Positions 1 through 64,000 of a DNA stretch of 64,000 nt are shown here, in pieces. Numbering within the stretch: position 1 is the stretch's first letter; each line of letters opens with the position of its first letter. The notes beneath the pieces were generated by a model. That model saw only the letters and a program-made list of their open reading frames with translations, did no database searches and was not told the origin of the DNA. A program made the translations under genes and the position numbers. This DNA is from Gemmatimonadaceae bacterium (GTDB lineage Bacteria > Gemmatimonadota > Gemmatimonadetes > Gemmatimonadales > Gemmatimonadaceae). The stretch spans positions 1,024,001-1,088,000 of the forward strand of contig JBJMOW010000004.1 in assembly GCA_045803545.1 (NCBI GenBank). The letters run 5' to 3'.

Positions 1-1972
1 CGTCGCGAGCGCTCGGGTTGTTCGTGTAGAGATTCTTTCTCGCTCCCCAATCTCCGGCGCCTTCGATGGCAGAACGTACGAGCGCATAACAGGCCGCGTG
101 TACTTCGCCTTCGATCCCAACAATACCGAGAACAAAAAAATCGTCGACCTCGCCCTCGCTCCGCGTAACGCCACGGGCGAAGTCGAAGCCATCAGCGAGT
201 TCGTCATGCTGAAGCCAATCGGCTCCGCACAGTCGGCGAACGTCGCTGTGATCGACATCGTGAATCGCGGCGGCATCACTCATTTCATCTTCAATCTCGG
301 CCGCAAACCCCAGGCGGCGCCGGAATCGGGCGAGTTCTACGGCGATGCATTGCTGATGAAACGTGGTGTCACCATCGTCGCACTCGGCTGGCAATGGGAT
401 GTTCAACCAGGCGGATCGGCGCTTCACTTCCAGGCACCGCCCGTTGGTTCAGCAGCAAATCCGATAACGGGTCTCGTTCGCAGTGACATCACTGTCGATG
501 CGCCGACGAGCTCGATTCCACTCGGACACAGCCTCGCCACCGGAGCACTCGCGTATCCTGTCGCCGATCCTGACGATCCAGCCAATGCTCTCACGGTTCG
601 CGACTCGCCCACCGGCACTCGCTCCATTGTGCCACACAGCCGTTGGCGTTTCGGACGCGAAGCGAACGGCCAGGTCATTGATGATCCGCGCTCAGTGTAC
701 ATGGCGAGCGGCTTCCAGCCGGGAAAGATCTATGAAGTGGTTTATCGCGGCCGCGATCCGGTAGTCGTTGGCGCCGGCCTCGCCGCAGTGCGCGACATGA
801 TTTCCTATCTCAAGTACGACCCCAGCTCCATCGCGCCGGTCCAATACGGTATCGGCTACGGCGTCTCGCAGACGGGACGATTCATTCGCCACTTCCTCTA
901 TCAGGGATTCAACGCCGACGAAAACGGGCGAGCGGCGTTCGACGGATTTTTCGTGCACACCGCCGGCGCCGGTCGCGGCAGTTTCAATCATCGTTTCGCG
1001 CAGCCATCCCGTGACGCGCAGCCGTACTCGACGTTTTTCTATCCGACCGACGTTTTCCCTTTCACCACTCTGCCGACCCGCGACCCGGTAACCGGTCAGC
1101 GCGCCGGCCTCCGCGACAACCTTGCCGGGTCGGAGGAGACGAAAGTTTTTTACGTTGATGGCGGACATGAGTACTGGGGACGTGCCGCATCCCTGACGCA
1201 TACGACTCCCGACGGCACACGCGACGTCGGCTTTTTGCCGACGGAGCGGCGTTACGTTATTTCGTCGGCGCAGCACTCCAGCCCAGCCGGGTGGCCATTG
1301 CCTGATTCGGATCGCATCGCCGGCACCATTGCCTACCGAGGCGATCCACTCGATCAGCGTCTGGCGCTGCGCGCGCTGATGTCCGCTCTGATCGACTGGG
1401 TGACCATGGCGAAAGAGCCGCCCGCGTCGCGCTACCCAACGCTCGCCTCACACACCCTGGTCGCCCCACAGGCTCAGACATTTCCTCGCATACCTGATCT
1501 CTCCGTCGCCCGAATTCCTCATCAGGTCTACAGGATGGATTTCGGTCCGCGCTGGAATCAGGGAATAGTCGATCTGGAGCCGCCAAAGCTGGGCGCACAT
1601 TACCCGATTTTGGTGTCGCGTGTCGATTCGATTGGCAACGACGTCGGCGGAATTCGCAGCGTCGAGATCGCAGTACCCCTCGCTACTTACTACCCTTGGC
1701 TGCTGCGCACCGGGATGCCGGCAGGGACCGACCGCCTCGTCAGCTTCCGCGGGACCTTCGTACCACTGCAGAAAACTGAAGCTGTGCGACGGAAAAGCGG
1801 CGACTCTCGCCCAAGCATCGAGACGTTGTACGGTGACAAGACTCGATTCATGGGCAGGGTCAATGCAGCGATCTCTTCGTTGATCGCGCAGCGCTTCATG
1901 CTGCCAGAGGATGCTGTCGTCGCCCGAGCGCGAATGTCCGACGTCTGGGATCGCTTCGGACCCGCGAAGTAG
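1..1972 (+). CDS. Alpha/beta hydrolase domain protein (tannase-like fold), 5'-truncated by the window edge
   Basis: Frame is open from base 2 (VASARVVRVEILSR...YERITGRVYFAFDP). Nucleophile elbow GVSQTG and a late N/E-x-GGIR motif are present. Confidence 0.75.
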   Translation, partial: VASARVVRVEILSRSPISGAFDGRTYERITGRVYFAFDPNNTENKKIVDLALAPRNATGEVEAISEFVMLKPIGSAQSANVAVIDIVNRGGITHFIFNLGRKPQAAPESGEFYGDALLMKRGVTIVALGWQWDVQPGGSALHFQAPPVGSAANPITGLVRSDITVDAPTSSIPLGHSLATGALAYPVADPDDPANALTVRDSPTGTRSIVPHSRWRFGREANGQVIDDPRSVYMASGFQPGKIYEVVYRGRDPVVVGAGLAAVRDMISYLKYDPSSIAPVQYGIGYGVSQTGRFIRHFLYQGFNADENGRAAFDGFFVHTAGAGRGSFNHRFAQPSRDAQPYSTFFYPTDVFPFTTLPTRDPVTGQRAGLRDNLAGSEETKVFYVDGGHEYWGRAASLTHTTPDGTRDVGFLPTERRYVISSAQHSSPAGWPLPDSDRIAGTIAYRGDPLDQRLALRALMSALIDWVTMAKEPPASRYPTLASHTLVAPQAQTFPRIPDLSVARIPHQVYRMDFGPRWNQGIVDLEPPKLGAHYPILVSRVDSIGNDVGGIRSVEIAVPLATYYPWLLRTGMPAGTDRLVSFRGTFVPLQKTEAVRRKSGDSRPSIETLYGDKTRFMGRVNAAISSLIAQRFMLPEDAVVARARMSDVWDRFGPAK

Positions 1973-4243
1973 CTAGCTGACTCCCGGAAAATCAATGCGG
2001 GCGGCCTTCGCGATTGCGCGCACGCGATTCATGATCTTGTCGGCCATCTTCGTGTCCCCCTGATTGCGTACCGCTTCTGCCAGAATGGCGCCGGTAAACG
2101 CGTACGTATAGGGAATGCCGAATGAGGGGCGGTCGATCCAGTCGCCTTCCTTGATCAAAGCTTCCGGCGCTTTGTACACGGTGTCCCAGAGTTCCTTGGT
2201 GCGCTGCACATCGAGATTGAGCCCCGCCGCCACCAGGGGAACCTGCGGGCTGTTCACGACCGGATGATCGACGAGCTTTTGCACAAACCCCTGGGTGACC
2301 AGGTACGGCTGCAGGAGTGGGCCAAGCGTTGTCCCGCCACCACCTGTCGACACGTAGATCGGCCGCTCGGGGAACGCGTCCTTGATCAAACGCAAAAATA
2401 CCAGCTCATCTCGAACGAGATAGCCCTGCGGGATCTCCAGGCTGAGATTGCCCTGTCGGAAAATCTGCGGCTGGGTGATCTGAATGTACTCGGGAATCGC
2501 GTCCGCTTCGGCGAAAGACATCTTTAGCGGCGGCCCGGACGGCTTCTTCCACTGTTGTCCGCGGAAGATTGCCGGACCCTTGGCCGCATCGTACGTCTCG
2601 ACCGGTCGGCGAATCATCTGTCGCACGAACCAGTCGGTGTCGAGATAAGTCGTGACTGCCACAGTCACATCGCGACGGACTCCTTCAACTTCCTGAGCGT
2701 ACCACAAGGGGAAGGTGTCGTTGTCGCCATTGGTGATGACAATCGCGTATGGCTCGAGTGAGTTGAGATAGTCGGTCGCCCACTCGCGTGTGAACTGGTG
2801 GCCCGAACGCGACGCGTATTTCCAATTGGCGACAAACGGAATCAGCGCGATCAGCAGAATCGGAGCTGCAAGTTTGAACGCGCGCGGCGACGGCCACGCG
2901 AACGAGGCGACCTTGCCCTTACCGGTTTTCTCCTCTACCGCCGCCGGCTCGCGATCGAGAATCTGCGCCAGCTGCTCCCACAGGAAGCCCAATCCGACCG
3001 CCGCCCACACGCCCCACGCCGAGAAGCTCCAGATGTAGAAGTAGTCTCGGTCGCGAACCTCGCGTGCGACGCTATTTCCAAGCTCCGGCGCCTGCGACCA
3101 CCCGTACTTGAAGTTCAGATAGTAAACAAGCGCCAGCGTCATCGTGAACATCAGCGGACCGAAATACCAGAACGTTTTTCGATCTCGTTGCCAATGCACC
3201 CATCCACCGAGCAGTCCGAGCCCGAGGAAGACAAAGGCGAGAATGAACTGCAGACCCTGCATCACCTGGTGTGCGTCGCGCAGCCACTGCCACTTGAAGT
3301 ACAGCCACCACATTCCGACCTGACTGGTGTAGGGCGCACCTCGCTCGACCTTCTCACCGTACTGAACGCGGTTGATGTTGTCCATCAGTCGCTTCTCGGT
3401 GAGTTTGCTGAACGTGCAGCTCGCTGCGATCTTCGTCTCGCACGCCGTGGGCGCGCCTTCATTGATTGCAGGGAAGTACGCGGCGCGAATCGGCTCGAAC
3501 GCAAAAGTCGTCAGCCCGAGTAGAAGGGCACCGACCGAGGCGAGAATCAGTCTCCAGCGCATCAGCGTGCGCCACTTGGTGGCCAGCAACGCCACGCCGG
3601 CAGCCGGCAGCGGGAGGAATCCCGCCGGGTGGTTGGCGTACCCGAGTCCGAGCAGGAAGCAGACGAGAACGATGTAGCGATCGGCTTTGCGCGAGTTGGG
3701 CGCTTCGATCCACTCGATTACCAGCCACGACACAATCGTGAAGAACAGCAGCGAGATGGTGTACACCTTCTCGTTCACCACCGACTGATTCCAGACGGTG
3801 AATGCAGTCGCGCCAATCAACGTCGCCAGACTCGCGATCACCAGGCGCTCCCAGCGCTCGGGAACCCAACGCGCGACGATGCGCTCCGTAATCAGGAACC
3901 AGAGGCCCGCCGAGATTGCGCTCGCCAGCGCAGCCATGATGTTGATCTTCTCGGCGTACGAGACCGGAATCGGCAGCGAAGCAAATGCGTGACCGAGAAT
4001 GACGAAGAACGGATTTCCGGGCGGATGCGGAATGCCGAGGACTTTGACGGCAGCCATGTACTCGCCGGTGTCCCACATCGCCACCGACGGCGCCAACGTG
4101 ATCAGGTAAAGAACGAATACGAGACCTGCGGCGATTGCCGCGGGAACGTAAGACGGCCGATAGCCGCTCTCAGCTAGCAGTGTACGCTTCGGCGCAGGCG
4201 CGTAGGTCGCGTTGACCCGGTTCGATGAGACTTGTGTTGCCAT
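1973..4243 (-). CDS. DUF2723 / TMEM260-like multi-pass membrane glycosyltransferase (GT-C fold)
   Basis: N-terminal WDTGEY and GIPHPPGNPFF motifs, about 10 TM helices, RDRDYFY and TNGDNDTFPLWYAQEVEG motifs. Confidence 0.8.
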   Translation of the reverse strand: MATQVSSNRVNATYAPAPKRTLLAESGYRPSYVPAAIAAGLVFVLYLITLAPSVAMWDTGEYMAAVKVLGIPHPPGNPFFVILGHAFASLPIPVSYAEKINIMAALASAISAGLWFLITERIVARWVPERWERLVIASLATLIGATAFTVWNQSVVNEKVYTISLLFFTIVSWLVIEWIEAPNSRKADRYIVLVCFLLGLGYANHPAGFLPLPAAGVALLATKWRTLMRWRLILASVGALLLGLTTFAFEPIRAAYFPAINEGAPTACETKIAASCTFSKLTEKRLMDNINRVQYGEKVERGAPYTSQVGMWWLYFKWQWLRDAHQVMQGLQFILAFVFLGLGLLGGWVHWQRDRKTFWYFGPLMFTMTLALVYYLNFKYGWSQAPELGNSVAREVRDRDYFYIWSFSAWGVWAAVGLGFLWEQLAQILDREPAAVEEKTGKGKVASFAWPSPRAFKLAAPILLIALIPFVANWKYASRSGHQFTREWATDYLNSLEPYAIVITNGDNDTFPLWYAQEVEGVRRDVTVAVTTYLDTDWFVRQMIRRPVETYDAAKGPAIFRGQQWKKPSGPPLKMSFAEADAIPEYIQITQPQIFRQGNLSLEIPQGYLVRDELVFLRLIKDAFPERPIYVSTGGGGTTLGPLLQPYLVTQGFVQKLVDHPVVNSPQVPLVAAGLNLDVQRTKELWDTVYKAPEALIKEGDWIDRPSFGIPYTYAFTGAILAEAVRNQGDTKMADKIMNRVRAIAKAARIDFPGVS

Positions 4244-4247
4244 CTAG

Positions 4248-4304
4248 AGTAAGGATTTGCTGTGGAATTCTCGACAGTAAGGATTTGCTGGTGGAATTCT
4301 CGAC
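4248..4304. repeat. Tandem duplication, 28 and 29 bp
   Basis: agtaaggatttgctgtggaattctcgac (4248-4275) is followed directly by agtaaggatttgctggtggaattctcgac (4276-4304). Confidence 0.95.
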
Positions 4305-4336
4305 TGAATTTTAGTCACTAAACGTCGGGCGTGCGG

Positions 4337-4858
4337 TCATCGGCACGTAAGCTCGCGACGAGAAATGATCACCCGGGTTACCTGGGATGAATTGTGTACG
4401 AAACACGCCCGTCCTTTTCTGAAAGTCAGCCCGCGAGCCGGCGTTCCGACACCAATTCCGTTCGACGTACGAAATGCAGGACTCGAGCTGCCAACGGTCT
4501 CGATCAGACTGTCCTTTCCTGCGACGGTGAAGACGATCAATCCGCCGGTTACTGATACTCCGAATACCGGTCCCTGGATCGCTACCGATCCAGGGACCTT
4601 GATGACTGCCACTCGGCAACGCTGCCGAAGTCGCCTCAGTGGCGTACTCACAGTGACCGGCCCGATGCTGGCCGCAGTGATGAGCACCCCTGTGGGCTCG
4701 AGGCAGGCCTGGTCGCTGATCGCAACCGGATCGCCGTGTGAGAAGACGTCCGGCGAGAGCTTGGCCACGTCGTTTGCCTTCGCCGCCTCCCCGTCCGTAC
4801 AGCCCCCAACCGTCGACAGGCCCATAATTACCGTAAGGACTTTCCTATAGCTCGGCAT
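4337..4858 (-). CDS. Hypothetical lipoprotein
   Basis: Basic N-terminus, hydrophobic stretch and lipobox-like TVGG-C. G-rich RBS upstream. Confidence 0.5.
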   Translation of the reverse strand: MPSYRKVLTVIMGLSTVGGCTDGEAAKANDVAKLSPDVFSHGDPVAISDQACLEPTGVLITAASIGPVTVSTPLRRLRQRCRVAVIKVPGSVAIQGPVFGVSVTGGLIVFTVAGKDSLIETVGSSSPAFRTSNGIGVGTPARGLTFRKGRACFVHNSSQVTRVIISRRELTCR

Positions 4859-4952
4859 CGCCCCCCAACTCGCAGACCCCGCGCCGAGAACCGCGCCGCT
4901 GGCCCCGGACCGGCGGGCACTAGTCGCTGCAAGTCGTTTTCAGTTGACGGTT

Positions 4953-4968
4953 TTCGGTATATATTCGG
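4953..4968 (+). promoter_or_regulatory. -10 box TATATT flanked by a TTCGG-N6-TTCGG direct repeat, just upstream of dnaE2
   Basis: Sequence ttcggtatatattcgggtATG. Confidence 0.45.
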
Positions 4969-4970
4969 GT

Positions 4971-7900
4971 ATGGGATTTGTTGAGCTTCGTGCCCATACC
5001 GCCTTTTCGTTCGGCGACGGCGGCACCTCACCCGAGGCGCTTGCTGCCCGTGCTGCATCACTCGGCTACCGTGCGCTGGGCATAACCGATACGGCCGATC
5101 TGGGCGGCATCGTTCGATTTTGTCTGGAAGCGAGACGAGTCGGGCTGAAAGCGATTGTTGGCGCCGAGCTCAATATCGATGGCTGTCCCGTCGCCTTTCT
5201 GGCGCAGAACAAAACCGGGTTCAACAACATCGCCTCGCTTGTAACGAGGTCGCGAGTTGGCGAGCTATCGACGTGGCAGAAAGGAGACGGCAAGAAAACG
5301 CGGGGTCGGCCGCGACTATCGTGGCAACAGGTAGCTGAGCGGAGCGAAGGAGTGCAGGTGCTGACCGGCCCGCTCACGGGTCCGGTCGCATCTCACCTCC
5401 GCAACGGCGAGTATCGTGAAGCGGAACACACGCTGTGCCGGTGGCGATCCGTTTTTGGTGAGCGACTCGCCGTCGAAGTGCAGCTGCATCACGCCAGCGG
5501 TACCGAAGCCGCGCTCGGTGCTGCCTTGATCGAGCTGGCCGAGCGACACAACGTGCCGTGGGTCATCTGCCACGAGCCGCGCTACATCGACAACGGCACG
5601 CGACTCGTCCACGATGTTCTGACATCGCTGCGCTACGATGCGACCATCGACGACGCTGTCGCGCGCGGACTACTACATCCAAATGGTGAGTGGCGTCTCG
5701 TCTCGGCCGAGGAGATGGGTCAGCGATGGAAAGGTCGCGAGCAAGGACTCGAGGAGAGTGAGCGCATCGCCGACGAGTGCGATTTCAATCTCTCATGGGT
5801 TCGTCCGCCTCTGCCAAAGTTTCCTGTTCCGCCCGGTTACGACGACGACACCTTCCTGCACGAGAAAGCTTTCGAGGGTGCGCGTGAGCGTTGGGGCGAA
5901 CTCGACCAAAAGCAAATCGATCAGCTGAACCACGAGCTGCGGGTGATCGGTAATCTCGGCTTCGCGGGATTTTTCCTCGTGATGTGGGACGCGGTGCATT
6001 TCGCCAAGTCGAAAGGGATTCTCTGCCAGGGTCGCGGCAGCGCCGCCAACTCGGCGGTGGCTTATTGTCTCGCGATCACGGCGGTAGATCCGGTTCGGCA
6101 TGGTCTGCTGTTCGAGCGATTTCTCTCGGAGATCCGCGTCGATGGGCAGACTGAAGCGCCGGACATCGATGTCGACATCGAGCACGATCGCCGAGAGGAA
6201 GTGCTCGACTATGTCTATGGGAAGTACAATCGCGCGCAGGCGGCGATCACCTGCGTCGTGCAGATGTACCGCGGGCCGAATGCAATTCGCGATTCAATGC
6301 GCGCCTTCGGTTATCCGGTGGAGATGGCGAACAACATCTCCAAGCGCATCCATTGGAGCGATCCTGCCGAAGGGGCGAAGTACGTGGAGCAGGAGCTCGC
6401 GCCAAAGCTCGGCATCGATTTCGACAATCCGCGTGGACGTGCGACGCTGGCAGCGATGGCAGCGTTCGAAGGAGTGCCGCGTCTGCGCTCGACGCACGTC
6501 GGTGGCTTCGTACTCTCGTCTGCTCTGCTCGGCGATTACATGCCCGTCGAGCACACGACGATGGGTCGCACAATCATCCAGTTCGACAAAGATGATCTCG
6601 ATGCGGTCGGAGTTCCCAAGTTCGATTTTCTGGGACTCGGTGCGCTGTCGCTGGTGAGACGCGCGTTCGACATGATCGAGGTACGCACGGGAACGCGGCC
6701 GGAGATGTACAGGCTGCCGCCCGACGATGAGAAAACCTACGAGCTGATCGCGAGCGGTGAGACGATTGGCACCTTCCAGATCGAGAGTCGAGCGCAGATC
6801 GCTTCAGTGTTGCACACGAAGCCCGATCGGTTATACGACATCGTCGTGCAGGTGGCGCTGATTCGTCCCGGTCCGATCCAGGCAAACTTCGTCCATCCAT
6901 ATACTGCGCGCCGTCGCGGACTCGAGCCGGTGACGTATCAGCATCCCGATCTGGAGCCGATTCTCAAGAGGACGCAGGGCATTCCGATTTTCCAGGAGCA
7001 GGCGATGGCGATCGCGATGAAGCTCGGTGGTTACTCGGCGGCTCAGGCCGACGAGCTGCGCCGCACCATGGGACACATCAGAAAAGTCGAGAAACTGCAC
7101 CGCGTGCTCGAACAGCTCCGACAGCGCATGGTTGAGCGCGGAGTCACTGAAGATGTCGCGACCAGGATCGCCGAGGATCTAAAGAGCTTCGCGAATTATG
7201 GATTCCCGGAGTCGCACGCCTGGAGCTTCGCACTGATCGCTTACGCGACGGGTTATCTCAAGGCTCACTATACGGCGGAGTTCTACGCCGGATTGCTGAA
7301 TTCTTATCCGATGGGATTCTATCCGCCGTCGACATTGATACATGATGCTCGCCGCCACGGTTTACAAGTCTTGCCGCCTTGCATGCGCGATGGCGACTGG
7401 GAATGCACCACCGAGCCGACTGACAATCCTGACCGCCCCGCGCTCAGAATCGGCTGGCGCCACATCCGCGGACTCGGCGAGAAATCACTCGACGCGCTCA
7501 AGGCAGCGAGAGGGTGGGATCGATTCTCTTCGATCGACGATGTCATCGACAGAGCAAAGCTCCAGCGCACTGATGCACTGCAGCTGGCGCGCGCCGGCGC
7601 TTTCGCGTGCTGGGAGCCTGATCGACGTCGCGCGGCATGGGTGGCAATGCGGGCGGTGGGAGATTGTCTACCGCTGGCGCCGGCGCGTCATGTACCGTAC
7701 GAGCCGCGTCCGCTGACGCGAGACGAGCTGATCTTCCTCGACTATTTCTCGGTCGGCATCAGCGTCAGCGGGCATCCCATGGAGCATCTGCGCGACGAGC
7801 TGCGCGGCAAGGGCGTACTCGATTCCAAACAGCTACTGAAGCTGAAGGGCGGGGAATGGATCAAGACTGCCGGCCTCGTCACCATCCGCCAGCAGCCGCA

Positions 7901-8129
7901 GAGCGCAAAAGGAACTGTATTTCTGCTGATGGAGGATGAGTTCGGCTTCATCAACGTCATCGTCTCGAAGAAGATGGTCGAGGAGTACGCGGAGGTAGTG
8001 AGGTTCTCGACCTTCGTGCTGGTAGAAGGGAAGTTCGAGCGCGACGACGGCGTGCGGAACGTCATCGGCAGGAAATTCAGTGAGCTCGAGGTGAAGGAGC
8101 TGGTTCATGCCTCCAGGGACTTTCATTAG
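4971..8129 (+). CDS. dnaE2: Error-prone DNA polymerase III alpha subunit DnaE2 (ImuC)
   Basis: PHP-like N-terminus, GRGSAANS, catalytic PDIDVD, FANYGFPESHA, OB domain and C-terminal SRDFH motif typical of DnaE2. ATG at 4971 is preferred over TTG at 4944. Confidence 0.92.
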   Translation: MGFVELRAHTAFSFGDGGTSPEALAARAASLGYRALGITDTADLGGIVRFCLEARRVGLKAIVGAELNIDGCPVAFLAQNKTGFNNIASLVTRSRVGELSTWQKGDGKKTRGRPRLSWQQVAERSEGVQVLTGPLTGPVASHLRNGEYREAEHTLCRWRSVFGERLAVEVQLHHASGTEAALGAALIELAERHNVPWVICHEPRYIDNGTRLVHDVLTSLRYDATIDDAVARGLLHPNGEWRLVSAEEMGQRWKGREQGLEESERIADECDFNLSWVRPPLPKFPVPPGYDDDTFLHEKAFEGARERWGELDQKQIDQLNHELRVIGNLGFAGFFLVMWDAVHFAKSKGILCQGRGSAANSAVAYCLAITAVDPVRHGLLFERFLSEIRVDGQTEAPDIDVDIEHDRREEVLDYVYGKYNRAQAAITCVVQMYRGPNAIRDSMRAFGYPVEMANNISKRIHWSDPAEGAKYVEQELAPKLGIDFDNPRGRATLAAMAAFEGVPRLRSTHVGGFVLSSALLGDYMPVEHTTMGRTIIQFDKDDLDAVGVPKFDFLGLGALSLVRRAFDMIEVRTGTRPEMYRLPPDDEKTYELIASGETIGTFQIESRAQIASVLHTKPDRLYDIVVQVALIRPGPIQANFVHPYTARRRGLEPVTYQHPDLEPILKRTQGIPIFQEQAMAIAMKLGGYSAAQADELRRTMGHIRKVEKLHRVLEQLRQRMVERGVTEDVATRIAEDLKSFANYGFPESHAWSFALIAYATGYLKAHYTAEFYAGLLNSYPMGFYPPSTLIHDARRHGLQVLPPCMRDGDWECTTEPTDNPDRPALRIGWRHIRGLGEKSLDALKAARGWDRFSSIDDVIDRAKLQRTDALQLARAGAFACWEPDRRRAAWVAMRAVGDCLPLAPARHVPYEPRPLTRDELIFLDYFSVGISVSGHPMEHLRDELRGKGVLDSKQLLKLKGGEWIKTAGLVTIRQQPQSAKGTVFLLMEDEFGFINVIVSKKMVEEYAEVVRFSTFVLVEGKFERDDGVRNVIGRKFSELEVKELVHASRDFH

Positions 8130-8173
8130 CCCTCCGCCTTCCCGCCTCCCGCGTCCCTCCTTATCCTTGGCTG

Positions 8174-9238
8174 ATGCGGCAAGAGAAACAACCTGGACGC
8201 GCGTTCGCGAGTGACAATTGGGCCGGAGTTCACCCGGAAGTGCTGGCGGCGCTGGCCGCGGCGAACGTCGGCCACGTTCCCTCATACGGCGACGACTCCT
8301 ATACCCACGAAGCCGTAAGCAGAATCCGACGCGAGCTGGGTGAAGACGCTGAGGTCTTTCTCGTCTTCAGCGGCACTGCTGCCAACGTCCTCTGTCTGCA
8401 AAGCATGGTGCAGTCTCACCAGGCGGTGATCTGCGCCGAGACGGCTCACGTGCACGTGCACGAGTGTGGCGCGGCGGAGAAGCACATCGGCTGCAAGCTG
8501 CTGCCGGTGCCGGCGCCCAATGGCAAGATCACCGTCGCCGGCATTCGCGAGCATCTGCACGACATCGGTAATGAGCATCACGTCCAACCGCGTGCGATCA
8601 CCATCACGCAGGCGACTGAGTACGGGACCGTCTACACGCCGCAAGAGATCAGAGCGATCGCGGACTTTGCCCACACCCACTCACTGCTGCTCCACATGGA
8701 CGGCGCGCGGATCTTCAACGCTGCTGTCCATCTCGATGTGCCCCTGAGAGCCATCACCAGCGGAGCCGGGATCGATGCACTCTCCTTTGGCGGTACCAAG
8801 AATGGACTAATGGCGGCGGAAGCCGCTGTGTTCTTCAAGCCCGTCCTGGCCGATGACTTCGAGTTCAAGCGCATGCAGAACATGCAGCTCTCATCGAAGA
8901 TGAGATTCATCGCCGCGCAGTTCAACGCGCTTCTCAGCAACGATCTGTGGAAACGCAGTGCCTCGCACGCCAACCGGATGGCACAGGTTCTTGCACGAGG
9001 TCTGTCCGAGATCGAGGGAATTACTCTGACTCAGGAAGTGCAGGCCAATGAAGTGTTCGCGACTATTCCGGAGAAAGTGATCCCGAAGCTGCAGGAGAGC
9101 TGGCCATTTCATGTCTGGAACGAGAAGACTTTCGAGGCGCGATTGATCACCTCATTCGACACGACCGAGGACGACATCTCCGATTTTCTCGACCTGCTGC
9201 GGGAGAAGGTGGGATCACGGGAGAAGCAATGGACCTGA
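8174..9238 (+). CDS. ltaE: Low-specificity L-threonine aldolase (PLP-dependent)
   Basis: FASDN, YGDD, HMDGAR and SFGGTKNG (PLP lysine) motifs. Confidence 0.88.
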   Translation: MRQEKQPGRAFASDNWAGVHPEVLAALAAANVGHVPSYGDDSYTHEAVSRIRRELGEDAEVFLVFSGTAANVLCLQSMVQSHQAVICAETAHVHVHECGAAEKHIGCKLLPVPAPNGKITVAGIREHLHDIGNEHHVQPRAITITQATEYGTVYTPQEIRAIADFAHTHSLLLHMDGARIFNAAVHLDVPLRAITSGAGIDALSFGGTKNGLMAAEAAVFFKPVLADDFEFKRMQNMQLSSKMRFIAAQFNALLSNDLWKRSASHANRMAQVLARGLSEIEGITLTQEVQANEVFATIPEKVIPKLQESWPFHVWNEKTFEARLITSFDTTEDDISDFLDLLREKVGSREKQWT

Positions 9239-9933
9239 AGAACGCCGCGGTGCTCGTAACTGGCGCCAGCTGTGGCATCGGCTTCGAGACAGCGCGTCTG
9301 TTGCGTGAGCGCGGGGCGCGGGTTGCCGTGTGCGCGCGTCACAAAAGCGAGCTGGAGGCATCCGCAAGCCAGATCGACGCGCTGCCGATCGTCGCCGATG
9401 TGAGCAAGGAAGATGACGTGCTGCGCATGATCGACGTGGTGGTCAAGGAGTTCGACGACTATAACGTGCTGATCAACAACGCCGGATTCGGCTCGTTTGG
9501 TCCACTGATCGAGCTTACGAGCGATGACTTCTTCAGCGTTTGGCGCACCAATGTGCTGGGCGCGATGATGGTCGCGCGGGAGTCAGCCAGACATTTCGTC
9601 GGCCGCAATTACGGCAACATCGTCAACATATCCTCGACGGCGGGACAGCGCGGATTCGCCAATGGCACCGCCTACTGTGCGAGCAAATTCGCGCTGCACG
9701 GAATGACCGAGTGCTGGAGGGCGGAGTTGCGGCAGCACAACATCCGCGTGATGCAAGTTAACCCGAGCGAAGTGTTGACAGGCTTCGGTGCCGAGTCGCG
9801 TAGTGAGGAGCGACCCGACAATCCCTCGAAGCTCCATGCGCCTGATGTCGCGCAGACAATCGTCAGCATGCTGGAGACCGCGGATCGCGGCTTCATCACC
9901 GAATCCACGCTCTGGGCGACGAATCCGCAGTAA
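9229..9933 (+). CDS. Short-chain dehydrogenase/reductase
   Basis: TGASCGIG, NNAG and YCASK motifs. Confidence 0.9.
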   Translation: MDLKNAAVLVTGASCGIGFETARLLRERGARVAVCARHKSELEASASQIDALPIVADVSKEDDVLRMIDVVVKEFDDYNVLINNAGFGSFGPLIELTSDDFFSVWRTNVLGAMMVARESARHFVGRNYGNIVNISSTAGQRGFANGTAYCASKFALHGMTECWRAELRQHNIRVMQVNPSEVLTGFGAESRSEERPDNPSKLHAPDVAQTIVSMLETADRGFITESTLWATNPQ

Positions 9934-10044
9934 AGGACTTCTACGTCCACGCCGGGCTCATACTACGTAAGACGGCGTAACGCGTAATCGCGGGGTTGCG
10001 GGTAGTGTGGGGCAGCTTGACTGCCAACCCAAACCCGGCCCCCA

Positions 10045-10722
10045 ATGAATGCACAAATAACGGATCCAGCGGTCACCCTCACCGATTACGGGCTCGCAGT
10101 CGAGTGCGCTGTGATCGTCGGGCTATTGCTGCGAACGCAGGTCAGCGACGAGGTACTTCGCATATGGCTCGTCGTTTTCTTTGGCGCCGCGAGTGCTGCT
10201 TCGCTACTCGGCGGAACGGTCCACGGTTTCTTCAAGCCGGCGAATAGTCGTGGCCGCGCGATCCTGTGGCCCGCGACGCTGATCTCGATTCTCGGTAGTG
10301 GATTGGCTGTGTCGTTCATCGCCGCGCACATCGAGCTGAACAACGAGGCGGAGCAGATGGCGCGCGCAGTAGCCCTAGTGCTCATGAGTCTGATGGCGCT
10401 CGCGGTGCTGTTCGCCAGTCACAGCTTCGCGATTGCGATCGCGGGTTATGTACCTCCCAGCCTTTTTTTACTTCACGCGTTTATCTCGGCGTACGAGCGC
10501 AGTGGCGCTCCCGCTCTCAGATGGGGAATTGCCGGCGTTTTACTCTCCATTCTCGGTGCGGCAATGCAGCGCCTGCGCGTCGGCGTGCATGGACGCTATC
10601 TCGATCACAACGCCTTCTATCACGTGATTCAGGGCGTTGCATTCTGGATGATCTACAAAGGAGCGCACTTCGTCTCAACCACACTGCCATCCATCGGGAG
10701 GACTGATGCTATTACGTCGTGA
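10045..10722 (+). CDS. Multi-TM membrane protein (DUF6962-like)
   Basis: About 7 hydrophobic segments with TDYxLA, GGTVHGF and DHNAFYHVIQ motifs. Confidence 0.6.
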   Translation: MNAQITDPAVTLTDYGLAVECAVIVGLLLRTQVSDEVLRIWLVVFFGAASAASLLGGTVHGFFKPANSRGRAILWPATLISILGSGLAVSFIAAHIELNNEAEQMARAVALVLMSLMALAVLFASHSFAIAIAGYVPPSLFLLHAFISAYERSGAPALRWGIAGVLLSILGAAMQRLRVGVHGRYLDHNAFYHVIQGVAFWMIYKGAHFVSTTLPSIGRTDAITS

Positions 10723-12205
10723 CTTCCTGAAGCTCGCTGCCAACGTCGGTGTCGCCAGCGCGGTCTCAGTAAAGGAATCGACCGAAGTTGAGACACCCCA
10801 GGACACCCGCGTGTCGGTCAACGATGTTCACTCGCAGCTGAACCCAACGCGAGTAGGTGAGATCGTGCTACCGGGATCGATCGAAGCAATTCGGTCGACG
10901 ATCAGGACAGCGCATGATCAATCGCGCCCCATCAGCATCGCCGGTGGGCGGCACGCGATGGGCGGCCAGCAGTTCGCGGCCAATGCAACCCTCCTCGACA
11001 TGAACGGCATGACACGCGTGCTCGAGTTCGATCGCGACAAAGGAGAAATCGAAGTCGAAGCGGGAATTCAGTGGCCCCAGCTCTACAAGTATCTCGTCGA
11101 TAGCCAGCGCGGCGAGACGCAATCGTGGACATTCGTTCAAAAGCAAACCGGAGCCGACAATCTCAGTATTGGCGGTGCACTCGCCGCCAATATTCATGGA
11201 CGGGGACTGGCATTGCGTCCCTTTGTCGCTGACGTGATCGCGTTTACGATCGTAGGATCCGACTGCGTGGTTCGGCGCTGCAGCCGCAACCAGAACAGCG
11301 AGCTATTCCGCGCTGCAATTGGCGGCTATGGGCTCTTCGGTCCGTTTGTCACCGCGCGACTGCGTCTGGTGCGGCGCCACAAGGTTCAGCGCGTCGTCGA
11401 AGTAATCGATATCGAACACCTTTCCGAGATGTTCGTGTGTCGGATCGGCGACGGGTTCCAATACGGTGACTTCCAGTTCGCGACCGAGCTAACTCACGAA
11501 AAGCTGTTACGCAAAGGAGTGTTCTCGTGCTATCGGCCGGTTGACGACTCTACGCCGATGCAAACAAGCCGGATTCACCTCGAGTCGGAAAACTGGCGCG
11601 AGCTCATCTACCTGGCGCACGTCGATCGCGCCCGGGCGTTCGACGCTTACTCGAGCTACTATCTGACGACTTCGGGCCAGTACTACTGGTCGGATGAGCA
11701 TCAGATGAGCACTCACGTCCCCGATTACCACGAGGCGCTGGCATCACGCCTCGGACATTTCGCACACGGCAGTGAGATGATCACCGAGATCTATGTCCCG
11801 CGAGAGGCGCTGTCGCGGTTTCTCAGCGATGTTCGCGCCGACTTTATCGCGAATCAGACTGATTTGATCTACGGGACGATCAGATTAATCGAGGCCGATG
11901 GTGAGACGAAGCTGCAATGGGCAAAGCAGTCATGCGCCTGCGTGATCTTCAATCTCCACGTTTCGCCCGATGGTGCAGGGATCGAAAAGGCAAAGCGGGA
12001 ATTTCTTCAGCTGATCGATCGTGGCCTCTCCTACGGCGGGAGTTACTATCTCACCTATCATCGCTGGGCGGAGCCGCGGCAGGTGATCGCCGCCTATCCC
12101 GAATTCCCGGCTTTCCTGAAACTCAAGCGAGAGCACGATCCCACCGAAGTTTTTCAGAGCGATTGGTATCGACATTACCGCCGCATGTTCATGGACGGTG
12201 ACTGA
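10706..12205 (+). CDS. FAD-linked oxidoreductase (VAO/PCMH family) with twin-arginine motif
   Basis: N-terminal LRRDFLK, FAD-binding GGRHAMGGQ, GGYGLFG and C-terminal GGSYYLTY...DP. Confidence 0.8.
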   Translation: MLLRRDFLKLAANVGVASAVSVKESTEVETPQDTRVSVNDVHSQLNPTRVGEIVLPGSIEAIRSTIRTAHDQSRPISIAGGRHAMGGQQFAANATLLDMNGMTRVLEFDRDKGEIEVEAGIQWPQLYKYLVDSQRGETQSWTFVQKQTGADNLSIGGALAANIHGRGLALRPFVADVIAFTIVGSDCVVRRCSRNQNSELFRAAIGGYGLFGPFVTARLRLVRRHKVQRVVEVIDIEHLSEMFVCRIGDGFQYGDFQFATELTHEKLLRKGVFSCYRPVDDSTPMQTSRIHLESENWRELIYLAHVDRARAFDAYSSYYLTTSGQYYWSDEHQMSTHVPDYHEALASRLGHFAHGSEMITEIYVPREALSRFLSDVRADFIANQTDLIYGTIRLIEADGETKLQWAKQSCACVIFNLHVSPDGAGIEKAKREFLQLIDRGLSYGGSYYLTYHRWAEPRQVIAAYPEFPAFLKLKREHDPTEVFQSDWYRHYRRMFMDGD

Positions 12206-12216
12206 GCGACCCGTGA

Positions 12217-12690
12217 CTAGCTGTGGATAGCTGGCTTCTCGGCTTCACGCAGCTGAGATCCATATCGATAGTGATAGTGTCCGTACACGAGGAGCCATGT
12301 CGCAAGCACCAGGTGAAAAACTGTCGGAATGTAAGACGTGAACCAGCGGCTCTCGCGATAAACCGTAAGGCCGAGAAGAAGTCGAGCGAACATCGCCAGA
12401 AAATAGATAGATCCGAACACCAGAAAAAACACGCCGCGGCGGGACCCCGGAGCGATGTCTCCATCGCCAAATCTCGCCGCGGTTCGCGCGAACCAGGCGA
12501 TGATGAAAAGCTGAGCCATAAGTAAAGCCGGATAAGGCAGAACGCCGCTGTGCCACGACTCGAATCGTGGTAACAGCCGGAATTCAACAACCAGTGCCAG
12601 TGGTTGCGCGACTACCCTTAGGACGAAGAGCGCCAGTAAGAGCCAGAGCCAGAGAGCATACGACTTCGAAGGATTCTGATTTAAACCAAT
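12217..12690 (-). CDS. Membrane protein; start uncertain (first ATG at 12519, coding-like frame open to 12696)
   Basis: Several TM segments. The 59 in-frame codons upstream of the ATG encode a TM helix and [16 protein letters not shown]. Confidence 0.55.
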
Positions 12691-13208
12691 CGTACGCTAA
12701 GTCCTGAGTTCGGTCTTCCCATTGCAGTCACTCCCGGATCGGAGCTTTGCTCGCCCCGCAGATATTTTAGAACTTCTTCAGCGGGCAGGCGACGACCTTC
12801 GAGCTGCGCGGACTCGGCGCGCGGCTCCATCGACAGTCGAGCGCGATAGACCTCGACGACCTGTCGTCCTTCCTCGAGCGCACGCAACGCAACACCGCGC
12901 ATGTAGTAGCGATTGAAATCGCCTTCCGCCAGCATCCTCGATGCCATGTCCGGCAGCTTCACCGCCGCCTGTCCCCCACCGCGAGTGCGTCGCGGCTCGA
13001 AGTCGACCATCAGATCCGAAGCGTGCTCCTCGAGCCATCGGTCATCGTAGTATCGCAACGCTTCATGTAGATATCGTTGATAGTCGGCGATCGCCGTCGG
13101 TCGAATTCGTTCCGACGTGTGATAGTGGCCACTAGCGATGTCAGCGTCCAGCTCGGCGATGGCAAAACGACGGGTGGTCGGGTCCAGGGATTCGTATTGT
13201 AAAGGCAT
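12681..13208 (-). CDS. Hypothetical protein
   Basis: GGTGA RBS and globular composition, with motif-like [12 protein letters not shown] and C-terminal PNSGLSVRL. Confidence 0.7.
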
Positions 13209-13298
13209 AACGTCACCAAAATGCGAGAGTCACAAAAACACAATCGCACGACGCAGGCCGTTGCTACAGAAGAGGATACTACCTCAGCAGTAGCGCGA

Positions 13299-13838
13299 CT
13301 ATTGCTGAGTTTTTGCGAGATTAAATAGTCGGCTCGCCAGATAGAGCACCGCGACAAGAGCGACCACGTTGAGCCCAATGACCGTCGCGGGGAATGCGGG
13401 ATCGTGCAGCACGAGAAACGTGCCTTCAAATCCCCATGGCTTCCAGATTCTCGGCCCGCCGAAACGAAGCGTCCACTGCAATCCCGTCACGTATCGCACG
13501 GCGGTGTGGGCGATGATTACCGGCAAAACCTGAAAAAGCTGAAGTCCCAGTGACACCGCGAGTCCGGAGCGCCTGCCACTCCACAGCAGGACGCCGGCGA
13601 CTACAGTGAGAATCATCAGTGGAATGCCGAGCATGATCTCGACTGGGCGGGCATCGCCGCTCAACGCCTCGAGCACCAACGCGACCAGCGTCCCGAGACC
13701 GAAAACAATTTGAATCAGCGCAAGCAGACGATCGAGCAAGCTGTAGATCTGCTTCTCGCGCACCAATCGTTGCTGACTGCTGACGGCCCGCGCAGCTGCG
13801 TGTTCGCCAGTGATTGGTGGAATTGGCGTCGATGTCAT
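13299..13838 (-). CDS. Hypothetical membrane protein
   Basis: AAGAGGT RBS before ATG 13838 and 4 hydrophobic segments. The ORF extension to 14057 overlaps the acyl-CoA dehydrogenase and is rejected. Confidence 0.6.
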   Translation of the reverse strand: MTSTPIPPITGEHAAARAVSSQQRLVREKQIYSLLDRLLALIQIVFGLGTLVALVLEALSGDARPVEIMLGIPLMILTVVAGVLLWSGRRSGLAVSLGLQLFQVLPVIIAHTAVRYVTGLQWTLRFGGPRIWKPWGFEGTFLVLHDPAFPATVIGLNVVALVAVLYLASRLFNLAKTQQ

Positions 13839-13908
13839 CGAACCTCTTACGGTTGCCGCCCGTGAATTGGTTTCAGGGGTAAATTGCATTTGAACAATCG
13901 ACGAAGCC

Positions 13909-15564
13909 ATGGCCGAGTTCATCCAGGATTCTCCGCAGCTGGCTAACCAGTACGACGACGATGCCGTGCTGCGCTCGTATTTGAAATGGCGACTGCCGGC
14001 AACGGTTCTCGCTGACGTTGAGCCCGACTTACGCCGCCTTGGCCAGCGAGCAGTCACCGATATTCTTGCGGTAGGCGAAGAGGCGGAGGCATCGCCACCC
14101 CAACACGTGCCGTTCGATGCGTGGGGAAAGCGCGTCGATCGGATCGAGACCAGTGACGCCTGGCGTCAGCTGGACCACATCTCCGCAGCGGAAGGAATCG
14201 TCGCTTCTGCTTACGAGCGCACCCACGGCATTCATTCGCGCATCCATCAGTTCGCGCGATTGTATCTATTCGCGCCGTCGTCGGCCTTGTACAGTTGTCC
14301 GCTGGCGATGACCGACGGCGCGGCGCGCTTTCTCGAGGTCTATGGCGATGAAGCGACGCGCTCGGTGTTCGCGCACCTGACCTCGCGCGATCCACGGCAA
14401 TTCTGGACGTCGGGGCAGTGGATGACCGAGCGGTCGGGCGGATCCGACGTGGCAAGTACTTCGACGATCGCGAAGTGTGAGTCCGGAAACGATTACCGGT
14501 TGTATGGGCTGAAGTGGTTTACCTCGGCAACGACATCGCAGGTGGCGATGACCCTCGCCCGCATCGAAGGTGCGCCCGCTGGTGGTTCAGGGCTTAGCGT
14601 ATTCCTGGTCACACTGCGCGATCGAGATGGATCGCTGCGCAACATCCGCGTCGAGCGACTGAAGGACAAGCTTGGAACACGCGCGCTGCCGACGGCCGAG
14701 CTCACACTGGAAGGCACGCCCGCGCGTTTGGTCGGTGGGCCAGGCGACGGTATCAGGAAGATCTCGACGCTGTTCAACATCACTCGCGTTTACAACGCGG
14801 TGGCCGCGGTTGCGGGAATGAGACGCGCGATCGCGCTTGCGACCGACTATGCGAGGCGTCGAACGGCGTTTGGAAAGCCGCTGATCGAACACCCGCTGCA
14901 CGTCGAGACATTGGCCGACCTCTCACTCCGGTTTCGCGCCTGCTTTCTGCTCGCTTTTCGCGTCGCCGAGTTCCTCGGCAAGGAAGAGTGCGGCGAGGCG
15001 AGCGAGACCGAATTGCAGCTACTAAGACTTCTTACGCCCGTCGCGAAACTGTACACAGCGAAGCAGGCGGTCGCTGTTGCGAGTGAAGTCCTGGAGGCGT
15101 TCGGCGGTGCCGGCTATGTCGAAGACACTGGCATCCCGCGTTTGCTGCGCGACGCCCAAGTGCTACCGATCTGGGAAGGCACGACCAACGTGCTGAGTCT
15201 GGATACGCTGCGTGCTATTCAAAAAACTGATGCGCTCTCGGCATGGATCGCGGATGGGCGCCAGCGACTCGGTCGAGTACCCAAAAACGAGTTCACTGCG
15301 AAAGTCCAGAATGCGCTGCGATCAATCGATTCATCCCAACGCACCTCGGATCGAGGAGCCGCATTGGAGCAGGTAGCTGCCAGAGGCCTTGCCTATGCGA
15401 TAGCGAGAACGGAAGCAGCCATGCTTCTGATCGAGCATGCCGCGGCAACAAGGAATCCGGCGGCTGAAGTTGCTGCGATGCGGTGGGCGATGCGCGATCT
15501 GGAGAGACTGGTAGAGGCGAACGAAGATCACCTCACCGGATCGCGGCAGCTCGTCGTCGATTAA
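13909..15564 (+). CDS. Acyl-CoA dehydrogenase family protein (AidB-like)
   Basis: CPLAMTDGA, QWMTERSGGSDV, KWFTS, LKDKLGTR, FGGAGYVE and IWEGTTNV motifs. Confidence 0.88.
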   Translation: MAEFIQDSPQLANQYDDDAVLRSYLKWRLPATVLADVEPDLRRLGQRAVTDILAVGEEAEASPPQHVPFDAWGKRVDRIETSDAWRQLDHISAAEGIVASAYERTHGIHSRIHQFARLYLFAPSSALYSCPLAMTDGAARFLEVYGDEATRSVFAHLTSRDPRQFWTSGQWMTERSGGSDVASTSTIAKCESGNDYRLYGLKWFTSATTSQVAMTLARIEGAPAGGSGLSVFLVTLRDRDGSLRNIRVERLKDKLGTRALPTAELTLEGTPARLVGGPGDGIRKISTLFNITRVYNAVAAVAGMRRAIALATDYARRRTAFGKPLIEHPLHVETLADLSLRFRACFLLAFRVAEFLGKEECGEASETELQLLRLLTPVAKLYTAKQAVAVASEVLEAFGGAGYVEDTGIPRLLRDAQVLPIWEGTTNVLSLDTLRAIQKTDALSAWIADGRQRLGRVPKNEFTAKVQNALRSIDSSQRTSDRGAALEQVAARGLAYAIARTEAAMLLIEHAAATRNPAAEVAAMRWAMRDLERLVEANEDHLTGSRQLVVD

Positions 15565-15577
15565 GAGTTTCGTCGAC

Positions 15578-16201
15578 TTACAACCGAAACCTCATTCTCG
15601 CCGCGTCGACGATCAGATCCGCGGCACCCTGAATTCCAAGGCGTTCCGTATTTACGCTAAGATCGAAGTTCTCGTGAGCGCGACGTTCGCGCTCCCAGTG
15701 CAGCCGAACCCACTGATCACGCTGCTTGTTGGTTTCATCAACCAGGCGTGCCGCTTCCTCAGCGCCGACTGCTTCACGCTGCATCGTGCGCGCGATCAAG
15801 CTTTTTCGCGGTGCATAGCAGAACACGTGGAGCGTATCTTCGCGCGCGGCGAGCATCTCCTGGGTGCCGCGACCAACGACAACCAGCGGACCGGCGGCGA
15901 TCGCTTCTTCGACGACGTGCCGCGTCACTTCGATCAGCTGCTCGTCGCTGGGCCGCTTGGCCGCGGCCATCGGCGAGGCCCACTCCTGTGATCCCATCGC
16001 CATAGCCGCGGTGAGTCTCTCTACGAGAGACGGAACCCGTTCTTCGCGCGCCTGAACCTCGGCGGCGCTCAATCCCATGCGCGCGGCAACTGCATCGACT
16101 ACAGCGTTGTCGAGTAACGACCAGCCAAGAGCTTTTGCGACGAGCGCGGCTACCTCAGAGCCTCCCGAACCATAGAGGCGCGAGACAGTGAGAACCGACA
16201 G
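15578..16201 (-). CDS. Cytidylate kinase-like family protein (probable CTG start at 16201)
   Basis: The P-loop-like TVSRLYGSGG lies upstream of the first ATG (16078). VVVGRG and FDLSVNT motifs are present, and AGGA sits 7 nt before the CTG. Confidence 0.8.
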   Translation of the reverse strand: MSVLTVSRLYGSGGSEVAALVAKALGWSLLDNAVVDAVAARMGLSAAEVQAREERVPSLVERLTAAMAMGSQEWASPMAAAKRPSDEQLIEVTRHVVEEAIAAGPLVVVGRGTQEMLAAREDTLHVFCYAPRKSLIARTMQREAVGAEEAARLVDETNKQRDQWVRLHWERERRAHENFDLSVNTERLGIQGAADLIVDAARMRFRL

Positions 16202-16204
16202 GAG

Positions 16205-17653
16205 TCAGTCCTGATAGGGACGGCGACGCTTTTCTTCTACCGCGCGACCATAAGTACCGGCGTCGGAGCGCGTGATCTTCTTGCGCGCGACGAGCGACTC
16301 GAGCACGAGCTCGCATCCAGCCGCGACAACCGGGAGATCATCCATCGGTGCGAGGCCTGCGCCGCTCACAACCTGCATTAGCCCGGGTATACTGCCGAAA
16401 CCCTCGACTACGGTGTCCACCGCGACATCGTCCGTCACCTGCAGAGCACCGCCGACATCGAACCACATGATGATCTCGTCGGTGTTGATTCCACCGGCGC
16501 GGTCCTGGTACGTCGCATCGGCGGCGCGGCGAATCAACTCACGCGCGATGGTGTGACCGCCGACAAGCTCGCCTTCGTATTCGAGCTCGATCTTCCCGGT
16601 GATGGCGGGCAGCGCGGCGTAGATGTCGGCGATGCGGGGCACGATATCGCGCTCGCCGGTCTGGATCGCGCGACGCTCGGCGTTGGAAACGACGTTCTCC
16701 ATTACGCTGATCGGCATGCGCTGGGAGACGCCTGAACGCTTGTCGATCCGCTTGTCATTCCGTGCCTCGAAAGCGACGCGCTCGATCACTTCGGCGATGA
16801 AATCGGGAACGCGCACTTTGCCGGCGCCACGCGCGGTCCACGCTTCCTGATTGGTGATCGTCATGCCAAGTTCGACGCTCTCCGGATAGTGAGTCACGAC
16901 CTCGCTGCCGATGCGATCCTTGAGCGGTGTGATGATCTTGCCGCGCGCCGTATAGTCTTCCGGATTGGCGGTGAAGCACAGCATCACATCGAGCGGGAGG
17001 CGGACAGGGTAACCTTTGATCTGAACGTCGCCTTCCTGCATGATGTTGAACAGGCTCACCTGCACCTTGCCGGCAAGATCGGGCAACTCGTTCAGCGCGA
17101 AGATTCCGCGATTTGCGCGCGGCAACATGCCGTAGTGCATCGTCAGCTCGTCACCGAGTATGTGTCCGCCGCGCGCTGCCTTGATCGGGTCGAGGTCGCC
17201 AATGATGTCGGCGACGGTGACATCAGGTGTAGCAAGTTTTTCGACGAAGCGCTGCTCCGGCTCGAGCCAGGCGATCGGTGTGTCGTCGCCGGCTTCGTTC
17301 ACCATGTTTCGGCCGTACTTCGAGATCGGCGAGAACGGATTGTCGTTGACTTCGCTGCCGGCGATGATCGGCAGCGCCGGATCGAGGAGAGTGATCAATG
17401 CGCGCAGGATCCGCGACTTCGCCTGACCCCGCAGTCCGAGCAGAATGAAATTGTGCTTGCTGAGTAGCGCGTTGACGATCTGCGGCATGACGGTTTCTTC
17501 ATAACCGATCACGCCGTGAAAAATCGGCTTGCGCGTCGCGAGCCGGGTGAGGAGGTTCGCGCGAAGCTCATCCTTGACGGACTGCTCGCGTCTTTCGGGA
17601 GCGCCAAAAGCAGAACGCTTCAGCGCGCCAAATGTTTCTGGAAGGACCGACAA
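16205..17653 (-). CDS. MoxR / Mg-chelatase-like AAA+ ATPase
   Basis: Walker A variant GLRGQAKS, Walker B variant FALNELPDL and TANPEDYTARGKIITPLKDR. GGAG RBS. Confidence 0.82.
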   Translation of the reverse strand: MSVLPETFGALKRSAFGAPERREQSVKDELRANLLTRLATRKPIFHGVIGYEETVMPQIVNALLSKHNFILLGLRGQAKSRILRALITLLDPALPIIAGSEVNDNPFSPISKYGRNMVNEAGDDTPIAWLEPEQRFVEKLATPDVTVADIIGDLDPIKAARGGHILGDELTMHYGMLPRANRGIFALNELPDLAGKVQVSLFNIMQEGDVQIKGYPVRLPLDVMLCFTANPEDYTARGKIITPLKDRIGSEVVTHYPESVELGMTITNQEAWTARGAGKVRVPDFIAEVIERVAFEARNDKRIDKRSGVSQRMPISVMENVVSNAERRAIQTGERDIVPRIADIYAALPAITGKIELEYEGELVGGHTIARELIRRAADATYQDRAGGINTDEIIMWFDVGGALQVTDDVAVDTVVEGFGSIPGLMQVVSGAGLAPMDDLPVVAAGCELVLESLVARKKITRSDAGTYGRAVEEKRRRPYQD

Positions 17654-17734
17654 CTTGATACTCCGAGGGAAAATACGAGCGTGTTGGTAATCTAGTCCCC
17701 GTGTCTGGACGCTACTAGGCGGAAGCTCTACACC

Positions 17735-17762
17735 TTGACACTATTTTCTGATGAGATAGATT
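17735..17762 (+). promoter_or_regulatory. Sigma-70-type promoter
   Basis: TTGACA (17735-17740), 16-nt spacer, TAGATT (17757-17762), upstream of the small lipoprotein gene. Confidence 0.6.
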
Positions 17763-17845
17763 CTTGCCCGCGCCAAAAACGGGCACTGCGACCGCGTGCA
17801 CGGACCGGCGAATTTTCCACGTTTGCCATCTTAAGGAGATCGTAA

Positions 17846-18055
17846 ATGAAGCGCCTGGCCCTTGTCGCCGCAGTTCTGGTTCTCGCTGCTTGCACGTCAA
17901 AGAAAGACGAAGCTGCAACCGCCGATACTTCCGCTCCAGCAATGGCTCCTGCCCCGGCAGCGATGGATACCGGCATGAAGATGGACACCACCGCAAGCAC
18001 GACCCCGTCGGCTTCGACGACCACCACGACCAAGACCACGACCAAAAAGAAGTAA
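17846..18055 (+). CDS. Small Ala/Pro/Thr-rich lipoprotein
   Basis: TAAGGAG RBS, lipobox MKRLALVAAVLVLAA-C and a terminator downstream. Confidence 0.8.
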   Translation: MKRLALVAAVLVLAACTSKKDEAATADTSAPAMAPAPAAMDTGMKMDTTASTTPSASTTTTTKTTTKKK

Positions 18056-18076
18056 ATCGTCGCGATCGGTCAAATG

Positions 18077-18107
18077 AAAAGGCGCCACTAAACAGTGGCG
18101 CTTTTTT
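18077..18107. terminator. Bidirectional intrinsic terminator
   Basis: aaaag-gcgccact-aaac-agtggcgc-tttttt between convergent genes. Confidence 0.85.
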
Positions 18108-19086
18108 CGTTTTGGTCGACCTGAACGCTGCATTCGCCATCCGGCCACTTCGCTTGCAGCGTCGTCCCTCCGGCAATCTCTCTGCGGACCATTCCCAGCG
18201 CGATGCCACCAAATCGGGGTGAGAGAGCAGCGCTCCGGATATCGCCGATAACTTTTCCTGTCTCGTCGAGGAGCTCGGCGCCCTTTGGTGGCGCGGGCCG
18301 GGTGACAAATCTCAGTCTGCGAAGAAAGCGATTCACGTGACCGCGAAAGTGTACGCGCGCCACGGTCTCCTGTCCGATGTAGCAACCCTTGGTGTACGAG
18401 ATTGCGCCGAGGTCGTCGAAGTTTACTTCCTGCGGCAGTGTCGAGTCGTCCATGTCGACGCCCCACTCCGGTCGACCGGCTTCGATCCGAGCGATGTCCC
18501 ACGTTTCTTTGCCGCCCGCGTTCACACCGGCAGAATGGAACCTGGTCTTGAGCGCGCCGGTGGCCTGCGTTGGAATGAAAATATCGAAACCGTCCACATC
18601 CAGATCGGCTGCGCGCGCGACTATCGCCGTGACATCGGCGAACGGCCGGCTCAAGTGACCGTACGGCGGCAGCGCGGCGAGATCCTTGTCGTCGATATCC
18701 ATCACCTTCGAAACGACAGATCGGGCTGACCGGCCAAAGATTCCGAAGTCACTCAGCTCCGCCGTCAGATCGTGGTAGGGCGCCTGGCGCGGATTGATGT
18801 ATTTTCGCACCAGCTCCTTCCAACCCGGCGCTGCGGCAGCGGAAGTGTCGATCAGCAGCGAATCGTCGAGCGCAAAGATGCGGAGATCCGCGACGATCTT
18901 TCCCTTCGCCGTCAATGCCGCCGCGTACTGACCCTCGCCGGGAGAAAGCGCGGATACGTCGTTCGTCACCATTCCGGTGACGAGCTCGGCGGCTTTTGGA
19001 CCCGACACCCGCATGCGGAGTCTGTCGGTGCGATCGAAAAACAGAGCGCCGTTGTGCAGCGCGGAATACTCGTTCAGCTCCGCCAT
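18088..19086 (-). CDS. ygfZ: YgfZ/GcvT-family folate-binding protein
   Basis: KGCYIGQE signature, a GcvT-like N-terminus and RIEAGRP. Confidence 0.8.
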   Translation of the reverse strand: MAELNEYSALHNGALFFDRTDRLRMRVSGPKAAELVTGMVTNDVSALSPGEGQYAAALTAKGKIVADLRIFALDDSLLIDTSAAAAPGWKELVRKYINPRQAPYHDLTAELSDFGIFGRSARSVVSKVMDIDDKDLAALPPYGHLSRPFADVTAIVARAADLDVDGFDIFIPTQATGALKTRFHSAGVNAGGKETWDIARIEAGRPEWGVDMDDSTLPQEVNFDDLGAISYTKGCYIGQETVARVHFRGHVNRFLRRLRFVTRPAPPKGAELLDETGKVIGDIRSAALSPRFGGIALGMVRREIAGGTTLQAKWPDGECSVQVDQNEKSATV

Positions 19087-19119
19087 GTTTTTCAATTAAG
19101 CCGGTGCACACCGGCAGCG

Positions 19120-20436
19120 CTACTGTCCGATTGCCGCGTATGATGCGTCGAGCAAATCGACGGGGTGAATCGAGCGTGCGTTGATTTCCGCGCGTATCAA
19201 ACCGGCGCCGATCTGCATCAAACAACCTGGATTTCCGGTTGCCACCCACGGCGCGCGCGTGGCGCGGATGTTATCCAGCTTGGGCACCAGCACTGCGTCC
19301 GATGTCGCCGGTTCGATCAGATTGTAGATGCCGGCGCTGCCACAGCACTGGTCGGAATCGTGGAGCGGCACCAGCTCGAGACCGGGTATCGAAGCGAGCA
19401 TCGACAAAGGCGCTTGCGTCACCCGCTGGGCGTGCTGGAGGTGACACGGCGCATCGTATGTTACCCGAAGTGGCAGTGGACCGCCCGGACGCGGGCCTGC
19501 GTCGGCAAGCAATTCACTCACATCGCGCACGCGTTCGGCAACCGCAACCGCTCGCTCGTACCACTCAACGTCGTCGTGCAACAGGTGACCGTATTCTTTC
19601 ATGATCGCCCCACATCCGGCTGCATTGGAGACCACGTACTTCGCACCCGACTTTTCGAACGCAGCGATGTTCTTCTTCGCCAGAGCGCGCGCGCCCTCGA
19701 GATCACCAGCGTGAGCGTGCAAGGCGCCGCAGCATTGCTGGCCGCGCGCGGGAACGGACGCGTATCCGTTCACCGTCAGCACTCGCTCGGTCGCACGATT
19801 GGTGGAACTGAATAAACCATCCATCACGCAGCCGCGCAGCAGCGCGACTGTTCCATTCTCACCGCGAGTGACCGGATTGTAGGACGATCGTTCGATGGAC
19901 CGACCGGTCGACGCGAGCATCGCCATCGCAAATCCGAGCCGGCCTTTGATTCCGGACAGCAAAGTCGGAATTGGAGTAGCAGCGAGCAGTCGGGAGAAAA
20001 ACATCGCCGGTCTCAACAGCCATTCTCTGCCAAACACGAACAGAATGAGTCGCGCGATAAACGGCGTAGATTGATACTGGTTCAGTGTGGCGCGCGTTGC
20101 CTCGAGAAGTTGTCCGTAGGGCACGCCGCTCGGACACACCGGCTCGCACGCCCGACAACCAAGGCACTGATCGATATGCAGCTTGACCTCGGCATCAGTC
20201 GGGGCGACGGTGCCCTCCAACATTGAGCGCATCAGAAAAATTCTGCCCCGAGGACTGTCGTTTTCGTCTTCGAGATTCAGATACGTCGGACAAGCCTGCA
20301 GGCAGAAACCGCAATGCACACATGCATTAATGCCCGGCAGCGCCGCGGCGAGCGGAGTTCCGGGTAGCGCACAGCCAGGCATCGTATCGGGCGGCAACGG
20401 ATCGCGAGGTGGAGGAACGACTGGTAGCGCGGTCAA
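19120..20436 (-). CDS. glcF: Glycolate oxidase iron-sulfur subunit
   Basis: Two 4Fe-4S motifs (CVHCGFCLQAC, CLGCRACEPVC) and two CCG domains. The TTG start overlaps the glcE stop. Confidence 0.87.
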   Translation of the reverse strand: MTALPVVPPPRDPLPPDTMPGCALPGTPLAAALPGINACVHCGFCLQACPTYLNLEDENDSPRGRIFLMRSMLEGTVAPTDAEVKLHIDQCLGCRACEPVCPSGVPYGQLLEATRATLNQYQSTPFIARLILFVFGREWLLRPAMFFSRLLAATPIPTLLSGIKGRLGFAMAMLASTGRSIERSSYNPVTRGENGTVALLRGCVMDGLFSSTNRATERVLTVNGYASVPARGQQCCGALHAHAGDLEGARALAKKNIAAFEKSGAKYVVSNAAGCGAIMKEYGHLLHDDVEWYERAVAVAERVRDVSELLADAGPRPGGPLPLRVTYDAPCHLQHAQRVTQAPLSMLASIPGLELVPLHDSDQCCGSAGIYNLIEPATSDAVLVPKLDNIRATRAPWVATGNPGCLMQIGAGLIRAEINARSIHPVDLLDASYAAIGQ

Positions 20437-21563
20437 TTCAGATCGCCAAGGATGCCAGGATTCAAAATGTTGTGCGGGTCGTACGCCCTTTTGATGCCCT
20501 GCGACAATGGGTCCGCGACGACACTGCGCGACATCGCGGGCCACAGCTCGGCGGGCAGCTTCTCGAACGCGAGCTCGCTCGATTCGGTGCGTTCGATTCC
20601 GCTGGCTATCTCCTGCGACGAATCGCCGCCATCAATTGCACCAGCAACGACGCGAATCACGCCCCGTCTCGGGTCGATCGACGTGTAGACACCGCTGACA
20701 TCATCGCTGAGAATCTGCGCAGCGCTGGCAACGATTCGCTGAGGCAAGCTCGAGATTCGCAGCGATGTGTGCGATCCAGCTTCGAGCCCCCGCAAGGACA
20801 GCCAGTTGCTCGAGTCGATTTCCTGAGTGCTGGCTATCTGCGTCAGTCCAGCGGCCTGTGCTTTCACGGCGGCTGAATTGCCGCCAAAGCGGATCAAGCC
20901 AATCGCATCCTGGCCCAACTCGAGCGCGCGAGCGACCGAAGCGCTGACAAGCAGGAACGCAAAAGGACTCAATGGTGCGGCAACCAGCGCGCGCAGGAAC
21001 GCGGTCGTTTGCTTCTCGGATCCTCCGAGGTGAACGACGAACGTGCGATCCACTTCGGGTAGCGCGTAGAGTCGGAGTGTGACCTCGGTGATGACACCGA
21101 GTGACCCCCAGGATCCGGTCAACAATCTGGAGAGATCGAAACCGGCGACGTTTTTCACAACCTTGCCGCCGGCCCGCACTACTTCTCCGCGACCATTGAC
21201 GAACTCCAGTCCGAGCACGAGATCCCGCGGCAGTCCGAAGTTCGACGACAGGGGACCGGCCGACGCGGTGGCGATGGTCGCGCCAATGGTGCCGTCAGGC
21301 GAGCCGTACGCGTCGAGGGGGAGCCACTGCTTTTTTTCGCGGGTAGTTGCCTCGATGTCCGAAAGACGGGTGCCGGAGCGGACTGTGATGGTAAGATCAG
21401 CGGGCACGTACGCGGTGACACCCGCCTCATCACGAAGCGCCAGGGTATGCTGTGCGCGAACGGGACGTCCGGCGTCGAGCCAGCTGCCACCGCCCGCGAT
21501 TCTCAGCGGGGTCCTGCTGGCAAAACTCTCCCTCACTGAGCCCGCGATCGATTCAGTGCTCAC
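20433..21563 (-). CDS. glcE: Glycolate oxidase FAD-binding subunit
   Basis: GGKVVKNVAGFDL and GSWGSLGVI motifs. GTGA overlap with the glcD stop. Confidence 0.85.
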   Translation of the reverse strand: MSTESIAGSVRESFASRTPLRIAGGGSWLDAGRPVRAQHTLALRDEAGVTAYVPADLTITVRSGTRLSDIEATTREKKQWLPLDAYGSPDGTIGATIATASAGPLSSNFGLPRDLVLGLEFVNGRGEVVRAGGKVVKNVAGFDLSRLLTGSWGSLGVITEVTLRLYALPEVDRTFVVHLGGSEKQTTAFLRALVAAPLSPFAFLLVSASVARALELGQDAIGLIRFGGNSAAVKAQAAGLTQIASTQEIDSSNWLSLRGLEAGSHTSLRISSLPQRIVASAAQILSDDVSGVYTSIDPRRGVIRVVAGAIDGGDSSQEIASGIERTESSELAFEKLPAELWPAMSRSVVADPLSQGIKRAYDPHNILNPGILGDLN

Positions 21564-23074
21564 GCGACTGGACGCGAGGGCTCGGCCTCGAGTGGTGGTG
21601 ATGGTGTTTCGGCGCGACGCACTGCAGGCAGGCCTTGCCACTCTCGACACGAATGGACAGGTACGACCTTTCCGGGATTCGAACGGCGCTCGGGGTCGAA
21701 TACCGATCGCAACTCGCACATCGCGTTGAGCGATGTCTCGGGAAAGATCGATTCCATGTACCCCAACTTGTCGAGCCCGACGCCGTGTTCACCGGTGATG
21801 CTTCCGCCGGCATCGATGCACGCCTGCATGATCTCGCGCATCGCCTTATGCACTCGCTCGCTCTCAGCGGGATCGTCGGCGCTGTAGGCGATGTTGGGAT
21901 GCAGATTTCCGTCGCCGGCGTGGAAGACATTGCAGACAAGAACGCGATACTTCTCGCTGATGCGGTGAATCGTCTCGAGAATCTCCGGCAGTTTGGTGCG
22001 CGGAATCACGGCATCCTGCACGATGAGATGCGGAGCGAGACGGCCCATCGCGCCGAATGCTTTCTTGCGTCCCTGCCATAGCTTCATGCGCTCGGCGTCA
22101 TCCCGCGCGACGCGTACGTTCCGCGCGCCGCCGCTGGCGCAAATGCGACGAACGGTCTCGAGGTCCGCGATCACCCCGGCTTCGAGCCCATCGAGCTCGA
22201 TCAGGAGAATCGCTTCGGCGTCGCGTGGATAACCGGCGGCGTAGATCGAATCTTCAACGACGCGGATGGTGGGACCATCCATGAACTCGAGTGCGGCGGG
22301 AACGACCCCCGATGCGATCACCGCCGACGTAACCTGGGCCGCCTCGTTGACCGACATGAAATCGGCGAGGATGGTGCGAACGGTCTGCGGCTTGGGCGTG
22401 AGCTTGACGGTCACATCCAGCGCGAGACCGAAGCATCCTTCCGATCCAATGAACGAGCCGCGCAAATCGTAGCCGTCTTTCTCGCCAACCTTGCTGCCCA
22501 GCTCGACGATCTCTCCGCTCGGCAAAACGACCGTCAGCGCGAGGACGTGATTGAGGGTGACGCCGTACTTGAGGCAGTGCGGGCCACCGGCGTTCTCGGC
22601 GACGTTCCCGCCGATCGTGCAAGCTGATTCACTCGACGGGTCGGGTGCGTAGAGCAGTCCCTGCGCTGCGACGTGACGATTGAGCTTGAGGTTGACGACA
22701 CCGGGTTCCACGAGTGCGCGTCGATTCTCGACGTCGACGGAGATGATTTTCTTCAGGCGGTGCAGTCCAACGACGACGATATCGTCTGCCAGTGCACCGC
22801 CGGATAAACCGGTGCCTGCGCCGCGGGGAACGAACGGCACTTTTCCCGCCGCGAGCAAACGCACGACTGCGATCGCTTCGTCGCGTGTGCCAGGAAAAAC
22901 TGCCAGTTTCGGCTGTCGCCGGTAGCCCGGCAATCCATCGGAGTTGTACACGAGCAGCTCGCTCGGCCGACTCAGGACGTGCCGTGATCCAACGATCTCG
23001 GCGAGATCTGCCGCGAGATCGGAAGGCGACAGGGATTCAACAGGTGACTCCGCGCGATTGGCGGGCTGGGTCAT
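21560..23074 (-). CDS. glcD: Glycolate oxidase subunit GlcD (FAD-linked)
   Basis: PRGAGTGLSGG, PDPSS, NAGGPHCLKYG, HAGDGNLH and GEHGVG motifs. Confidence 0.88.
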   Translation of the reverse strand: MTQPANRAESPVESLSPSDLAADLAEIVGSRHVLSRPSELLVYNSDGLPGYRRQPKLAVFPGTRDEAIAVVRLLAAGKVPFVPRGAGTGLSGGALADDIVVVGLHRLKKIISVDVENRRALVEPGVVNLKLNRHVAAQGLLYAPDPSSESACTIGGNVAENAGGPHCLKYGVTLNHVLALTVVLPSGEIVELGSKVGEKDGYDLRGSFIGSEGCFGLALDVTVKLTPKPQTVRTILADFMSVNEAAQVTSAVIASGVVPAALEFMDGPTIRVVEDSIYAAGYPRDAEAILLIELDGLEAGVIADLETVRRICASGGARNVRVARDDAERMKLWQGRKKAFGAMGRLAPHLIVQDAVIPRTKLPEILETIHRISEKYRVLVCNVFHAGDGNLHPNIAYSADDPAESERVHKAMREIMQACIDAGGSITGEHGVGLDKLGYMESIFPETSLNAMCELRSVFDPERRSNPGKVVPVHSCREWQGLPAVRRAETPSPPLEAEPSRPVA

Positions 23075-23087
23075 CCGTTGAATTTAG

Positions 23088-24011
23088 CTATTCGTCCTCC
23101 TCCGGCGACGCAACCACCAGCCGCAGCGCGTCTCGATCGATACGGTATTCGAGAGGTGTCTTCATGCGCTTAAGCTCTCCGTCCAGCCCGACCGTCGTTT
23201 GTGGCCGGTTCAAATCGATCTGGCATTTGTCGACCAGAAAATTCTCGAACTCCGGTAGCTTCGCCGCCTCCTTCGTTCCGCGGGCAAGCGCAGCCATTCC
23301 CAGCGTGAACAGCCTGGCCTTCTTGCGGCCGCGAATAATCATCACGTGCAAGCCGCGTCTGCCATTTGCGACTCGATTTCCGAAGGTGGGCATTTTGAGC
23401 TCGCGCTCGCCAACGCCAATGAATACGAGAGATGTGCGAAACGTTCTCGCTTTGCCTTCAACCTCGAATGTGACGCTGAATGTGCGGAGGTCTTTGAGCG
23501 TCATCACACCGGCGAAAACGCTGGCAATCGTATATCCAAACCGCTTCTCGAGCCTTTCTCGATCGCGAACGAACGTCACATAGGCGCCAATGGAGCTGGT
23601 GTTGAGGAAAACACAGTCGTTGACGTAGCCAATGTCGGCTCCGACGACTTCGCCGGCACCGGCGGCGATTGCTGCCTTACCGAGGTCGGTCGGAATGTTG
23701 TGATCCTTGGCGAAGTGATTGAGGGTTCCGCCCGGCAGGATGGCGAGTTGAGTTTCACTCCTGGCGACCAGCGACGCCGCGGTAGCGATGGTTCCGTCAC
23801 CCCCGGCAACCAGGATGCGTTCGATGCCGCCGGCGATCGCTGTCTTGAGCTTTGATTCCATGTCGCCGGGCTCGACGACCTCTAAATCGTAGCCGACTGT
23901 CTCCAGCGCCTCACGCGCCTTATCCGCGTTGCCGCACTTGGCGTTGAGGAAAGCCTTTAGAGCGCGAGGCGGGCGGCGAGAGGCGGGAGGCGGTGTAGTG
24001 GATAGAGACAC
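23088..24011 (-). CDS. Diacylglycerol kinase family lipid kinase
   Basis: AGGDGT, LPGGTLNHFA and DGE motifs. GTG 24011 is chosen because the longer ORF crosses a terminator. Confidence 0.82.
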   Translation of the reverse strand: MSLSTTPPPASRRPPRALKAFLNAKCGNADKAREALETVGYDLEVVEPGDMESKLKTAIAGGIERILVAGGDGTIATAASLVARSETQLAILPGGTLNHFAKDHNIPTDLGKAAIAAGAGEVVGADIGYVNDCVFLNTSSIGAYVTFVRDRERLEKRFGYTIASVFAGVMTLKDLRTFSVTFEVEGKARTFRTSLVFIGVGERELKMPTFGNRVANGRRGLHVMIIRGRKKARLFTLGMAALARGTKEAAKLPEFENFLVDKCQIDLNRPQTTVGLDGELKRMKTPLEYRIDRDALRLVVASPEEDE

Positions 24012-24026
24012 GAGAGATGCTCCATA

Positions 24027-24060
24027 CAAGAAAGACGCCGACCCAATTTGAGTCGGCGTC
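24027..24060 (-). terminator. Intrinsic terminator after the sigma factor gene
   Basis: Minus strand gacgccgac-tcaaattgg-gtcggcgtc-tttcttg. Confidence 0.75.
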
Positions 24061-24114
24061 ATCTTACTGCTGTTTCGCTTTGCGCCTCTCGCCTCCCGCC
24101 TCCCTCCTACCGCT

Positions 24115-25002
24115 CTAACTCCAGAATCCCGCGAGGGCCGAGCCGTCCGGTGATTCGCGCAATTTCTCGAAAGCGCGCTCGCGGATCTGTCTGATTCGCT
24201 CGCGCGTGACCCCCATCAGTGCGCCGATCTTCTCGAGCGTCATGGCGTCTGAGCCCTGTTCCAGGCCGTAGTACAAGTGAAGGATCTTCCTTTCGCGTGG
24301 CGTCAGGTACTTCCTGAAGACGCGGTCGATGAACTCGCGCATCAAGTGGAAGTCGGTGACATCCTCGATCTCGCCACCATCCACACCGGCGAACCGTTCA
24401 CCGAGCGTGCACGCCTCGCGATCCGAGCGATCGATCGGCGCGTCGAGCGAGATCTCGGTCGCCGACATCTGCTTGGCGCTGCGGACAGCGTCCGGAGTCT
24501 CCTCCAGCAGTCGGCCGATTTCGTTGTCAGTTGGATCGCGCTTGAGAACCTGGGAGAGAACTGTCTGGGCGCGGGCGAGTCTGATTAGCTGGGAATTCTG
24601 GTTGAGCGGGATCCTCACGCTCCGGGTCTGCTCTGCCAATGCCTTCAGGACGGCTTGCCGCACCCACCACACTGCGTAACTGATGAATTTGACGCCCTGA
24701 TCCGGATCGAACTTTCTTACCGCTTTGAGCAACCCTTCGTTACCGATCGCTACGAGCTCACCGAGGTCGAGTCCGTGGCCCTGATACTTCTTCACATACG
24801 AGATAACGAATCGAAGGTTGGCGGTGACCAGCCGCTCTGCTGCTTTCTCGTCTCCCGCTTGCGCGCGTCGCGCAAGTCGACGCTCTTCTTCAGCGTCGGT
24901 AATAAGTGGGAGCTTCTGGATGTCCTGGAGGTACTGGTCGAAAGCGGTGGAGGGGGAAGAACGGAAGAAACCTTTGGATCTACTTTCGCCCGTAGTCTGC
25001 AT
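24115..25002 (-). CDS. RpoD/SigA-family sigma-70 factor lacking region 1.1 (alternative, group 2-like)
   Basis: Region 1.2 (FDQYLQDI), 2.1 (ANLRFV), 2.3 (KFISYAVWWVRQ) and 4.2 (GVTRERIRQI). AAGGGG RBS before ATG 25002. Confidence 0.9.
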   Translation of the reverse strand: MQTTGESRSKGFFRSSPSTAFDQYLQDIQKLPLITDAEEERRLARRAQAGDEKAAERLVTANLRFVISYVKKYQGHGLDLGELVAIGNEGLLKAVRKFDPDQGVKFISYAVWWVRQAVLKALAEQTRSVRIPLNQNSQLIRLARAQTVLSQVLKRDPTDNEIGRLLEETPDAVRSAKQMSATEISLDAPIDRSDREACTLGERFAGVDGGEIEDVTDFHLMREFIDRVFRKYLTPRERKILHLYYGLEQGSDAMTLEKIGALMGVTRERIRQIRERAFEKLRESPDGSALAGFWS

Positions 25003-25070
25003 AAGCCCCTTGGTAGAGACACTATGGACGGGCGTACCTGGGTGGCGCGCCCGGCTTTCGGTGGACGCGC

Positions 25071-25100
25071 ACATTAACAATCGGAATGCTCAGCAGTCAA
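25071..25100 (-). promoter_or_regulatory. Promoter of the sigma factor gene
   Basis: Minus strand TTGACT, 18-nt spacer, then (TGt)TAATGT extended -10. Confidence 0.55.
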
Positions 25101-25171
25101 CAGCCATGTTTCATGCCACAAACATGACAGCTATTTTTTGGGGTTTCTTCGGGGGAAACCCTCAAACCACA

Positions 25172-25357
25172 TCAGGCTGGAGGTGCCGGCGGATCCTTGG
25201 TCTTCGTTCTGGTGGTTGCAGTGACGATCGCAATTCCGATCAGGATGATCGCGCCAACGATCACCCAGGTCTGGGAAACGCCGAGCAGAACCGCCGCGAT
25301 CGCCAAGCCGATGATGAGGACGATAAATCCGATCAGATAGGTGCTGAACGAGGACAT
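25172..25357 (-). CDS. Small two-TM membrane protein
   Basis: 61 aa with two hydrophobic helices and a basic/Pro tail. Confidence 0.7.
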   Translation of the reverse strand: MSSFSTYLIGFIVLIIGLAIAAVLLGVSQTWVIVGAIILIGIAIVTATTRTKTKDPPAPPA

Positions 25358-25413
25358 GGTTGTCTCGGGTTCGAGTCAGCGGGTGGGGTCGCAATCAGTG
25401 TACCAAGGCTCGA

Positions 25414-25587
25414 CTGCGGGATGCGAGCTAACTGATCGGTCCGAACTGCGAGCTGATTACGAGATGCGAGCTAACTGCGAGATGAGGGCGATGCGAGCTG
25501 ACTGGAGGGCTAGCCCTCAACTCGTAACTAGCTCGCATCTCGCATCTGATCGCAGCCCGCAACAATCAGTTGGCTCGCACCCCGCAG
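25414..25587. repeat. Palindromic repeat element built from 18-mer units (copy 1)
   Basis: Arms ctgcgggatgcgagctaactgat and atcagttggctcgcaccccgcag are complementary at 21 of 23 positions. Internal units resemble ATGCGAGCTAACTGCGAG. Confidence 0.8.
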
Positions 25588-25589
25588 CC

Positions 25590-26399
25590 TTACCGCTTGG
25601 CGATGCCGTCCCAGCGAGTCGGAACGAGAGTGTCGTTCGGCACGGTCTCGACTTCACGCGCGACCAGGATCGCGCTCCCCCAATGACGGCCGAAGCGGGC
25701 GGCTTCTCTGCAGTCCGGATTCCAGATGTCGAGCGTAGCGCCGAGCACATTGCCGCCGGTGTCGTCGACCAGGTAACGACCGAGGTACTCGTCGCCGAGG
25801 AAGACTTCGACGTAACGCGCGAGCGGGAAAATGCGCGGGTCGGCGGCGACGATGCCGTGACGGGTCTGCCGTCCGCGGCGAGTTTCACCCTGTACGCAGT
25901 ACTGGGTGAGCGACACGGGAATGGTGATTCCGTCCTGGGCCCGTGCGAATTTCGAAGGAATCAGCGGCAGGATTCCCTTCTTCATCTTGATCGCTTCGTG
26001 CGCGGTGGCCCGCACGACATTGCGCGGAATCGACTCGACGCCTCTCGCGATCGGCTTAGTGACTGCAGCGGTCGCGCGTGCAACTTTCACGGTCGCCGAC
26101 GGGACTGCCTTGGCGAGAGTCGCCACGGCGCGCATCGGGGCGGTGAGCATGCCCGCTTCGCTGTGCACGCCTTCGATGTCCGCCAGGATCTGCGGCTCGA
26201 GAGGCGGCAAGGAGGCCGGAGTAATCTCGCTGGCGGCTTCTACCGGCGAGAGCGACGGCAAGGCGATGGCGCCGGTTGCCACCAGGGCGACCGCGAGGGT
26301 GACTGCCGAGATGGTGCGAGCGATGTCCGCGCGCGACCGCGCCGGGCTACCAGAGGCCGGCACTTCATAGGTACCGCGAGAGACATTGCTGTTTTTCAT
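25590..26399 (-). CDS. 3D (Asp-Asp-Asp) domain protein, cell-wall associated
   Basis: N-terminal hydrophobic anchor and C-terminal VAADP...DDTGG...LDIW. Confidence 0.8.
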   Translation of the reverse strand: MKNSNVSRGTYEVPASGSPARSRADIARTISAVTLAVALVATGAIALPSLSPVEAASEITPASLPPLEPQILADIEGVHSEAGMLTAPMRAVATLAKAVPSATVKVARATAAVTKPIARGVESIPRNVVRATAHEAIKMKKGILPLIPSKFARAQDGITIPVSLTQYCVQGETRRGRQTRHGIVAADPRIFPLARYVEVFLGDEYLGRYLVDDTGGNVLGATLDIWNPDCREAARFGRHWGSAILVAREVETVPNDTLVPTRWDGIAKR

Positions 26400-27514
26400 G
26401 CAAGCACCTCCCGTAGCTGATCGTTACTTACCGAAACCGTCCACCCTGATTCCTCTCCCGCCATGCTGCCGACGCGTCTAGGTAAGGCAAACCTTGTCTT
26501 ACCGCCCCGCGCTTTCTTATCCGACCCCATCGCGGCGATAACCGCATCCGACTCACAGGAGTCGGGCAAAGTCGTCGGGAGGCTGAAGGCCCGGAGCGCG
26601 CCAACAATGGCATCCGCGGTCCCCGGTTCGGCGACTCCCAGCCTTTCGGCGAGTCGCGCCTCCAACGCCATCCCTACCGCGATCGCTTCTCCGTGAAGGA
26701 GAGTGTAGCCACTAACGAGCTCGATCGCGTGGCCGATGGTATGGCCAAAATTCAGAGTTTTTCGAAGGCCTTCCTCCCGTTCATCACGTGAGACAACTGC
26801 GGCCTTGATCTCAATACTATGGACGATGGCGGCGAGCATGCTGTCACTCGTCGGACCGTCCTTCGCCAGCAGCTTTTTGGCGCCGCCGACGACCGTACGA
26901 AGATAAGCCTCGTCGGCGATTACGCCATGCTTGATAACCTCTGCAAATCCCGCACGCATCTCGTTAAGTGGAAGCGTGGCAAGGACTTGCGGGTCCACAA
27001 TTATTGCGGCTGGGTGGTGAAAAACGCCGACCAGGTTCTTGCCAGCGGGGGTGTCGACAGCCGTTTTCCCCCCGATCGCTGAATCCACCATCGCCATCAG
27101 GCTGGTGGGGACCTGAACGATGGGTATACCGCGCATAAAAGTGGCTGCGAGGAACCCAGCGAGGTCGCCCACGACGCCTCCGCCAAGTGCGATGACGGCG
27201 GAATCGCGGCCGAATCCGCGGACCAGCAATTGGTCGGTCAGGCTGCCCCAGGTATCCCGGGTCTTGTTCGACTCGCCGGGGGCGATCGTCAGTACGTCGA
27301 CTTTGTCCCGGTTGAACGCTTTTTTGACCTGGGAGGCGTAGATGGGGCCGACGTTCGCGTCGGTGACGATCGCGTAGCGATGGGCCGGCGCGACCTCCTT
27401 TGCGATTGCCGCAACGTGGGAGATCAAACCGGGCGCGACCCTGATCGACGACGCACCGAGCGCGATCCGCTGATGGGCGGGTAGCGCGGGCGTAGGAGGT
27501 GTTTTGGCTACCAG
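26396..27514 (-). CDS. aroB: 3-dehydroquinate synthase (probable CTG start at 27514)
   Basis: GGGVVGD, PTSLMAMVDSAIGGKT, AEVIKHG, LNFGHTIGHAIE and HGEA motifs. Confidence 0.92.
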   Translation of the reverse strand: MVAKTPPTPALPAHQRIALGASSIRVAPGLISHVAAIAKEVAPAHRYAIVTDANVGPIYASQVKKAFNRDKVDVLTIAPGESNKTRDTWGSLTDQLLVRGFGRDSAVIALGGGVVGDLAGFLAATFMRGIPIVQVPTSLMAMVDSAIGGKTAVDTPAGKNLVGVFHHPAAIIVDPQVLATLPLNEMRAGFAEVIKHGVIADEAYLRTVVGGAKKLLAKDGPTSDSMLAAIVHSIEIKAAVVSRDEREEGLRKTLNFGHTIGHAIELVSGYTLLHGEAIAVGMALEARLAERLGVAEPGTADAIVGALRAFSLPTTLPDSCESDAVIAAMGSDKKARGGKTRFALPRRVGSMAGEESGWTVSVSNDQLREVLA

Positions 27515-28053
27515 GTTACTTCACCCGCGCCGCTGAGTACGTTGGCGAGCCGCGCCAGAGTGAAGAGCAGATCGGATAGCCGATTCAGATAGACGACGAC
27601 GATTTGTGGTATCTCCACCTCGCGCTGCAGCCCGACCACCTTGCGCTCGGCGCGGCGGCAAACCGTTCGCGCGACGTGAAGCATCGCGCCCTTCTTGCTG
27701 CCGCCGGGAATGATGAAAGCCTTGAGCGGCTCGAGGTCGCGGTCCGAGTCGTCTATCGCCTGTTCCAGCTCCCCGATGCGGCGGTCATCGATGTTTGCCT
27801 TGGCGAGGTGCTTGTGCATTTTGTCGAGATCCGGCGTCGCCAGCAGCGCTCCGATGCTGAAGAGATCGCGCTGCATAGGAACAAGGATCTCATCGATGCG
27901 GGGCAGCGATTCGATGGCGCGGGCCATTCCGATTACGGCGTTGAGCTCGTCTACATCTCCATACGCTTCGACCCGGGGATCATCCTTCGGAACTCGGCCG
28001 CCGCCGAAGAGGCCGGTATCGCCGGCATCGCCCGTTTTTGTGTAGATCTTCAT
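27508..28053 (-). CDS. pduO: PduO-type ATP:cob(I)alamin adenosyltransferase
   Basis: KIYTKTGDxG, YGDVDELN, RTVCRRAER and YLNRLSD motifs. Confidence 0.9.
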   Translation of the reverse strand: MKIYTKTGDAGDTGLFGGGRVPKDDPRVEAYGDVDELNAVIGMARAIESLPRIDEILVPMQRDLFSIGALLATPDLDKMHKHLAKANIDDRRIGELEQAIDDSDRDLEPLKAFIIPGGSKKGAMLHVARTVCRRAERKVVGLQREVEIPQIVVVYLNRLSDLLFTLARLANVLSGAGEVTW

Positions 28054-28104
28054 CGCGACCAAATCTATGCTGTTCGGTGCGCTCGCATTGACGCACTATT
28101 CGGC

Positions 28105-28365
28105 ATGTCGCGTACAGATAATGGCGCCCCGGACGACGAGGACCTGGATACTGAATTTCCGCTCGGTGACGGCACGGCTGAGACAACGGCCAGCGTCCAC
28201 TGTCCCTATTGCAACGAGGTCGTGGAGATCGCGATCGATCCCGGCGGCGGGCCATCGCAACAGTACGTTGAGGACTGCGAGGTATGTTGCCAACCGTGGA
28301 CGGTCAACCTCCACTACAGCGGAGATGGATCGGCGCAGGTGAGTTTGACCCCACTCGATCAATAG
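28105..28365 (+). CDS. CPXCG-motif cysteine-rich small protein
   Basis: CPYC...QQYVEDCEVCCQP. Confidence 0.8.
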   Translation: MSRTDNGAPDDEDLDTEFPLGDGTAETTASVHCPYCNEVVEIAIDPGGGPSQQYVEDCEVCCQPWTVNLHYSGDGSAQVSLTPLDQ

Positions 28366-28452
28366 CTTCACCGCTCGTTCTGAATGCGGAGAAACGAAAG
28401 GTTTCACCGCCAGGTTCGCGCATCTGCCTACTATATATTTCGGGTCAGAGAG

Positions 28453-29469
28453 ATGAGCCACGAAATCGTCGATATCACCATCATCGGCGGCGGTCCAACC
28501 GGGCTGTTCGCCGCTTTTTATGCCGGGATGCGGGGAGCGACGTCGCAAATCGTCGACGCGCTCCCACAGCTCGGCGGACAGCTGGCCGCGCTGTACCCGG
28601 AGAAGTACATCTTCGACGTCGGCGGATTCTCCAAGATTCTCGCCAAGGATCTGGTCAACACGCTGGTCGAGCAGGCGGCGCAATTCCGGTTCAAGTCGCA
28701 CCTCAACCAGAACGTCGTGGCGCTCGAGCAGAATGGGGATCACTTCTTCCTTGTTACTGAGACGGACCGTTTTCCGACCCGCGCCATTGTCATAGCGGCG
28801 GGAATCGGCGCGTTTTCTCCACGCCGGCTTCCGCAGCAGTGCGCGGAGCCCTGGTACGGTCGCGGGATTTTCGATCGCGTGGCCAATCCGGAGGAATTCC
28901 GCGGCCAGCGCATCGTCATCATCGGCGGCGGTGACTCAGCCTTCGATTGGGCGCAGCAGCTGCGAGATCGCGCGCGGGCGGTGACGCTCGTCCACCGGAG
29001 TGACAAGTATCGCGCGCACGGCGCGACAATCGCCGATGTGGTGGCCGCGGCCGGTGAAGGCCGTACGACCTTGCTGCCATTTCACGAGCTGCACGATGTA
29101 CTGTCGGAGGATGACCGACTTACCGGGGTGACACTGCGCGATGTGAAAGCGAAGACGACCCGCGATATCGAGGCGGACGCCATTCTGCCGATGCTGGGAT
29201 TTCACAGCGACATCGGTGCGCTCGGAGAGTGGGGACTGAACTGCGAGAACGACGAGATCATCGTCAACAGCATGATGGAGACAGGGCGGGCAGGTATTTA
29301 CGCCGCTGGAGACATCACCACCTATCCGGGCAAGCTAAAGCTGATCGCAACCGGATTCGGGGAAGCGGCGACGGCGGTCAATCAGGCCGTGCACTGGATC
29401 TACCCGGACAAGAAAGTGAATCCCGGGCACAGCTCCAACATGGCGATTTTCGGCCAGAAGGACGATTAG
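28453..29469 (+). CDS. Thioredoxin-reductase-type ferredoxin-NADP(+) reductase
   Basis: GGGPTG, GGQLAALYPEK, GGGDSA and GIYAAGD motifs, no CxxC, C-terminal PGHSS. Confidence 0.85.
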   Translation: MSHEIVDITIIGGGPTGLFAAFYAGMRGATSQIVDALPQLGGQLAALYPEKYIFDVGGFSKILAKDLVNTLVEQAAQFRFKSHLNQNVVALEQNGDHFFLVTETDRFPTRAIVIAAGIGAFSPRRLPQQCAEPWYGRGIFDRVANPEEFRGQRIVIIGGGDSAFDWAQQLRDRARAVTLVHRSDKYRAHGATIADVVAAAGEGRTTLLPFHELHDVLSEDDRLTGVTLRDVKAKTTRDIEADAILPMLGFHSDIGALGEWGLNCENDEIIVNSMMETGRAGIYAAGDITTYPGKLKLIATGFGEAATAVNQAVHWIYPDKKVNPGHSSNMAIFGQKDD

Positions 29470-30023
29470 TTCGGCTCGTCGAGTCGGGTGCGGCTCAGGG
29501 CTGGTGCCGGAGTGGGCGAACCCGGAATAGCTGTGAGGGCATGTTCGTCGCGACCGGCGCGAATGCAAAGGATCCAGGTCAACATCGCAGTGCCTAAAGT
29601 GACGGCGAGGTCCGCGAGGTTGAACGTCCAGAAGCGGTGCGATTGGATGCCGATATCGATGAAGTCCACGACACCGCGCGGGGACTTGATGCGGTCGAGC
29701 AGATTCCCGACCGCGCCGCCGCAGATGAGCGCAATCGAGGCGATCTGCAGCCGATCATCCCGCGGAGTTTGCCGGTACATATAAAGAAGCACGAGCAGCG
29801 TTCCGATGGAGAGCAGCACGAACCACCAGCGGGACGATGGTCCGAGCGAGAAGCTCATCGCGCCCTCGGGGTTATAAGCGAGGGTGAAACGGAGGATATC
29901 GTCAACGATGTTGTGCGGTACGTACGCGGGCGACAGCCGGTTCACCGCGAGCTTTTTGCTGACGAGGTCGACCAGAACCGTCATCAGAAAAATCGTCCAG
30001 AATTTATTGGCTCTTTGCGGCAT
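29466..30023 (-). CDS. lspA: Lipoprotein signal peptidase II
   Basis: YNPEGAMS, GGAVGNLLDR, VVDFI and FNLAD motifs. Confidence 0.9.
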   Translation of the reverse strand: MPQRANKFWTIFLMTVLVDLVSKKLAVNRLSPAYVPHNIVDDILRFTLAYNPEGAMSFSLGPSSRWWFVLLSIGTLLVLLYMYRQTPRDDRLQIASIALICGGAVGNLLDRIKSPRGVVDFIDIGIQSHRFWTFNLADLAVTLGTAMLTWILCIRAGRDEHALTAIPGSPTPAPALSRTRLDEPN

Positions 30024-30133
30024 GAATCTCGTTAGGGTGTTCTGGCCTTACGGTTTTGAGCTTAATCGCGTTTCGCTGGAACAGGGACGACCAGCTGAAT
30101 CCGAAGTATTAGACAGCGCATTATAGATTCTAG

Positions 30134-30159
30134 CGGGAAGCGGGAAGCGGGAAGCGGGA
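30134..30159 (+). repeat. (CGGGAAG)n heptamer array; canonical G-quadruplex pattern
   Basis: GGG tracts at 30135, 30142, 30149 and 30156 with 4-nt loops. Confidence 0.85.
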
Positions 30160-30208
30160 TGGAGATTGAGGATTAGAGGATTGGGGATGACGCGAGAGGA
30201 CTGGCGAT

Positions 30209-31642
30209 CTGACTAAGAAACCAACGCATTACCACCTGATCGGGATCGCTGGTACGGCGATGGCGTCGCTGGCGGGGCTGCTGAAAGCCGCCGGACATAA
30301 AGTCACCGGGTCCGACGAGAACGTTTACCCGCCCATGTCAACCAACCTGGAGCGCATGGGGATCACCTACGCTCAGGGTTACAAGCCGGAGAACCTTTCA
30401 CCGGCGCCTGACATCGTCGTGGTCGGCAATGTCATCTCGCGCGGGAATCCGGAGCTGGAAGAGGTGCTGATCCGGAAGCTGCGTTACACGTCAGCGGCTG
30501 CCACGATCAAAGAAGAATTCATATGGGGTCATCACTGCCTGGCGGTGGCGGGGACGCATGGCAAAACGACCACGACTTCGTTGCTGGCGTGGCTGCTGGA
30601 GTCGGCCGGACTCAACCCGAGCTTTCTGATTGGCGGTGTAGCTGAGAACTTCGGCACATCCTATCGACTCACGGGCTCGCGTTACTTCGTTATTGAAGCC
30701 GACGAGTACGACACGGCGTACTTCGACAAGGGTCCGAAGATGTGGCACTACCTGCCGGACACCGCGATCGTCAACAACATCGAATACGATCACGCCGACA
30801 TCTATCGCGACGAGGAGGCGTACAAGTTCGCCTTCGCGCGCTTCATCAATCTCGTTCCGAAGAACGGCGTGGTGATCGCTGGCTGGGACTCGCCAATCGT
30901 GCGAGAGCTTGCTCCCAAATCGCCGGCGCCTGTGCAGTCTTTTGCGTATGGGGATGACACAGTGACGTCGCAGGATGCGCAAGCACATTGGCACGCGCGC
31001 GATGTCGAGTTCGACGAGAGCGGCACCCGGTTCCGCGCTTTCAAGTCGACGGAAGAGTGGGGAAGAGTCGAGACACCTCTCGCGGGCGCGTTCAACGTGC
31101 GCAACGCGCTGGCAGTCATAGCGGCCGCGGAATCAGTGAAAGCCGATCGCGATGGTGTGCGTCAGGGATTCAAGACCTTCGCGAGTGTGAAGCGACGGAT
31201 GGAAGTCCGTGGTGAAGTTCGCGGCGTGACAGTGATCGACGATTTCGCGCATCATCCGACAGCGATCCGGGAGACGATCGACGCGGTGCGACAGAAGTAC
31301 AAAGGGCGGCGAATCGTTGCCATCTACGAGCCGAGGAGCTACACCGCGCAGCGGCGGGAATTTCAGGACGACTATGCGCGCGCCTTCGCTGGTGCGGAGG
31401 AGATTATTTTCGCGTCGTTGTATCGGCCGGATCGGTACACGAAAGAGACTGCGCTGGATCTCGGAAAGCTCGTTCGGGATCTGAGCACTAACGGCAAAAC
31501 CGCAAAAGAGCTCAAGGATGCTGACACGATCGTGCGTGATCTTGCTCCGCGCGCACGTGAGCGTGATGTGGTGTTGATCATGTCGAATGGCGGATTTGGC
31601 GGGATCCACCAGAAACTTCTCGACGCGCTCGGAGCTCGCTGA
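30209..31642 (+). CDS. mpl: Murein peptide ligase (UDP-MurNAc:L-Ala-gamma-D-Glu-mDAP ligase), probable CTG start
   Basis: HLIGIAGTAM, GSDENVYPPMS, AGTHGKTTT, EADEYDTAYFDK, DDFAHHPTAI and MSNGGFGGIH motifs. GAGAGGA RBS 8 nt before CTG 30209. Confidence 0.9.
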   Translation: MTKKPTHYHLIGIAGTAMASLAGLLKAAGHKVTGSDENVYPPMSTNLERMGITYAQGYKPENLSPAPDIVVVGNVISRGNPELEEVLIRKLRYTSAAATIKEEFIWGHHCLAVAGTHGKTTTTSLLAWLLESAGLNPSFLIGGVAENFGTSYRLTGSRYFVIEADEYDTAYFDKGPKMWHYLPDTAIVNNIEYDHADIYRDEEAYKFAFARFINLVPKNGVVIAGWDSPIVRELAPKSPAPVQSFAYGDDTVTSQDAQAHWHARDVEFDESGTRFRAFKSTEEWGRVETPLAGAFNVRNALAVIAAAESVKADRDGVRQGFKTFASVKRRMEVRGEVRGVTVIDDFAHHPTAIRETIDAVRQKYKGRRIVAIYEPRSYTAQRREFQDDYARAFAGAEEIIFASLYRPDRYTKETALDLGKLVRDLSTNGKTAKELKDADTIVRDLAPRARERDVVLIMSNGGFGGIHQKLLDALGAR

Positions 31643-31645
31643 CGG

Positions 31646-32236
31646 CTACTCTGGGCTGATCTTTCGGCGCGGCACAATCGGGGTAAGGCGGGCTGATCCC
31701 GTTTTTGCGACGATTCCGAGTTTAAGAATGGTGTTCCAGTTCCGGCCGGTTCCCCGTCCCAGTCTCTTCTCGAGAACCGAGTGGGTGAGCTTCGATCGGC
31801 CCTGGCCGTCCGGGAAATAAATGTAGGCGTGCTTGCCCTTGGCGCGTACGACTTCGCGGCCGCGGATGTCGCCTTGCAGCGCGACGATGTCGGCCACGTC
31901 CGGCTCGCTCTTCAGGAACATCACTACGAGATGCCCCGAATCCTTCTCGGCTTCTTTGCGGAAAGGATTCTGGCGGATGATGGCCTTCCACTCATCCGGC
32001 GTCCGCACGATGAAATCGGCTTCGAGCGACAACCGATCGAGGGCTTCGCTCTCGAGAAAACGCTCGAGCTCGGAGCCAGTTCTAACCTTGCTCTCGAAGA
32101 CGAGGTTACCGCTCTGAAGCAGCGACCGGACGTTCTCCATGCCGAGCGCCGCCAGGAAATTTCGAAGATCGGTCATCCCGACCTGACGATGGCCGCCGAC
32201 GTTGATGCCGCGGACGAGAGCGATATGGGTTGTCAG
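31646..32236 (-). CDS. DUF1697 domain protein (probable CTG start at 32236)
   Basis: Signature IALVRGINVGG lies upstream of the first ATG. QSGNLVF and TGRNWNT are also present. Confidence 0.85.
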   Translation of the reverse strand: MTTHIALVRGINVGGHRQVGMTDLRNFLAALGMENVRSLLQSGNLVFESKVRTGSELERFLESEALDRLSLEADFIVRTPDEWKAIIRQNPFRKEAEKDSGHLVVMFLKSEPDVADIVALQGDIRGREVVRAKGKHAYIYFPDGQGRSKLTHSVLEKRLGRGTGRNWNTILKLGIVAKTGSARLTPIVPRRKISPE

Positions 32237-32289
32237 AACTGGCTACTGGTTTAAGAAGACAGGGGTCTGCTACTGAAAAATATCAGCCG

Positions 32290-32485
32290 GCGGGAGGCGG
32301 GAAGCGGGAAGCGGGAAGCGGGAAGCGAGAAGGAGGGCGCGAGAGGCGGGAGGCGAGAGGCGGGAGGAGGATGCATTCGCCTCGCCCTGTCTTCACCGCG
32401 CTTCGCTTCCCGCTTCCCGTTTCCCGCCCGCTTCCCGCTTCCCGCCTCCCGCTTCCCGCTTCCCGCTTCCCGCTTCCCGCTTCCC
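32290..32485. repeat. Head-to-head heptamer arrays, (GCGGGAA)n and (TTCCCGC)n, forming a long imperfect inverted repeat
   Basis: G-rich arm about 32290-32370 and C-rich arm about 32400-32485. Confidence 0.9.
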
Positions 32486-33712
32486 ACTCCTATATGGGCG
32501 CTCCCACTCGCGCAGATGATCCAGCAGGTAGTCGAGCGAGAAGACGTGCCGTGAGTTGTCGGCCTTGCGGCGGAAGATCACGCGTGACCAGCCGCGCATC
32601 CCCGTCGGGGTGTACCACTCGCCGTTCATGTGCAGCTTGTCGCCATTGATGGCGCGTATCAGTACGCGTTCGTACTGCGACCGCGGAAGCACGCGTTCGG
32701 GGAAAAGGTTGTCCCACGTGCAGAGGCGTCCGACGTCCTCGTACCCCGCCGGCCGATCGTCGAGATCCAGCAGTGATGGAGCGCGCCCTTTCATCACCGA
32801 GCCAATCAGCCTCAGGGTAAACGGGTCGGAGAAGCGGCGGATGTACGGCCAGAAGTGTTTCGTGATCCGACCGGCCATCTCGCGCAACGTCATGAAACGG
32901 CCGTCGGTCGTTGGCCATTTGTCGGTGTCAATGTCGCTGATGAACGGGTTTTCGGGATAGCAATCGAAACGGGCCAGCCATCCTTTGCGCGTCGTGTGCG
33001 GCATTGGACGGAATCCACGAATCACCGGAATGTCGGTGTCGTCAAGCGCGCTGATTTCGTAACTTGGCCACCGCATCACTTCCCGCACAATCCCGACGAT
33101 CAGGGTCGCTGTTGCAATCATGAGCGGTGCGTCGGGAGTGAAGTCGGCAGTGACCTCGATGCGATCGCCGCGCGGCCGCACCCCGATTCCCGTCGAACGC
33201 CGGTTCGCCGCGAGCAGCATCACCGGAATCGGCAGGATGTGCGCGAGCAGATAAGCCAACTGCTCGACGGTGCGCGTCGTCCCCTGCTCGTACTTCGGCA
33301 GCTCGAACGAGATGTTGTAGTGGGTGCTGAAGCCGGCGAGCTGGACGTCGGTGTCGTGTGCCTGCTCCCAGGCATCGAGCTCCTGACGCACGAACAGAAT
33401 CGCTTCCCATAGCGAGCGCCCGGCACGCGCGGCGCAGCCACGCTCGATCTCGATCACTGGCGTCGCCACTTCGATCACGCCCGTATCGAAATACACGGCA
33501 CCGCCAGTTGGCAGGTGATACGACCGTCCTTTGCGGTGCATCATCTTCTCGCGGATGATCCTGCGCGGGCTGCCGAAGAGATCCTCAGGCTTCACCTGCA
33601 CGCCGTCCTGGATCACCGCGAATTCGGCTTCCATGCCGATTGCGGCGAGCTGGATACGCTCGTGCGTGGATGATTTGTTCTCGGGACCTTTCTTTTTCTT
33701 CAGCTCGGTCAT
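32393..33712 (-). CDS. PafA/Dop (Pup-ligase)-like carboxylate-amine ligase, glutamine synthetase / gamma-glutamylcysteine ligase fold
   Basis: GMEAEF, LPTGGAVYFDTG-VIEVATP, GFSTHYN and RIEVTAD match PafA GIETEF, LRNGARLYLDVG..PEYAT, GCHENY and RLHVIVGD in order. The C-terminal tail is repeat-derived. Confidence 0.65.
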   Translation of the reverse strand: MTELKKKKGPENKSSTHERIQLAAIGMEAEFAVIQDGVQVKPEDLFGSPRRIIREKMMHRKGRSYHLPTGGAVYFDTGVIEVATPVIEIERGCAARAGRSLWEAILFVRQELDAWEQAHDTDVQLAGFSTHYNISFELPKYEQGTTRTVEQLAYLLAHILPIPVMLLAANRRSTGIGVRPRGDRIEVTADFTPDAPLMIATATLIVGIVREVMRWPSYEISALDDTDIPVIRGFRPMPHTTRKGWLARFDCYPENPFISDIDTDKWPTTDGRFMTLREMAGRITKHFWPYIRRFSDPFTLRLIGSVMKGRAPSLLDLDDRPAGYEDVGRLCTWDNLFPERVLPRSQYERVLIRAINGDKLHMNGEWYTPTGMRGWSRVIFRRKADNSRHVFSLDYLLDHLREWERPYRSGKREAGSGKREAGGGKREAGGKREAGSEAR

Positions 33713-33769
33713 TCTGCCTTCTTACCCAAAGTGCTTCACTCTTTCTGACTCTTTTTCGGGACGATTCCG

Positions 33770-34396
33770 TCAACTTTTAACGTCCCTCGGCACTGAGATG
33801 ACGTATCCCAGGTCGAGGTGTAGATGATCCTCCGCGTAGCCCGTAGGTGTTCCGTAGGGACGCGTCCAAACTCCAGGTAGCGTCTCCCGCGCGATCAGGC
33901 TGAAGCGCTCGATCGCACTTCGGTTGTCCAGGTAAGCGTCGCCAATGCGATAGATATTGGCGGCGGTTCCCCAGGCGTGCGGAGTCGCATTCTTGGAGAA
34001 CCGATGGGAAGGCGACCGATAGCCGCCATTCGCTGAAATGTGAACCAGCGTCCCAACAGCCTCCCGGAACCTCTCCAGACACACTGCAAGGAGGGTTATT
34101 GCGCACGGAACGTACCGGGGGAATGTGCGTAAAGGCGCGGCTTCCCGGACGTCGACCTGTATGAACTCCCAAAGCAGGAAGTGCGTGGAGAGCTCTACCT
34201 TCATCGCCGAGTCCCACGAGGGCACCTCGTAAAAATACCGGGGCAGCTGCCGGGAAAACCCGGTTCCGTCCTTCCATTCCTCCCCCGGTCTCAAGGCTTT
34301 ACGGTACTCAGGCGGCAGGGTCAGGCCGTCAACGACCCGAAGGGGGAAGTTGGGGGACTCATGTCTGGCCTCAGCGAAGCTCGACGGAGCGCTCAT
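33770..34396 (-). CDS. Peptidase M15-like (LAS / D-Ala-D-Ala peptidase fold) protein, no signal peptide
   Basis: HFLLWEF, LERFREAVG, GGYRSPSH, PHAWGTAANI and HLHLD motifs. Confidence 0.65.
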   Translation of the reverse strand: MSAPSSFAEARHESPNFPLRVVDGLTLPPEYRKALRPGEEWKDGTGFSRQLPRYFYEVPSWDSAMKVELSTHFLLWEFIQVDVREAAPLRTFPRYVPCAITLLAVCLERFREAVGTLVHISANGGYRSPSHRFSKNATPHAWGTAANIYRIGDAYLDNRSAIERFSLIARETLPGVWTRPYGTPTGYAEDHLHLDLGYVISVPRDVKS

Positions 34397-35295
34397 TCGT
34401 CGGGTGGGCCTTTGGTGAGGGCTTCATAGATAGCGTGTGAGATGGTGGCGATGGTCCGCGACCGACCCGATGTGTTCGGATCCCATTCCGTAAGAATCAC
34501 CAGCGCGTAAGGTTTGCGCTTGGGCAGGTAGATCACTCCGGCGTCGTGGGCGACGGTGGAAATCTCGCCGGTCTTGTGCGCAACCCGGGTGCCTTTGGGC
34601 AGGCGTGCCGGGATCCCCTGATTGAATTCCTGCCCGTGCATGATGTCCATCATCCGCCGAGACAAAGCCGGTGAGAAGGCTTTTCCCGCCGCCAGCATGA
34701 CGAGAATTCTGAGCAGCCCATTGGCGGTGACGCGGTTATTGATCCCTTTCTCGAACGCGAGCTCGTCCTCGACACCGCGTTTGAGGTCGATGCCTTGCTC
34801 GAGATGCAGCTCGTGCAGGGTCTCGTTGACCGACTGTGGTCCGATGACGCCGAGCACCAGGTTGGTGGCGAGATTGCTCGACGTCGTGATCATGTGGTAA
34901 GCGAGCTCGTCGACGCGCATCATCTTGCCGATGGCGTTGTGGACGGCTGAATTCGCGTCGCGGCCGGACTCGACGCGGAAAGGAATATCTTCGACGACGC
35001 TGAGGAACCGGTTGCGGACGTGGACGCGTGAGTGTGGCAACAAATCGCCCCGGTCAATGGCGGCGAAGACGCCGAGCAGGATCGGTACCTTGATGGTGCT
35101 GGCCGCGTGGAACCAGCGATCGTCGTGGTAATGCAGCTCGAAGCCAGTCTCGAAATCGTGCAGCGCGACGGCGATCGCCTTGGCGCCCGACTCCCTGGCG
35201 ATCTTTTCGATCTGGTTCTCGAGGGCGGACTCACTGGGCGCGGCGGCGCTCACACCGGCTGAATGTGCCGGAGATGTTGTTTCCTTGCTGGTCAT
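34393..35295 (-). CDS. Class A beta-lactamase-fold serine hydrolase, no signal peptide
   Basis: FHAASTIK (SxxK), SSN (SxN) and HKTG motifs. Confidence 0.85.
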   Translation of the reverse strand: MTSKETTSPAHSAGVSAAAPSESALENQIEKIARESGAKAIAVALHDFETGFELHYHDDRWFHAASTIKVPILLGVFAAIDRGDLLPHSRVHVRNRFLSVVEDIPFRVESGRDANSAVHNAIGKMMRVDELAYHMITTSSNLATNLVLGVIGPQSVNETLHELHLEQGIDLKRGVEDELAFEKGINNRVTANGLLRILVMLAAGKAFSPALSRRMMDIMHGQEFNQGIPARLPKGTRVAHKTGEISTVAHDAGVIYLPKRKPYALVILTEWDPNTSGRSRTIATISHAIYEALTKGPPDE

Positions 35296-35302
35296 CTACC
35301 GC

Positions 35303-36223
35303 TTATGAATACGCTACGCGCGGGTCGGCTTTGGCGTAGGCGAGATCGGTGAGGAGGTTCACCATCACAAACACAACGCTGAGAAAAAGCACCGAGCCCT
35401 GAATGGCGGGCAAGTCCCGTCGCGTGATGGCATTGACGACGTAGCGGCCAAGTCCGGGCCAGCTGAAGATCGTTTCGGTGAGAATGCTTCCCGTCAGGTA
35501 GTATCCGAAATCGAGACCGAGGACGGTGATGATCGGAATGAGTGCGTTGCGGAGTGCGTGGCGCACTATGACGGCGCGTTCCTTCAATCCTTTCGCGCGC
35601 GCGGTTCGCACAAAGTCTCCGCCGAGTACATCCAGCATCGCCGATCGGGTGACTCGCGCGAGGAACGCGATCGAGCGCGAGCCAAGCGCGAACGCAGGGA
35701 GAATCAGATACTTGATTCCGCCGTAGCCGGATGGCGGCAGCCAGCGCAGCATCACCGCGAAGATCAGAATCAGAATCAGCCCGACCCAATACACAGGGAA
35801 AGAGATTCCGAGATAGGCGATGCCGAGACCCAGTCGGTCGAACCAGCCACCTGGAGCCCGGGCACTGAGAACGCCGAGTGTAATACCGAGAATAGAAGCG
35901 AGCAGCATCGCCGATCCGGCGAGAAGCAGCGTTTTCGGGAATCGCTCGAGAATGTCGCGAATGATCGGGCGTTGTGTGATGTACGAGTTGCCCAGATTAC
36001 CGCGCACCACGCCGCCCGCGTACAGTGCGAACTGCTTGAGCCGGGGCTCGTCGAGGTGCAGATCTTTTCTCAAACGCGCGATCGTCGCCGAATCGGCGCG
36101 CTCGCCCACCATCTCGGTTACCGGATCACCCGGTGCGACATTGAGCAAAAGAAATGTCACTACCAGCACCCCGAACAGGGTCGGGATGGCGAGTAGAAGT
36201 CGGCGGACGATGAATGCGAGCAC
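35303..36223 (-). CDS. Peptide ABC transporter permease (DppB/OppB family)
   Basis: APGDP, GNLGNSY, TARAKGL...HALRNA and ETIFSWPGLG motifs. Confidence 0.9.
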   Translation of the reverse strand: MLAFIVRRLLLAIPTLFGVLVVTFLLLNVAPGDPVTEMVGERADSATIARLRKDLHLDEPRLKQFALYAGGVVRGNLGNSYITQRPIIRDILERFPKTLLLAGSAMLLASILGITLGVLSARAPGGWFDRLGLGIAYLGISFPVYWVGLILILIFAVMLRWLPPSGYGGIKYLILPAFALGSRSIAFLARVTRSAMLDVLGGDFVRTARAKGLKERAVIVRHALRNALIPIITVLGLDFGYYLTGSILTETIFSWPGLGRYVVNAITRRDLPAIQGSVLFLSVVFVMVNLLTDLAYAKADPRVAYS

Positions 36224-36226
36224 GCC

Positions 36227-37786
36227 CTACTTGCTGATCGTCACGTCAGTCCAACGCTGACCGCTGAACACTGCCGGCACGGCGAAGCCGTGAATCCAGG
36301 GCTGAATGGCGTACATATCCTTGTAGAAAAACAGATACGCCATCGGTGCGTCGGCGAATTGAAGCGAATCCGCCTGCGCGTACAATGCGTTTCGCTTTGA
36401 CTCGTCCTGCTCGCGGTGCGCCTGATCCACCAGCGCGTCGAATTTGGGATTCGAGTAGAAGGAGACGTTGCCGCCGGGCCCTTTGTTCTTGCTGTGCAAC
36501 AGCGGGAACAGGAAGTTCTCCGCGTCGGGATAATCTGCCCACCATTCCTTGACGTAGAGATCGGCGGCTCCTTTGCGCGCTGCCTCGCGCACCGACGATG
36601 CGTCGCGCTGCACGATCTTCGCGCGGATGCCGGCTTCGGCGAGATTGGCCTGAATTGCCTGCGACAGTCGTGGGGACTGGTCGGTCGTGGCCGCCCAGAG
36701 CTCGACGTCGATGCCATTGGGGTGTCCGGCGGCGGTGAGAAGCTGTTTGGCTTTGGCGACGTCGTGCCCATATGGTTTGCGATTGGCGTCGTAGCCGGGG
36801 AGAGTTGGCGGAACGACGCCGTTGGCAACGGCACCGCGGCCGGCCATGACTGCGCTCAGGATGGTGTTGACATCGATTGCGTAGTTCAGCGCCTGTCGCA
36901 CGCGAACATCGGCGAGGGGACCGCGAGTGGTGTTGATCGCGACATACCAGAAGCGAAGCGCGGGAGCGGACTGCAACAGCTTGCTCTTGTCGGGATCCGC
37001 CTGCCACGACTTCCCTGTCTCATCCGGTACGGTCAACACATCGACGTTGCCGGCCTCGAACTCGGCGGTGGCTGTGCTCATCTCGGGAATGATGCGCGCC
37101 ATCAGCGAGTCGCTCTTGGGCAGTCCGTCGAAGTAGTTCGGATTCTTTGCAAACTTGAGGTAATCGTCGTGTTTCCATTCGACGAACTTCCACGGGCCGG
37201 TCCCAATTGGCTTCTGGCCGAAGTCGCTGCCGGCGTTGTCAGGCACGATGGAGTTTACCGGCATTGCCAGCATCTTCGGGAAGATCGAGTAGGGCTCCTT
37301 GAGCGTGATCACGACAGTCGTGTCATTTGGCGCGGCGAGGCCGGTTATCGATGATCCCTTCCCGCCGGCGAAATCCTCAGCGCCTTTGATCGGAAATAGT
37401 GGCCAACCACGCCCGCCCTTCGTCTTAGGGTCGAGGACGCGCTGGAAAGTCGAAACCACATTTTTCGCGGTGAAGTTCGAGCCGTCATGGAACTTGACGC
37501 CGCTGTGCAGGTGAAACGTGTAAGTGAGGCCGTCAGGTGTCACTTCCCAGGACTTGGCGAGTCCGGGGACGACTTTGGCGTCAGCGGTAAATCGAGTGAG
37601 TCCGTCGAAGATGTACGCCACCGCGCGACCGGTCGGCACGTCCGTCGAGAGTGCCGGGTCCATCGATCGCGGGTCGTAAGTATCGCGCGAATCGATCAGT
37701 GTTTTGCGTTGAGGAGCTGATGATTCACCACCACCGCCACCACAGCTGAGAAGTGCGGGTATTACGAAGAGGATTAGTCGCCGCAT
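36227..37786 (-). CDS. Peptide ABC transporter substrate-binding lipoprotein (family 5, DppA-like)
   Basis: Lipobox MRRLILFVIPALLS-C, PGLAKSWE, YTFHL..GVKFHDG, IGTGPW and VRQALNYAID motifs. Confidence 0.9.
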   Translation of the reverse strand: MRRLILFVIPALLSCGGGGGESSAPQRKTLIDSRDTYDPRSMDPALSTDVPTGRAVAYIFDGLTRFTADAKVVPGLAKSWEVTPDGLTYTFHLHSGVKFHDGSNFTAKNVVSTFQRVLDPKTKGGRGWPLFPIKGAEDFAGGKGSSITGLAAPNDTTVVITLKEPYSIFPKMLAMPVNSIVPDNAGSDFGQKPIGTGPWKFVEWKHDDYLKFAKNPNYFDGLPKSDSLMARIIPEMSTATAEFEAGNVDVLTVPDETGKSWQADPDKSKLLQSAPALRFWYVAINTTRGPLADVRVRQALNYAIDVNTILSAVMAGRGAVANGVVPPTLPGYDANRKPYGHDVAKAKQLLTAAGHPNGIDVELWAATTDQSPRLSQAIQANLAEAGIRAKIVQRDASSVREAARKGAADLYVKEWWADYPDAENFLFPLLHSKNKGPGGNVSFYSNPKFDALVDQAHREQDESKRNALYAQADSLQFADAPMAYLFFYKDMYAIQPWIHGFAVPAVFSGQRWTDVTISK

Positions 37787-37855
37787 GGTGTGCTCTGACG
37801 GTTGACATGAAGGGGCGAAAGTGGAGAACTTTCGCGCACCCAAAAAGGCCTCATC

Positions 37856-38128
37856 GTGAGCGCAGAATACTATTATCGCCGCCAACTCGGCGCCAAGGAT
37901 CTGTTGCCGGCAGTTGGTCTCGGCGTCGCCACGGGTTTGGCCGCGTTCTACATTGTGCAACTCTTAATCCAGCGTACGCCTCTGGTGCCTCAAGGCGATT
38001 TGCCACGGACGCCGACGGCGCCGCCACGGAGAATGCTGGGCGATCGGACCGAGCCGGAGACAGAGACCCACTACGCGCGAGAGCTGCCGGCGGGTCAACC
38101 ACCGGGCGCGCGCGCACTGAAAGGGTGA
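37856..38128 (+). CDS. Small single-TM protein
   Basis: 90 aa with one TM segment. Its stop overlaps the next GTG (GTGA). Confidence 0.55.
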   Translation: MSAEYYYRRQLGAKDLLPAVGLGVATGLAAFYIVQLLIQRTPLVPQGDLPRTPTAPPRRMLGDRTEPETETHYARELPAGQPPGARALKG

Positions 38129-40377
38129 AGCTGACCCGGGTTCGACTCGGGCTTTTCACCGTATTCGCCTTCCTCGCAGCGACTCCGCTTGTCAGTGCTC
38201 GCGCTCAGGACATCGAGTGCGAGCGCGGAGACCTCGAGGTAATGCAACTCAATTTCGAGGGCAATCATGCATTGTCCGACGCCGAGCTCGCGCGAGCGAT
38301 TGTAACGACACCGTCCTCGTGGGCCCGCCGCTTCCTGCATCTGCCGTTCACCACCAAGCATTGCCTCGACCGGGTCGAGCTGCCGAACGATAGAGCGCGG
38401 CTGATCATTCTGTATCGACGTCGCGGGTTCCCCAAGGTGAAAGTGGACACGGCGGTGAAGGTGCTGGCGCCGGGCGCAGTCGCGGTCACGTTCACGATCA
38501 ACGAGGGGCCCCCGATGATTCTGCGCGGCTTCGGCGTTCAGGGACTCGACTCTGTTCCGGAAGGGCCGCGCTTGCTGCGATCTATCAGGATTAGCGAAGG
38601 AATGCGGTTCGATCGCACGACGATGGATACCGCTGCCAACAGCATTCGTGAGCGACTGCACAACAGCGGATACCCGCGCGCAGTCGCCGAGAACCATCCC
38701 GTCGTCAATGACAGTTCATTGAGTGGCTGGGACACGCTGGTGGTCACGGCCGGACCACGAACGAGAATCGGGGCGATCAAGATCGACGTGACGCCGCTCA
38801 CCGATAGGAAGCAGCAGATTCCTACCCGCATCGTCAGGAAGATCATGGGTCTCGATTCCGGTCAGCTTTATCGCGAGAGTGAGATTCTCGATTCACAACG
38901 CGCGATCTACCAGACCGAGGCATATCAGCACGTGTCGATCGCGCCGGACAGCGGCGCCGATTCTCTGGTGACGCTTTACGTAAATCTGGCGGAAGCGCCG
39001 ATGCACGCGGCGCGCGTCGGAGCCGGCTACGGCACACTCGATTGCTTTCGGCTCACCGGCGAATACACGGACTACAACTTCCTGAACGGCGCGCGCAGAC
39101 TCGATCTCACCACTCGTGTCTCGAAGATCGGAATCGGGCGGCCGCTGGATTGGGAGCCCAACCTGTGTCCCGCCGCGAAGAAGGATGTCTTCAGCAATCG
39201 GCTCAACTACTACGCCGGCGCAACGCTGCGACAGCCGGTGTTCCTCGGCTTGCGGACGGTGCCGACGCTGACGGTGTACTCGCAGCGGATCTCGGAATAC
39301 AACGCATATCTGCGGACAACGTCCATCGGTGGCGCGGCGTCGTTGATCTGGCGCAGCCTCACACGCACACCGGTGAATCTGACCTACTCGATGGATCTCG
39401 GACGCACCGAAGCGCAGCCGGCTCTGTTCTGCGCGGTGTTCAATCTGTGTGAGGCGGCCGAGCGCGAGCGGATACAACGGACACAGCAGCTGGCGATCCT
39501 GAGCCTCGCGGTAACGCGCGACAACTCGAACAATTTGTTATCGCCAACTCGCGGTTCGGTGATTCGGTTGGAGGCTCGGCATTCTTCGCCGGCGATCCTC
39601 TCCAACAAGGACCTGCAGTTCAACAAGCTGGTCGGCGATGCTTCACGTTACATCGCGGTTGGCAGCTCGGTGATTGCAATGCGCGTCCGTGGCGGGTCGG
39701 TCTTTGGCCGCAACGTTCAATCAGCGACCGGGTTCATCCCGCCGCAGGAGCGTCTCTATGCCGGTGGTCCGACAACTGTGCGCGGATTCGCTCAGAATGA
39801 GCTTGGGTCGCTCATCTACATCTCCGGGTCTCAGGAAGCATTCTTCATCGACAACCCAAACGGGACCCGCGATACGGTGCTGCTGCAGGAGCACACGGAC
39901 AGCGCTGTCCGGCGAACCGTGCCTGTGGGCGGTAACTCTTTGGTTGTGGGGAATCTCGAGCTCAGAATGCGCAGTCCATTCCTGTCGGAGCTGCTGCAAT
40001 GGACCCTTTTTACGGATGCAGGCGAGGTATGGAATCGGGGTACTGGCCAGCTTAAGCAGGTGAAGCTCAAAGTGACGCCAGGAATTCAACTTACGGCGTT
40101 CTCTCCGGTGGGACCTGTGCGTCTAGCAGTAGGGTACAATCCATACCGCCGACCGCCGGGGCCGATCTACTTTGAAGGGACCAGTCTGGGTGGTGAGTTA
40201 TTGTGCGTAAGTCCGTTCAACACCATCAAGACACACATCACGTACGATACGAATGGGAATCCGACGAGCATTAGTCAGGACCCGGGCGGCATCTGTCCCT
40301 CGACGTATCAACCGCCGACGGACAACAGTCTTCGCAGCAAGCTCACGTTCAGCTTCGCGATCGGTCAGGCTTTCTAA
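38125..40377 (+). CDS. tamA: Omp85 family (TamA/BamA-like) outer membrane protein
   Basis: Signal peptide, POTRA-like repeats, YAGGPTTVRGF motif and C-terminal FAIGQAF. Adjacent to tamB. Confidence 0.8.
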   Translation: MKLTRVRLGLFTVFAFLAATPLVSARAQDIECERGDLEVMQLNFEGNHALSDAELARAIVTTPSSWARRFLHLPFTTKHCLDRVELPNDRARLIILYRRRGFPKVKVDTAVKVLAPGAVAVTFTINEGPPMILRGFGVQGLDSVPEGPRLLRSIRISEGMRFDRTTMDTAANSIRERLHNSGYPRAVAENHPVVNDSSLSGWDTLVVTAGPRTRIGAIKIDVTPLTDRKQQIPTRIVRKIMGLDSGQLYRESEILDSQRAIYQTEAYQHVSIAPDSGADSLVTLYVNLAEAPMHAARVGAGYGTLDCFRLTGEYTDYNFLNGARRLDLTTRVSKIGIGRPLDWEPNLCPAAKKDVFSNRLNYYAGATLRQPVFLGLRTVPTLTVYSQRISEYNAYLRTTSIGGAASLIWRSLTRTPVNLTYSMDLGRTEAQPALFCAVFNLCEAAERERIQRTQQLAILSLAVTRDNSNNLLSPTRGSVIRLEARHSSPAILSNKDLQFNKLVGDASRYIAVGSSVIAMRVRGGSVFGRNVQSATGFIPPQERLYAGGPTTVRGFAQNELGSLIYISGSQEAFFIDNPNGTRDTVLLQEHTDSAVRRTVPVGGNSLVVGNLELRMRSPFLSELLQWTLFTDAGEVWNRGTGQLKQVKLKVTPGIQLTAFSPVGPVRLAVGYNPYRRPPGPIYFEGTSLGGELLCVSPFNTIKTHITYDTNGNPTSISQDPGGICPSTYQPPTDNSLRSKLTFSFAIGQAF

Positions 40378-40413
40378 GCCGGGCTTCCGCCTCTCGCCTC
40401 TCGCCCTCCGCGA

Positions 40414-43400
40414 ATGACCCGGCGTCTCCGCATCGCCATCGGCAGCGCGATCATCCTGTTCGGGTTGATCATGATTGTCGTGCTCGGCTTCATCGGCATC
40501 ACGCATACGAGCGTGGGCCAGGAGCGTGTGCGGAGCATGATCGCGACCCTACTCGAAGGTAAGGTCAAAGGAAGAGTCTATCTCGGCCACCTGAGCGGCG
40601 GCCTCGTCGGCGGAGTCACAATCGACTCGGTCGAAATTCGCGACGACGAGGATTCGGTGTTTTTCGCATCGGGACCAATCACGGTTGCATACGATCCACG
40701 CGATTTGCTGGATCGCCGCATTCTCTTCAGTCGGGTTGAGGCGCAGCGGCCCTACGTGCACCTGCGTCAGCACGAGAACGGCGAGTGGAATTTCCGCCGC
40801 ATTTTCCCGGCGAGCGTGGAGAAGCAGCAGCGAAATCAGCGCGGGTTCGGACAGTACATCGTCGCCGACACGTCGATCGTCCGCGATGCGCGGATGGATC
40901 TGACACTGCCTTGGCACCTGTCCGACACTCTGCGTGGCTACAAGCGCGACAGCGCGGTGCGCTACGAGCTCACGCGCAAAGATCACGAGATTCACAAGAC
41001 GCGTGAGGGTTATGCGCGCACCTGGCGCTGGAGTGATATCGACGCCGACCTCGGCTACGCTCGCATCGCAGATCCTGACACAGTCGGTCGTTTGATTCGC
41101 ATTCGGAATGTCAGCCTGACTGAGACGGATCCGCCGTTCAAGTTCCGAAACGTCGCCGGTACTTTCCTGAATCTTGGCGACTCGGTGTTCATCGATGCCG
41201 ATCATTTTGATCTGCCCGGATCCACCGGTCGCGCGCACGGCAGCGTGATCTGGGGCAGCGATCTGCCTGTTCGCTATTACATACATGTAGTAGGAGACTC
41301 AGTCTCCCTCGCCGATGTAGCGTGGGTGTATCCGACGCTGCCTAAGACGGGCAGTGGCAAGATGGAGCTCGACATCCGCAGCGAGCGAAATCCCAAGCTT
41401 CTCGACTACATCATCAGCAACATGGATGTGCGCTCGACTCGCTCGCACCTGCTCGGCAATATGACGTTTGGCACCGGGGGTAGCGTACTGGCGGTGAAGA
41501 ATGTCGAGCTGCAGGCAGCGCCGGTGAATTTCGACTTGCTGCGGACGCTGAACGGCAAGCCGTTCCCGTACAACTGGCAGGGAAACATCACCGGTACGGT
41601 GCGGGCGTCGGGCGGCCCACTCAATCACTTCAAGGTTGAGGAGTCGGCGTTGATCTTCGACGACGCCAACGTGGCCGGCGCCGAGACCGAGGCGCGCGGC
41701 AATGGCGAGCTGGACATCCTGTTCCCGGCGTTCACTGCCTTTCACGCATTCAACGTCGACGTCGCGACGCTCGATCTGCGCACACTGCAGTACCTCAATC
41801 CGCAGTTCCCGCGGATCAAAGGCACCGTCTCGGGCACTGCGACGCTGGACTCCTCGTGGCTGGACGTTCGCTTCAGCAACGCCAGCCTGTTCCATCACGA
41901 TGGCAACCTCCCGCTGTCGCATGCAACGGGGAATGGCCGCATCACGTGGGGCGAGAAGTATCTCACCTACGATTTGAATCTTCACGCCGAACCGCTGTCG
42001 TTTACCGCGCTGGTGCACTCTTATCCGTTGCTGCCACTGCGCGGCAGCTACCAGGGCCCGGTGCAGGTGAAGGGACAGTCGCCCGGCCTACTGGTGAACG
42101 CGACCCTGACCGGACCGGCCGGCCAGTTCGCGTACAGCGGGCTCGTCGACGCGGATCCTTTGGTCTACGGTGCACGTGGGCGCGCGACTTCGACCGCGCT
42201 CGATTTGCGCACGCTGATGGACAACAGTCAGCTACCGCACACTCAGCTCACCGGGCGCTATGATCTGGATCTGCACGGCGCTGACCTGCCGTCACTCGCG
42301 GGCAGTGCAGTAGCGCAGATCGAGAAGTCGACACTCGGCGGATTCCGCGTCGATCCGTCGGTGGCACGCTTGCATTTCGCGAACGGCGTAGCGACTGTCG
42401 ACACCCTCGCGATCAACGCATCGGGACTGCAGGCGAGCGCGGCCGGCACCTTCGCGCTGACAGGAGCGCACCAGGGCTCGCTGAAGTTTTCGGCGGAGAT
42501 GGATTCGCTGGCGCGGCTGCGCACTCTGGTGCCGGCGCTCGCAACCAACGCTCAACTCGATTCGCTGCGCGGCAGCGGCCAGCTTACCGGCGAGCTCTCG
42601 GGCAGTATTGAGCATCTCGCGCTAAATGGAGTGATCCGCGCCAACGATGTCAGTTTCGGCAGACAGAGCGTAGAGAGCATTCGTGGTACACTGCTTCTCG
42701 CGGACATCACCAAACAGCCTACAGGCTCCTTCCTCTTCGGCGCGGACACCGTCGCGCTTGGACCCGTCGGGTTCAACAGCATGCGGGCAACAATAGCGCT
42801 GACCTCGCCGACGTCCGGGCATTTCAGCGCATCCATGCTGAGTCAGAGCGGCGTGTCGACCGAGCTCGCCGGCAACATCACACGCAGCAAGGACACGACA
42901 ATCGTGCGCCTTGACAGCGCAGCGGTTGACGTCGACGCGGACAACAGATATCGGCTACAGTCGCCGAGCAAGGCGGTATTGTCGAAGGGATTTCTGTCGC
43001 TCGATTCATTGATTCTGCAACACAGCAGCAACGCCAAGCTCATCGTCCAGAACCTGCGCTTTACCGGCGACTCGATCAACGGACACATTCGCACGGACAG
43101 CGTCGACATGCGTCTCTTCCGCGCCTTCGTACCGGGACTGGTAGACGCTCGCGGCGCGATTGTCGCCGACGTCGACGTGCGCGGCGCGGTCAAGCAGCCG
43201 CGTCTCTATGGCCAGATCACGTTGCCGGATGGAACTGCTGCCTTCTCAAACCTCGGCACACGTTTCAATCACATCCGCGCGAACATCACGCTCGACGGCG
43301 ATTCCGTGCACATCAAGCAGTTGTCGGCGGAGACCAACAAGGACCGTCGCGGATCGGCGAACGTGACGGGCACGGTGAGCTTCGAGCATTATGACAATCC

Positions 43401-44577
43401 GTCATTCTCGATCGTGGCAAACGCGTCGAACTTCCACGCCATCGACAAGCCTGGACTGGCAGCGCTCGACATCTCGACTGGACCGCCAGTGACGCTTAGC
43501 GGGTCAACGCAGGACGCGGTTTTGCACGGCGCCGTCCGCGTCGAACGCGGGTCGATCTACATCCCGGAAGTCATCAAGAAGAACGTGATCGACTTGAACG
43601 ATCCCGATCTGCAGACGACCGTCGACACGCTGCTGTCGCAGAATCGAGAAGTGATGCCGCGCGCGCCAAAGGCAGTCGCACGCAATCTCCGGCTTGAAGA
43701 TGTGAACGTCGATATCGGACCCGACGTCTGGCTGCGTTCATCGGAAGCCAACATCAAGCTGGGCGGGTCGCTGAACGTGACGATGGCATCCGGCGGTCCT
43801 GGCCAGCCACCGCAGCTGGCGTTGCAGGGAATCTTGAGCGCAGACAAAGGCACCTATCGACTGAACCTGGTCGACCCATTCGTCCAACCGACCTTCGACG
43901 TGCAACGCGGAACGCTGACGTTCTACGGAGACACTCAGCTGAATCCGCTGCTCGACATCGCCGCCATTCACACGGTTCGTCAGCCGAGGATTCAGACCGC
44001 AAACGGTCGTGACGTGCGTGTGGAGGTCGACATCACCGGTACACTGGCGCGGCCATCGCTCGCGCTCAAGAATCCGGACAACCTGCCGTTGTCCGAGAGC
44101 GACTTGCTCAGTTATCTGGTGACGGGTGAGCCGGCGGTCGGTCTCGACAACACCGGAACGCAGGTCGCCGCCCTCGGCGTCCGTACCGCGGCCAACCTGC
44201 TGGTGAGCGCATTGCCGAGGAACGTCGTCGATTATCTGGAGATCCAGACGGCAGCGCCCGGTAGCGATCCAAATCAGGCGTCCTCACTGTCGCAATACTA
44301 CGGGTTGTTGAACACCCGCGCGATACTCGGCAAGCAGGTTGGCAGCAAGTGGTTTGTCGGCCTCAGCACTGGACTATGTTTCGTAAGCTCCAGTCTTTTC
44401 AAAGAGAATTTGGGCCTGCAGCTCGAGTACAGAATCAGTCCGGTGTTGAGTGCACAGGCCGCAATCGAGCCGGGCTCCAGCGCTCGGTGCGACCCGACTG
44501 GTCAGAAGCTGGTGATCCCGCCGAACCAGACTCCATCACAGCTCGGCTTCGACCTCTTTCGCAACTGGCGTTTCTAA
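40414..44577 (+). CDS. tamB: Translocation and assembly module TamB-like protein
   Basis: N-terminal TM anchor, long beta-strand-rich body and DUF490-like C-terminus (ITGTLARP...LSESDLLSYLVTG). Confidence 0.8.
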   Translation: MTRRLRIAIGSAIILFGLIMIVVLGFIGITHTSVGQERVRSMIATLLEGKVKGRVYLGHLSGGLVGGVTIDSVEIRDDEDSVFFASGPITVAYDPRDLLDRRILFSRVEAQRPYVHLRQHENGEWNFRRIFPASVEKQQRNQRGFGQYIVADTSIVRDARMDLTLPWHLSDTLRGYKRDSAVRYELTRKDHEIHKTREGYARTWRWSDIDADLGYARIADPDTVGRLIRIRNVSLTETDPPFKFRNVAGTFLNLGDSVFIDADHFDLPGSTGRAHGSVIWGSDLPVRYYIHVVGDSVSLADVAWVYPTLPKTGSGKMELDIRSERNPKLLDYIISNMDVRSTRSHLLGNMTFGTGGSVLAVKNVELQAAPVNFDLLRTLNGKPFPYNWQGNITGTVRASGGPLNHFKVEESALIFDDANVAGAETEARGNGELDILFPAFTAFHAFNVDVATLDLRTLQYLNPQFPRIKGTVSGTATLDSSWLDVRFSNASLFHHDGNLPLSHATGNGRITWGEKYLTYDLNLHAEPLSFTALVHSYPLLPLRGSYQGPVQVKGQSPGLLVNATLTGPAGQFAYSGLVDADPLVYGARGRATSTALDLRTLMDNSQLPHTQLTGRYDLDLHGADLPSLAGSAVAQIEKSTLGGFRVDPSVARLHFANGVATVDTLAINASGLQASAAGTFALTGAHQGSLKFSAEMDSLARLRTLVPALATNAQLDSLRGSGQLTGELSGSIEHLALNGVIRANDVSFGRQSVESIRGTLLLADITKQPTGSFLFGADTVALGPVGFNSMRATIALTSPTSGHFSASMLSQSGVSTELAGNITRSKDTTIVRLDSAAVDVDADNRYRLQSPSKAVLSKGFLSLDSLILQHSSNAKLIVQNLRFTGDSINGHIRTDSVDMRLFRAFVPGLVDARGAIVADVDVRGAVKQPRLYGQITLPDGTAAFSNLGTRFNHIRANITLDGDSVHIKQLSAETNKDRRGSANVTGTVSFEHYDNPSFSIVANASNFHAIDKPGLAALDISTGPPVTLSGSTQDAVLHGAVRVERGSIYIPEVIKKNVIDLNDPDLQTTVDTLLSQNREVMPRAPKAVARNLRLEDVNVDIGPDVWLRSSEANIKLGGSLNVTMASGGPGQPPQLALQGILSADKGTYRLNLVDPFVQPTFDVQRGTLTFYGDTQLNPLLDIAAIHTVRQPRIQTANGRDVRVEVDITGTLARPSLALKNPDNLPLSESDLLSYLVTGEPAVGLDNTGTQVAALGVRTAANLLVSALPRNVVDYLEIQTAAPGSDPNQASSLSQYYGLLNTRAILGKQVGSKWFVGLSTGLCFVSSSLFKENLGLQLEYRISPVLSAQAAIEPGSSARCDPTGQKLVIPPNQTPSQLGFDLFRNWRF

Positions 44578-44678
44578 ACGACGGTTGACTCGTCAGTTAA
44601 CGAGTTTCGGGTCTCTCGGATAGGCAGCATCCTGCAATTGCGAGTGTGATGGCTAACAACCTGCGCGAAAAGGATTCG

Positions 44679-44861
44679 ATGCTTTGCCGCTCCTGCGGTA
44701 ATGAGGAGCGTGCATCCGAAGGCTACCCGTGTACAGATTGCGGAACGTTCATCTGTGTCATCTGCATCTTTCGCGGCGTCACGCTCTGCAAATCATGCGT
44801 CCAGAAACGTCCCGAACCACCGCTGACAGTTCCCCAGAAGCCCGACTGGCCGGAGCATTGA
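44679..44861 (+). CDS. Eight-cysteine zinc-finger-like microprotein
   Basis: AAGGA RBS and four CxxC motifs (CRSC, CTDC, CVIC, CKSC). The stop overlaps the next TTG. Confidence 0.7.
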   Translation: MLCRSCGNEERASEGYPCTDCGTFICVICIFRGVTLCKSCVQKRPEPPLTVPQKPDWPEH

Positions 44862-45631
44862 GCGAAAGTGTAACCGCCATCGCGCCAATCGCACCGATGT
44901 TGTGCGAGCCGGATGTGAAAACGACCCAGGTCTCACAGCTATTGCATGGCCACATCGCTCAGGTACTCGAGCGCAGGGGGTTGTGGCTCAACGTGAAAGG
45001 CGCCGACGGTTATCCGGGCTGGGTACATCAGGGCTACGTGGTCATTGTGCCCGAGCCGGTGCCGCCGCTCGAGGACACAGGCTGGAACGATCGGCGACCC
45101 TTATCACTCGGCTGCACTGTCCGCGACGAGCACGGCGCCACGCGCAAACTTCCACTCGGCGCGCTGATCACCGAGGGGCAGGAGCGCTTCGGCGGATTAG
45201 CGATGAGTTATGAAGAGCGGCGTCACGCATTTCCGCCCGCCGCCGACTCGATCAACGCATCAGCGATGACTTTCTTCGAAGGCACATCGTATGAGTGGGG
45301 CGGCGTCACGCCGTGGGGATGCGATTGTTCAGGACTGGTATCGAGCTCGTTTCATCTGCACGGAGTCAATGTTCCGCGCGACGCGTGGATGCAGGCGATG
45401 ACCGGCATTCCGGTCGCGATGAATCAGCTGCAGCCGGCTGATTTGCTGTTCTTCTCCGACGAGCCCGACGGCAAGATCACGCACGTCGCGATCTCTCTGG
45501 GCGGAACTCGAGTCGTTCATCTGGCGCTGGGACGCGGAGGCTACGCGGTCGATGATCTCAAGTCAGGCGACGAATACACCAATCTTCTCACGACAAGGTT
45601 TCGCTTCGCCCGACGAATTTTGGTTGACTGA
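44858..45631 (+). CDS. SH3 + NlpC/P60 (C40) peptidase, YkfC-like gamma-D-glutamyl endopeptidase
   Basis: SQLLHG...DGYPGWV SH3b region, then YEWGG, DCSG, PRDA, DLLFF and HVAI motifs. Confidence 0.85.
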   Translation: MSESVTAIAPIAPMLCEPDVKTTQVSQLLHGHIAQVLERRGLWLNVKGADGYPGWVHQGYVVIVPEPVPPLEDTGWNDRRPLSLGCTVRDEHGATRKLPLGALITEGQERFGGLAMSYEERRHAFPPAADSINASAMTFFEGTSYEWGGVTPWGCDCSGLVSSSFHLHGVNVPRDAWMQAMTGIPVAMNQLQPADLLFFSDEPDGKITHVAISLGGTRVVHLALGRGGYAVDDLKSGDEYTNLLTTRFRFARRILVD

Positions 45632-45634
45632 AAT

Positions 45635-45781
45635 GCTGCGGGATGCGACCGCTGCCGGAGGAGAGGTTAGCTCTTAACCGCAACTAGCCCACATCTCGCA
45701 ACCAGCCCTCGTCTCGCAACTAGCCCGCAACTCGCAACCAGCCCGCAGCTCGCAACAATTAGTTGGCTCTCCTCCCGCAGC
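45635..45781. repeat. Palindromic repeat element with 18-bp tandem units (copy 2)
   Basis: Ends GCTGCGGGA...TCCCGCAGC, with four units cgcaac(t/c)agccc-N4-ct at 45679-45750. The 3' end is homologous to 25553-25588. Confidence 0.8.
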
Positions 45782-45817
45782 GTGCTCGTAGTTAGCTCTC
45801 CTCCCCCAGCCCTCTCG

Positions 45818-46252
45818 CTAGGAAACCATCCCGTTCGGCGTTCCTCCCATGATCCGCGGTTGAATCGGTCCATTCACAAACAGTCTCGCCGACGCGGTCG
45901 GTTTGCCGTCGAGGGTGACCTGCATCTTGTATTGTCCCGCAGAGTTCAGCGGGAGATCGACGACCGCGATGATCGGCAGGTCGACCTCGAACTCGGGATT
46001 CGGCGCCGGCGCGACGTTCATCTCACCCGACGATGACCACAACTCCTCATCGCGCGGACTCAACCAGCGGAAGGTCAGCTTGTGATTGCCTACATCACTA
46101 CCGTCGGCCTTTACGCGCACGATGAAGTGCGTGCGCGGGTGAATCGTCGGTAATCCCGCGACCTGGACTGCATCGAACACGCCGAGGACGTTGAGCTTTC
46201 CCTCCTGGGAAAGGTTGGCGGCGTCGGCGAAAACGGCAAATGAGATGTGCAT
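45818..46252 (-). CDS. DUF6941-like hypothetical protein
   Basis: ADAANLSQEGKLNVLGVFD N-terminus and beta-rich composition. Confidence 0.7.
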   Translation of the reverse strand: MHISFAVFADAANLSQEGKLNVLGVFDAVQVAGLPTIHPRTHFIVRVKADGSDVGNHKLTFRWLSPRDEELWSSSGEMNVAPAPNPEFEVDLPIIAVVDLPLNSAGQYKMQVTLDGKPTASARLFVNGPIQPRIMGGTPNGMVS

Positions 46253-46301
46253 CCCGCAAAGTAGCCGCGCTGCAGCTTCACGGGCTAGCTAGTTTTCGGC
46301 G

Positions 46302-47258
46302 ATGACAGAATCGGTTAGCCCGCCGGTCGCAATCGCGGAATTGTCGTCGCATCCCGCATTCGGCGTGACGGATGTGTTGCTGCTCGCGATGGCCACGATC
46401 TGGGGATCCAATTTTGTGGTGGTGAAATACGCGACGCGAATCTTCAATCCCGTCGCTTTCACTGGCTTGCGCGTTGGTACCGTAGCGATCTTCATGATTC
46501 TTTTCGCGCTTTTGCGAAGCGCAGGGAGCGGAGAGCGCGCTACGTCGCGTCGAGCCCAGGCTCGTTCACTGAGCCGTGGTGTCATTACTCGATTGCTATT
46601 GCTCGGGGTGGTCGGCAATGGGCTCTATCAACTCTGTTTCGTCCACGGTGTCGCGCGGACCCGAGCCGGAAACGCTGCCCTCATCGTCGGAGCAGCGCCT
46701 GCGTTCATCGCGCTGGCGGCAAGAGCGAAAGGGCTCGAACGGATCCAGCGAATGACAATGATGGGAATCGTACTATCGGTGTTGGGGGTTGGACTCGTAA
46801 TGCTCGGCAGCGCGAACGCCGGCGCGGGGCAGACGACACTGCTGGGATCCGTCCTCGTATTCCTGGGCGTCGTGTGCTGGACGTTCTACACGATCTTCCT
46901 GCAGCCGTACACCAAGCGCGTCGACGCGATCACATTATCGGCGCTGACTTTGATCGGCGGCGGGGTGCCGCTTTTGATCGCAGCCAGCCCGGCAATCGTC
47001 GCGACAGACTGGTCGCGAATCGGTATCATGGGCTGGATGGCGCTGATCTACTCCAGCATCGTCTCGATGGGTATCGCTTATCTCTTCTATTATCGAGGCT
47101 TGCGAGTACTTGGCCCGACCCGCACGGCGGTTTACTCCAACCTGCAGCCGATCATCGCGCTTCTCATCGCGTGGCCGCTGCTCGGCGAAACTCCGACCAT
47201 TTTCCAGGGCGTCGGCGCGGCCACGATCGTTGCCGGTGTCTTCATGACTCGGGCATGA
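46302..47258 (+). CDS. EamA/DMT family transporter
   Basis: IWGSNF, 10 TM segments and NLQPIIA...LLGE. Confidence 0.88.
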   Translation: MTESVSPPVAIAELSSHPAFGVTDVLLLAMATIWGSNFVVVKYATRIFNPVAFTGLRVGTVAIFMILFALLRSAGSGERATSRRAQARSLSRGVITRLLLLGVVGNGLYQLCFVHGVARTRAGNAALIVGAAPAFIALAARAKGLERIQRMTMMGIVLSVLGVGLVMLGSANAGAGQTTLLGSVLVFLGVVCWTFYTIFLQPYTKRVDAITLSALTLIGGGVPLLIAASPAIVATDWSRIGIMGWMALIYSSIVSMGIAYLFYYRGLRVLGPTRTAVYSNLQPIIALLIAWPLLGETPTIFQGVGAATIVAGVFMTRA

Positions 47259-47947
47259 GGCTAGTTCTCTTCGACATTGACGGGACGCTGCTCAATTCAG
47301 GAGGAATGGGGCGAGCGGCGATGCAGAAGGCGCTTGGCCAGATCTTCGGATCTCCCGGGAATCCGTCCTATCGTTACGATGGCAAAACCGACAAGCAGAT
47401 CGTGCGCGAAGTAATGCGGATGGAAGGACACTCCGATGAGCACATCGATTCGAGAATGGAAAAGTTGGTCGGTGTTTATCTCGAGGGCCTGCGCGAAGCC
47501 GCTGCCAGCCGCAAGTTCAACATCCGTCCGCTCGATGGAATCCCGGAGATTCTCGACGCGTTGGACAATCGGGACGATGTGATTCTTGGACTCCTTACTG
47601 GAAACGTCGAGCCCGGTGCGCGGATCAAGCTGACAGCGGCTGGTATCGATCCGGATCGATTCAAGATCAACGCGTTCGGGTCGGATCACGAGCACCGCCC
47701 GGAGCTGCCGGCAATCGCGCGACGTCGAGCGGGAGAGACACTCGGTCTCGACATCGCCGGCGACCGCCTCGTTGTGATTGGCGACACCCCCGCCGATATC
47801 GAGTGCGGTAGATCGCTCGGCGCCAAAGCGATCGGCGTCGCCAGCGGGCACTATACCGTCGAACAGCTGCAGGCGCATCGCCCTTACGCGGTTTTCTCTT
47901 CGCTCGGCGATACCAGCAAGGTCCTCGACACCATCCTTCATGCGTGA
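47255..47947 (+). CDS. HAD family hydrolase
   Basis: FDIDGTL, LLTGN and IGDTPAD motifs. ATGA overlap with the upstream gene. Confidence 0.88.
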   Translation: MRLVLFDIDGTLLNSGGMGRAAMQKALGQIFGSPGNPSYRYDGKTDKQIVREVMRMEGHSDEHIDSRMEKLVGVYLEGLREAAASRKFNIRPLDGIPEILDALDNRDDVILGLLTGNVEPGARIKLTAAGIDPDRFKINAFGSDHEHRPELPAIARRRAGETLGLDIAGDRLVVIGDTPADIECGRSLGAKAIGVASGHYTVEQLQAHRPYAVFSSLGDTSKVLDTILHA

Positions 47948-48512
47948 GGTCGAGCTCAAGGCGGTCGTCGACGACGTTGCGGAGCGGCGTCGCAACACCG
48001 AAAACGCGGGCGCGAAACTGTCTTTTGAAGGCAAGATCTCCGACCGGCGCTACGACTTCGCATCGGGCGATCTTTCTTCGCGCGATGAAGTGCTGAGAAT
48101 GCGCACGTACATCAGCAAAACGGGCGCGAAAACCCACATCGACTGGAAAGGCCCGACCGAATTCCGCGACGTCTACAAAGTGCGCGAAGAGATCACTACT
48201 TCTGTCGACGATTCAGTGGCGCTCCACACGATCCTGCAGAAACTTGGTTTCGAGCAGGTCGCCGAGATCGATCGTGAAATCGCAGTGTACGCGTTCGGTG
48301 CTGCGACGATCAGGTTCGAGATCTATCCGCGGATGGACACACTGGTCGAAGTAGAAGGTGAGCCGGAGGCGATCGAGGCGGCGATCGAGGCCACTGGCAT
48401 CTCGCGTGGCACCTTCAGCAATCGGCGATTGGCGGATTTCGTAATCGATTTCGAGCAGCGAACAGGAGTTCAGGCAGCGATCTCGGATCGCGATTTGGAG
48501 TCAGCGATCTAA
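47940..48512 (+). CDS. CYTH domain protein (class IV adenylate cyclase-like)
   Basis: EVELK (ExExK), LRMR, KGP, REE and VEVE motifs. Confidence 0.8.
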   Translation: MREVELKAVVDDVAERRRNTENAGAKLSFEGKISDRRYDFASGDLSSRDEVLRMRTYISKTGAKTHIDWKGPTEFRDVYKVREEITTSVDDSVALHTILQKLGFEQVAEIDREIAVYAFGAATIRFEIYPRMDTLVEVEGEPEAIEAAIEATGISRGTFSNRRLADFVIDFEQRTGVQAAISDRDLESAI

Positions 48513-48562
48513 CTACCAGTGCCAATTGCGTATACGCGGTATCCAGATAAATTCACTCGGCA

Positions 48563-50362
48563 ATGAATTGTAGATTGATGCGAGGGATCGCTGTCTCGAT
48601 CCTTTCGCTGTTTGCGGCTCGCAGTGTCGCCGCCCAGGAAAACCCGGCAAAGCGATTGGCGAGCATCGTCGGCGTCGCCGTTGAGGAGTACGCCAAAGCC
48701 GTCGACGAAAACGGCAAGCTGATCTCGAAAGACGAATACGACGAGACGAGCGGGTTTCTCAGCGACGCTCGACCGATCGCGACGCGACTCAACAGCTACA
48801 CCGCGCGCACCATACAGGCCCTGCTCGACAGTCTTATCGCTGTAGTGCGCGACCGCAGACCACCGGCGGCAGCACGCGAGCTGCACGCAAGATTTGTCAA
48901 CGCACTCGGTACGGCGGGTGCAATGGACCTTCCGAAAGCGCGGCTCGATACAGTCGAAGGCCACCGTCTCTTTGCCGCGAGCTGCGCTTCCTGTCACGGC
49001 ATTGCCGGAACTGGCGATGGACCAAGCGCCCACACCCTCAGCACCCGGCCACCCGCCATTGGTGTCAGAGGCGAGACCCCAGAGCTGACATCGACTCTCG
49101 CGTACAACGTGATCTCAGTCGGCGTACGCGGCACCGCGATGCCGGCATTCGCAGGTACACTCACTCCGCAGCAACGCTGGAACATCATCAACTACGTCTA
49201 TTCGCTGCGGCAGGAGAAGTTAAAGTTGCCGGTCGCGCGCGCGGATGCTACAGCGATTCCTGGTGATACCGCATCTCCCGTCATTCTGGCGCTACTCGAC
49301 AGCGCCCTCGATTTCGCGCGCAGCGGCAAGACGGCTGAAGCGGGAGATCGCGCGTTTGACGCCTACATCGCCTTCGAGCCGCTCGAGACGCCGGCGCGCG
49401 CCAAGAAGCCCGGACTCGTCTCGACGATGGAGAAGCACTTCGCCGATTTCAAAGGCGCAGTCCGCCGCAGCGACATCATGGCGGCCAAGCATTCGCGTGA
49501 TGCCATCGCCGACGGTTTGCCGTCGGTCATCGATCTAACCCAGAATCCCTCGAGCGGTTGGGAAGCTTTCTTCCAGTCTCTGCTGATCATTTTGCGTGAG
49601 GGGTTCGAGGCGATTCTCGTTATCGGCGCCGTCGTCGCGTTCCTGATCAAGATGGGTCATCGCGAGCGATTGCATTCGATCTGGGTCGGGCTCGCGCTCG
49701 GAGTATTTGCCAGTCTCGCTACCGCAGTTGTTCTGAAGACGCTGCTCGCTGCAATGCCGGCCAGCCGAGAGATCGTCGAGGCAACGACGATGTTGATTGC
49801 GGTGGTCGTGCTTTTCTCGGTGAGCTACTGGCTCATTTCCAAGGTCGAGGCCGCCAAGTGGCAGAAATTCATCCGCGAAAAGGTGACCAGCGCGCTGGAG
49901 CACGGCGGCGGTAAGGCGCTCGCGCTCGTCGCATTCCTGGCAGTGTACCGCGAAGGAGCGGAGACCGCGCTCTTCTACCAGGCGCTGTTCAACGAAGGTC
50001 CCAACGTCGGAATTCCGCTCGCGCTCGGCATCATCGTCGGCCTCGCCCTGTTGACGATCATCTTCACATTGTTCTATCGCTATGGTGTGAAGATTCCGAT
50101 GCGGCCCTTCTTTACAGTGACGAGCCTGCTGCTTTACTACATGGCGTTCGTGTTCATGGGGAAGGGAATCCGGGAGCTGCAGGAAGGGAACATCATGCCG
50201 ATCACCGTGATTCAAAGCGGGCCGCACGTAGAGGCGATGGGAATTTATCCGAGCGTGCAGACGCTCACGGGCCAGGCTATACTCGTCATACTTCTTGTCT
50301 TTGCCACCGTCAAAACGTTCTGGCCAGGGCATCAGGCAGAGGACGGTACCGCCGAGGCGTAG
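48563..50362 (+). CDS. Cytochrome c - FTR1 iron permease fusion (PbrT-like)
   Basis: Signal peptide, CASCH heme motif, and REGFE and REGAE motifs in a 7-TM domain. The start may be 48578. Confidence 0.85.
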   Translation: MNCRLMRGIAVSILSLFAARSVAAQENPAKRLASIVGVAVEEYAKAVDENGKLISKDEYDETSGFLSDARPIATRLNSYTARTIQALLDSLIAVVRDRRPPAAARELHARFVNALGTAGAMDLPKARLDTVEGHRLFAASCASCHGIAGTGDGPSAHTLSTRPPAIGVRGETPELTSTLAYNVISVGVRGTAMPAFAGTLTPQQRWNIINYVYSLRQEKLKLPVARADATAIPGDTASPVILALLDSALDFARSGKTAEAGDRAFDAYIAFEPLETPARAKKPGLVSTMEKHFADFKGAVRRSDIMAAKHSRDAIADGLPSVIDLTQNPSSGWEAFFQSLLIILREGFEAILVIGAVVAFLIKMGHRERLHSIWVGLALGVFASLATAVVLKTLLAAMPASREIVEATTMLIAVVVLFSVSYWLISKVEAAKWQKFIREKVTSALEHGGGKALALVAFLAVYREGAETALFYQALFNEGPNVGIPLALGIIVGLALLTIIFTLFYRYGVKIPMRPFFTVTSLLLYYMAFVFMGKGIRELQEGNIMPITVIQSGPHVEAMGIYPSVQTLTGQAILVILLVFATVKTFWPGHQAEDGTAEA

Positions 50363-50416
50363 CATTTGCCGCATGCTGATTGCGATGCGCGGAGCTGATT
50401 GCAGGGAGGAAACCGT

Positions 50417-51325
50417 ATGGCGAATGCAGCTTCACCGATCGTAGATGCCGAGCACGGGATTCGGCCGAGCGGGTATCGACTTCCGGAAGCGACGCATCTC
50501 GGTCGAGTCCGGTTGCAGGTCGCAGATCTGGATCGCTCGACCGCCTTCTACGAAAAAGTTCTCGGGCTGAGAAGGATCAGACGCAGCGCCGACACCGTGA
50601 GCCTTGGCACGCACGATGAGCATCGCGAGATCGTCCATCTGCACCAGCTAAGCAGTGCGCGACCGGTACCGCGTCGCGGACTCCTCGGGCTCTATCATTT
50701 CGCGATCCTGCTGCCGGATCGCGCTGCACTTGGAAGATTCCTCGCGCACCTCGCCGAGATCGGGCATTACGCCGGCATGTCGGACCACTTCGTCAGTGAG
50801 GCGGTATATCTCACCGACCCCGACGGACTCGGCATTGAGGTTTACGCCGACCGCCCGCGCGACGCCTGGAAGTACGATGAACGGCAGTTGTATATGACCA
50901 CCAATCATCTCGACGTCGACGATCTAATCGGCGCGGCTGGCGGCGAGAAATGGAAGGGAATGCCGGCCGGCACCGTACTCGGACATGTCCATCTGTACGT
51001 GGGCGACATCGACAAAGCCGAAGCTTTCTACCATGATGCGCTTGGGTTCGACAAAGTTGTCTGGAGCTATCCTGGCGCCCTGTTCATGTCGGCGGGCGGA
51101 TATCATCATCATCTCGGAACGAACACCTGGGCAAGCGGTGCGCCGGCGGCGACCGACGCAGACGCACGACTTCTCGAGTGGGAGATTGTGGTGCCGACAG
51201 GCGAGGACGCCAAACGCGCCGCCGAGCACGTGCGCTCGAAGGGCTACCCTGTGAAAGAGGACAATGGCGAATGGATTCTCACCGATCCGTGGGGTACCAG
51301 TCTGAGGTTAATGGCCGAGCGATGA
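50417..51325 (+). CDS. VOC family protein (CatE-like catechol 2,3-dioxygenase / glyoxalase)
   Basis: GLYHFAILLP, DHFVSEAVYLTDPDG, GHVHL and GGYHHHLGTNTW motifs. GGAGG RBS. Confidence 0.85.
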   Translation: MANAASPIVDAEHGIRPSGYRLPEATHLGRVRLQVADLDRSTAFYEKVLGLRRIRRSADTVSLGTHDEHREIVHLHQLSSARPVPRRGLLGLYHFAILLPDRAALGRFLAHLAEIGHYAGMSDHFVSEAVYLTDPDGLGIEVYADRPRDAWKYDERQLYMTTNHLDVDDLIGAAGGEKWKGMPAGTVLGHVHLYVGDIDKAEAFYHDALGFDKVVWSYPGALFMSAGGYHHHLGTNTWASGAPAATDADARLLEWEIVVPTGEDAKRAAEHVRSKGYPVKEDNGEWILTDPWGTSLRLMAER

Positions 51326-51780
51326 TGCGAATGCGTCGGGTGCTAGGCGTGGTGATGGTGTCGATGCTGGCCGCGTGCGCGAGTCAGATGGGAACCATCG
51401 GTGGATTTCGCTCGTCTTCAGACGCTGCCGCGATCAAGGCAGTGTTTGATACGACGGCCGCCGGTTGGAATCGTGGCGAGCTTCCGGTCTATCTTTCGGC
51501 GTACGTTGACACGGCGACGGCGATGGGATCGACAGGACTCGTCAGAGGCGTCAGCGGGATTGAAGGTCAGATGCGCGCCGGATTCTGGCGGACCGGGCGT
51601 CCGCTGCAGAATTTGAGCTACGACCATTTGGAGATTCGTCCGATTGGCCCCGATCAGGCGATCGCGACCGGGCAATACATTCTGACCGGTGGTGGTCGCC
51701 CGGATCGCACGGGGTGGTTTACGACGATATGGGTAAGAACGCCGCGCGGCTGGCGGATGGTGCAGGATCACTCGTCCTGA
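51322..51780 (+). CDS. NTF2-like (DUF4440) lipoprotein
   Basis: Lipobox LAA-C, WNRG and GWRMVQDHSS C-terminus. Confidence 0.8.
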   Translation: MMRMRRVLGVVMVSMLAACASQMGTIGGFRSSSDAAAIKAVFDTTAAGWNRGELPVYLSAYVDTATAMGSTGLVRGVSGIEGQMRAGFWRTGRPLQNLSYDHLEIRPIGPDQAIATGQYILTGGGRPDRTGWFTTIWVRTPRGWRMVQDHSS

Positions 51781-51808
51781 GCGCTTACGTATTCATGGGA
51801 ATGGCGGA

Positions 51809-52645
51809 ATGAAACCTTTCAAGTCCAAGATCTCTGCGGGCCTCGCGTTCGCATTTCTGGCAGTCACTGCGTGCGGCAGCGATTCGACCGGACCATCCAG
51901 TCTCGACGCGGCGTCCGCACTGAAAAGCCTTGCCATTGGTCTACAGCAGATGGGGACCGAGGGCTCGACGGCGACACTCGCCATGGATGCGAGCTTCGGC
52001 GGAATCGCGCCGTTTCTCAGTCAGGTGAATGTCAACATCGATGGATCAGCTCAAACGATGTTCGGGTTTGCGCTTCACGAAAGTTTCCCGGATGGCACCT
52101 GCTGGGAGACAATCTTCCCGGATGTGATTCCGGCTGACCCGGGTATCTGTACGCCCCCGCAGCTCGGAGTGTCCGTGATGCTGTGGCAGTCACACTCGGC
52201 GTCGCAGCCGCCGGACCGCATCATGGTGCTCGCTGGGGATGTAGGCACCAGCGATTTCAACTTCGATCTCGATACCCCGAATCTTCCGGGCGTCGCGCTA
52301 TACCTCGAGGGGCAGAACAATCTCTGGGTGTCGCAGTCGGGAACGCTGACCAGCGCCGTCAGCGCCACTTCGCAAACGTGCGACATCCCGTTACCACTTT
52401 ATGCCAAGAGTGGCCACTGCAACATCGCAACGTTCGACGAGCAGGGCTCGATCGTACTCAATCAGCTCAACGAGCTGTACTCCGTTAGCACCGCTGGTCC
52501 AACCAAAACGCTGACGATTCCTCATCAGACACTGCATGGATTGTGGATGGCCGTCACAGAGGTTCAGCCGATCGGCCTGACTGCGGTGCGAGTTTCACCG
52601 CCGACGCTGTTTCAGCGATTGAGCGAAACGCGGGCTCGGCGTTAG
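51809..52645 (+). CDS. Hypothetical lipoprotein
   Basis: AVTA-C lipobox followed by GSDSTGP. Confidence 0.7.
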   Translation: MKPFKSKISAGLAFAFLAVTACGSDSTGPSSLDAASALKSLAIGLQQMGTEGSTATLAMDASFGGIAPFLSQVNVNIDGSAQTMFGFALHESFPDGTCWETIFPDVIPADPGICTPPQLGVSVMLWQSHSASQPPDRIMVLAGDVGTSDFNFDLDTPNLPGVALYLEGQNNLWVSQSGTLTSAVSATSQTCDIPLPLYAKSGHCNIATFDEQGSIVLNQLNELYSVSTAGPTKTLTIPHQTLHGLWMAVTEVQPIGLTAVRVSPPTLFQRLSETRARR

Positions 52646-53094
52646 GGTGCCAGTACCAACAGTTGGGCGACGTAAGGTCTAGACGCAGGCGGCTCTGACT
52701 GACGCGGCGTGGGCGCCAGGCTCACAAACCGAACTTTCACGTCGCCGACAGTAGCCTCATTATTCGGCGGCGTGACGCTGATGACTCGAGTATCACGCGG
52801 AGCGCCGTTGCGTGAAAGCGTCAGCTCGATCTTGGCATCTCCGGCCCAGACGCACTGTACGTCCACCGGGCACCGTGAGTCCTCAGTCACCCGGTTGAAT
52901 GTGATGCGATAGTCAGTGCCATTGATAGTCGCGGATTTACCAACCGCGAGATTGAACTCCGCGCCGGGGTTCGCAACAACGGCAGTGTCGACTGTTGCAC
53001 AGCTCGCGACAGCAACGATCATGCTTGTCGCCAACCATCGACCAGCCCAGCGCTCAGGCAGCTTGCGCAGCGTAGATACCCGGTGCGTTCTCAT
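52642..53094 (-). CDS. Hypothetical lipoprotein (start uncertain)
   Basis: VAS-C lipobox and EDSRCPVDVQCVWAG motif. Confidence 0.65.
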   Translation of the reverse strand: MRTHRVSTLRKLPERWAGRWLATSMIVAVASCATVDTAVVANPGAEFNLAVGKSATINGTDYRITFNRVTEDSRCPVDVQCVWAGDAKIELTLSRNGAPRDTRVISVTPPNNEATVGDVKVRFVSLAPTPRQSEPPASRPYVAQLLVLAP

Positions 53095-53908
53095 GCGGAT
53101 TACGTCGCACGTACATCCAGATCGCACCGCCAATCGCAAACGCCATCGCGATCACCTGCGCGCCCGTAAAGGTCCCAAAAAGGAAGCGATCGTCCTTGGC
53201 GCGCACAAACTCGATAATGAAGCGCTCGACTCCTGCGAGCACGCAGTACAAACCGAACAGCCAACCCTCGGCATGCTTGTGATCGCGGAGGCGCCACAAG
53301 ATCAGAAACATTACGAACCCGAGTGCGACTTCATAAAGCTGAGTCGGATGGACCGAAAGCACCTGACTTGGTGACGAGCCAAGCGGTTGTGGGATGTGAA
53401 AGAGCTGAGTCATGTTCGCCACCGTCGACGGCGGCGCGCCGTTGGGAAAGCTCACTGCCCACGGGCCATTCCACGGCCGGCCATAGTCGTCGCCGACCGC
53501 CCAGCATCCTGTGCGGCCCAAACTGTAGGCCGCCGCGATCGCGGGAGCAGCGACATCGCTGATGCGCGTGAAGCTGAGTCGCTTGGCGCGAACGACGAAA
53601 TAGCAGGCGACGATGCCGCCCATCAAACCGCCCCAGAACACGAAGCCGGCTCTGCTCAATAACGCACCGGAATCGCGCGTCAAAATGGCGTAGTAGATCT
53701 TGCCGCCAAGCAATCCGCCAATCACCGCGGCAAAAATCAGATCGCCGATCGGCTCAGGGTCGTGGCCACGACGCGTGAGCTCCCGCTGAGCGATGATCTG
53801 AGCAATTACGAATGCAAGCAGCACCGCCAGGCCGAATCCTGTGAGCTGAAGGGGCCCCACCTGATACGAAAGTGGCTGGTGTACGATTGAAGCAAAGAAG
53901 TTGTGCAT
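53054..53908 (-). CDS. lgt: Prolipoprotein diacylglyceryl transferase
   Basis: FWGG, GRTGC..GDDYG, HPTQLYE and RFIIEFVR motifs. Confidence 0.9.
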   Translation of the reverse strand: MHNFFASIVHQPLSYQVGPLQLTGFGLAVLLAFVIAQIIAQRELTRRGHDPEPIGDLIFAAVIGGLLGGKIYYAILTRDSGALLSRAGFVFWGGLMGGIVACYFVVRAKRLSFTRISDVAAPAIAAAYSLGRTGCWAVGDDYGRPWNGPWAVSFPNGAPPSTVANMTQLFHIPQPLGSSPSQVLSVHPTQLYEVALGFVMFLILWRLRDHKHAEGWLFGLYCVLAGVERFIIEFVRAKDDRFLFGTFTGAQVIAMAFAIGGAIWMYVRRNPHENAPGIYAAQAA

Positions 53909-53918
53909 GGGAAGGAAT

Positions 53919-54959
53919 TTAGGCTGCGACCAGTCCTGGGATAGTGCTGCTCGCGTATGCATTCAGATCGAGGCCAGAGCGCTCACCTTTCTGGAACCTG
54001 AAAATTCCGGCGCGCGCGATCATCGCTGCGTTGTCAGTAGCGAGTCGCGGTGTCGGCGTGAACACCCTGATTCCCTCCGGCTCCAGCTCCGCGTGCATCG
54101 CCGCGGCAAGAGTGCGATTGCACGCTACTCCGCCGCCCAGCACAACGCGATTGCGCCCAAATGCCTCGGCGGCGCGCTTGGTTTTTTCGACCACTGTGTC
54201 GATCAGGGAATCCTGGAATCCGCGCGCGATGTCCGCCTTGTCATCGTCAAGGCTGGTCGACGCGCGCACAGCGTTCAGAACGGCGGTCTTCAATCCACTG
54301 AACGAGAACGCATAGTAATCGTCATCGCGCGCCTGTGCATTGCGCCGGACCATGGGGCGGGCGAAACGGAATCGAGCTGGATTACCCTCGCGCGCGAGCT
54401 GTTCGACATACCGTCCTCCCGGATAAGGAAGACCGAGCAGCTTGGCGACTTTGTCGAACGCTTCGCCGGCGGCATCGTCGCGCGTCGCGCCCAGCAGTCG
54501 ATACCTTCCCCAGGCCTCGACATCGAGCAGCAGCGTATGACCGCCCGAGACAAGGAGGGCGGTAAACGGCGGAACCGCGTCGCGGTGCTCCAGGGCTGCC
54601 GCGAAAAGGTGTCCCTCCATGTGATGGATGCCGATCAGCGGAATGCCGCGCGAGAAAGCGAGCGCTTTGCCATAGCTCATTCCGACCAGCAGTGCTCCGA
54701 CGAGTCCGGGAGTATTGGTTACCGCAACCGCATCCAGATCATCCAACCCGATACCCGCTTCAGCGAGCGAGCGGTCTACCACGGGTACGATGCTGGTGAG
54801 ATGCGCGCGCGATGCGATCTCAGGCACCACCCCGCCAAACACGCGGTGCACATCCTGAGACAGAATCACCAGCGATTTCTGCGTGACATCGTCGCCACTT
54901 CCGTCCAGTACGGCCGCCGACGTCTCATCGCACGACGTCTCGATTCCGAGAATTCTCAC
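53919..54959 (-). CDS. tsaD: tRNA threonylcarbamoyltransferase
   Basis: GIETSCDET, GGVVPEIASRAH, HHMEGH, VSGGHT, DDAAGEAFDK and TDNAAMI motifs. Confidence 0.95.
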   Translation of the reverse strand: MRILGIETSCDETSAAVLDGSGDDVTQKSLVILSQDVHRVFGGVVPEIASRAHLTSIVPVVDRSLAEAGIGLDDLDAVAVTNTPGLVGALLVGMSYGKALAFSRGIPLIGIHHMEGHLFAAALEHRDAVPPFTALLVSGGHTLLLDVEAWGRYRLLGATRDDAAGEAFDKVAKLLGLPYPGGRYVEQLAREGNPARFRFARPMVRRNAQARDDDYYAFSFSGLKTAVLNAVRASTSLDDDKADIARGFQDSLIDTVVEKTKRAAEAFGRNRVVLGGGVACNRTLAAAMHAELEPEGIRVFTPTPRLATDNAAMIARAGIFRFQKGERSGLDLNAYASSTIPGLVAA

Positions 54960-54993
54960 TACCCCTCCCGCCTCCCCGCCTCCCGGCTGCCGC

Positions 54994-55545
54994 TCATTCC
55001 GTTCGCTCCGTGAGCAGTCGATCCATCAAAGCCCTTGAATCGGGCGTATTCCAATCCGTCGCCTGCATCAGCTTTTTGCGGATGATGCCGTCGCGGCCGA
55101 CGATGAAGGTTTCCGGATACCCGGTGATGTCGTACGCGTCGACGATTTGTTTGTCCGGGTCGTGGAGAATCTCGAATGTCAGCTTGTACTGTTGGGCGAA
55201 CGTGCGGATCGCGGCGTCGGTTCCCGGGTCGTCGATACTGACGGCGACGATCTTGAGACCCTTCGCTGCGTAATCTTTCTGCAGCGCTTCAATGCTCGGC
55301 ATCTCCACCCGGCAGGGCAGGCACCACGTCGCCCACACGTTGATCATCAACACCTGACCACGGTAATCCGCGAGGGTCTTTGCTTTCCGGGTTGAATCGA
55401 GGGTGTAAGCTGTGAAGTTCGGCGCCTTGCTTCCCAGCTCGACTGGGAAAAGCTCCTTACGCAGATAGTGTGTCGCGCCCCAGGCGATGGCGCCGGCGAC
55501 GCCGACCACCACGGCAGCGATCGCGAATTGCTGCCTGCCCGTCAT
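54994..55545 (-). CDS. TlpA/ResA-family thiol-disulfide oxidoreductase
   Basis: TM anchor, WATWCLPC and GYPETF. Confidence 0.88.
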   Translation of the reverse strand: MTGRQQFAIAAVVVGVAGAIAWGATHYLRKELFPVELGSKAPNFTAYTLDSTRKAKTLADYRGQVLMINVWATWCLPCRVEMPSIEALQKDYAAKGLKIVAVSIDDPGTDAAIRTFAQQYKLTFEILHDPDKQIVDAYDITGYPETFIVGRDGIIRKKLMQATDWNTPDSRALMDRLLTERTE

Positions 55546-56207
55546 ACCTGAGTCGTGCAGCGCTTGCGGAGCTCGGCGATCTCGGCTTGCGGATCCTTCG
55601 CCGAGAAAATCGCGTTGCCCGCGACGAACGTGTCAGCGCCGGCCTCCCACACCGATTTGATGGTCTTGCGGTCGATCCCGCCGTCTACTTCAAGAAACTC
55701 TTTGCTGCCGTTGGCGCCGAGCATCTCGCGCGCGCGCCGAATTTTGTCGAGCGAGCTCTTGATGAATTTCTGGCCGCCGAATCCCGGGTTGACCGTCATC
55801 ACCAGCAGCAGGTCGATGTCGGCGACCACTTCGCTCACTGTCGATAGCGACGTGCCGGGATTCACAACAGCGCCGGCTCGGCAACCGAGCTCGCGGATGC
55901 GATTGAGCTGGCGCTGCAGATGCGGCGATACTTCGGTGTGAATGGACATTCCGTTGGCACCGGCGGCTGCAAAGTCGTCGAAGTAGTTCTCGGGCTGAAC
56001 GACCATCAGATGGACGTCGAGCGGCAACTTCGTGAGCTTCCGCACCGACTCGATCACCTTGGCGCCGAACGTGAGATTCGGCACAAACCTGCCGTCCATC
56101 ACATCGATGTGAATCCAGTCCGCGCCACCTGCCTCGAGCATCGCGATTTCGTCAGCGAGTTTCGACAGATCAGCGCTAAGAATTGAAGGCGCGATCCGAA
56201 CGGTCAT
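55542..56207 (-). CDS. rpe: Ribulose-phosphate 3-epimerase
   Basis: APSILSAD, HIDVMDG, DVHLM, MTVNPGFGGQ and VDGG motifs. Confidence 0.95.
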   Translation of the reverse strand: MTVRIAPSILSADLSKLADEIAMLEAGGADWIHIDVMDGRFVPNLTFGAKVIESVRKLTKLPLDVHLMVVQPENYFDDFAAAGANGMSIHTEVSPHLQRQLNRIRELGCRAGAVVNPGTSLSTVSEVVADIDLLLVMTVNPGFGGQKFIKSSLDKIRRAREMLGANGSKEFLEVDGGIDRKTIKSVWEAGADTFVAGNAIFSAKDPQAEIAELRKRCTTQV

Positions 56208-57034
56208 TCGGGGCGCGGGAGGCGGGAGGCGGGAAGCGGGAAGCGGAAGACGGTCGCGGAAGGTGGGGGTGCTGCCACGCCGGTGTCCATTCTCAGTGTC
56301 GGTGGCGGCGGGAAATGAGATACGGTTAGACTCACCGGGCCGCCGGCTGAAATCGTCTGGCCCGCGGCCGGAAGCTGGCGGATGACAGTGTTCTCCGGCT
56401 GCAGCGAGCTGGTGTCGCGTGAGACTCCAGCGATGCGAAGACCGATTTGCTCGACCATCGATCGAGCCTCACCGACGCTACGGCCGTACAGGTCGGGCAT
56501 CTGTACAGTCGCTGGTCCTTTGCTGATTACGATGTCGACGCTGCCTGGCAACTGTACCTGGGTCCCCGCCGCAGGCGAGCTCGAGATGACGAGTCCGCGC
56601 GGAGCGTCTGCCAGCTGCTCGGTAACGTTGCCCATGGTGAGTCCGGTGTTCTCGATCGCGATGCGCGCCTGTTGCTGCGACATGTTGGTCGTCACCGGAA
56701 CTTCGGCCGTCTTCTGGCCGGCGCTTAGAGCGAGCACGACCGTCGTCCCGCGTTTTTGCCTGCTTCCTGCCGGCGGATCCTCCTGAATCACGACGTTCGC
56801 AGGGATCGTCTTGTGAAAGCGAGACTCGCCCTGCTGCGACGGGAACCCCGCCTTCTGCAGAATCGCTGATGCATCTTCGAAGGTCTTGCCGACTACATTC
56901 GGTAGAATTCCGTCGTCGGGAAGCACCTGCGCCGGAAATGCAAACAGAAAAACCGCGGCGTAGGAGATGAGAAATCCACCGGCCGCGGCAATCAGGTATG
57001 GCAACGCGCGACGGGGCGCCGAGCGCCAGTTCAT
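56204..57034 (-). CDS. PASTA domain protein (three PASTA repeats, no kinase)
   Basis: TM segment followed by LPNVVGK, VPVTTNM and MPDLYGR repeats. Confidence 0.85.
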   Translation of the reverse strand: MNWRSAPRRALPYLIAAAGGFLISYAAVFLFAFPAQVLPDDGILPNVVGKTFEDASAILQKAGFPSQQGESRFHKTIPANVVIQEDPPAGSRQKRGTTVVLALSAGQKTAEVPVTTNMSQQQARIAIENTGLTMGNVTEQLADAPRGLVISSSPAAGTQVQLPGSVDIVISKGPATVQMPDLYGRSVGEARSMVEQIGLRIAGVSRDTSSLQPENTVIRQLPAAGQTISAGGPVSLTVSHFPPPPTLRMDTGVAAPPPSATVFRFPLPASRLPRPE

Positions 57035-58366
57035 TTAGCTGACCCTGCGCAGCCGCGCAGCGAACGCTCCATCCGTACCGTGACGCTGGGGCAGCGCGCG
57101 CAACTTGCCGTTGTCCAGAAGATCGGGGTGTACCGCTCCGTCCGGGGGCGCCTCGAGCACGAAGTTCAGATTCTCCGACAGGAACCAGTCGATCTGTGAG
57201 TCGTTCTCCTCGGGCTCGAGCGAGCACGTGCTGTAAATCAGCAGCCCGCCAGGCTTAACTGCTTCAGCCGCCGCGGCCAGAATTGTCCGCTGCAGTTGAG
57301 ACATCACTGCGAAGTCCGAGACCTTGATGCGCCAACGTGCATCCGGATGGCGACGGAAGGTTCCGGTCCCGGTGCAGGGAACATCGATCAGCACCACGTC
57401 CACCGGCTTGATCGCCGGCTGCCGTGCGTCGCCAACGAATGGATAAACGTTGAGACTTTCGAGCCGCTTCTGATTTGCGAGCAGCCGCTGCAGGCGAGCA
57501 AACGATTTGTCAGACCCCACTACCCGGCTGGCGGTGCGCGAGAGCTCCAGTGCTTTCCCGCCCGGCGCTGCGCAGAGATCGGCAACTGTCGAACCGGTCT
57601 GGATCGCCGCGTACATCGTCACCAGCGTTGCCGCCGGATCCTGGACGAAGAACAGTCCTTTCTTGAACGCGCCCAGCTCGGTGAATGTCGTACCACCCGA
57701 AATGGCGATGCTGTCGCGTGCATAGGGAGCTTCGGCGACGTGAACGCCGGCAGCTTCCATCATCGCCTCCAGCTGCTCACGCACTATTCCGTATGGCCGA
57801 ATGATGACCGGCGCTTCAGCATTGTTGAGAGTCAGCAGCCGCTCGGTGTCCTGCTCACCGAAGCGCTCGATCCAGCGCGCGATCAACCAGCGTGGATGCG
57901 AATACTTGAGCGCCAGCATGTCGACCGTTTCCCCGGTGGGGGAAGTAGATAGACTCTCTCTTTCGCGATCCGTGCGGCGCAGCACAGCGTTGACGAGTTT
58001 GCTCGCTCCCAGTCCGTGACGTCGCTTCGCCAGCTCCACCGTCTGGGCGATTGCCGCGTACGCCGGCACGCTTCCCATGAACAGCAGCTGATACACGCCG
58101 AGTCGCAGCAGGTCGATGACATCGGGATCGAGGCGTACGAGTCCGCCGCGCACCCGCTCCGAGAGAATCGCATCGATACCAGCGCGATGACGGAGCATGC
58201 CATACACGAGCTCGCGAGTCCAGCGACGGTCCCGCGCATCGAGCGGACCAATGCGGCGCTCGAATGACTGATCGAGGAATTCTCCGCGACGCAGGTCGAC
58301 GCAGACTTCCGCTGCCACCGCGCGGGCGGCAGTGACCGGGCTGGTAGATGTAACGGTAGCGCTCAT
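57035..58366 (-). CDS. rsmB: 16S rRNA m5C967 methyltransferase
   Basis: NusB-like N-terminus, VQD, DLCAAPGGK, DVPCTGTG and YSTCS motifs. Confidence 0.92.
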   Translation of the reverse strand: MSATVTSTSPVTAARAVAAEVCVDLRRGEFLDQSFERRIGPLDARDRRWTRELVYGMLRHRAGIDAILSERVRGGLVRLDPDVIDLLRLGVYQLLFMGSVPAYAAIAQTVELAKRRHGLGASKLVNAVLRRTDRERESLSTSPTGETVDMLALKYSHPRWLIARWIERFGEQDTERLLTLNNAEAPVIIRPYGIVREQLEAMMEAAGVHVAEAPYARDSIAISGGTTFTELGAFKKGLFFVQDPAATLVTMYAAIQTGSTVADLCAAPGGKALELSRTASRVVGSDKSFARLQRLLANQKRLESLNVYPFVGDARQPAIKPVDVVLIDVPCTGTGTFRRHPDARWRIKVSDFAVMSQLQRTILAAAAEAVKPGGLLIYSTCSLEPEENDSQIDWFLSENLNFVLEAPPDGAVHPDLLDNGKLRALPQRHGTDGAFAARLRRVS

Positions 58367-59184
58367 GAGCCGAGCATCCCTGCTGTCGGTGATGACGGAA
58401 CTGCAACCTCGCGTCTCGGCATTCTGCCGGCGAGATACGCATTGCGGCCGGATTCGACCGCGGCTCTCATCGCCGCCGCCATCCGCACCGGATCCTGTGC
58501 TGCTGCAATTCCCGTGTTCATGAGGATTCCGTCCACGCCTTGCTCCATCACGATGCAAGCATCAGACGCGGTGCCGACTCCAGCATCGACGATCACCGGC
58601 ACCGAAAGGCGCTGCTTGATCGTGCGAATCGCATAAGGATTGAGCATGCCCAGCCCCGAGCCGATCGGCGAAGCGAGCGGCATCACCGCAACAGCTCCGG
58701 CATCTTCCAGCTTGAGCGCTGTTATCAGGTCATCGTTGGTGTACGCCAGAACCTTGAATCCCTCATCGACCAGAGTTTTTGTCGCCTGCAACAGGCCATC
58801 GGTGTCGGGCAAAAGCGTTTGCTGATCGCCAATGACTTCGAGCTTCACCCATTCATTGAATCCGGCCGCCCGAGCGAGACGAGCGTACCGAATTGCATCG
58901 CCCGCGTTGTAGCAGCCGGCAGTATTTGCCAGCAGGAAATAATGATCGGAATCCAGGTGATGGAGTATTCCTTCCTCTTTCGACCGGTCCAGATCTACGC
59001 GCCGTACTGCGACCGTCACGACCTCGGCGCCTGATGCGTCGATTGCATCGATCATGACCGAGTTGGATGGGTACTTCCCCGTGCCCACCATTAAGCGCGA
59101 GCGAAATTCCCGTCCCGCGATGGTGAATGGCCGTGGATCGGACAGCGTGTGTGCGGCGGGCGAGATAAGGTCAGCGTGTGCCAC
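58363..59184 (-). CDS. thiG: Thiazole synthase
   Basis: SRLMVGTGKY, NTAGC, KLEVI, MPLASPIGSG and DAGVG motifs. Confidence 0.95.
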   Translation of the reverse strand: MAHADLISPAAHTLSDPRPFTIAGREFRSRLMVGTGKYPSNSVMIDAIDASGAEVVTVAVRRVDLDRSKEEGILHHLDSDHYFLLANTAGCYNAGDAIRYARLARAAGFNEWVKLEVIGDQQTLLPDTDGLLQATKTLVDEGFKVLAYTNDDLITALKLEDAGAVAVMPLASPIGSGLGMLNPYAIRTIKQRLSVPVIVDAGVGTASDACIVMEQGVDGILMNTGIAAAQDPVRMAAAMRAAVESGRNAYLAGRMPRREVAVPSSPTAGMLGS

Positions 59185-59186
59185 GA

Positions 59187-59414
59187 TCAGCCTCCACCCA
59201 CGAAGTGGACTATCTCGAGCGCATCGTCTGATTCGAGCGCGAGCGAGGCAAACGTCGAGCGATCCCGGAGAATAATCCCATTGCGTTCGATCACGATCGC
59301 GCGCGCATCAAGGTCGAGGGACGCGAGAAGATCCGACAGCGTCCAGCCGGTTGGGATCCGACGCTCATCGCCGTTCACCGTTATCGGGAAGGCGTCCAAA
59401 GGTGCTACCGTCAT
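59187..59414 (-). CDS. thiS: Sulfur carrier protein
   Basis: VNG...ERNG...EIVHFVGGG C-terminal Gly-Gly. Confidence 0.92.
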   Translation of the reverse strand: MTVAPLDAFPITVNGDERRIPTGWTLSDLLASLDLDARAIVIERNGIILRDRSTFASLALESDDALEIVHFVGGG

Positions 59415-60067
59415 ACCTGAGAAAGATAGCGGCTCGCCGCGAGTTCGGCATTCTCATCATTCCATATTCCGCGAATTGCGGCGACGCCGTACGCGCCACG
59501 ATGGACCAGGGATCGAACGTGCTCCGGCCTGATGCCGCCGATCGCAATTACAGGCACCTTCACAGCCGCGACAACCTCGGGAATGAAATTGTTCTCCCGC
59601 CGAGGCTCGCCGGGGTGGGATGGCGTCTCAAACACGTGCCCGGCCACGCACCAATCTGCTCCCGCCTGCTCGGCGTCGCGCGCTTCATGGGCCGAGTGCA
59701 CGCTGGCGCCGATGAGAAGCGCGGGAGCGATCCGCTGGACGTCGGGAACCGCAATCGACTTATGGGTCAGCTGGACACCCTGGACGCCGCAAGCGAGCGC
59801 AACGTCGACTCGGTCATTTACGATGCACCAGCACTTGGTCTGCTCATGCAGCTCTAGAAGCGCCAGCGTGATCGAGTAAAGGGTCGGGGTATCGAGAAGC
59901 TGAGACCGGATGTGTATGGCGCCTTTGGCTTGCAACACTCGCATGATGCCCATCGCCTTTCGCAGGAATCCGGGGCGGAGCATGATCTCGTCATTGGTGA
60001 CGGCGTGAACGACCGGCAGCTCCTCGATCGGCGCTTTGACGGGTGACGGAGTCGCCGCGGTAGTCAA
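59411..60067 (-). CDS. tenI: TenI-like thiazole tautomerase (ThiE fold)
   Basis: HAVTND, IHIR, VQL, SVHS and GHVFET resemble Bacillus TenI. The ThiE QxRxK and TxTK motifs are absent. Confidence 0.65.
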   Translation of the reverse strand: MTTAATPSPVKAPIEELPVVHAVTNDEIMLRPGFLRKAMGIMRVLQAKGAIHIRSQLLDTPTLYSITLALLELHEQTKCWCIVNDRVDVALACGVQGVQLTHKSIAVPDVQRIAPALLIGASVHSAHEARDAEQAGADWCVAGHVFETPSHPGEPRRENNFIPEVVAAVKVPVIAIGGIRPEHVRSLVHRGAYGVAAIRGIWNDENAELAASRYLSQV

Positions 60068-60999
60068 CTATCGCCTCCGAGGACTTCGCCGACCTCAGCG
60101 GCGCGGCCGCGCGTCCAATCGTGCGCCGCCATCCGGCTTTTACCAGCTGGCTGAACTTCGCTGATGCGCAACGCATCGAGGCCGCACGCCACGATAAGCT
60201 CGGCTTTGGTTTTGAGGACCTCGCCGGGTTTGCCTGTGATGCCATCCATCACTCTCGGGCCAAACAGTTTCACATCGCCCTTCGATGTCCTGGTGAAGGC
60301 GCCGGGTTTGGGGTCGAAAGCCCGGATTTGTCGTGAGATTTCCAGCGCGCTCTTTTGCCAATCAATGCGCGCGGACTCACGTGTGATCTTGGGCGCGAAG
60401 GTCGCCCGCGACTCATCCTGCGGTTGCTCGGCAACCTTTCCGGACAGGCTGTAAAGAGTGAGCGCCTCGACGAGGGTGAGGGCGCCCAGCTCTGACAAAC
60501 GGTTCTGCAGCTCGCCATAGGTCTCGTCATCGACGACCGGCGTCTCGGACTGCAAAATCATCGGACCAGCGTCGAGCTTCTGCACTACCCGCATCACCGT
60601 GACGCCGGTCTCGGTGAATCCCTCGAGGATAGCGGCCTGGATCGGCGCCGCGCCACGCAACAGTGGTAGTAGCGAAGCATGGACGTTGAGCGTGCCCAGT
60701 CGAGGCACGTCAATGATTTTCTGCGGGAGAATGTGCCCGTAAGCGACAACGACCGAGATGTCGGGCTTCAATTTCTCGAGCGTGTTGTAAAGCTCGAGAT
60801 CTCTGGCATTCTTCGGCTGAAATATCTCGAGCTCTTCGTCGAGCGCGATCTGCTTGATCGCCGACGGAATTATCTCGCGTGAGCGACCCTGCGGCTTGTC
60901 CGGCTGAGTGACGACGCCGATGACGTCGAATCCCTCACCGAGCAGGGCGCGCAGCGACGGCGCGGCGAATTCCGGTGTGCCCCAGAAAACGACGCGCAC
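60064..60999 (-). CDS. fmt: Methionyl-tRNA formyltransferase
   Basis: FWGTPEFA, VTQPD, NVHASLLP..RGAAPI and LDAG motifs. Confidence 0.95.
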   Translation of the reverse strand: MRVVFWGTPEFAAPSLRALLGEGFDVIGVVTQPDKPQGRSREIIPSAIKQIALDEELEIFQPKNARDLELYNTLEKLKPDISVVVAYGHILPQKIIDVPRLGTLNVHASLLPLLRGAAPIQAAILEGFTETGVTVMRVVQKLDAGPMILQSETPVVDDETYGELQNRLSELGALTLVEALTLYSLSGKVAEQPQDESRATFAPKITRESARIDWQKSALEISRQIRAFDPKPGAFTRTSKGDVKLFGPRVMDGITGKPGEVLKTKAELIVACGLDALRISEVQPAGKSRMAAHDWTRGRAAEVGEVLGGDS

Positions 61000-61556
61000 T
61001 ACATCTCCGTTTCGTGATGATGCTCGCCGGGAACTTCCGCTTTGACTTTCCTGATAAATCCAGGATACTCGGTCTTTGACTTCTCCCATTTCGCCATCGC
61101 GGACTTGCGTTTGAGCGGGCTCAGGTAATCCACGAAAAGCTTGCCGTCGAGATGATCGATCTCGTGCTGAAAGCATCGGCCGAGCAGCTCCGACGCCGTC
61201 GCCTCGTACTGCTCGCCGTTTTCATTGGTGGCGCGAATCGTCACGGTAAACGGCCGCTCGACATCGCCGTAGATCTCGGGAATCGACAGGCATCCCTCTT
61301 CTGCCTTGTCGATGTCGCCAGTGCGCTCTATCACCTCGGGATTGATGAGTGTGAACTTCTGACCCTCGACGTCCACTACGGCCAGACGTTCGGTGCGGCC
61401 GACTTGGGGTGCGGCGAGGCCAATGCCCTCCGCGGCGTACATCGTCTCGAACATGTCGGCGACGAGCTGTCGCAGCTCGTCGGTGATTTCGGTGACGTGC
61501 TTTGTCGGCTTCCGCAGAACCGGGTCGCCCAGCACCCGGATGTCTAGAATGCTCAC
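60999..61556 (-). CDS. def: Peptide deformylase
   Basis: GIGLAAPQVG, EGCLS and HEIDH motifs. Confidence 0.95.
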   Translation of the reverse strand: MSILDIRVLGDPVLRKPTKHVTEITDELRQLVADMFETMYAAEGIGLAAPQVGRTERLAVVDVEGQKFTLINPEVIERTGDIDKAEEGCLSIPEIYGDVERPFTVTIRATNENGEQYEATASELLGRCFQHEIDHLDGKLFVDYLSPLKRKSAMAKWEKSKTEYPGFIRKVKAEVPGEHHHETEM

Positions 61557-61873
61557 CCAGCCGTCGCGGTGGAGGTGCCAGTATGTCTGCTGATCTTGGC
61601 GATGCGGCCGCGCTCGATAACGACACGCGTGTCGCCGGTCTTGATGGTGACTCGATCTTCCATGCTGCCGCCGTCGGCACCGACTTCCTTGATGAAGACG
61701 ACCTCGCCGACGAGGCCGCCGTTGGTGACGATCTCATCCCCTTTCTTGAGCGTGCGTACCATCTCGTCGTGCTTCTTGCGCTGGGTCTGTTGCGGACGAA
61801 TGAGTACGAAATAGAAAATCGCGAAAATCGCTCCATACATGAAAATGGAGCCGATGATTGGATTGCTTTGCAT
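61553..61873 (-). CDS. yajC: Preprotein translocase subunit YajC
   Basis: FYFVLIRPQ, LKKGDEIVTNGG, downstream of tgt. Confidence 0.92.
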   Translation of the reverse strand: MQSNPIIGSIFMYGAIFAIFYFVLIRPQQTQRKKHDEMVRTLKKGDEIVTNGGLVGEVVFIKEVGADGGSMEDRVTIKTGDTRVVIERGRIAKISRHTGTSTATAG

Positions 61874-61909
61874 GTGCCTGGGGCCCGGTACCGGTTCAGT
61901 GCGAGATGA

Positions 61910-63138
<1,229 letters not shown>

Positions 63139-63159
63139 TGTCTCTTGAAGGCCACGAAA

Positions 63160-64000
63160 ATGCCAGACGGCAAAGTGTGGTTCATCACCGGCTGCTCCAC
63201 CGGCTTCGGTCGCGAGCTCGCCAAGACGGTGCTCGAACGCGGGTATCGATGCGTCGTAACGGCGCGGGATCCGGCGAAGGCGGAAGACATCGCCAGGGGA
63301 CGTGAAGACCGCGCGCTGGTCCTCGAGCTCGACGTCACCGACCACGTGCAGGTCAACGCCGCAGTGAGCAGCGCGGTCGAGCACTTTGGCAAAATCGATG
63401 TGCTCGTAAACAACGCCGGCATCGGCTACTTCGGGTCCGTTGAGGAAAGCGACGAAGAAGAATTCCGCTGGATGTTCGAAATCAACTTTTTCGGCTTGTC
63501 GGCGATGACGCGCGCAGTGCTGCCGATTATGCGCAAGCAACGCAGCGGACAGATCGTCAACATCTCGTCGATCGGCGGCCTGCGCAGTTTTCCGGCACTC
63601 GCGTATTACAACGCGACCAAGTACGCCGTCGAGGGGTTTTCGGAATCGCTCGCACTAGAGGTCGCGCCGCTGGGTATCAAGGTTACGCTGGTCGAACCGA
63701 GCGGATTCCGCACCGATTGGGCTGGGCGATCGGCGGGAGAGACGAAATCGGGAATTGCCGATTATGCCGACACCGCGTGGAAGAACATTCAGAACCTGCG
63801 CGCGTCGAGCGGCAAACAGCCCGGTGATCCGGTGCGCGCTGCTGCCGCCATCATCGACGCTGTCGAATCGCCGAATCCTCCTCTCCGCCTGCTGCTTGGA
63901 AAGGCAGCCCTCAAAGGAGCACGCATCAAACTCGACATTCTGAAGCGGGATTTCGACGCATGGGAGCAAACGACCGTAGACGCCGATACTCCCGAGGCCG
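63160..64000 (+). CDS. SDR oxidoreductase, 3'-truncated by the window edge
   Basis: MPDGKVWFITGCSTGFG, NNAG, YNATK and VEPSGFRT motifs. No stop before the end, so it is absent from the ORF track. Confidence 0.88.
   Translation, partial: MPDGKVWFITGCSTGFGRELAKTVLERGYRCVVTARDPAKAEDIARGREDRALVLELDVTDHVQVNAAVSSAVEHFGKIDVLVNNAGIGYFGSVEESDEEEFRWMFEINFFGLSAMTRAVLPIMRKQRSGQIVNISSIGGLRSFPALAYYNATKYAVEGFSESLALEVAPLGIKVTLVEPSGFRTDWAGRSAGETKSGIADYADTAWKNIQNLRASSGKQPGDPVRAAAAIIDAVESPNPPLRLLLGKAALKGARIKLDILKRDFDAWEQTTVDADTPEA

Follow-up and report, generated by a model that had tools for sequence, protein, structure and literature searches.

A conserved three-gene unit linking an enzyme of Dop/PafA architecture to two peptidase-fold proteins, with a possible role in peptidoglycan stem-peptide metabolism

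The Dop/PafA architecture has so far been described only for Pup tagging, and the C-terminal domain of these two enzymes has been called unique to them (PMC8599861). The core of the carboxylate-amine ligases is described as a GhExE motif, acidic residues on strands 2-3, a [HQ]x[NH] motif and arginines on strand 5 and in a loop, and Pup-less relatives in this superfamily have been assigned to small-peptide synthesis (Iyer et al. 2008, PMC2588565). PBP-A (Tll2115), a cyanobacterial DD-peptidase akin to class A beta-lactamases, is reported as a DD-carboxy/endopeptidase preferring D-iGln stems, with assays on peptides as well as in the periplasm of E. coli (PMC11189452). In cell-wall recycling, cytoplasmic peptidases are described around Mpl for LdcA-Mpl, MpaA and YkfC (PMC10622912, PMC9928106, PMC13046382), and, for stem peptides, E. 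coli has an ABC route of the MppA/Opp type (PMC10622912). The locus presented here encodes a member of a large unnamed protein family from soil bacteria that has the Dop/PafA architecture, is accompanied by no canonical Pup ligase and is tied to two proteins with peptidase folds of peptidoglycan type.

In the window (the whole stretch of 64,000 nucleotides that was analysed), five co-oriented ORFs lie on the minus strand (37786-36227, 36223-35303, 35295-34393, 34396-33770, 33712-32393), with successive gaps of 3, 7, -4 and 57 bp, the tight packing being as given in a preliminary description of the locus. The gene identities proposed there were also borne out, (i) by profiles for a family-5 solute-binding protein (SBP) with a lipoprotein-type N-terminus (36227..37786; SBP_bac_5, 341 bits), a dppB-like permease (35303..36223; BPD_transp_1, 145 bits) and a serine hydrolase of class A beta-lactamase fold (34393..35295; Beta-lactamase2, PF13354, 163 bits), and (ii) by structural models for an M15-like protein (33770..34396) and a PafA/Dop-like protein (32393..33712), neither of which has a Pfam match or an informative NCBIfam match.

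The conserved unit consists of three genes, namely those of the PBP-A-like serine hydrolase, the M15-fold protein and the Dop/PafA-fold enzyme (hereafter the triad). Indeed, the neighbourhood survey of ligase homologues proposed in the preliminary description found both hydrolases travelling with the Dop/PafA-fold enzyme in 24/24 surveyed genomes that encode it, across three phyla (12/301 genomes in Gemmatimonadota, 9/301 in Acidobacteriota and 3/251 in the family of Ramlibacter). Strong M15-fold orthologues were found in the same 12 of the 301 Gemmatimonadota genomes, together with one weak partial match. The majority of Gemmatimonadota and Acidobacteriota genomes have no triad, and its distribution takes 5 changes when mapped onto an RpoB tree of 28 selected genomes. 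An additional ligase-fold gene unaccompanied by the hydrolases is present in four Acidobacteriota genomes. The ligase-fold family comprises 437 representatives at 50% identity (5610 matches among 7999 scored candidates).

The model of the ligase-fold protein (pLDDT 91.4, pTM 0.90) matches Dop (5lrt; Z 21.8, rmsd 3.5, 336 residues aligned, model residues 22-407 against Dop 2-490), PafA (4bjr; Z 18.9, 335 residues aligned, PafA 10-475) and YbdK (Z 17.1, 257 residues aligned, stopping at residue 332), with a Foldseek E of 1.2e-9, which supports the GS/GCS fold that had been named as a check. In whole-model superposition the C-terminal part was aligned to Dop and PafA and not to YbdK; the conserved part stops near residue 407. 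The PafA/Dop-like fold assigned earlier therefore stands, whereas the label 'ligase' is unproven, because the closest structure is that of Dop, an amidohydrolase, with PafA behind. Conserved residues include G26-x-E28-x-E30, D76, E81, H131-x-N133, R171, R179, R181, R184, E186, D190 and W375, and the carboxylate-amine ligase core is present on modelled strands (G26/E28/E30, D76, E81, H131-x-N133, R171, R179/R181). The protein thus shares with Dop and PafA (PF03136), at 11-13% identity, the GS/GCS cradle, GhExE, the strand-2/3 acidic residues, HxN and the arginines, as well as the structural match over 22-407 including the C-terminal part. It differs from them in several respects: PF03136 matched 0/21 alignment rows and not the window protein; the strand-6 motif [QH]x4D is missing, E186-V-T-A-D190 (E-x3-D) standing in its place (E in 77/113 rows, 31 gaps); the 36 residues in total between strands 24-35 and 72-76 leave no space for a Dop-loop (40-65 residues before strand 2); Ala occupies the position of Dop's R90 in an alignment judged by eye; and the locus has no Pup gene, its partners being two peptidase folds and not proteasome genes. 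YbdK and GCS2 (PF04107, gamma-glutamyl-amine ligases) have the same cradle and a Glu on strand 6, but their Ex[RK]x2D motif is absent, with Thr in place of Arg/Lys (E186-x-T188), the match ends before the C-terminal part, and PF04107 matched none of the 21 alignment rows.

The serine hydrolase carries S66-x-x-K69, S139-S-N141 and K241-T-G243, invariant in 24/24 rows, and its top PDB sequence match is Tll2115 (E 3.8e-31); against NF033103 (class A) it scores 114.1 bits, under the curated cut-off of 200. R173-G-V-E176-D177 is also invariant, HMMER having placed the catalytic omega-loop Glu of the reference opposite a gap. Like PBP-A, it has intact SxxK, SxN and KTG motifs, but about 12 conserved residues are inserted, the N-terminus is not signal-like and the gene is tied to two others.

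The model of the M15-fold protein (pLDDT 87.3) gave a middling match to 1lbu, a Zn D-Ala-D-Ala peptidase (Z 8.7, rmsd 2.8, 109 residues aligned), followed by Ply500, LysB4, Hedgehog and VanX, 12 of the next 13 rows being M15, Hedgehog or LAS-type by title; Peptidase_M15_3 matched weakly in 17/35 rows (best E 0.0013). Zinc in M15/LAS enzymes is held by H-x6-D plus a third His. The M15-fold protein displays H140-x6-N147 (Asp in a minority), D190-x-x-H193 and GGY-R127, with no variation at H140 or H193 across 35 rows. It has in common with 1LBU (M15A), Ply500/LysB4 (L-Ala-D-Glu peptidases) and VanX the LAS-type fold, the first and third His ligands, the acidic residue three positions ahead of the last His and an SGYR-like motif, and differs from them in its mostly Asn second ligand (Asn in the window protein; Asn 107, Asp 9 and unmatched 4 among 120 homologues; Asp in 5/6 Acidobacteriota loci listed), in some 50 additional conserved residues at the N-terminus and in having no signal or wall-binding domain. 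For both hydrolase folds, the nearest solved relatives are peptidoglycan peptidases.

As a crude test for signal peptides, the most hydrophobic stretch of 9 residues was sought among N-terminal residues 1-35. Its hydropathy did not exceed 2.58 in the ligase (21 rows), 2.01 in the M15-fold protein (35 rows) and 2.08 in the serine hydrolase (24 rows), whereas the SBP reached 3.07 and a hydrolase paralogue whose N-terminus is signal-like reached 2.86, which is consistent with the cytoplasmic location previously claimed for the last three proteins. PADLOC 2.0 anti-phage HMMs matched 0/3 core proteins.

The murein-tripeptide ligase gene mpl (30260..31642, plus strand; TIGR01081, 425.9 bits against a cut-off of 388.7) is convergent to the operon and faces it across one gene, as had been noted, the intervening gene encoding a DUF1697 protein. 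In Gemmatimonadota, an mpl-like gene was found in 12/12 triad-positive versus 14/289 triad-negative genomes, which are kin and not independent, so that p-values calculated for the association overstate it, and all triad-positive genera (7/7) lie within the mpl-positive ones (15/126); the link to stem-peptide metabolism drawn in the preliminary description is supported in this way. Among the 12 triad-positive genomes, three have matches under the family cut-off and five have mpl away from the triad, 3 of these 5 with a different Mpl-like clade. Three layouts of adjacency occur: convergent across DUF1697, divergent upstream (G167) and directly convergent (G187, also G096). At distant loci with at least 3 kb downstream, mpl lay downstream of the triad in 0/20. 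Since 14 mpl-positive Gemmatimonadota have no triad, Mpl does not need it, and in Acidobacteriota the co-occurrence is uninformative because mpl is too common there (177/301 overall; 8/9 triad genomes, G301 giving no match). In 5/9 Acidobacteriota genomes, the triad follows dapA, dapD and an aminotransferase gene on the same strand, with a convergent SLT transglycosylase gene in 4 of the 5. Triad and mpl form one block in the window's lineage and the five dap-linked copies form one clade, so each association may be a single event. Even so, mpl is the functional partner with the strongest support, ahead of the importer. Genome G000 encodes AmpG, two S66 peptidases and DapF, and gave no MpaA match; LdcA was found alongside the triad, which is no replacement for LdcA or AmpD.

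It is an even call whether the triad works in the cytoplasm as a module for the salvage or editing of peptidoglycan stem peptides that feeds Mpl; the observed basis lies in the folds, the conserved catalytic-type residues, the tight triad and the association with mpl and dap genes. Stems would enter via AmpG or the neighbouring ABC importer, neither of which is tied to the triad. In brief, (i) the PBP-A-like serine hydrolase would take off D-Ala5 or cleave D-Ala-mDAP cross-links of imported stems, (ii) the M15-fold protein would cleave a second bond, either L-Ala-D-Glu or a cross-link, beside a D-residue or, alternatively, with Asn as second Zn ligand, would bind the peptide, (iii) the Dop/PafA-fold enzyme would use ATP to act on an amide of a dicarboxylic residue at the C-terminus, and (iv) LdcA and Mpl would feed the product back into UDP-MurNAc. 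The gamma-D-Glu-mDAP bond has the pattern of the Pup bond, a C-terminal Glu with free alpha-carboxyl being joined to a diamino acid. For the third step, a Dop-like breakage of this bond or deamidation of the stem is tentatively put forward, its PafA-like formation is harder to credit, and work on another amide appears decidedly unlikely. Cytoplasmic peptidases around Mpl are a feature shared with the LdcA-Mpl, MpaA and YkfC pathways; LdcA-Mpl recycling differs in that LdcA coexists with the triad here. MpaA and YkfC cleave at gamma-D-Glu, and none of LdcA, Mpl, MpaA and YkfC is known to be a GS-fold ATP-dependent enzyme. Two further observations run against the stem-peptide reading, namely the Asn at the second Zn-ligand position (107/120) and the Pup-enzyme-type C-terminal domain, which is equally compatible with a protein substrate.

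If stem peptides are the substrate, an ATP-dependent GS-fold step would be added to cell-wall recycling and a testable small-molecule context to the origin of pupylation; with three proteins, all soluble, and few substrates to try, the test would be cheap. It is doubtful, though conceivable, that the family is a Pup-free third PafA/Dop branch catalysing ATP-driven gamma-D-Glu-mDAP formation on free L-Ala-D-Glu, which would yield the tripeptide substrate of Mpl outside MurE. The triad would then dismantle scavenged or foreign stems and reassemble them with the chemistry of the host, and the enzyme would be a small-molecule relative showing where the pupylation enzymes originated.

Small-molecule GS/GCS-fold enzymes gamma-glutamylate amines. 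A rather unlikely alternative of this kind is that the triad detoxifies or catabolises D-amino-acid peptides from outside the wall or beta-lactam-like natural products in soil; the hydrolases would open the compound and the ligase would gamma-glutamylate the amine. The patchy spread of the triad (12/301, 9/301, 3/251), the variable flanks of distant loci, the class A lactamase fold of the serine hydrolase and the small-peptide synthesis assigned to Pup-less superfamily relatives (PMC2588565) agree with such a role, but it leaves the mpl co-occurrence and the dap/SLT context unexplained, the serine hydrolase falls under the class A cut-off and has no signal-like N-terminus, and no recurring regulator or efflux gene was seen by eye in the flanks listed.

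Pup-independent protein modification, in which the enzyme would furnish lysines with free glutamate or an unknown modifier ending in Glu and the two hydrolases would reverse or mature the product, is less probable again: both partner proteins have D-peptide-type folds, the canonical Pup ligase (PF03136) was found in 0/27 ligase-fold-positive genomes searched, Pup (PF05639) gave no match in G000 while its control did, and the 13 small ORFs ending in G[EQ] in 100 loci form no common Pup-like family by eye. Absence of a canonical Pup system is thus supported, in agreement with the preliminary description, which argued against proteasomal tagging. The UBact profile NF033388 had 0 matches in G000 and none in any control genome, and the search for proteasome genes returned one PF00227 match, on a different contig from the triad, which is probably HslV; E. 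coli gives a match too.

The five-gene system of the preliminary description, with a dedicated ABC importer supplying trimming and re-ligation, would be in line with the tight packing (gaps of 3 and 7 bp), which makes read-through plausible in this lineage, and with the MppA/Opp-type route reported in E. coli (PMC10622912). It is nevertheless improbable, and the importer was not upheld as part of the system. dppB lies beside the triad in 74/74 loci at 80% ligase identity or more but in 0/23 below 72%, and the SBP is found at 0/22 distant loci; dppB orthologues (81-88% identity) are kept in 3/3 triad-negative genomes tested, where fnr follows, and are distant from the triad in 2/2 triad-positive genomes tested; and dppC is located about 55 kb away. 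The importer genes adjoin the triad only in close relatives and, given their absence at distant loci and the retention of dppB in triad-less relatives, are family backbone and not part of the unit. A direct part in diaminopimelate or amino-acid metabolism, such as deacylation of an N-acyl-DAP intermediate, is most improbable despite the co-orientation behind dap genes, which is confined to one clade: 6 other Acidobacteriota loci have no dapA/dapD match near the triad, DapF is present in 5/5 genomes tested, and most members of both phyla live without the triad.

The DUF1697 gene (31646..32236, minus strand; PF08002, 89.5 bits), co-oriented with the operon, is a lineage-specific passenger that is not present at distant triad loci; the PF08002 match begins at profile position 21, and the first ATG is at 32176, while the open frame reaches a CTG at 32236. 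A second lspA copy (29466..30023, minus strand; PF01252), 45% identical to another copy on contig C6, is the left edge of the block between dppB and fnr that is missing from triad-less relatives; in G051, lspA does not lie between dppB and fnr. Finally, a 7-bp repeat forms two arrays in opposite orientation (32289-32367 and 32404-32485) at the 3' end of the ligase-fold gene, and G000 contains 80 arrays of at least 3 units. The last 30 or so codons of the ligase-fold ORF are this tandem repeat (32404-32485) and not conserved protein, and this end of the ORF weakly matches NF041631, 'KRQAASG repeat spurious translation' (E 0.16).

The five ORFs of the minus strand lie where the preliminary description had placed them, with intergenic gaps of 3, 7, -4 and 57 bp: an SBP_bac_5 protein (36227..37786), a dppB-like permease (35303..36223), a PBP-A-like serine hydrolase (34393..35295), a 208-aa M15-fold protein (33770..34396) and a 439-aa ligase-fold protein (32393..33712), the last three forming the triad. 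Three of the five carry Pfam names (SBP_bac_5, BPD_transp_1 and Beta-lactamase2), and no name was obtained for the 208-aa and 439-aa proteins from Pfam or from curated family profiles. On the 3' side of the ligase-fold gene, a DUF1697 gene on the same strand (31646..32236) is followed by a convergent mpl gene (murein-tripeptide ligase; 30260..31642), which scores above the TIGR01081 cut-off. A second lipoprotein signal peptidase gene, lspA (29466-30023, minus strand; 45% to the other copy), lies within a block absent from triad-less relatives, and is itself absent at some triad-positive loci, e.g. L040 and L065. A 90-aa ORF without Pfam match (37856-38128), located between the SBP gene and omp85, is 73-91% identical at close loci (ligase identity of at least 80%). 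Tandem arrays of a 7-bp repeat occur at 32289-32367, 32404-32485, 23962-24113, 30132-30159 and 56215-56246, and 80 arrays of at least 3 units were counted in the whole genome (G000); between genes they often form opposed pairs, and one of them lengthens the ligase-fold ORF, whose final ~30 codons are such an array. Promoter and terminator scans gave counts at chance level (2 vs 1.9 and 8 vs 7.5). In two soil metatranscriptome runs, a fraction of 0.05-0.07 of the words was present, on short contigs that were mostly less than 95% alike, none of them extending across the operon.

Neighbourhoods were counted over 170 loci, some of them redundant between collections, using only those with enough flank. 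The M15-like and serine hydrolase genes do travel with the ligase, as had been proposed: at distant loci (ligase identity below 72%) the M15 gene is present in 40/40 cases and the hydrolase in 35/35. In whole-genome surveys, the ligase-fold enzyme is encoded in 12/301 Gemmatimonadota, 9/301 Acidobacteriota and 3/251 genomes of the Ramlibacter family, and the triad was found in the same gene order in all 24 of these genomes. An M15 profile run over the Gemmatimonadota matched strongly in the same 12 genomes, with one additional weak partial match. Searches of plasmids and of PADLOC returned no match for the triad. No paper on the ligase-fold family or on the triad was found in a literature search in which most subscription papers and bioRxiv supplements were beyond reach. 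In Iyer et al. (2008; PMC2588565), different fusions and gene neighbours are given for the two extra families. We regard the triad as real and unstudied, a new enzyme family within a new gene combination, and the pathway that it serves is probably of a familiar type.

The 439-aa protein was modelled from a 21-row alignment (pLDDT 91.4). Compared with 48,161 representative chains, the model best matched PafA (Z 18.9, rmsd 4.3, 335 aligned residues), Dop (Z 18.4) and YbdK (Z 17.1); PafA and Dop also headed the Foldseek matches (E 1.2e-9), and a second structural comparison gave Dop (5lrt) as best match (Z 21.8, rmsd 3.5, 336 residues aligned over residues 22-407). The alignment with YbdK ends at residue 332, whereas the part beyond this residue matches, in PafA and Dop, the C-terminal domain described as unique to pupylation enzymes by Cui et al. 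(PMC8599861). This part contains a conserved tryptophan (W375 in 57/81 rows, with 14 gaps). From the superfamily motif list of Iyer et al. (PMC2588565), the protein has GhExE, the strand-2/3 acids, HxN and the arginines. However, strand 6 reads E186-x3-D190, as opposed to [QH]x4D in PafA and Ex[RK]x2D in GCS, there is no space for the Dop-loop of Dop, and no alignment row matched PF03136 or PF04107. The modelled protein therefore has the build of Pup enzymes but stands outside that family, and the direction of its reaction is not readable from the fold; the "PafA/Dop-like" label of the preliminary description holds for fold and architecture, not for family membership. The ligase-fold profile had no match in a PDB sequence search, and cluster look-ups of 10 distant homologues led to nothing beyond "hypothetical protein". 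The ESM Atlas returned unnamed clusters from Gemmatimonadota, Acidobacteriota and Verrucomicrobiota; Pup_ligase came up there no higher than 0.87, its recognition value falling below the bar, which is taken only as a lead.

Four Acidobacteriota genomes with the triad encode the ligase-fold enzyme a second time in a stand-alone gene (L200, L201, L207, L209), with the catalytic-type residues intact; L200 comes directly after an ATP-grasp gene weakly similar to DcsG. In the ligase-fold proteins of Acidobacteriota (L199, L202-L208), the cradle is separated from the C-terminal domain by a long insertion of low conservation. In Ramlibacter terrae H242 (L073; G303:C1:228723-229918) the ligase-fold gene is split over two frames and the hydrolase ORF is cut early, which could be an assembly error or decay.

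The D-peptidase-type folds attributed earlier to both hydrolases were recovered. The serine hydrolase retains SxxK, SxN and KTG in 24/24 rows and scores 114 against the class A profile (cut-off 200), its omega-loop glutamate not being placeable in the alignment; its best PDB match is PBP-A, a DD-carboxy- and endopeptidase preferring D-iGln stems (PMC11189452). The model of the 208-aa protein (pLDDT 87.3) matched the zinc DD-peptidase 1lbu first (Z 8.7), the next matches being L-Ala-D-Glu endolysins, Hedgehog and VanX, and its profile had no match in a PDB sequence search. H140 and H193 are invariant, and the second zinc ligand is Asn in 107/120 homologues and Asp in 9, with Asp also in 5/6 of the Acidobacteriota loci listed, so that peptidase activity of the copy in the window is uncertain. 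By a crude hydropathy test, none of the three triad families has a signal-like stretch, in line with the cytoplasmic location first suggested. Complex prediction for the three proteins scored 0.71, vs 0.77 for a control with the ligase-fold chain replaced, and so speaks neither for nor against a complex. A serine hydrolase paralogue, 41% identical and with a signal-like N-terminus, is encoded away from any triad (L211:7888-8787, on contig C3 of the same genome).

An mpl-like gene (E <= 1e-90) is present in 26/301 Gemmatimonadota; every one of the 12 triad genomes is among these, with a score above the cut-off in 9 of the 12. The association (Fisher 1e-14; genus-level test 8e-8) is overstated by both tests, since related genomes are not independent samples. 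On an RpoB tree of 28 genomes chosen from the 301 (30 searched, G000 giving no match and G179 omitted as partial), the triad requires 5 changes, and sisters of scattered triad-positive lineages lack both triad and mpl. The mpl gene adjoins the triad in three layouts, being directly convergent in G187 and G096 (unpublished), and is unlinked in five genomes, in three of which the gene falls into an Mpl-like clade of its own that is distinct from MurC. Five Gemmatimonadaceae genomes have a divergent, stand-alone Mpl-like clade (L250-L254; 42-45% to the Mpl of the window, below the TIGR01081 cut-off), likewise distinct from MurC. In Acidobacteriota, mpl (177/301) is too common to inform, and no match was found in the triad-positive G301.

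G000 further encodes AmpG, two S66 peptidases, DapF and two Amidase_3 proteins; MpaA and Amidase_2 had no match in this genome. The assembly is 93% complete and gave no rpoB match at E <= 1e-100 over the whole genome, so it has gaps and absences from it are weak. Substitution for LdcA was rejected, an S66 peptidase being present in 12/12 triad genomes and in 32/36 genomes tested, as was substitution for AmpD, Amidase_2 not being anti-correlated with the triad: it is present in 4/11 other triad-positive Gemmatimonadota, 9/10 triad-positive Acidobacteriota and 3/3 genomes of the Ramlibacter family, and in 0/14 mpl-positive, triad-negative Gemmatimonadota. In the triad-less family f7 of the Gemmatimonadota survey (Amidase_2 in 0/10 genomes), mpl adjoins an S66 (LdcA-type) gene at G060:C1:3232782-3234637, with a similar pairing in G123, G163, G198, G200, G251 and G290.

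We give even chances to the triad acting in the cytoplasm as a module that makes stem peptides ready for Mpl, whose substrate is the tripeptide produced by LdcA (PMC10622912, PMC13046382); all substrate assignments are inferred. Removal of D-Ala5 or opening of cross-links would fall to the serine hydrolase, the M15-fold protein would cleave or bind beside a D-residue, and the ligase-fold enzyme would act on the amide of a C-terminal acid. From established chemistry, the Pup isopeptide pattern would be mirrored by the gamma-D-Glu-mDAP bond. Cleavage or deamidation by the ligase-fold enzyme would agree with the match to Dop, with the lack of MpaA and with the PBP-A preference for amidated stems; ligation fits the absent Dop-loop and the dap-operon setting. 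Detoxification of other D-peptides, for which the same peptidase folds might serve, is considered unlikely beside the mpl association. Chemistry of the DAP pathway itself is the least credible of the alternatives considered.

Proteasomal tagging had been discounted at the outset, and the searches agree: a canonical Pup ligase was detected neither in G000 nor in 26 other ligase-positive genomes searched, and Pup had no match in G000. In the UBact search of that genome the control was silent too. The 13 small ORFs ending in G[EQ] found in 100 loci share no family, and a Pup-independent protein modification, to which the Pup-enzyme build might lend itself, appears improbable.

The importer had been proposed as part of a five-gene system, a proposal that did not survive and to which we attach very little probability. 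Close loci do retain dppB (74/74), but at distant loci dppB is found in 0/23 and the SBP gene in 0/22. Furthermore, a dppB orthologue 81-88% identical is kept in three genomes without the triad, where fnr comes after dppB (immediately so in G051), and two triad-positive genomes have dppB remote from the triad. In the window the order is dppB, then hydrolase-M15-ligase-DUF1697-mpl-lspA, then fnr; judged from gene order, the importer is thus backbone and the hydrolase-to-lspA block was acquired or lost as a whole. Some 55 kb away, a single dppC-type permease gene surrounded by envelope genes (L212:8794-9690, contig C2) may complete the importer.

A further link to stem-peptide metabolism is seen in Acidobacteriota, where the triad follows dapA-dapD-aminotransferase on the same strand in 5/9 genomes, with asd, lysC or dapB upstream in the scanned loci; these five belong to one clade and may represent a single event. 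A convergent SLT transglycosylase gene is found at 4 of the dap-linked triads.
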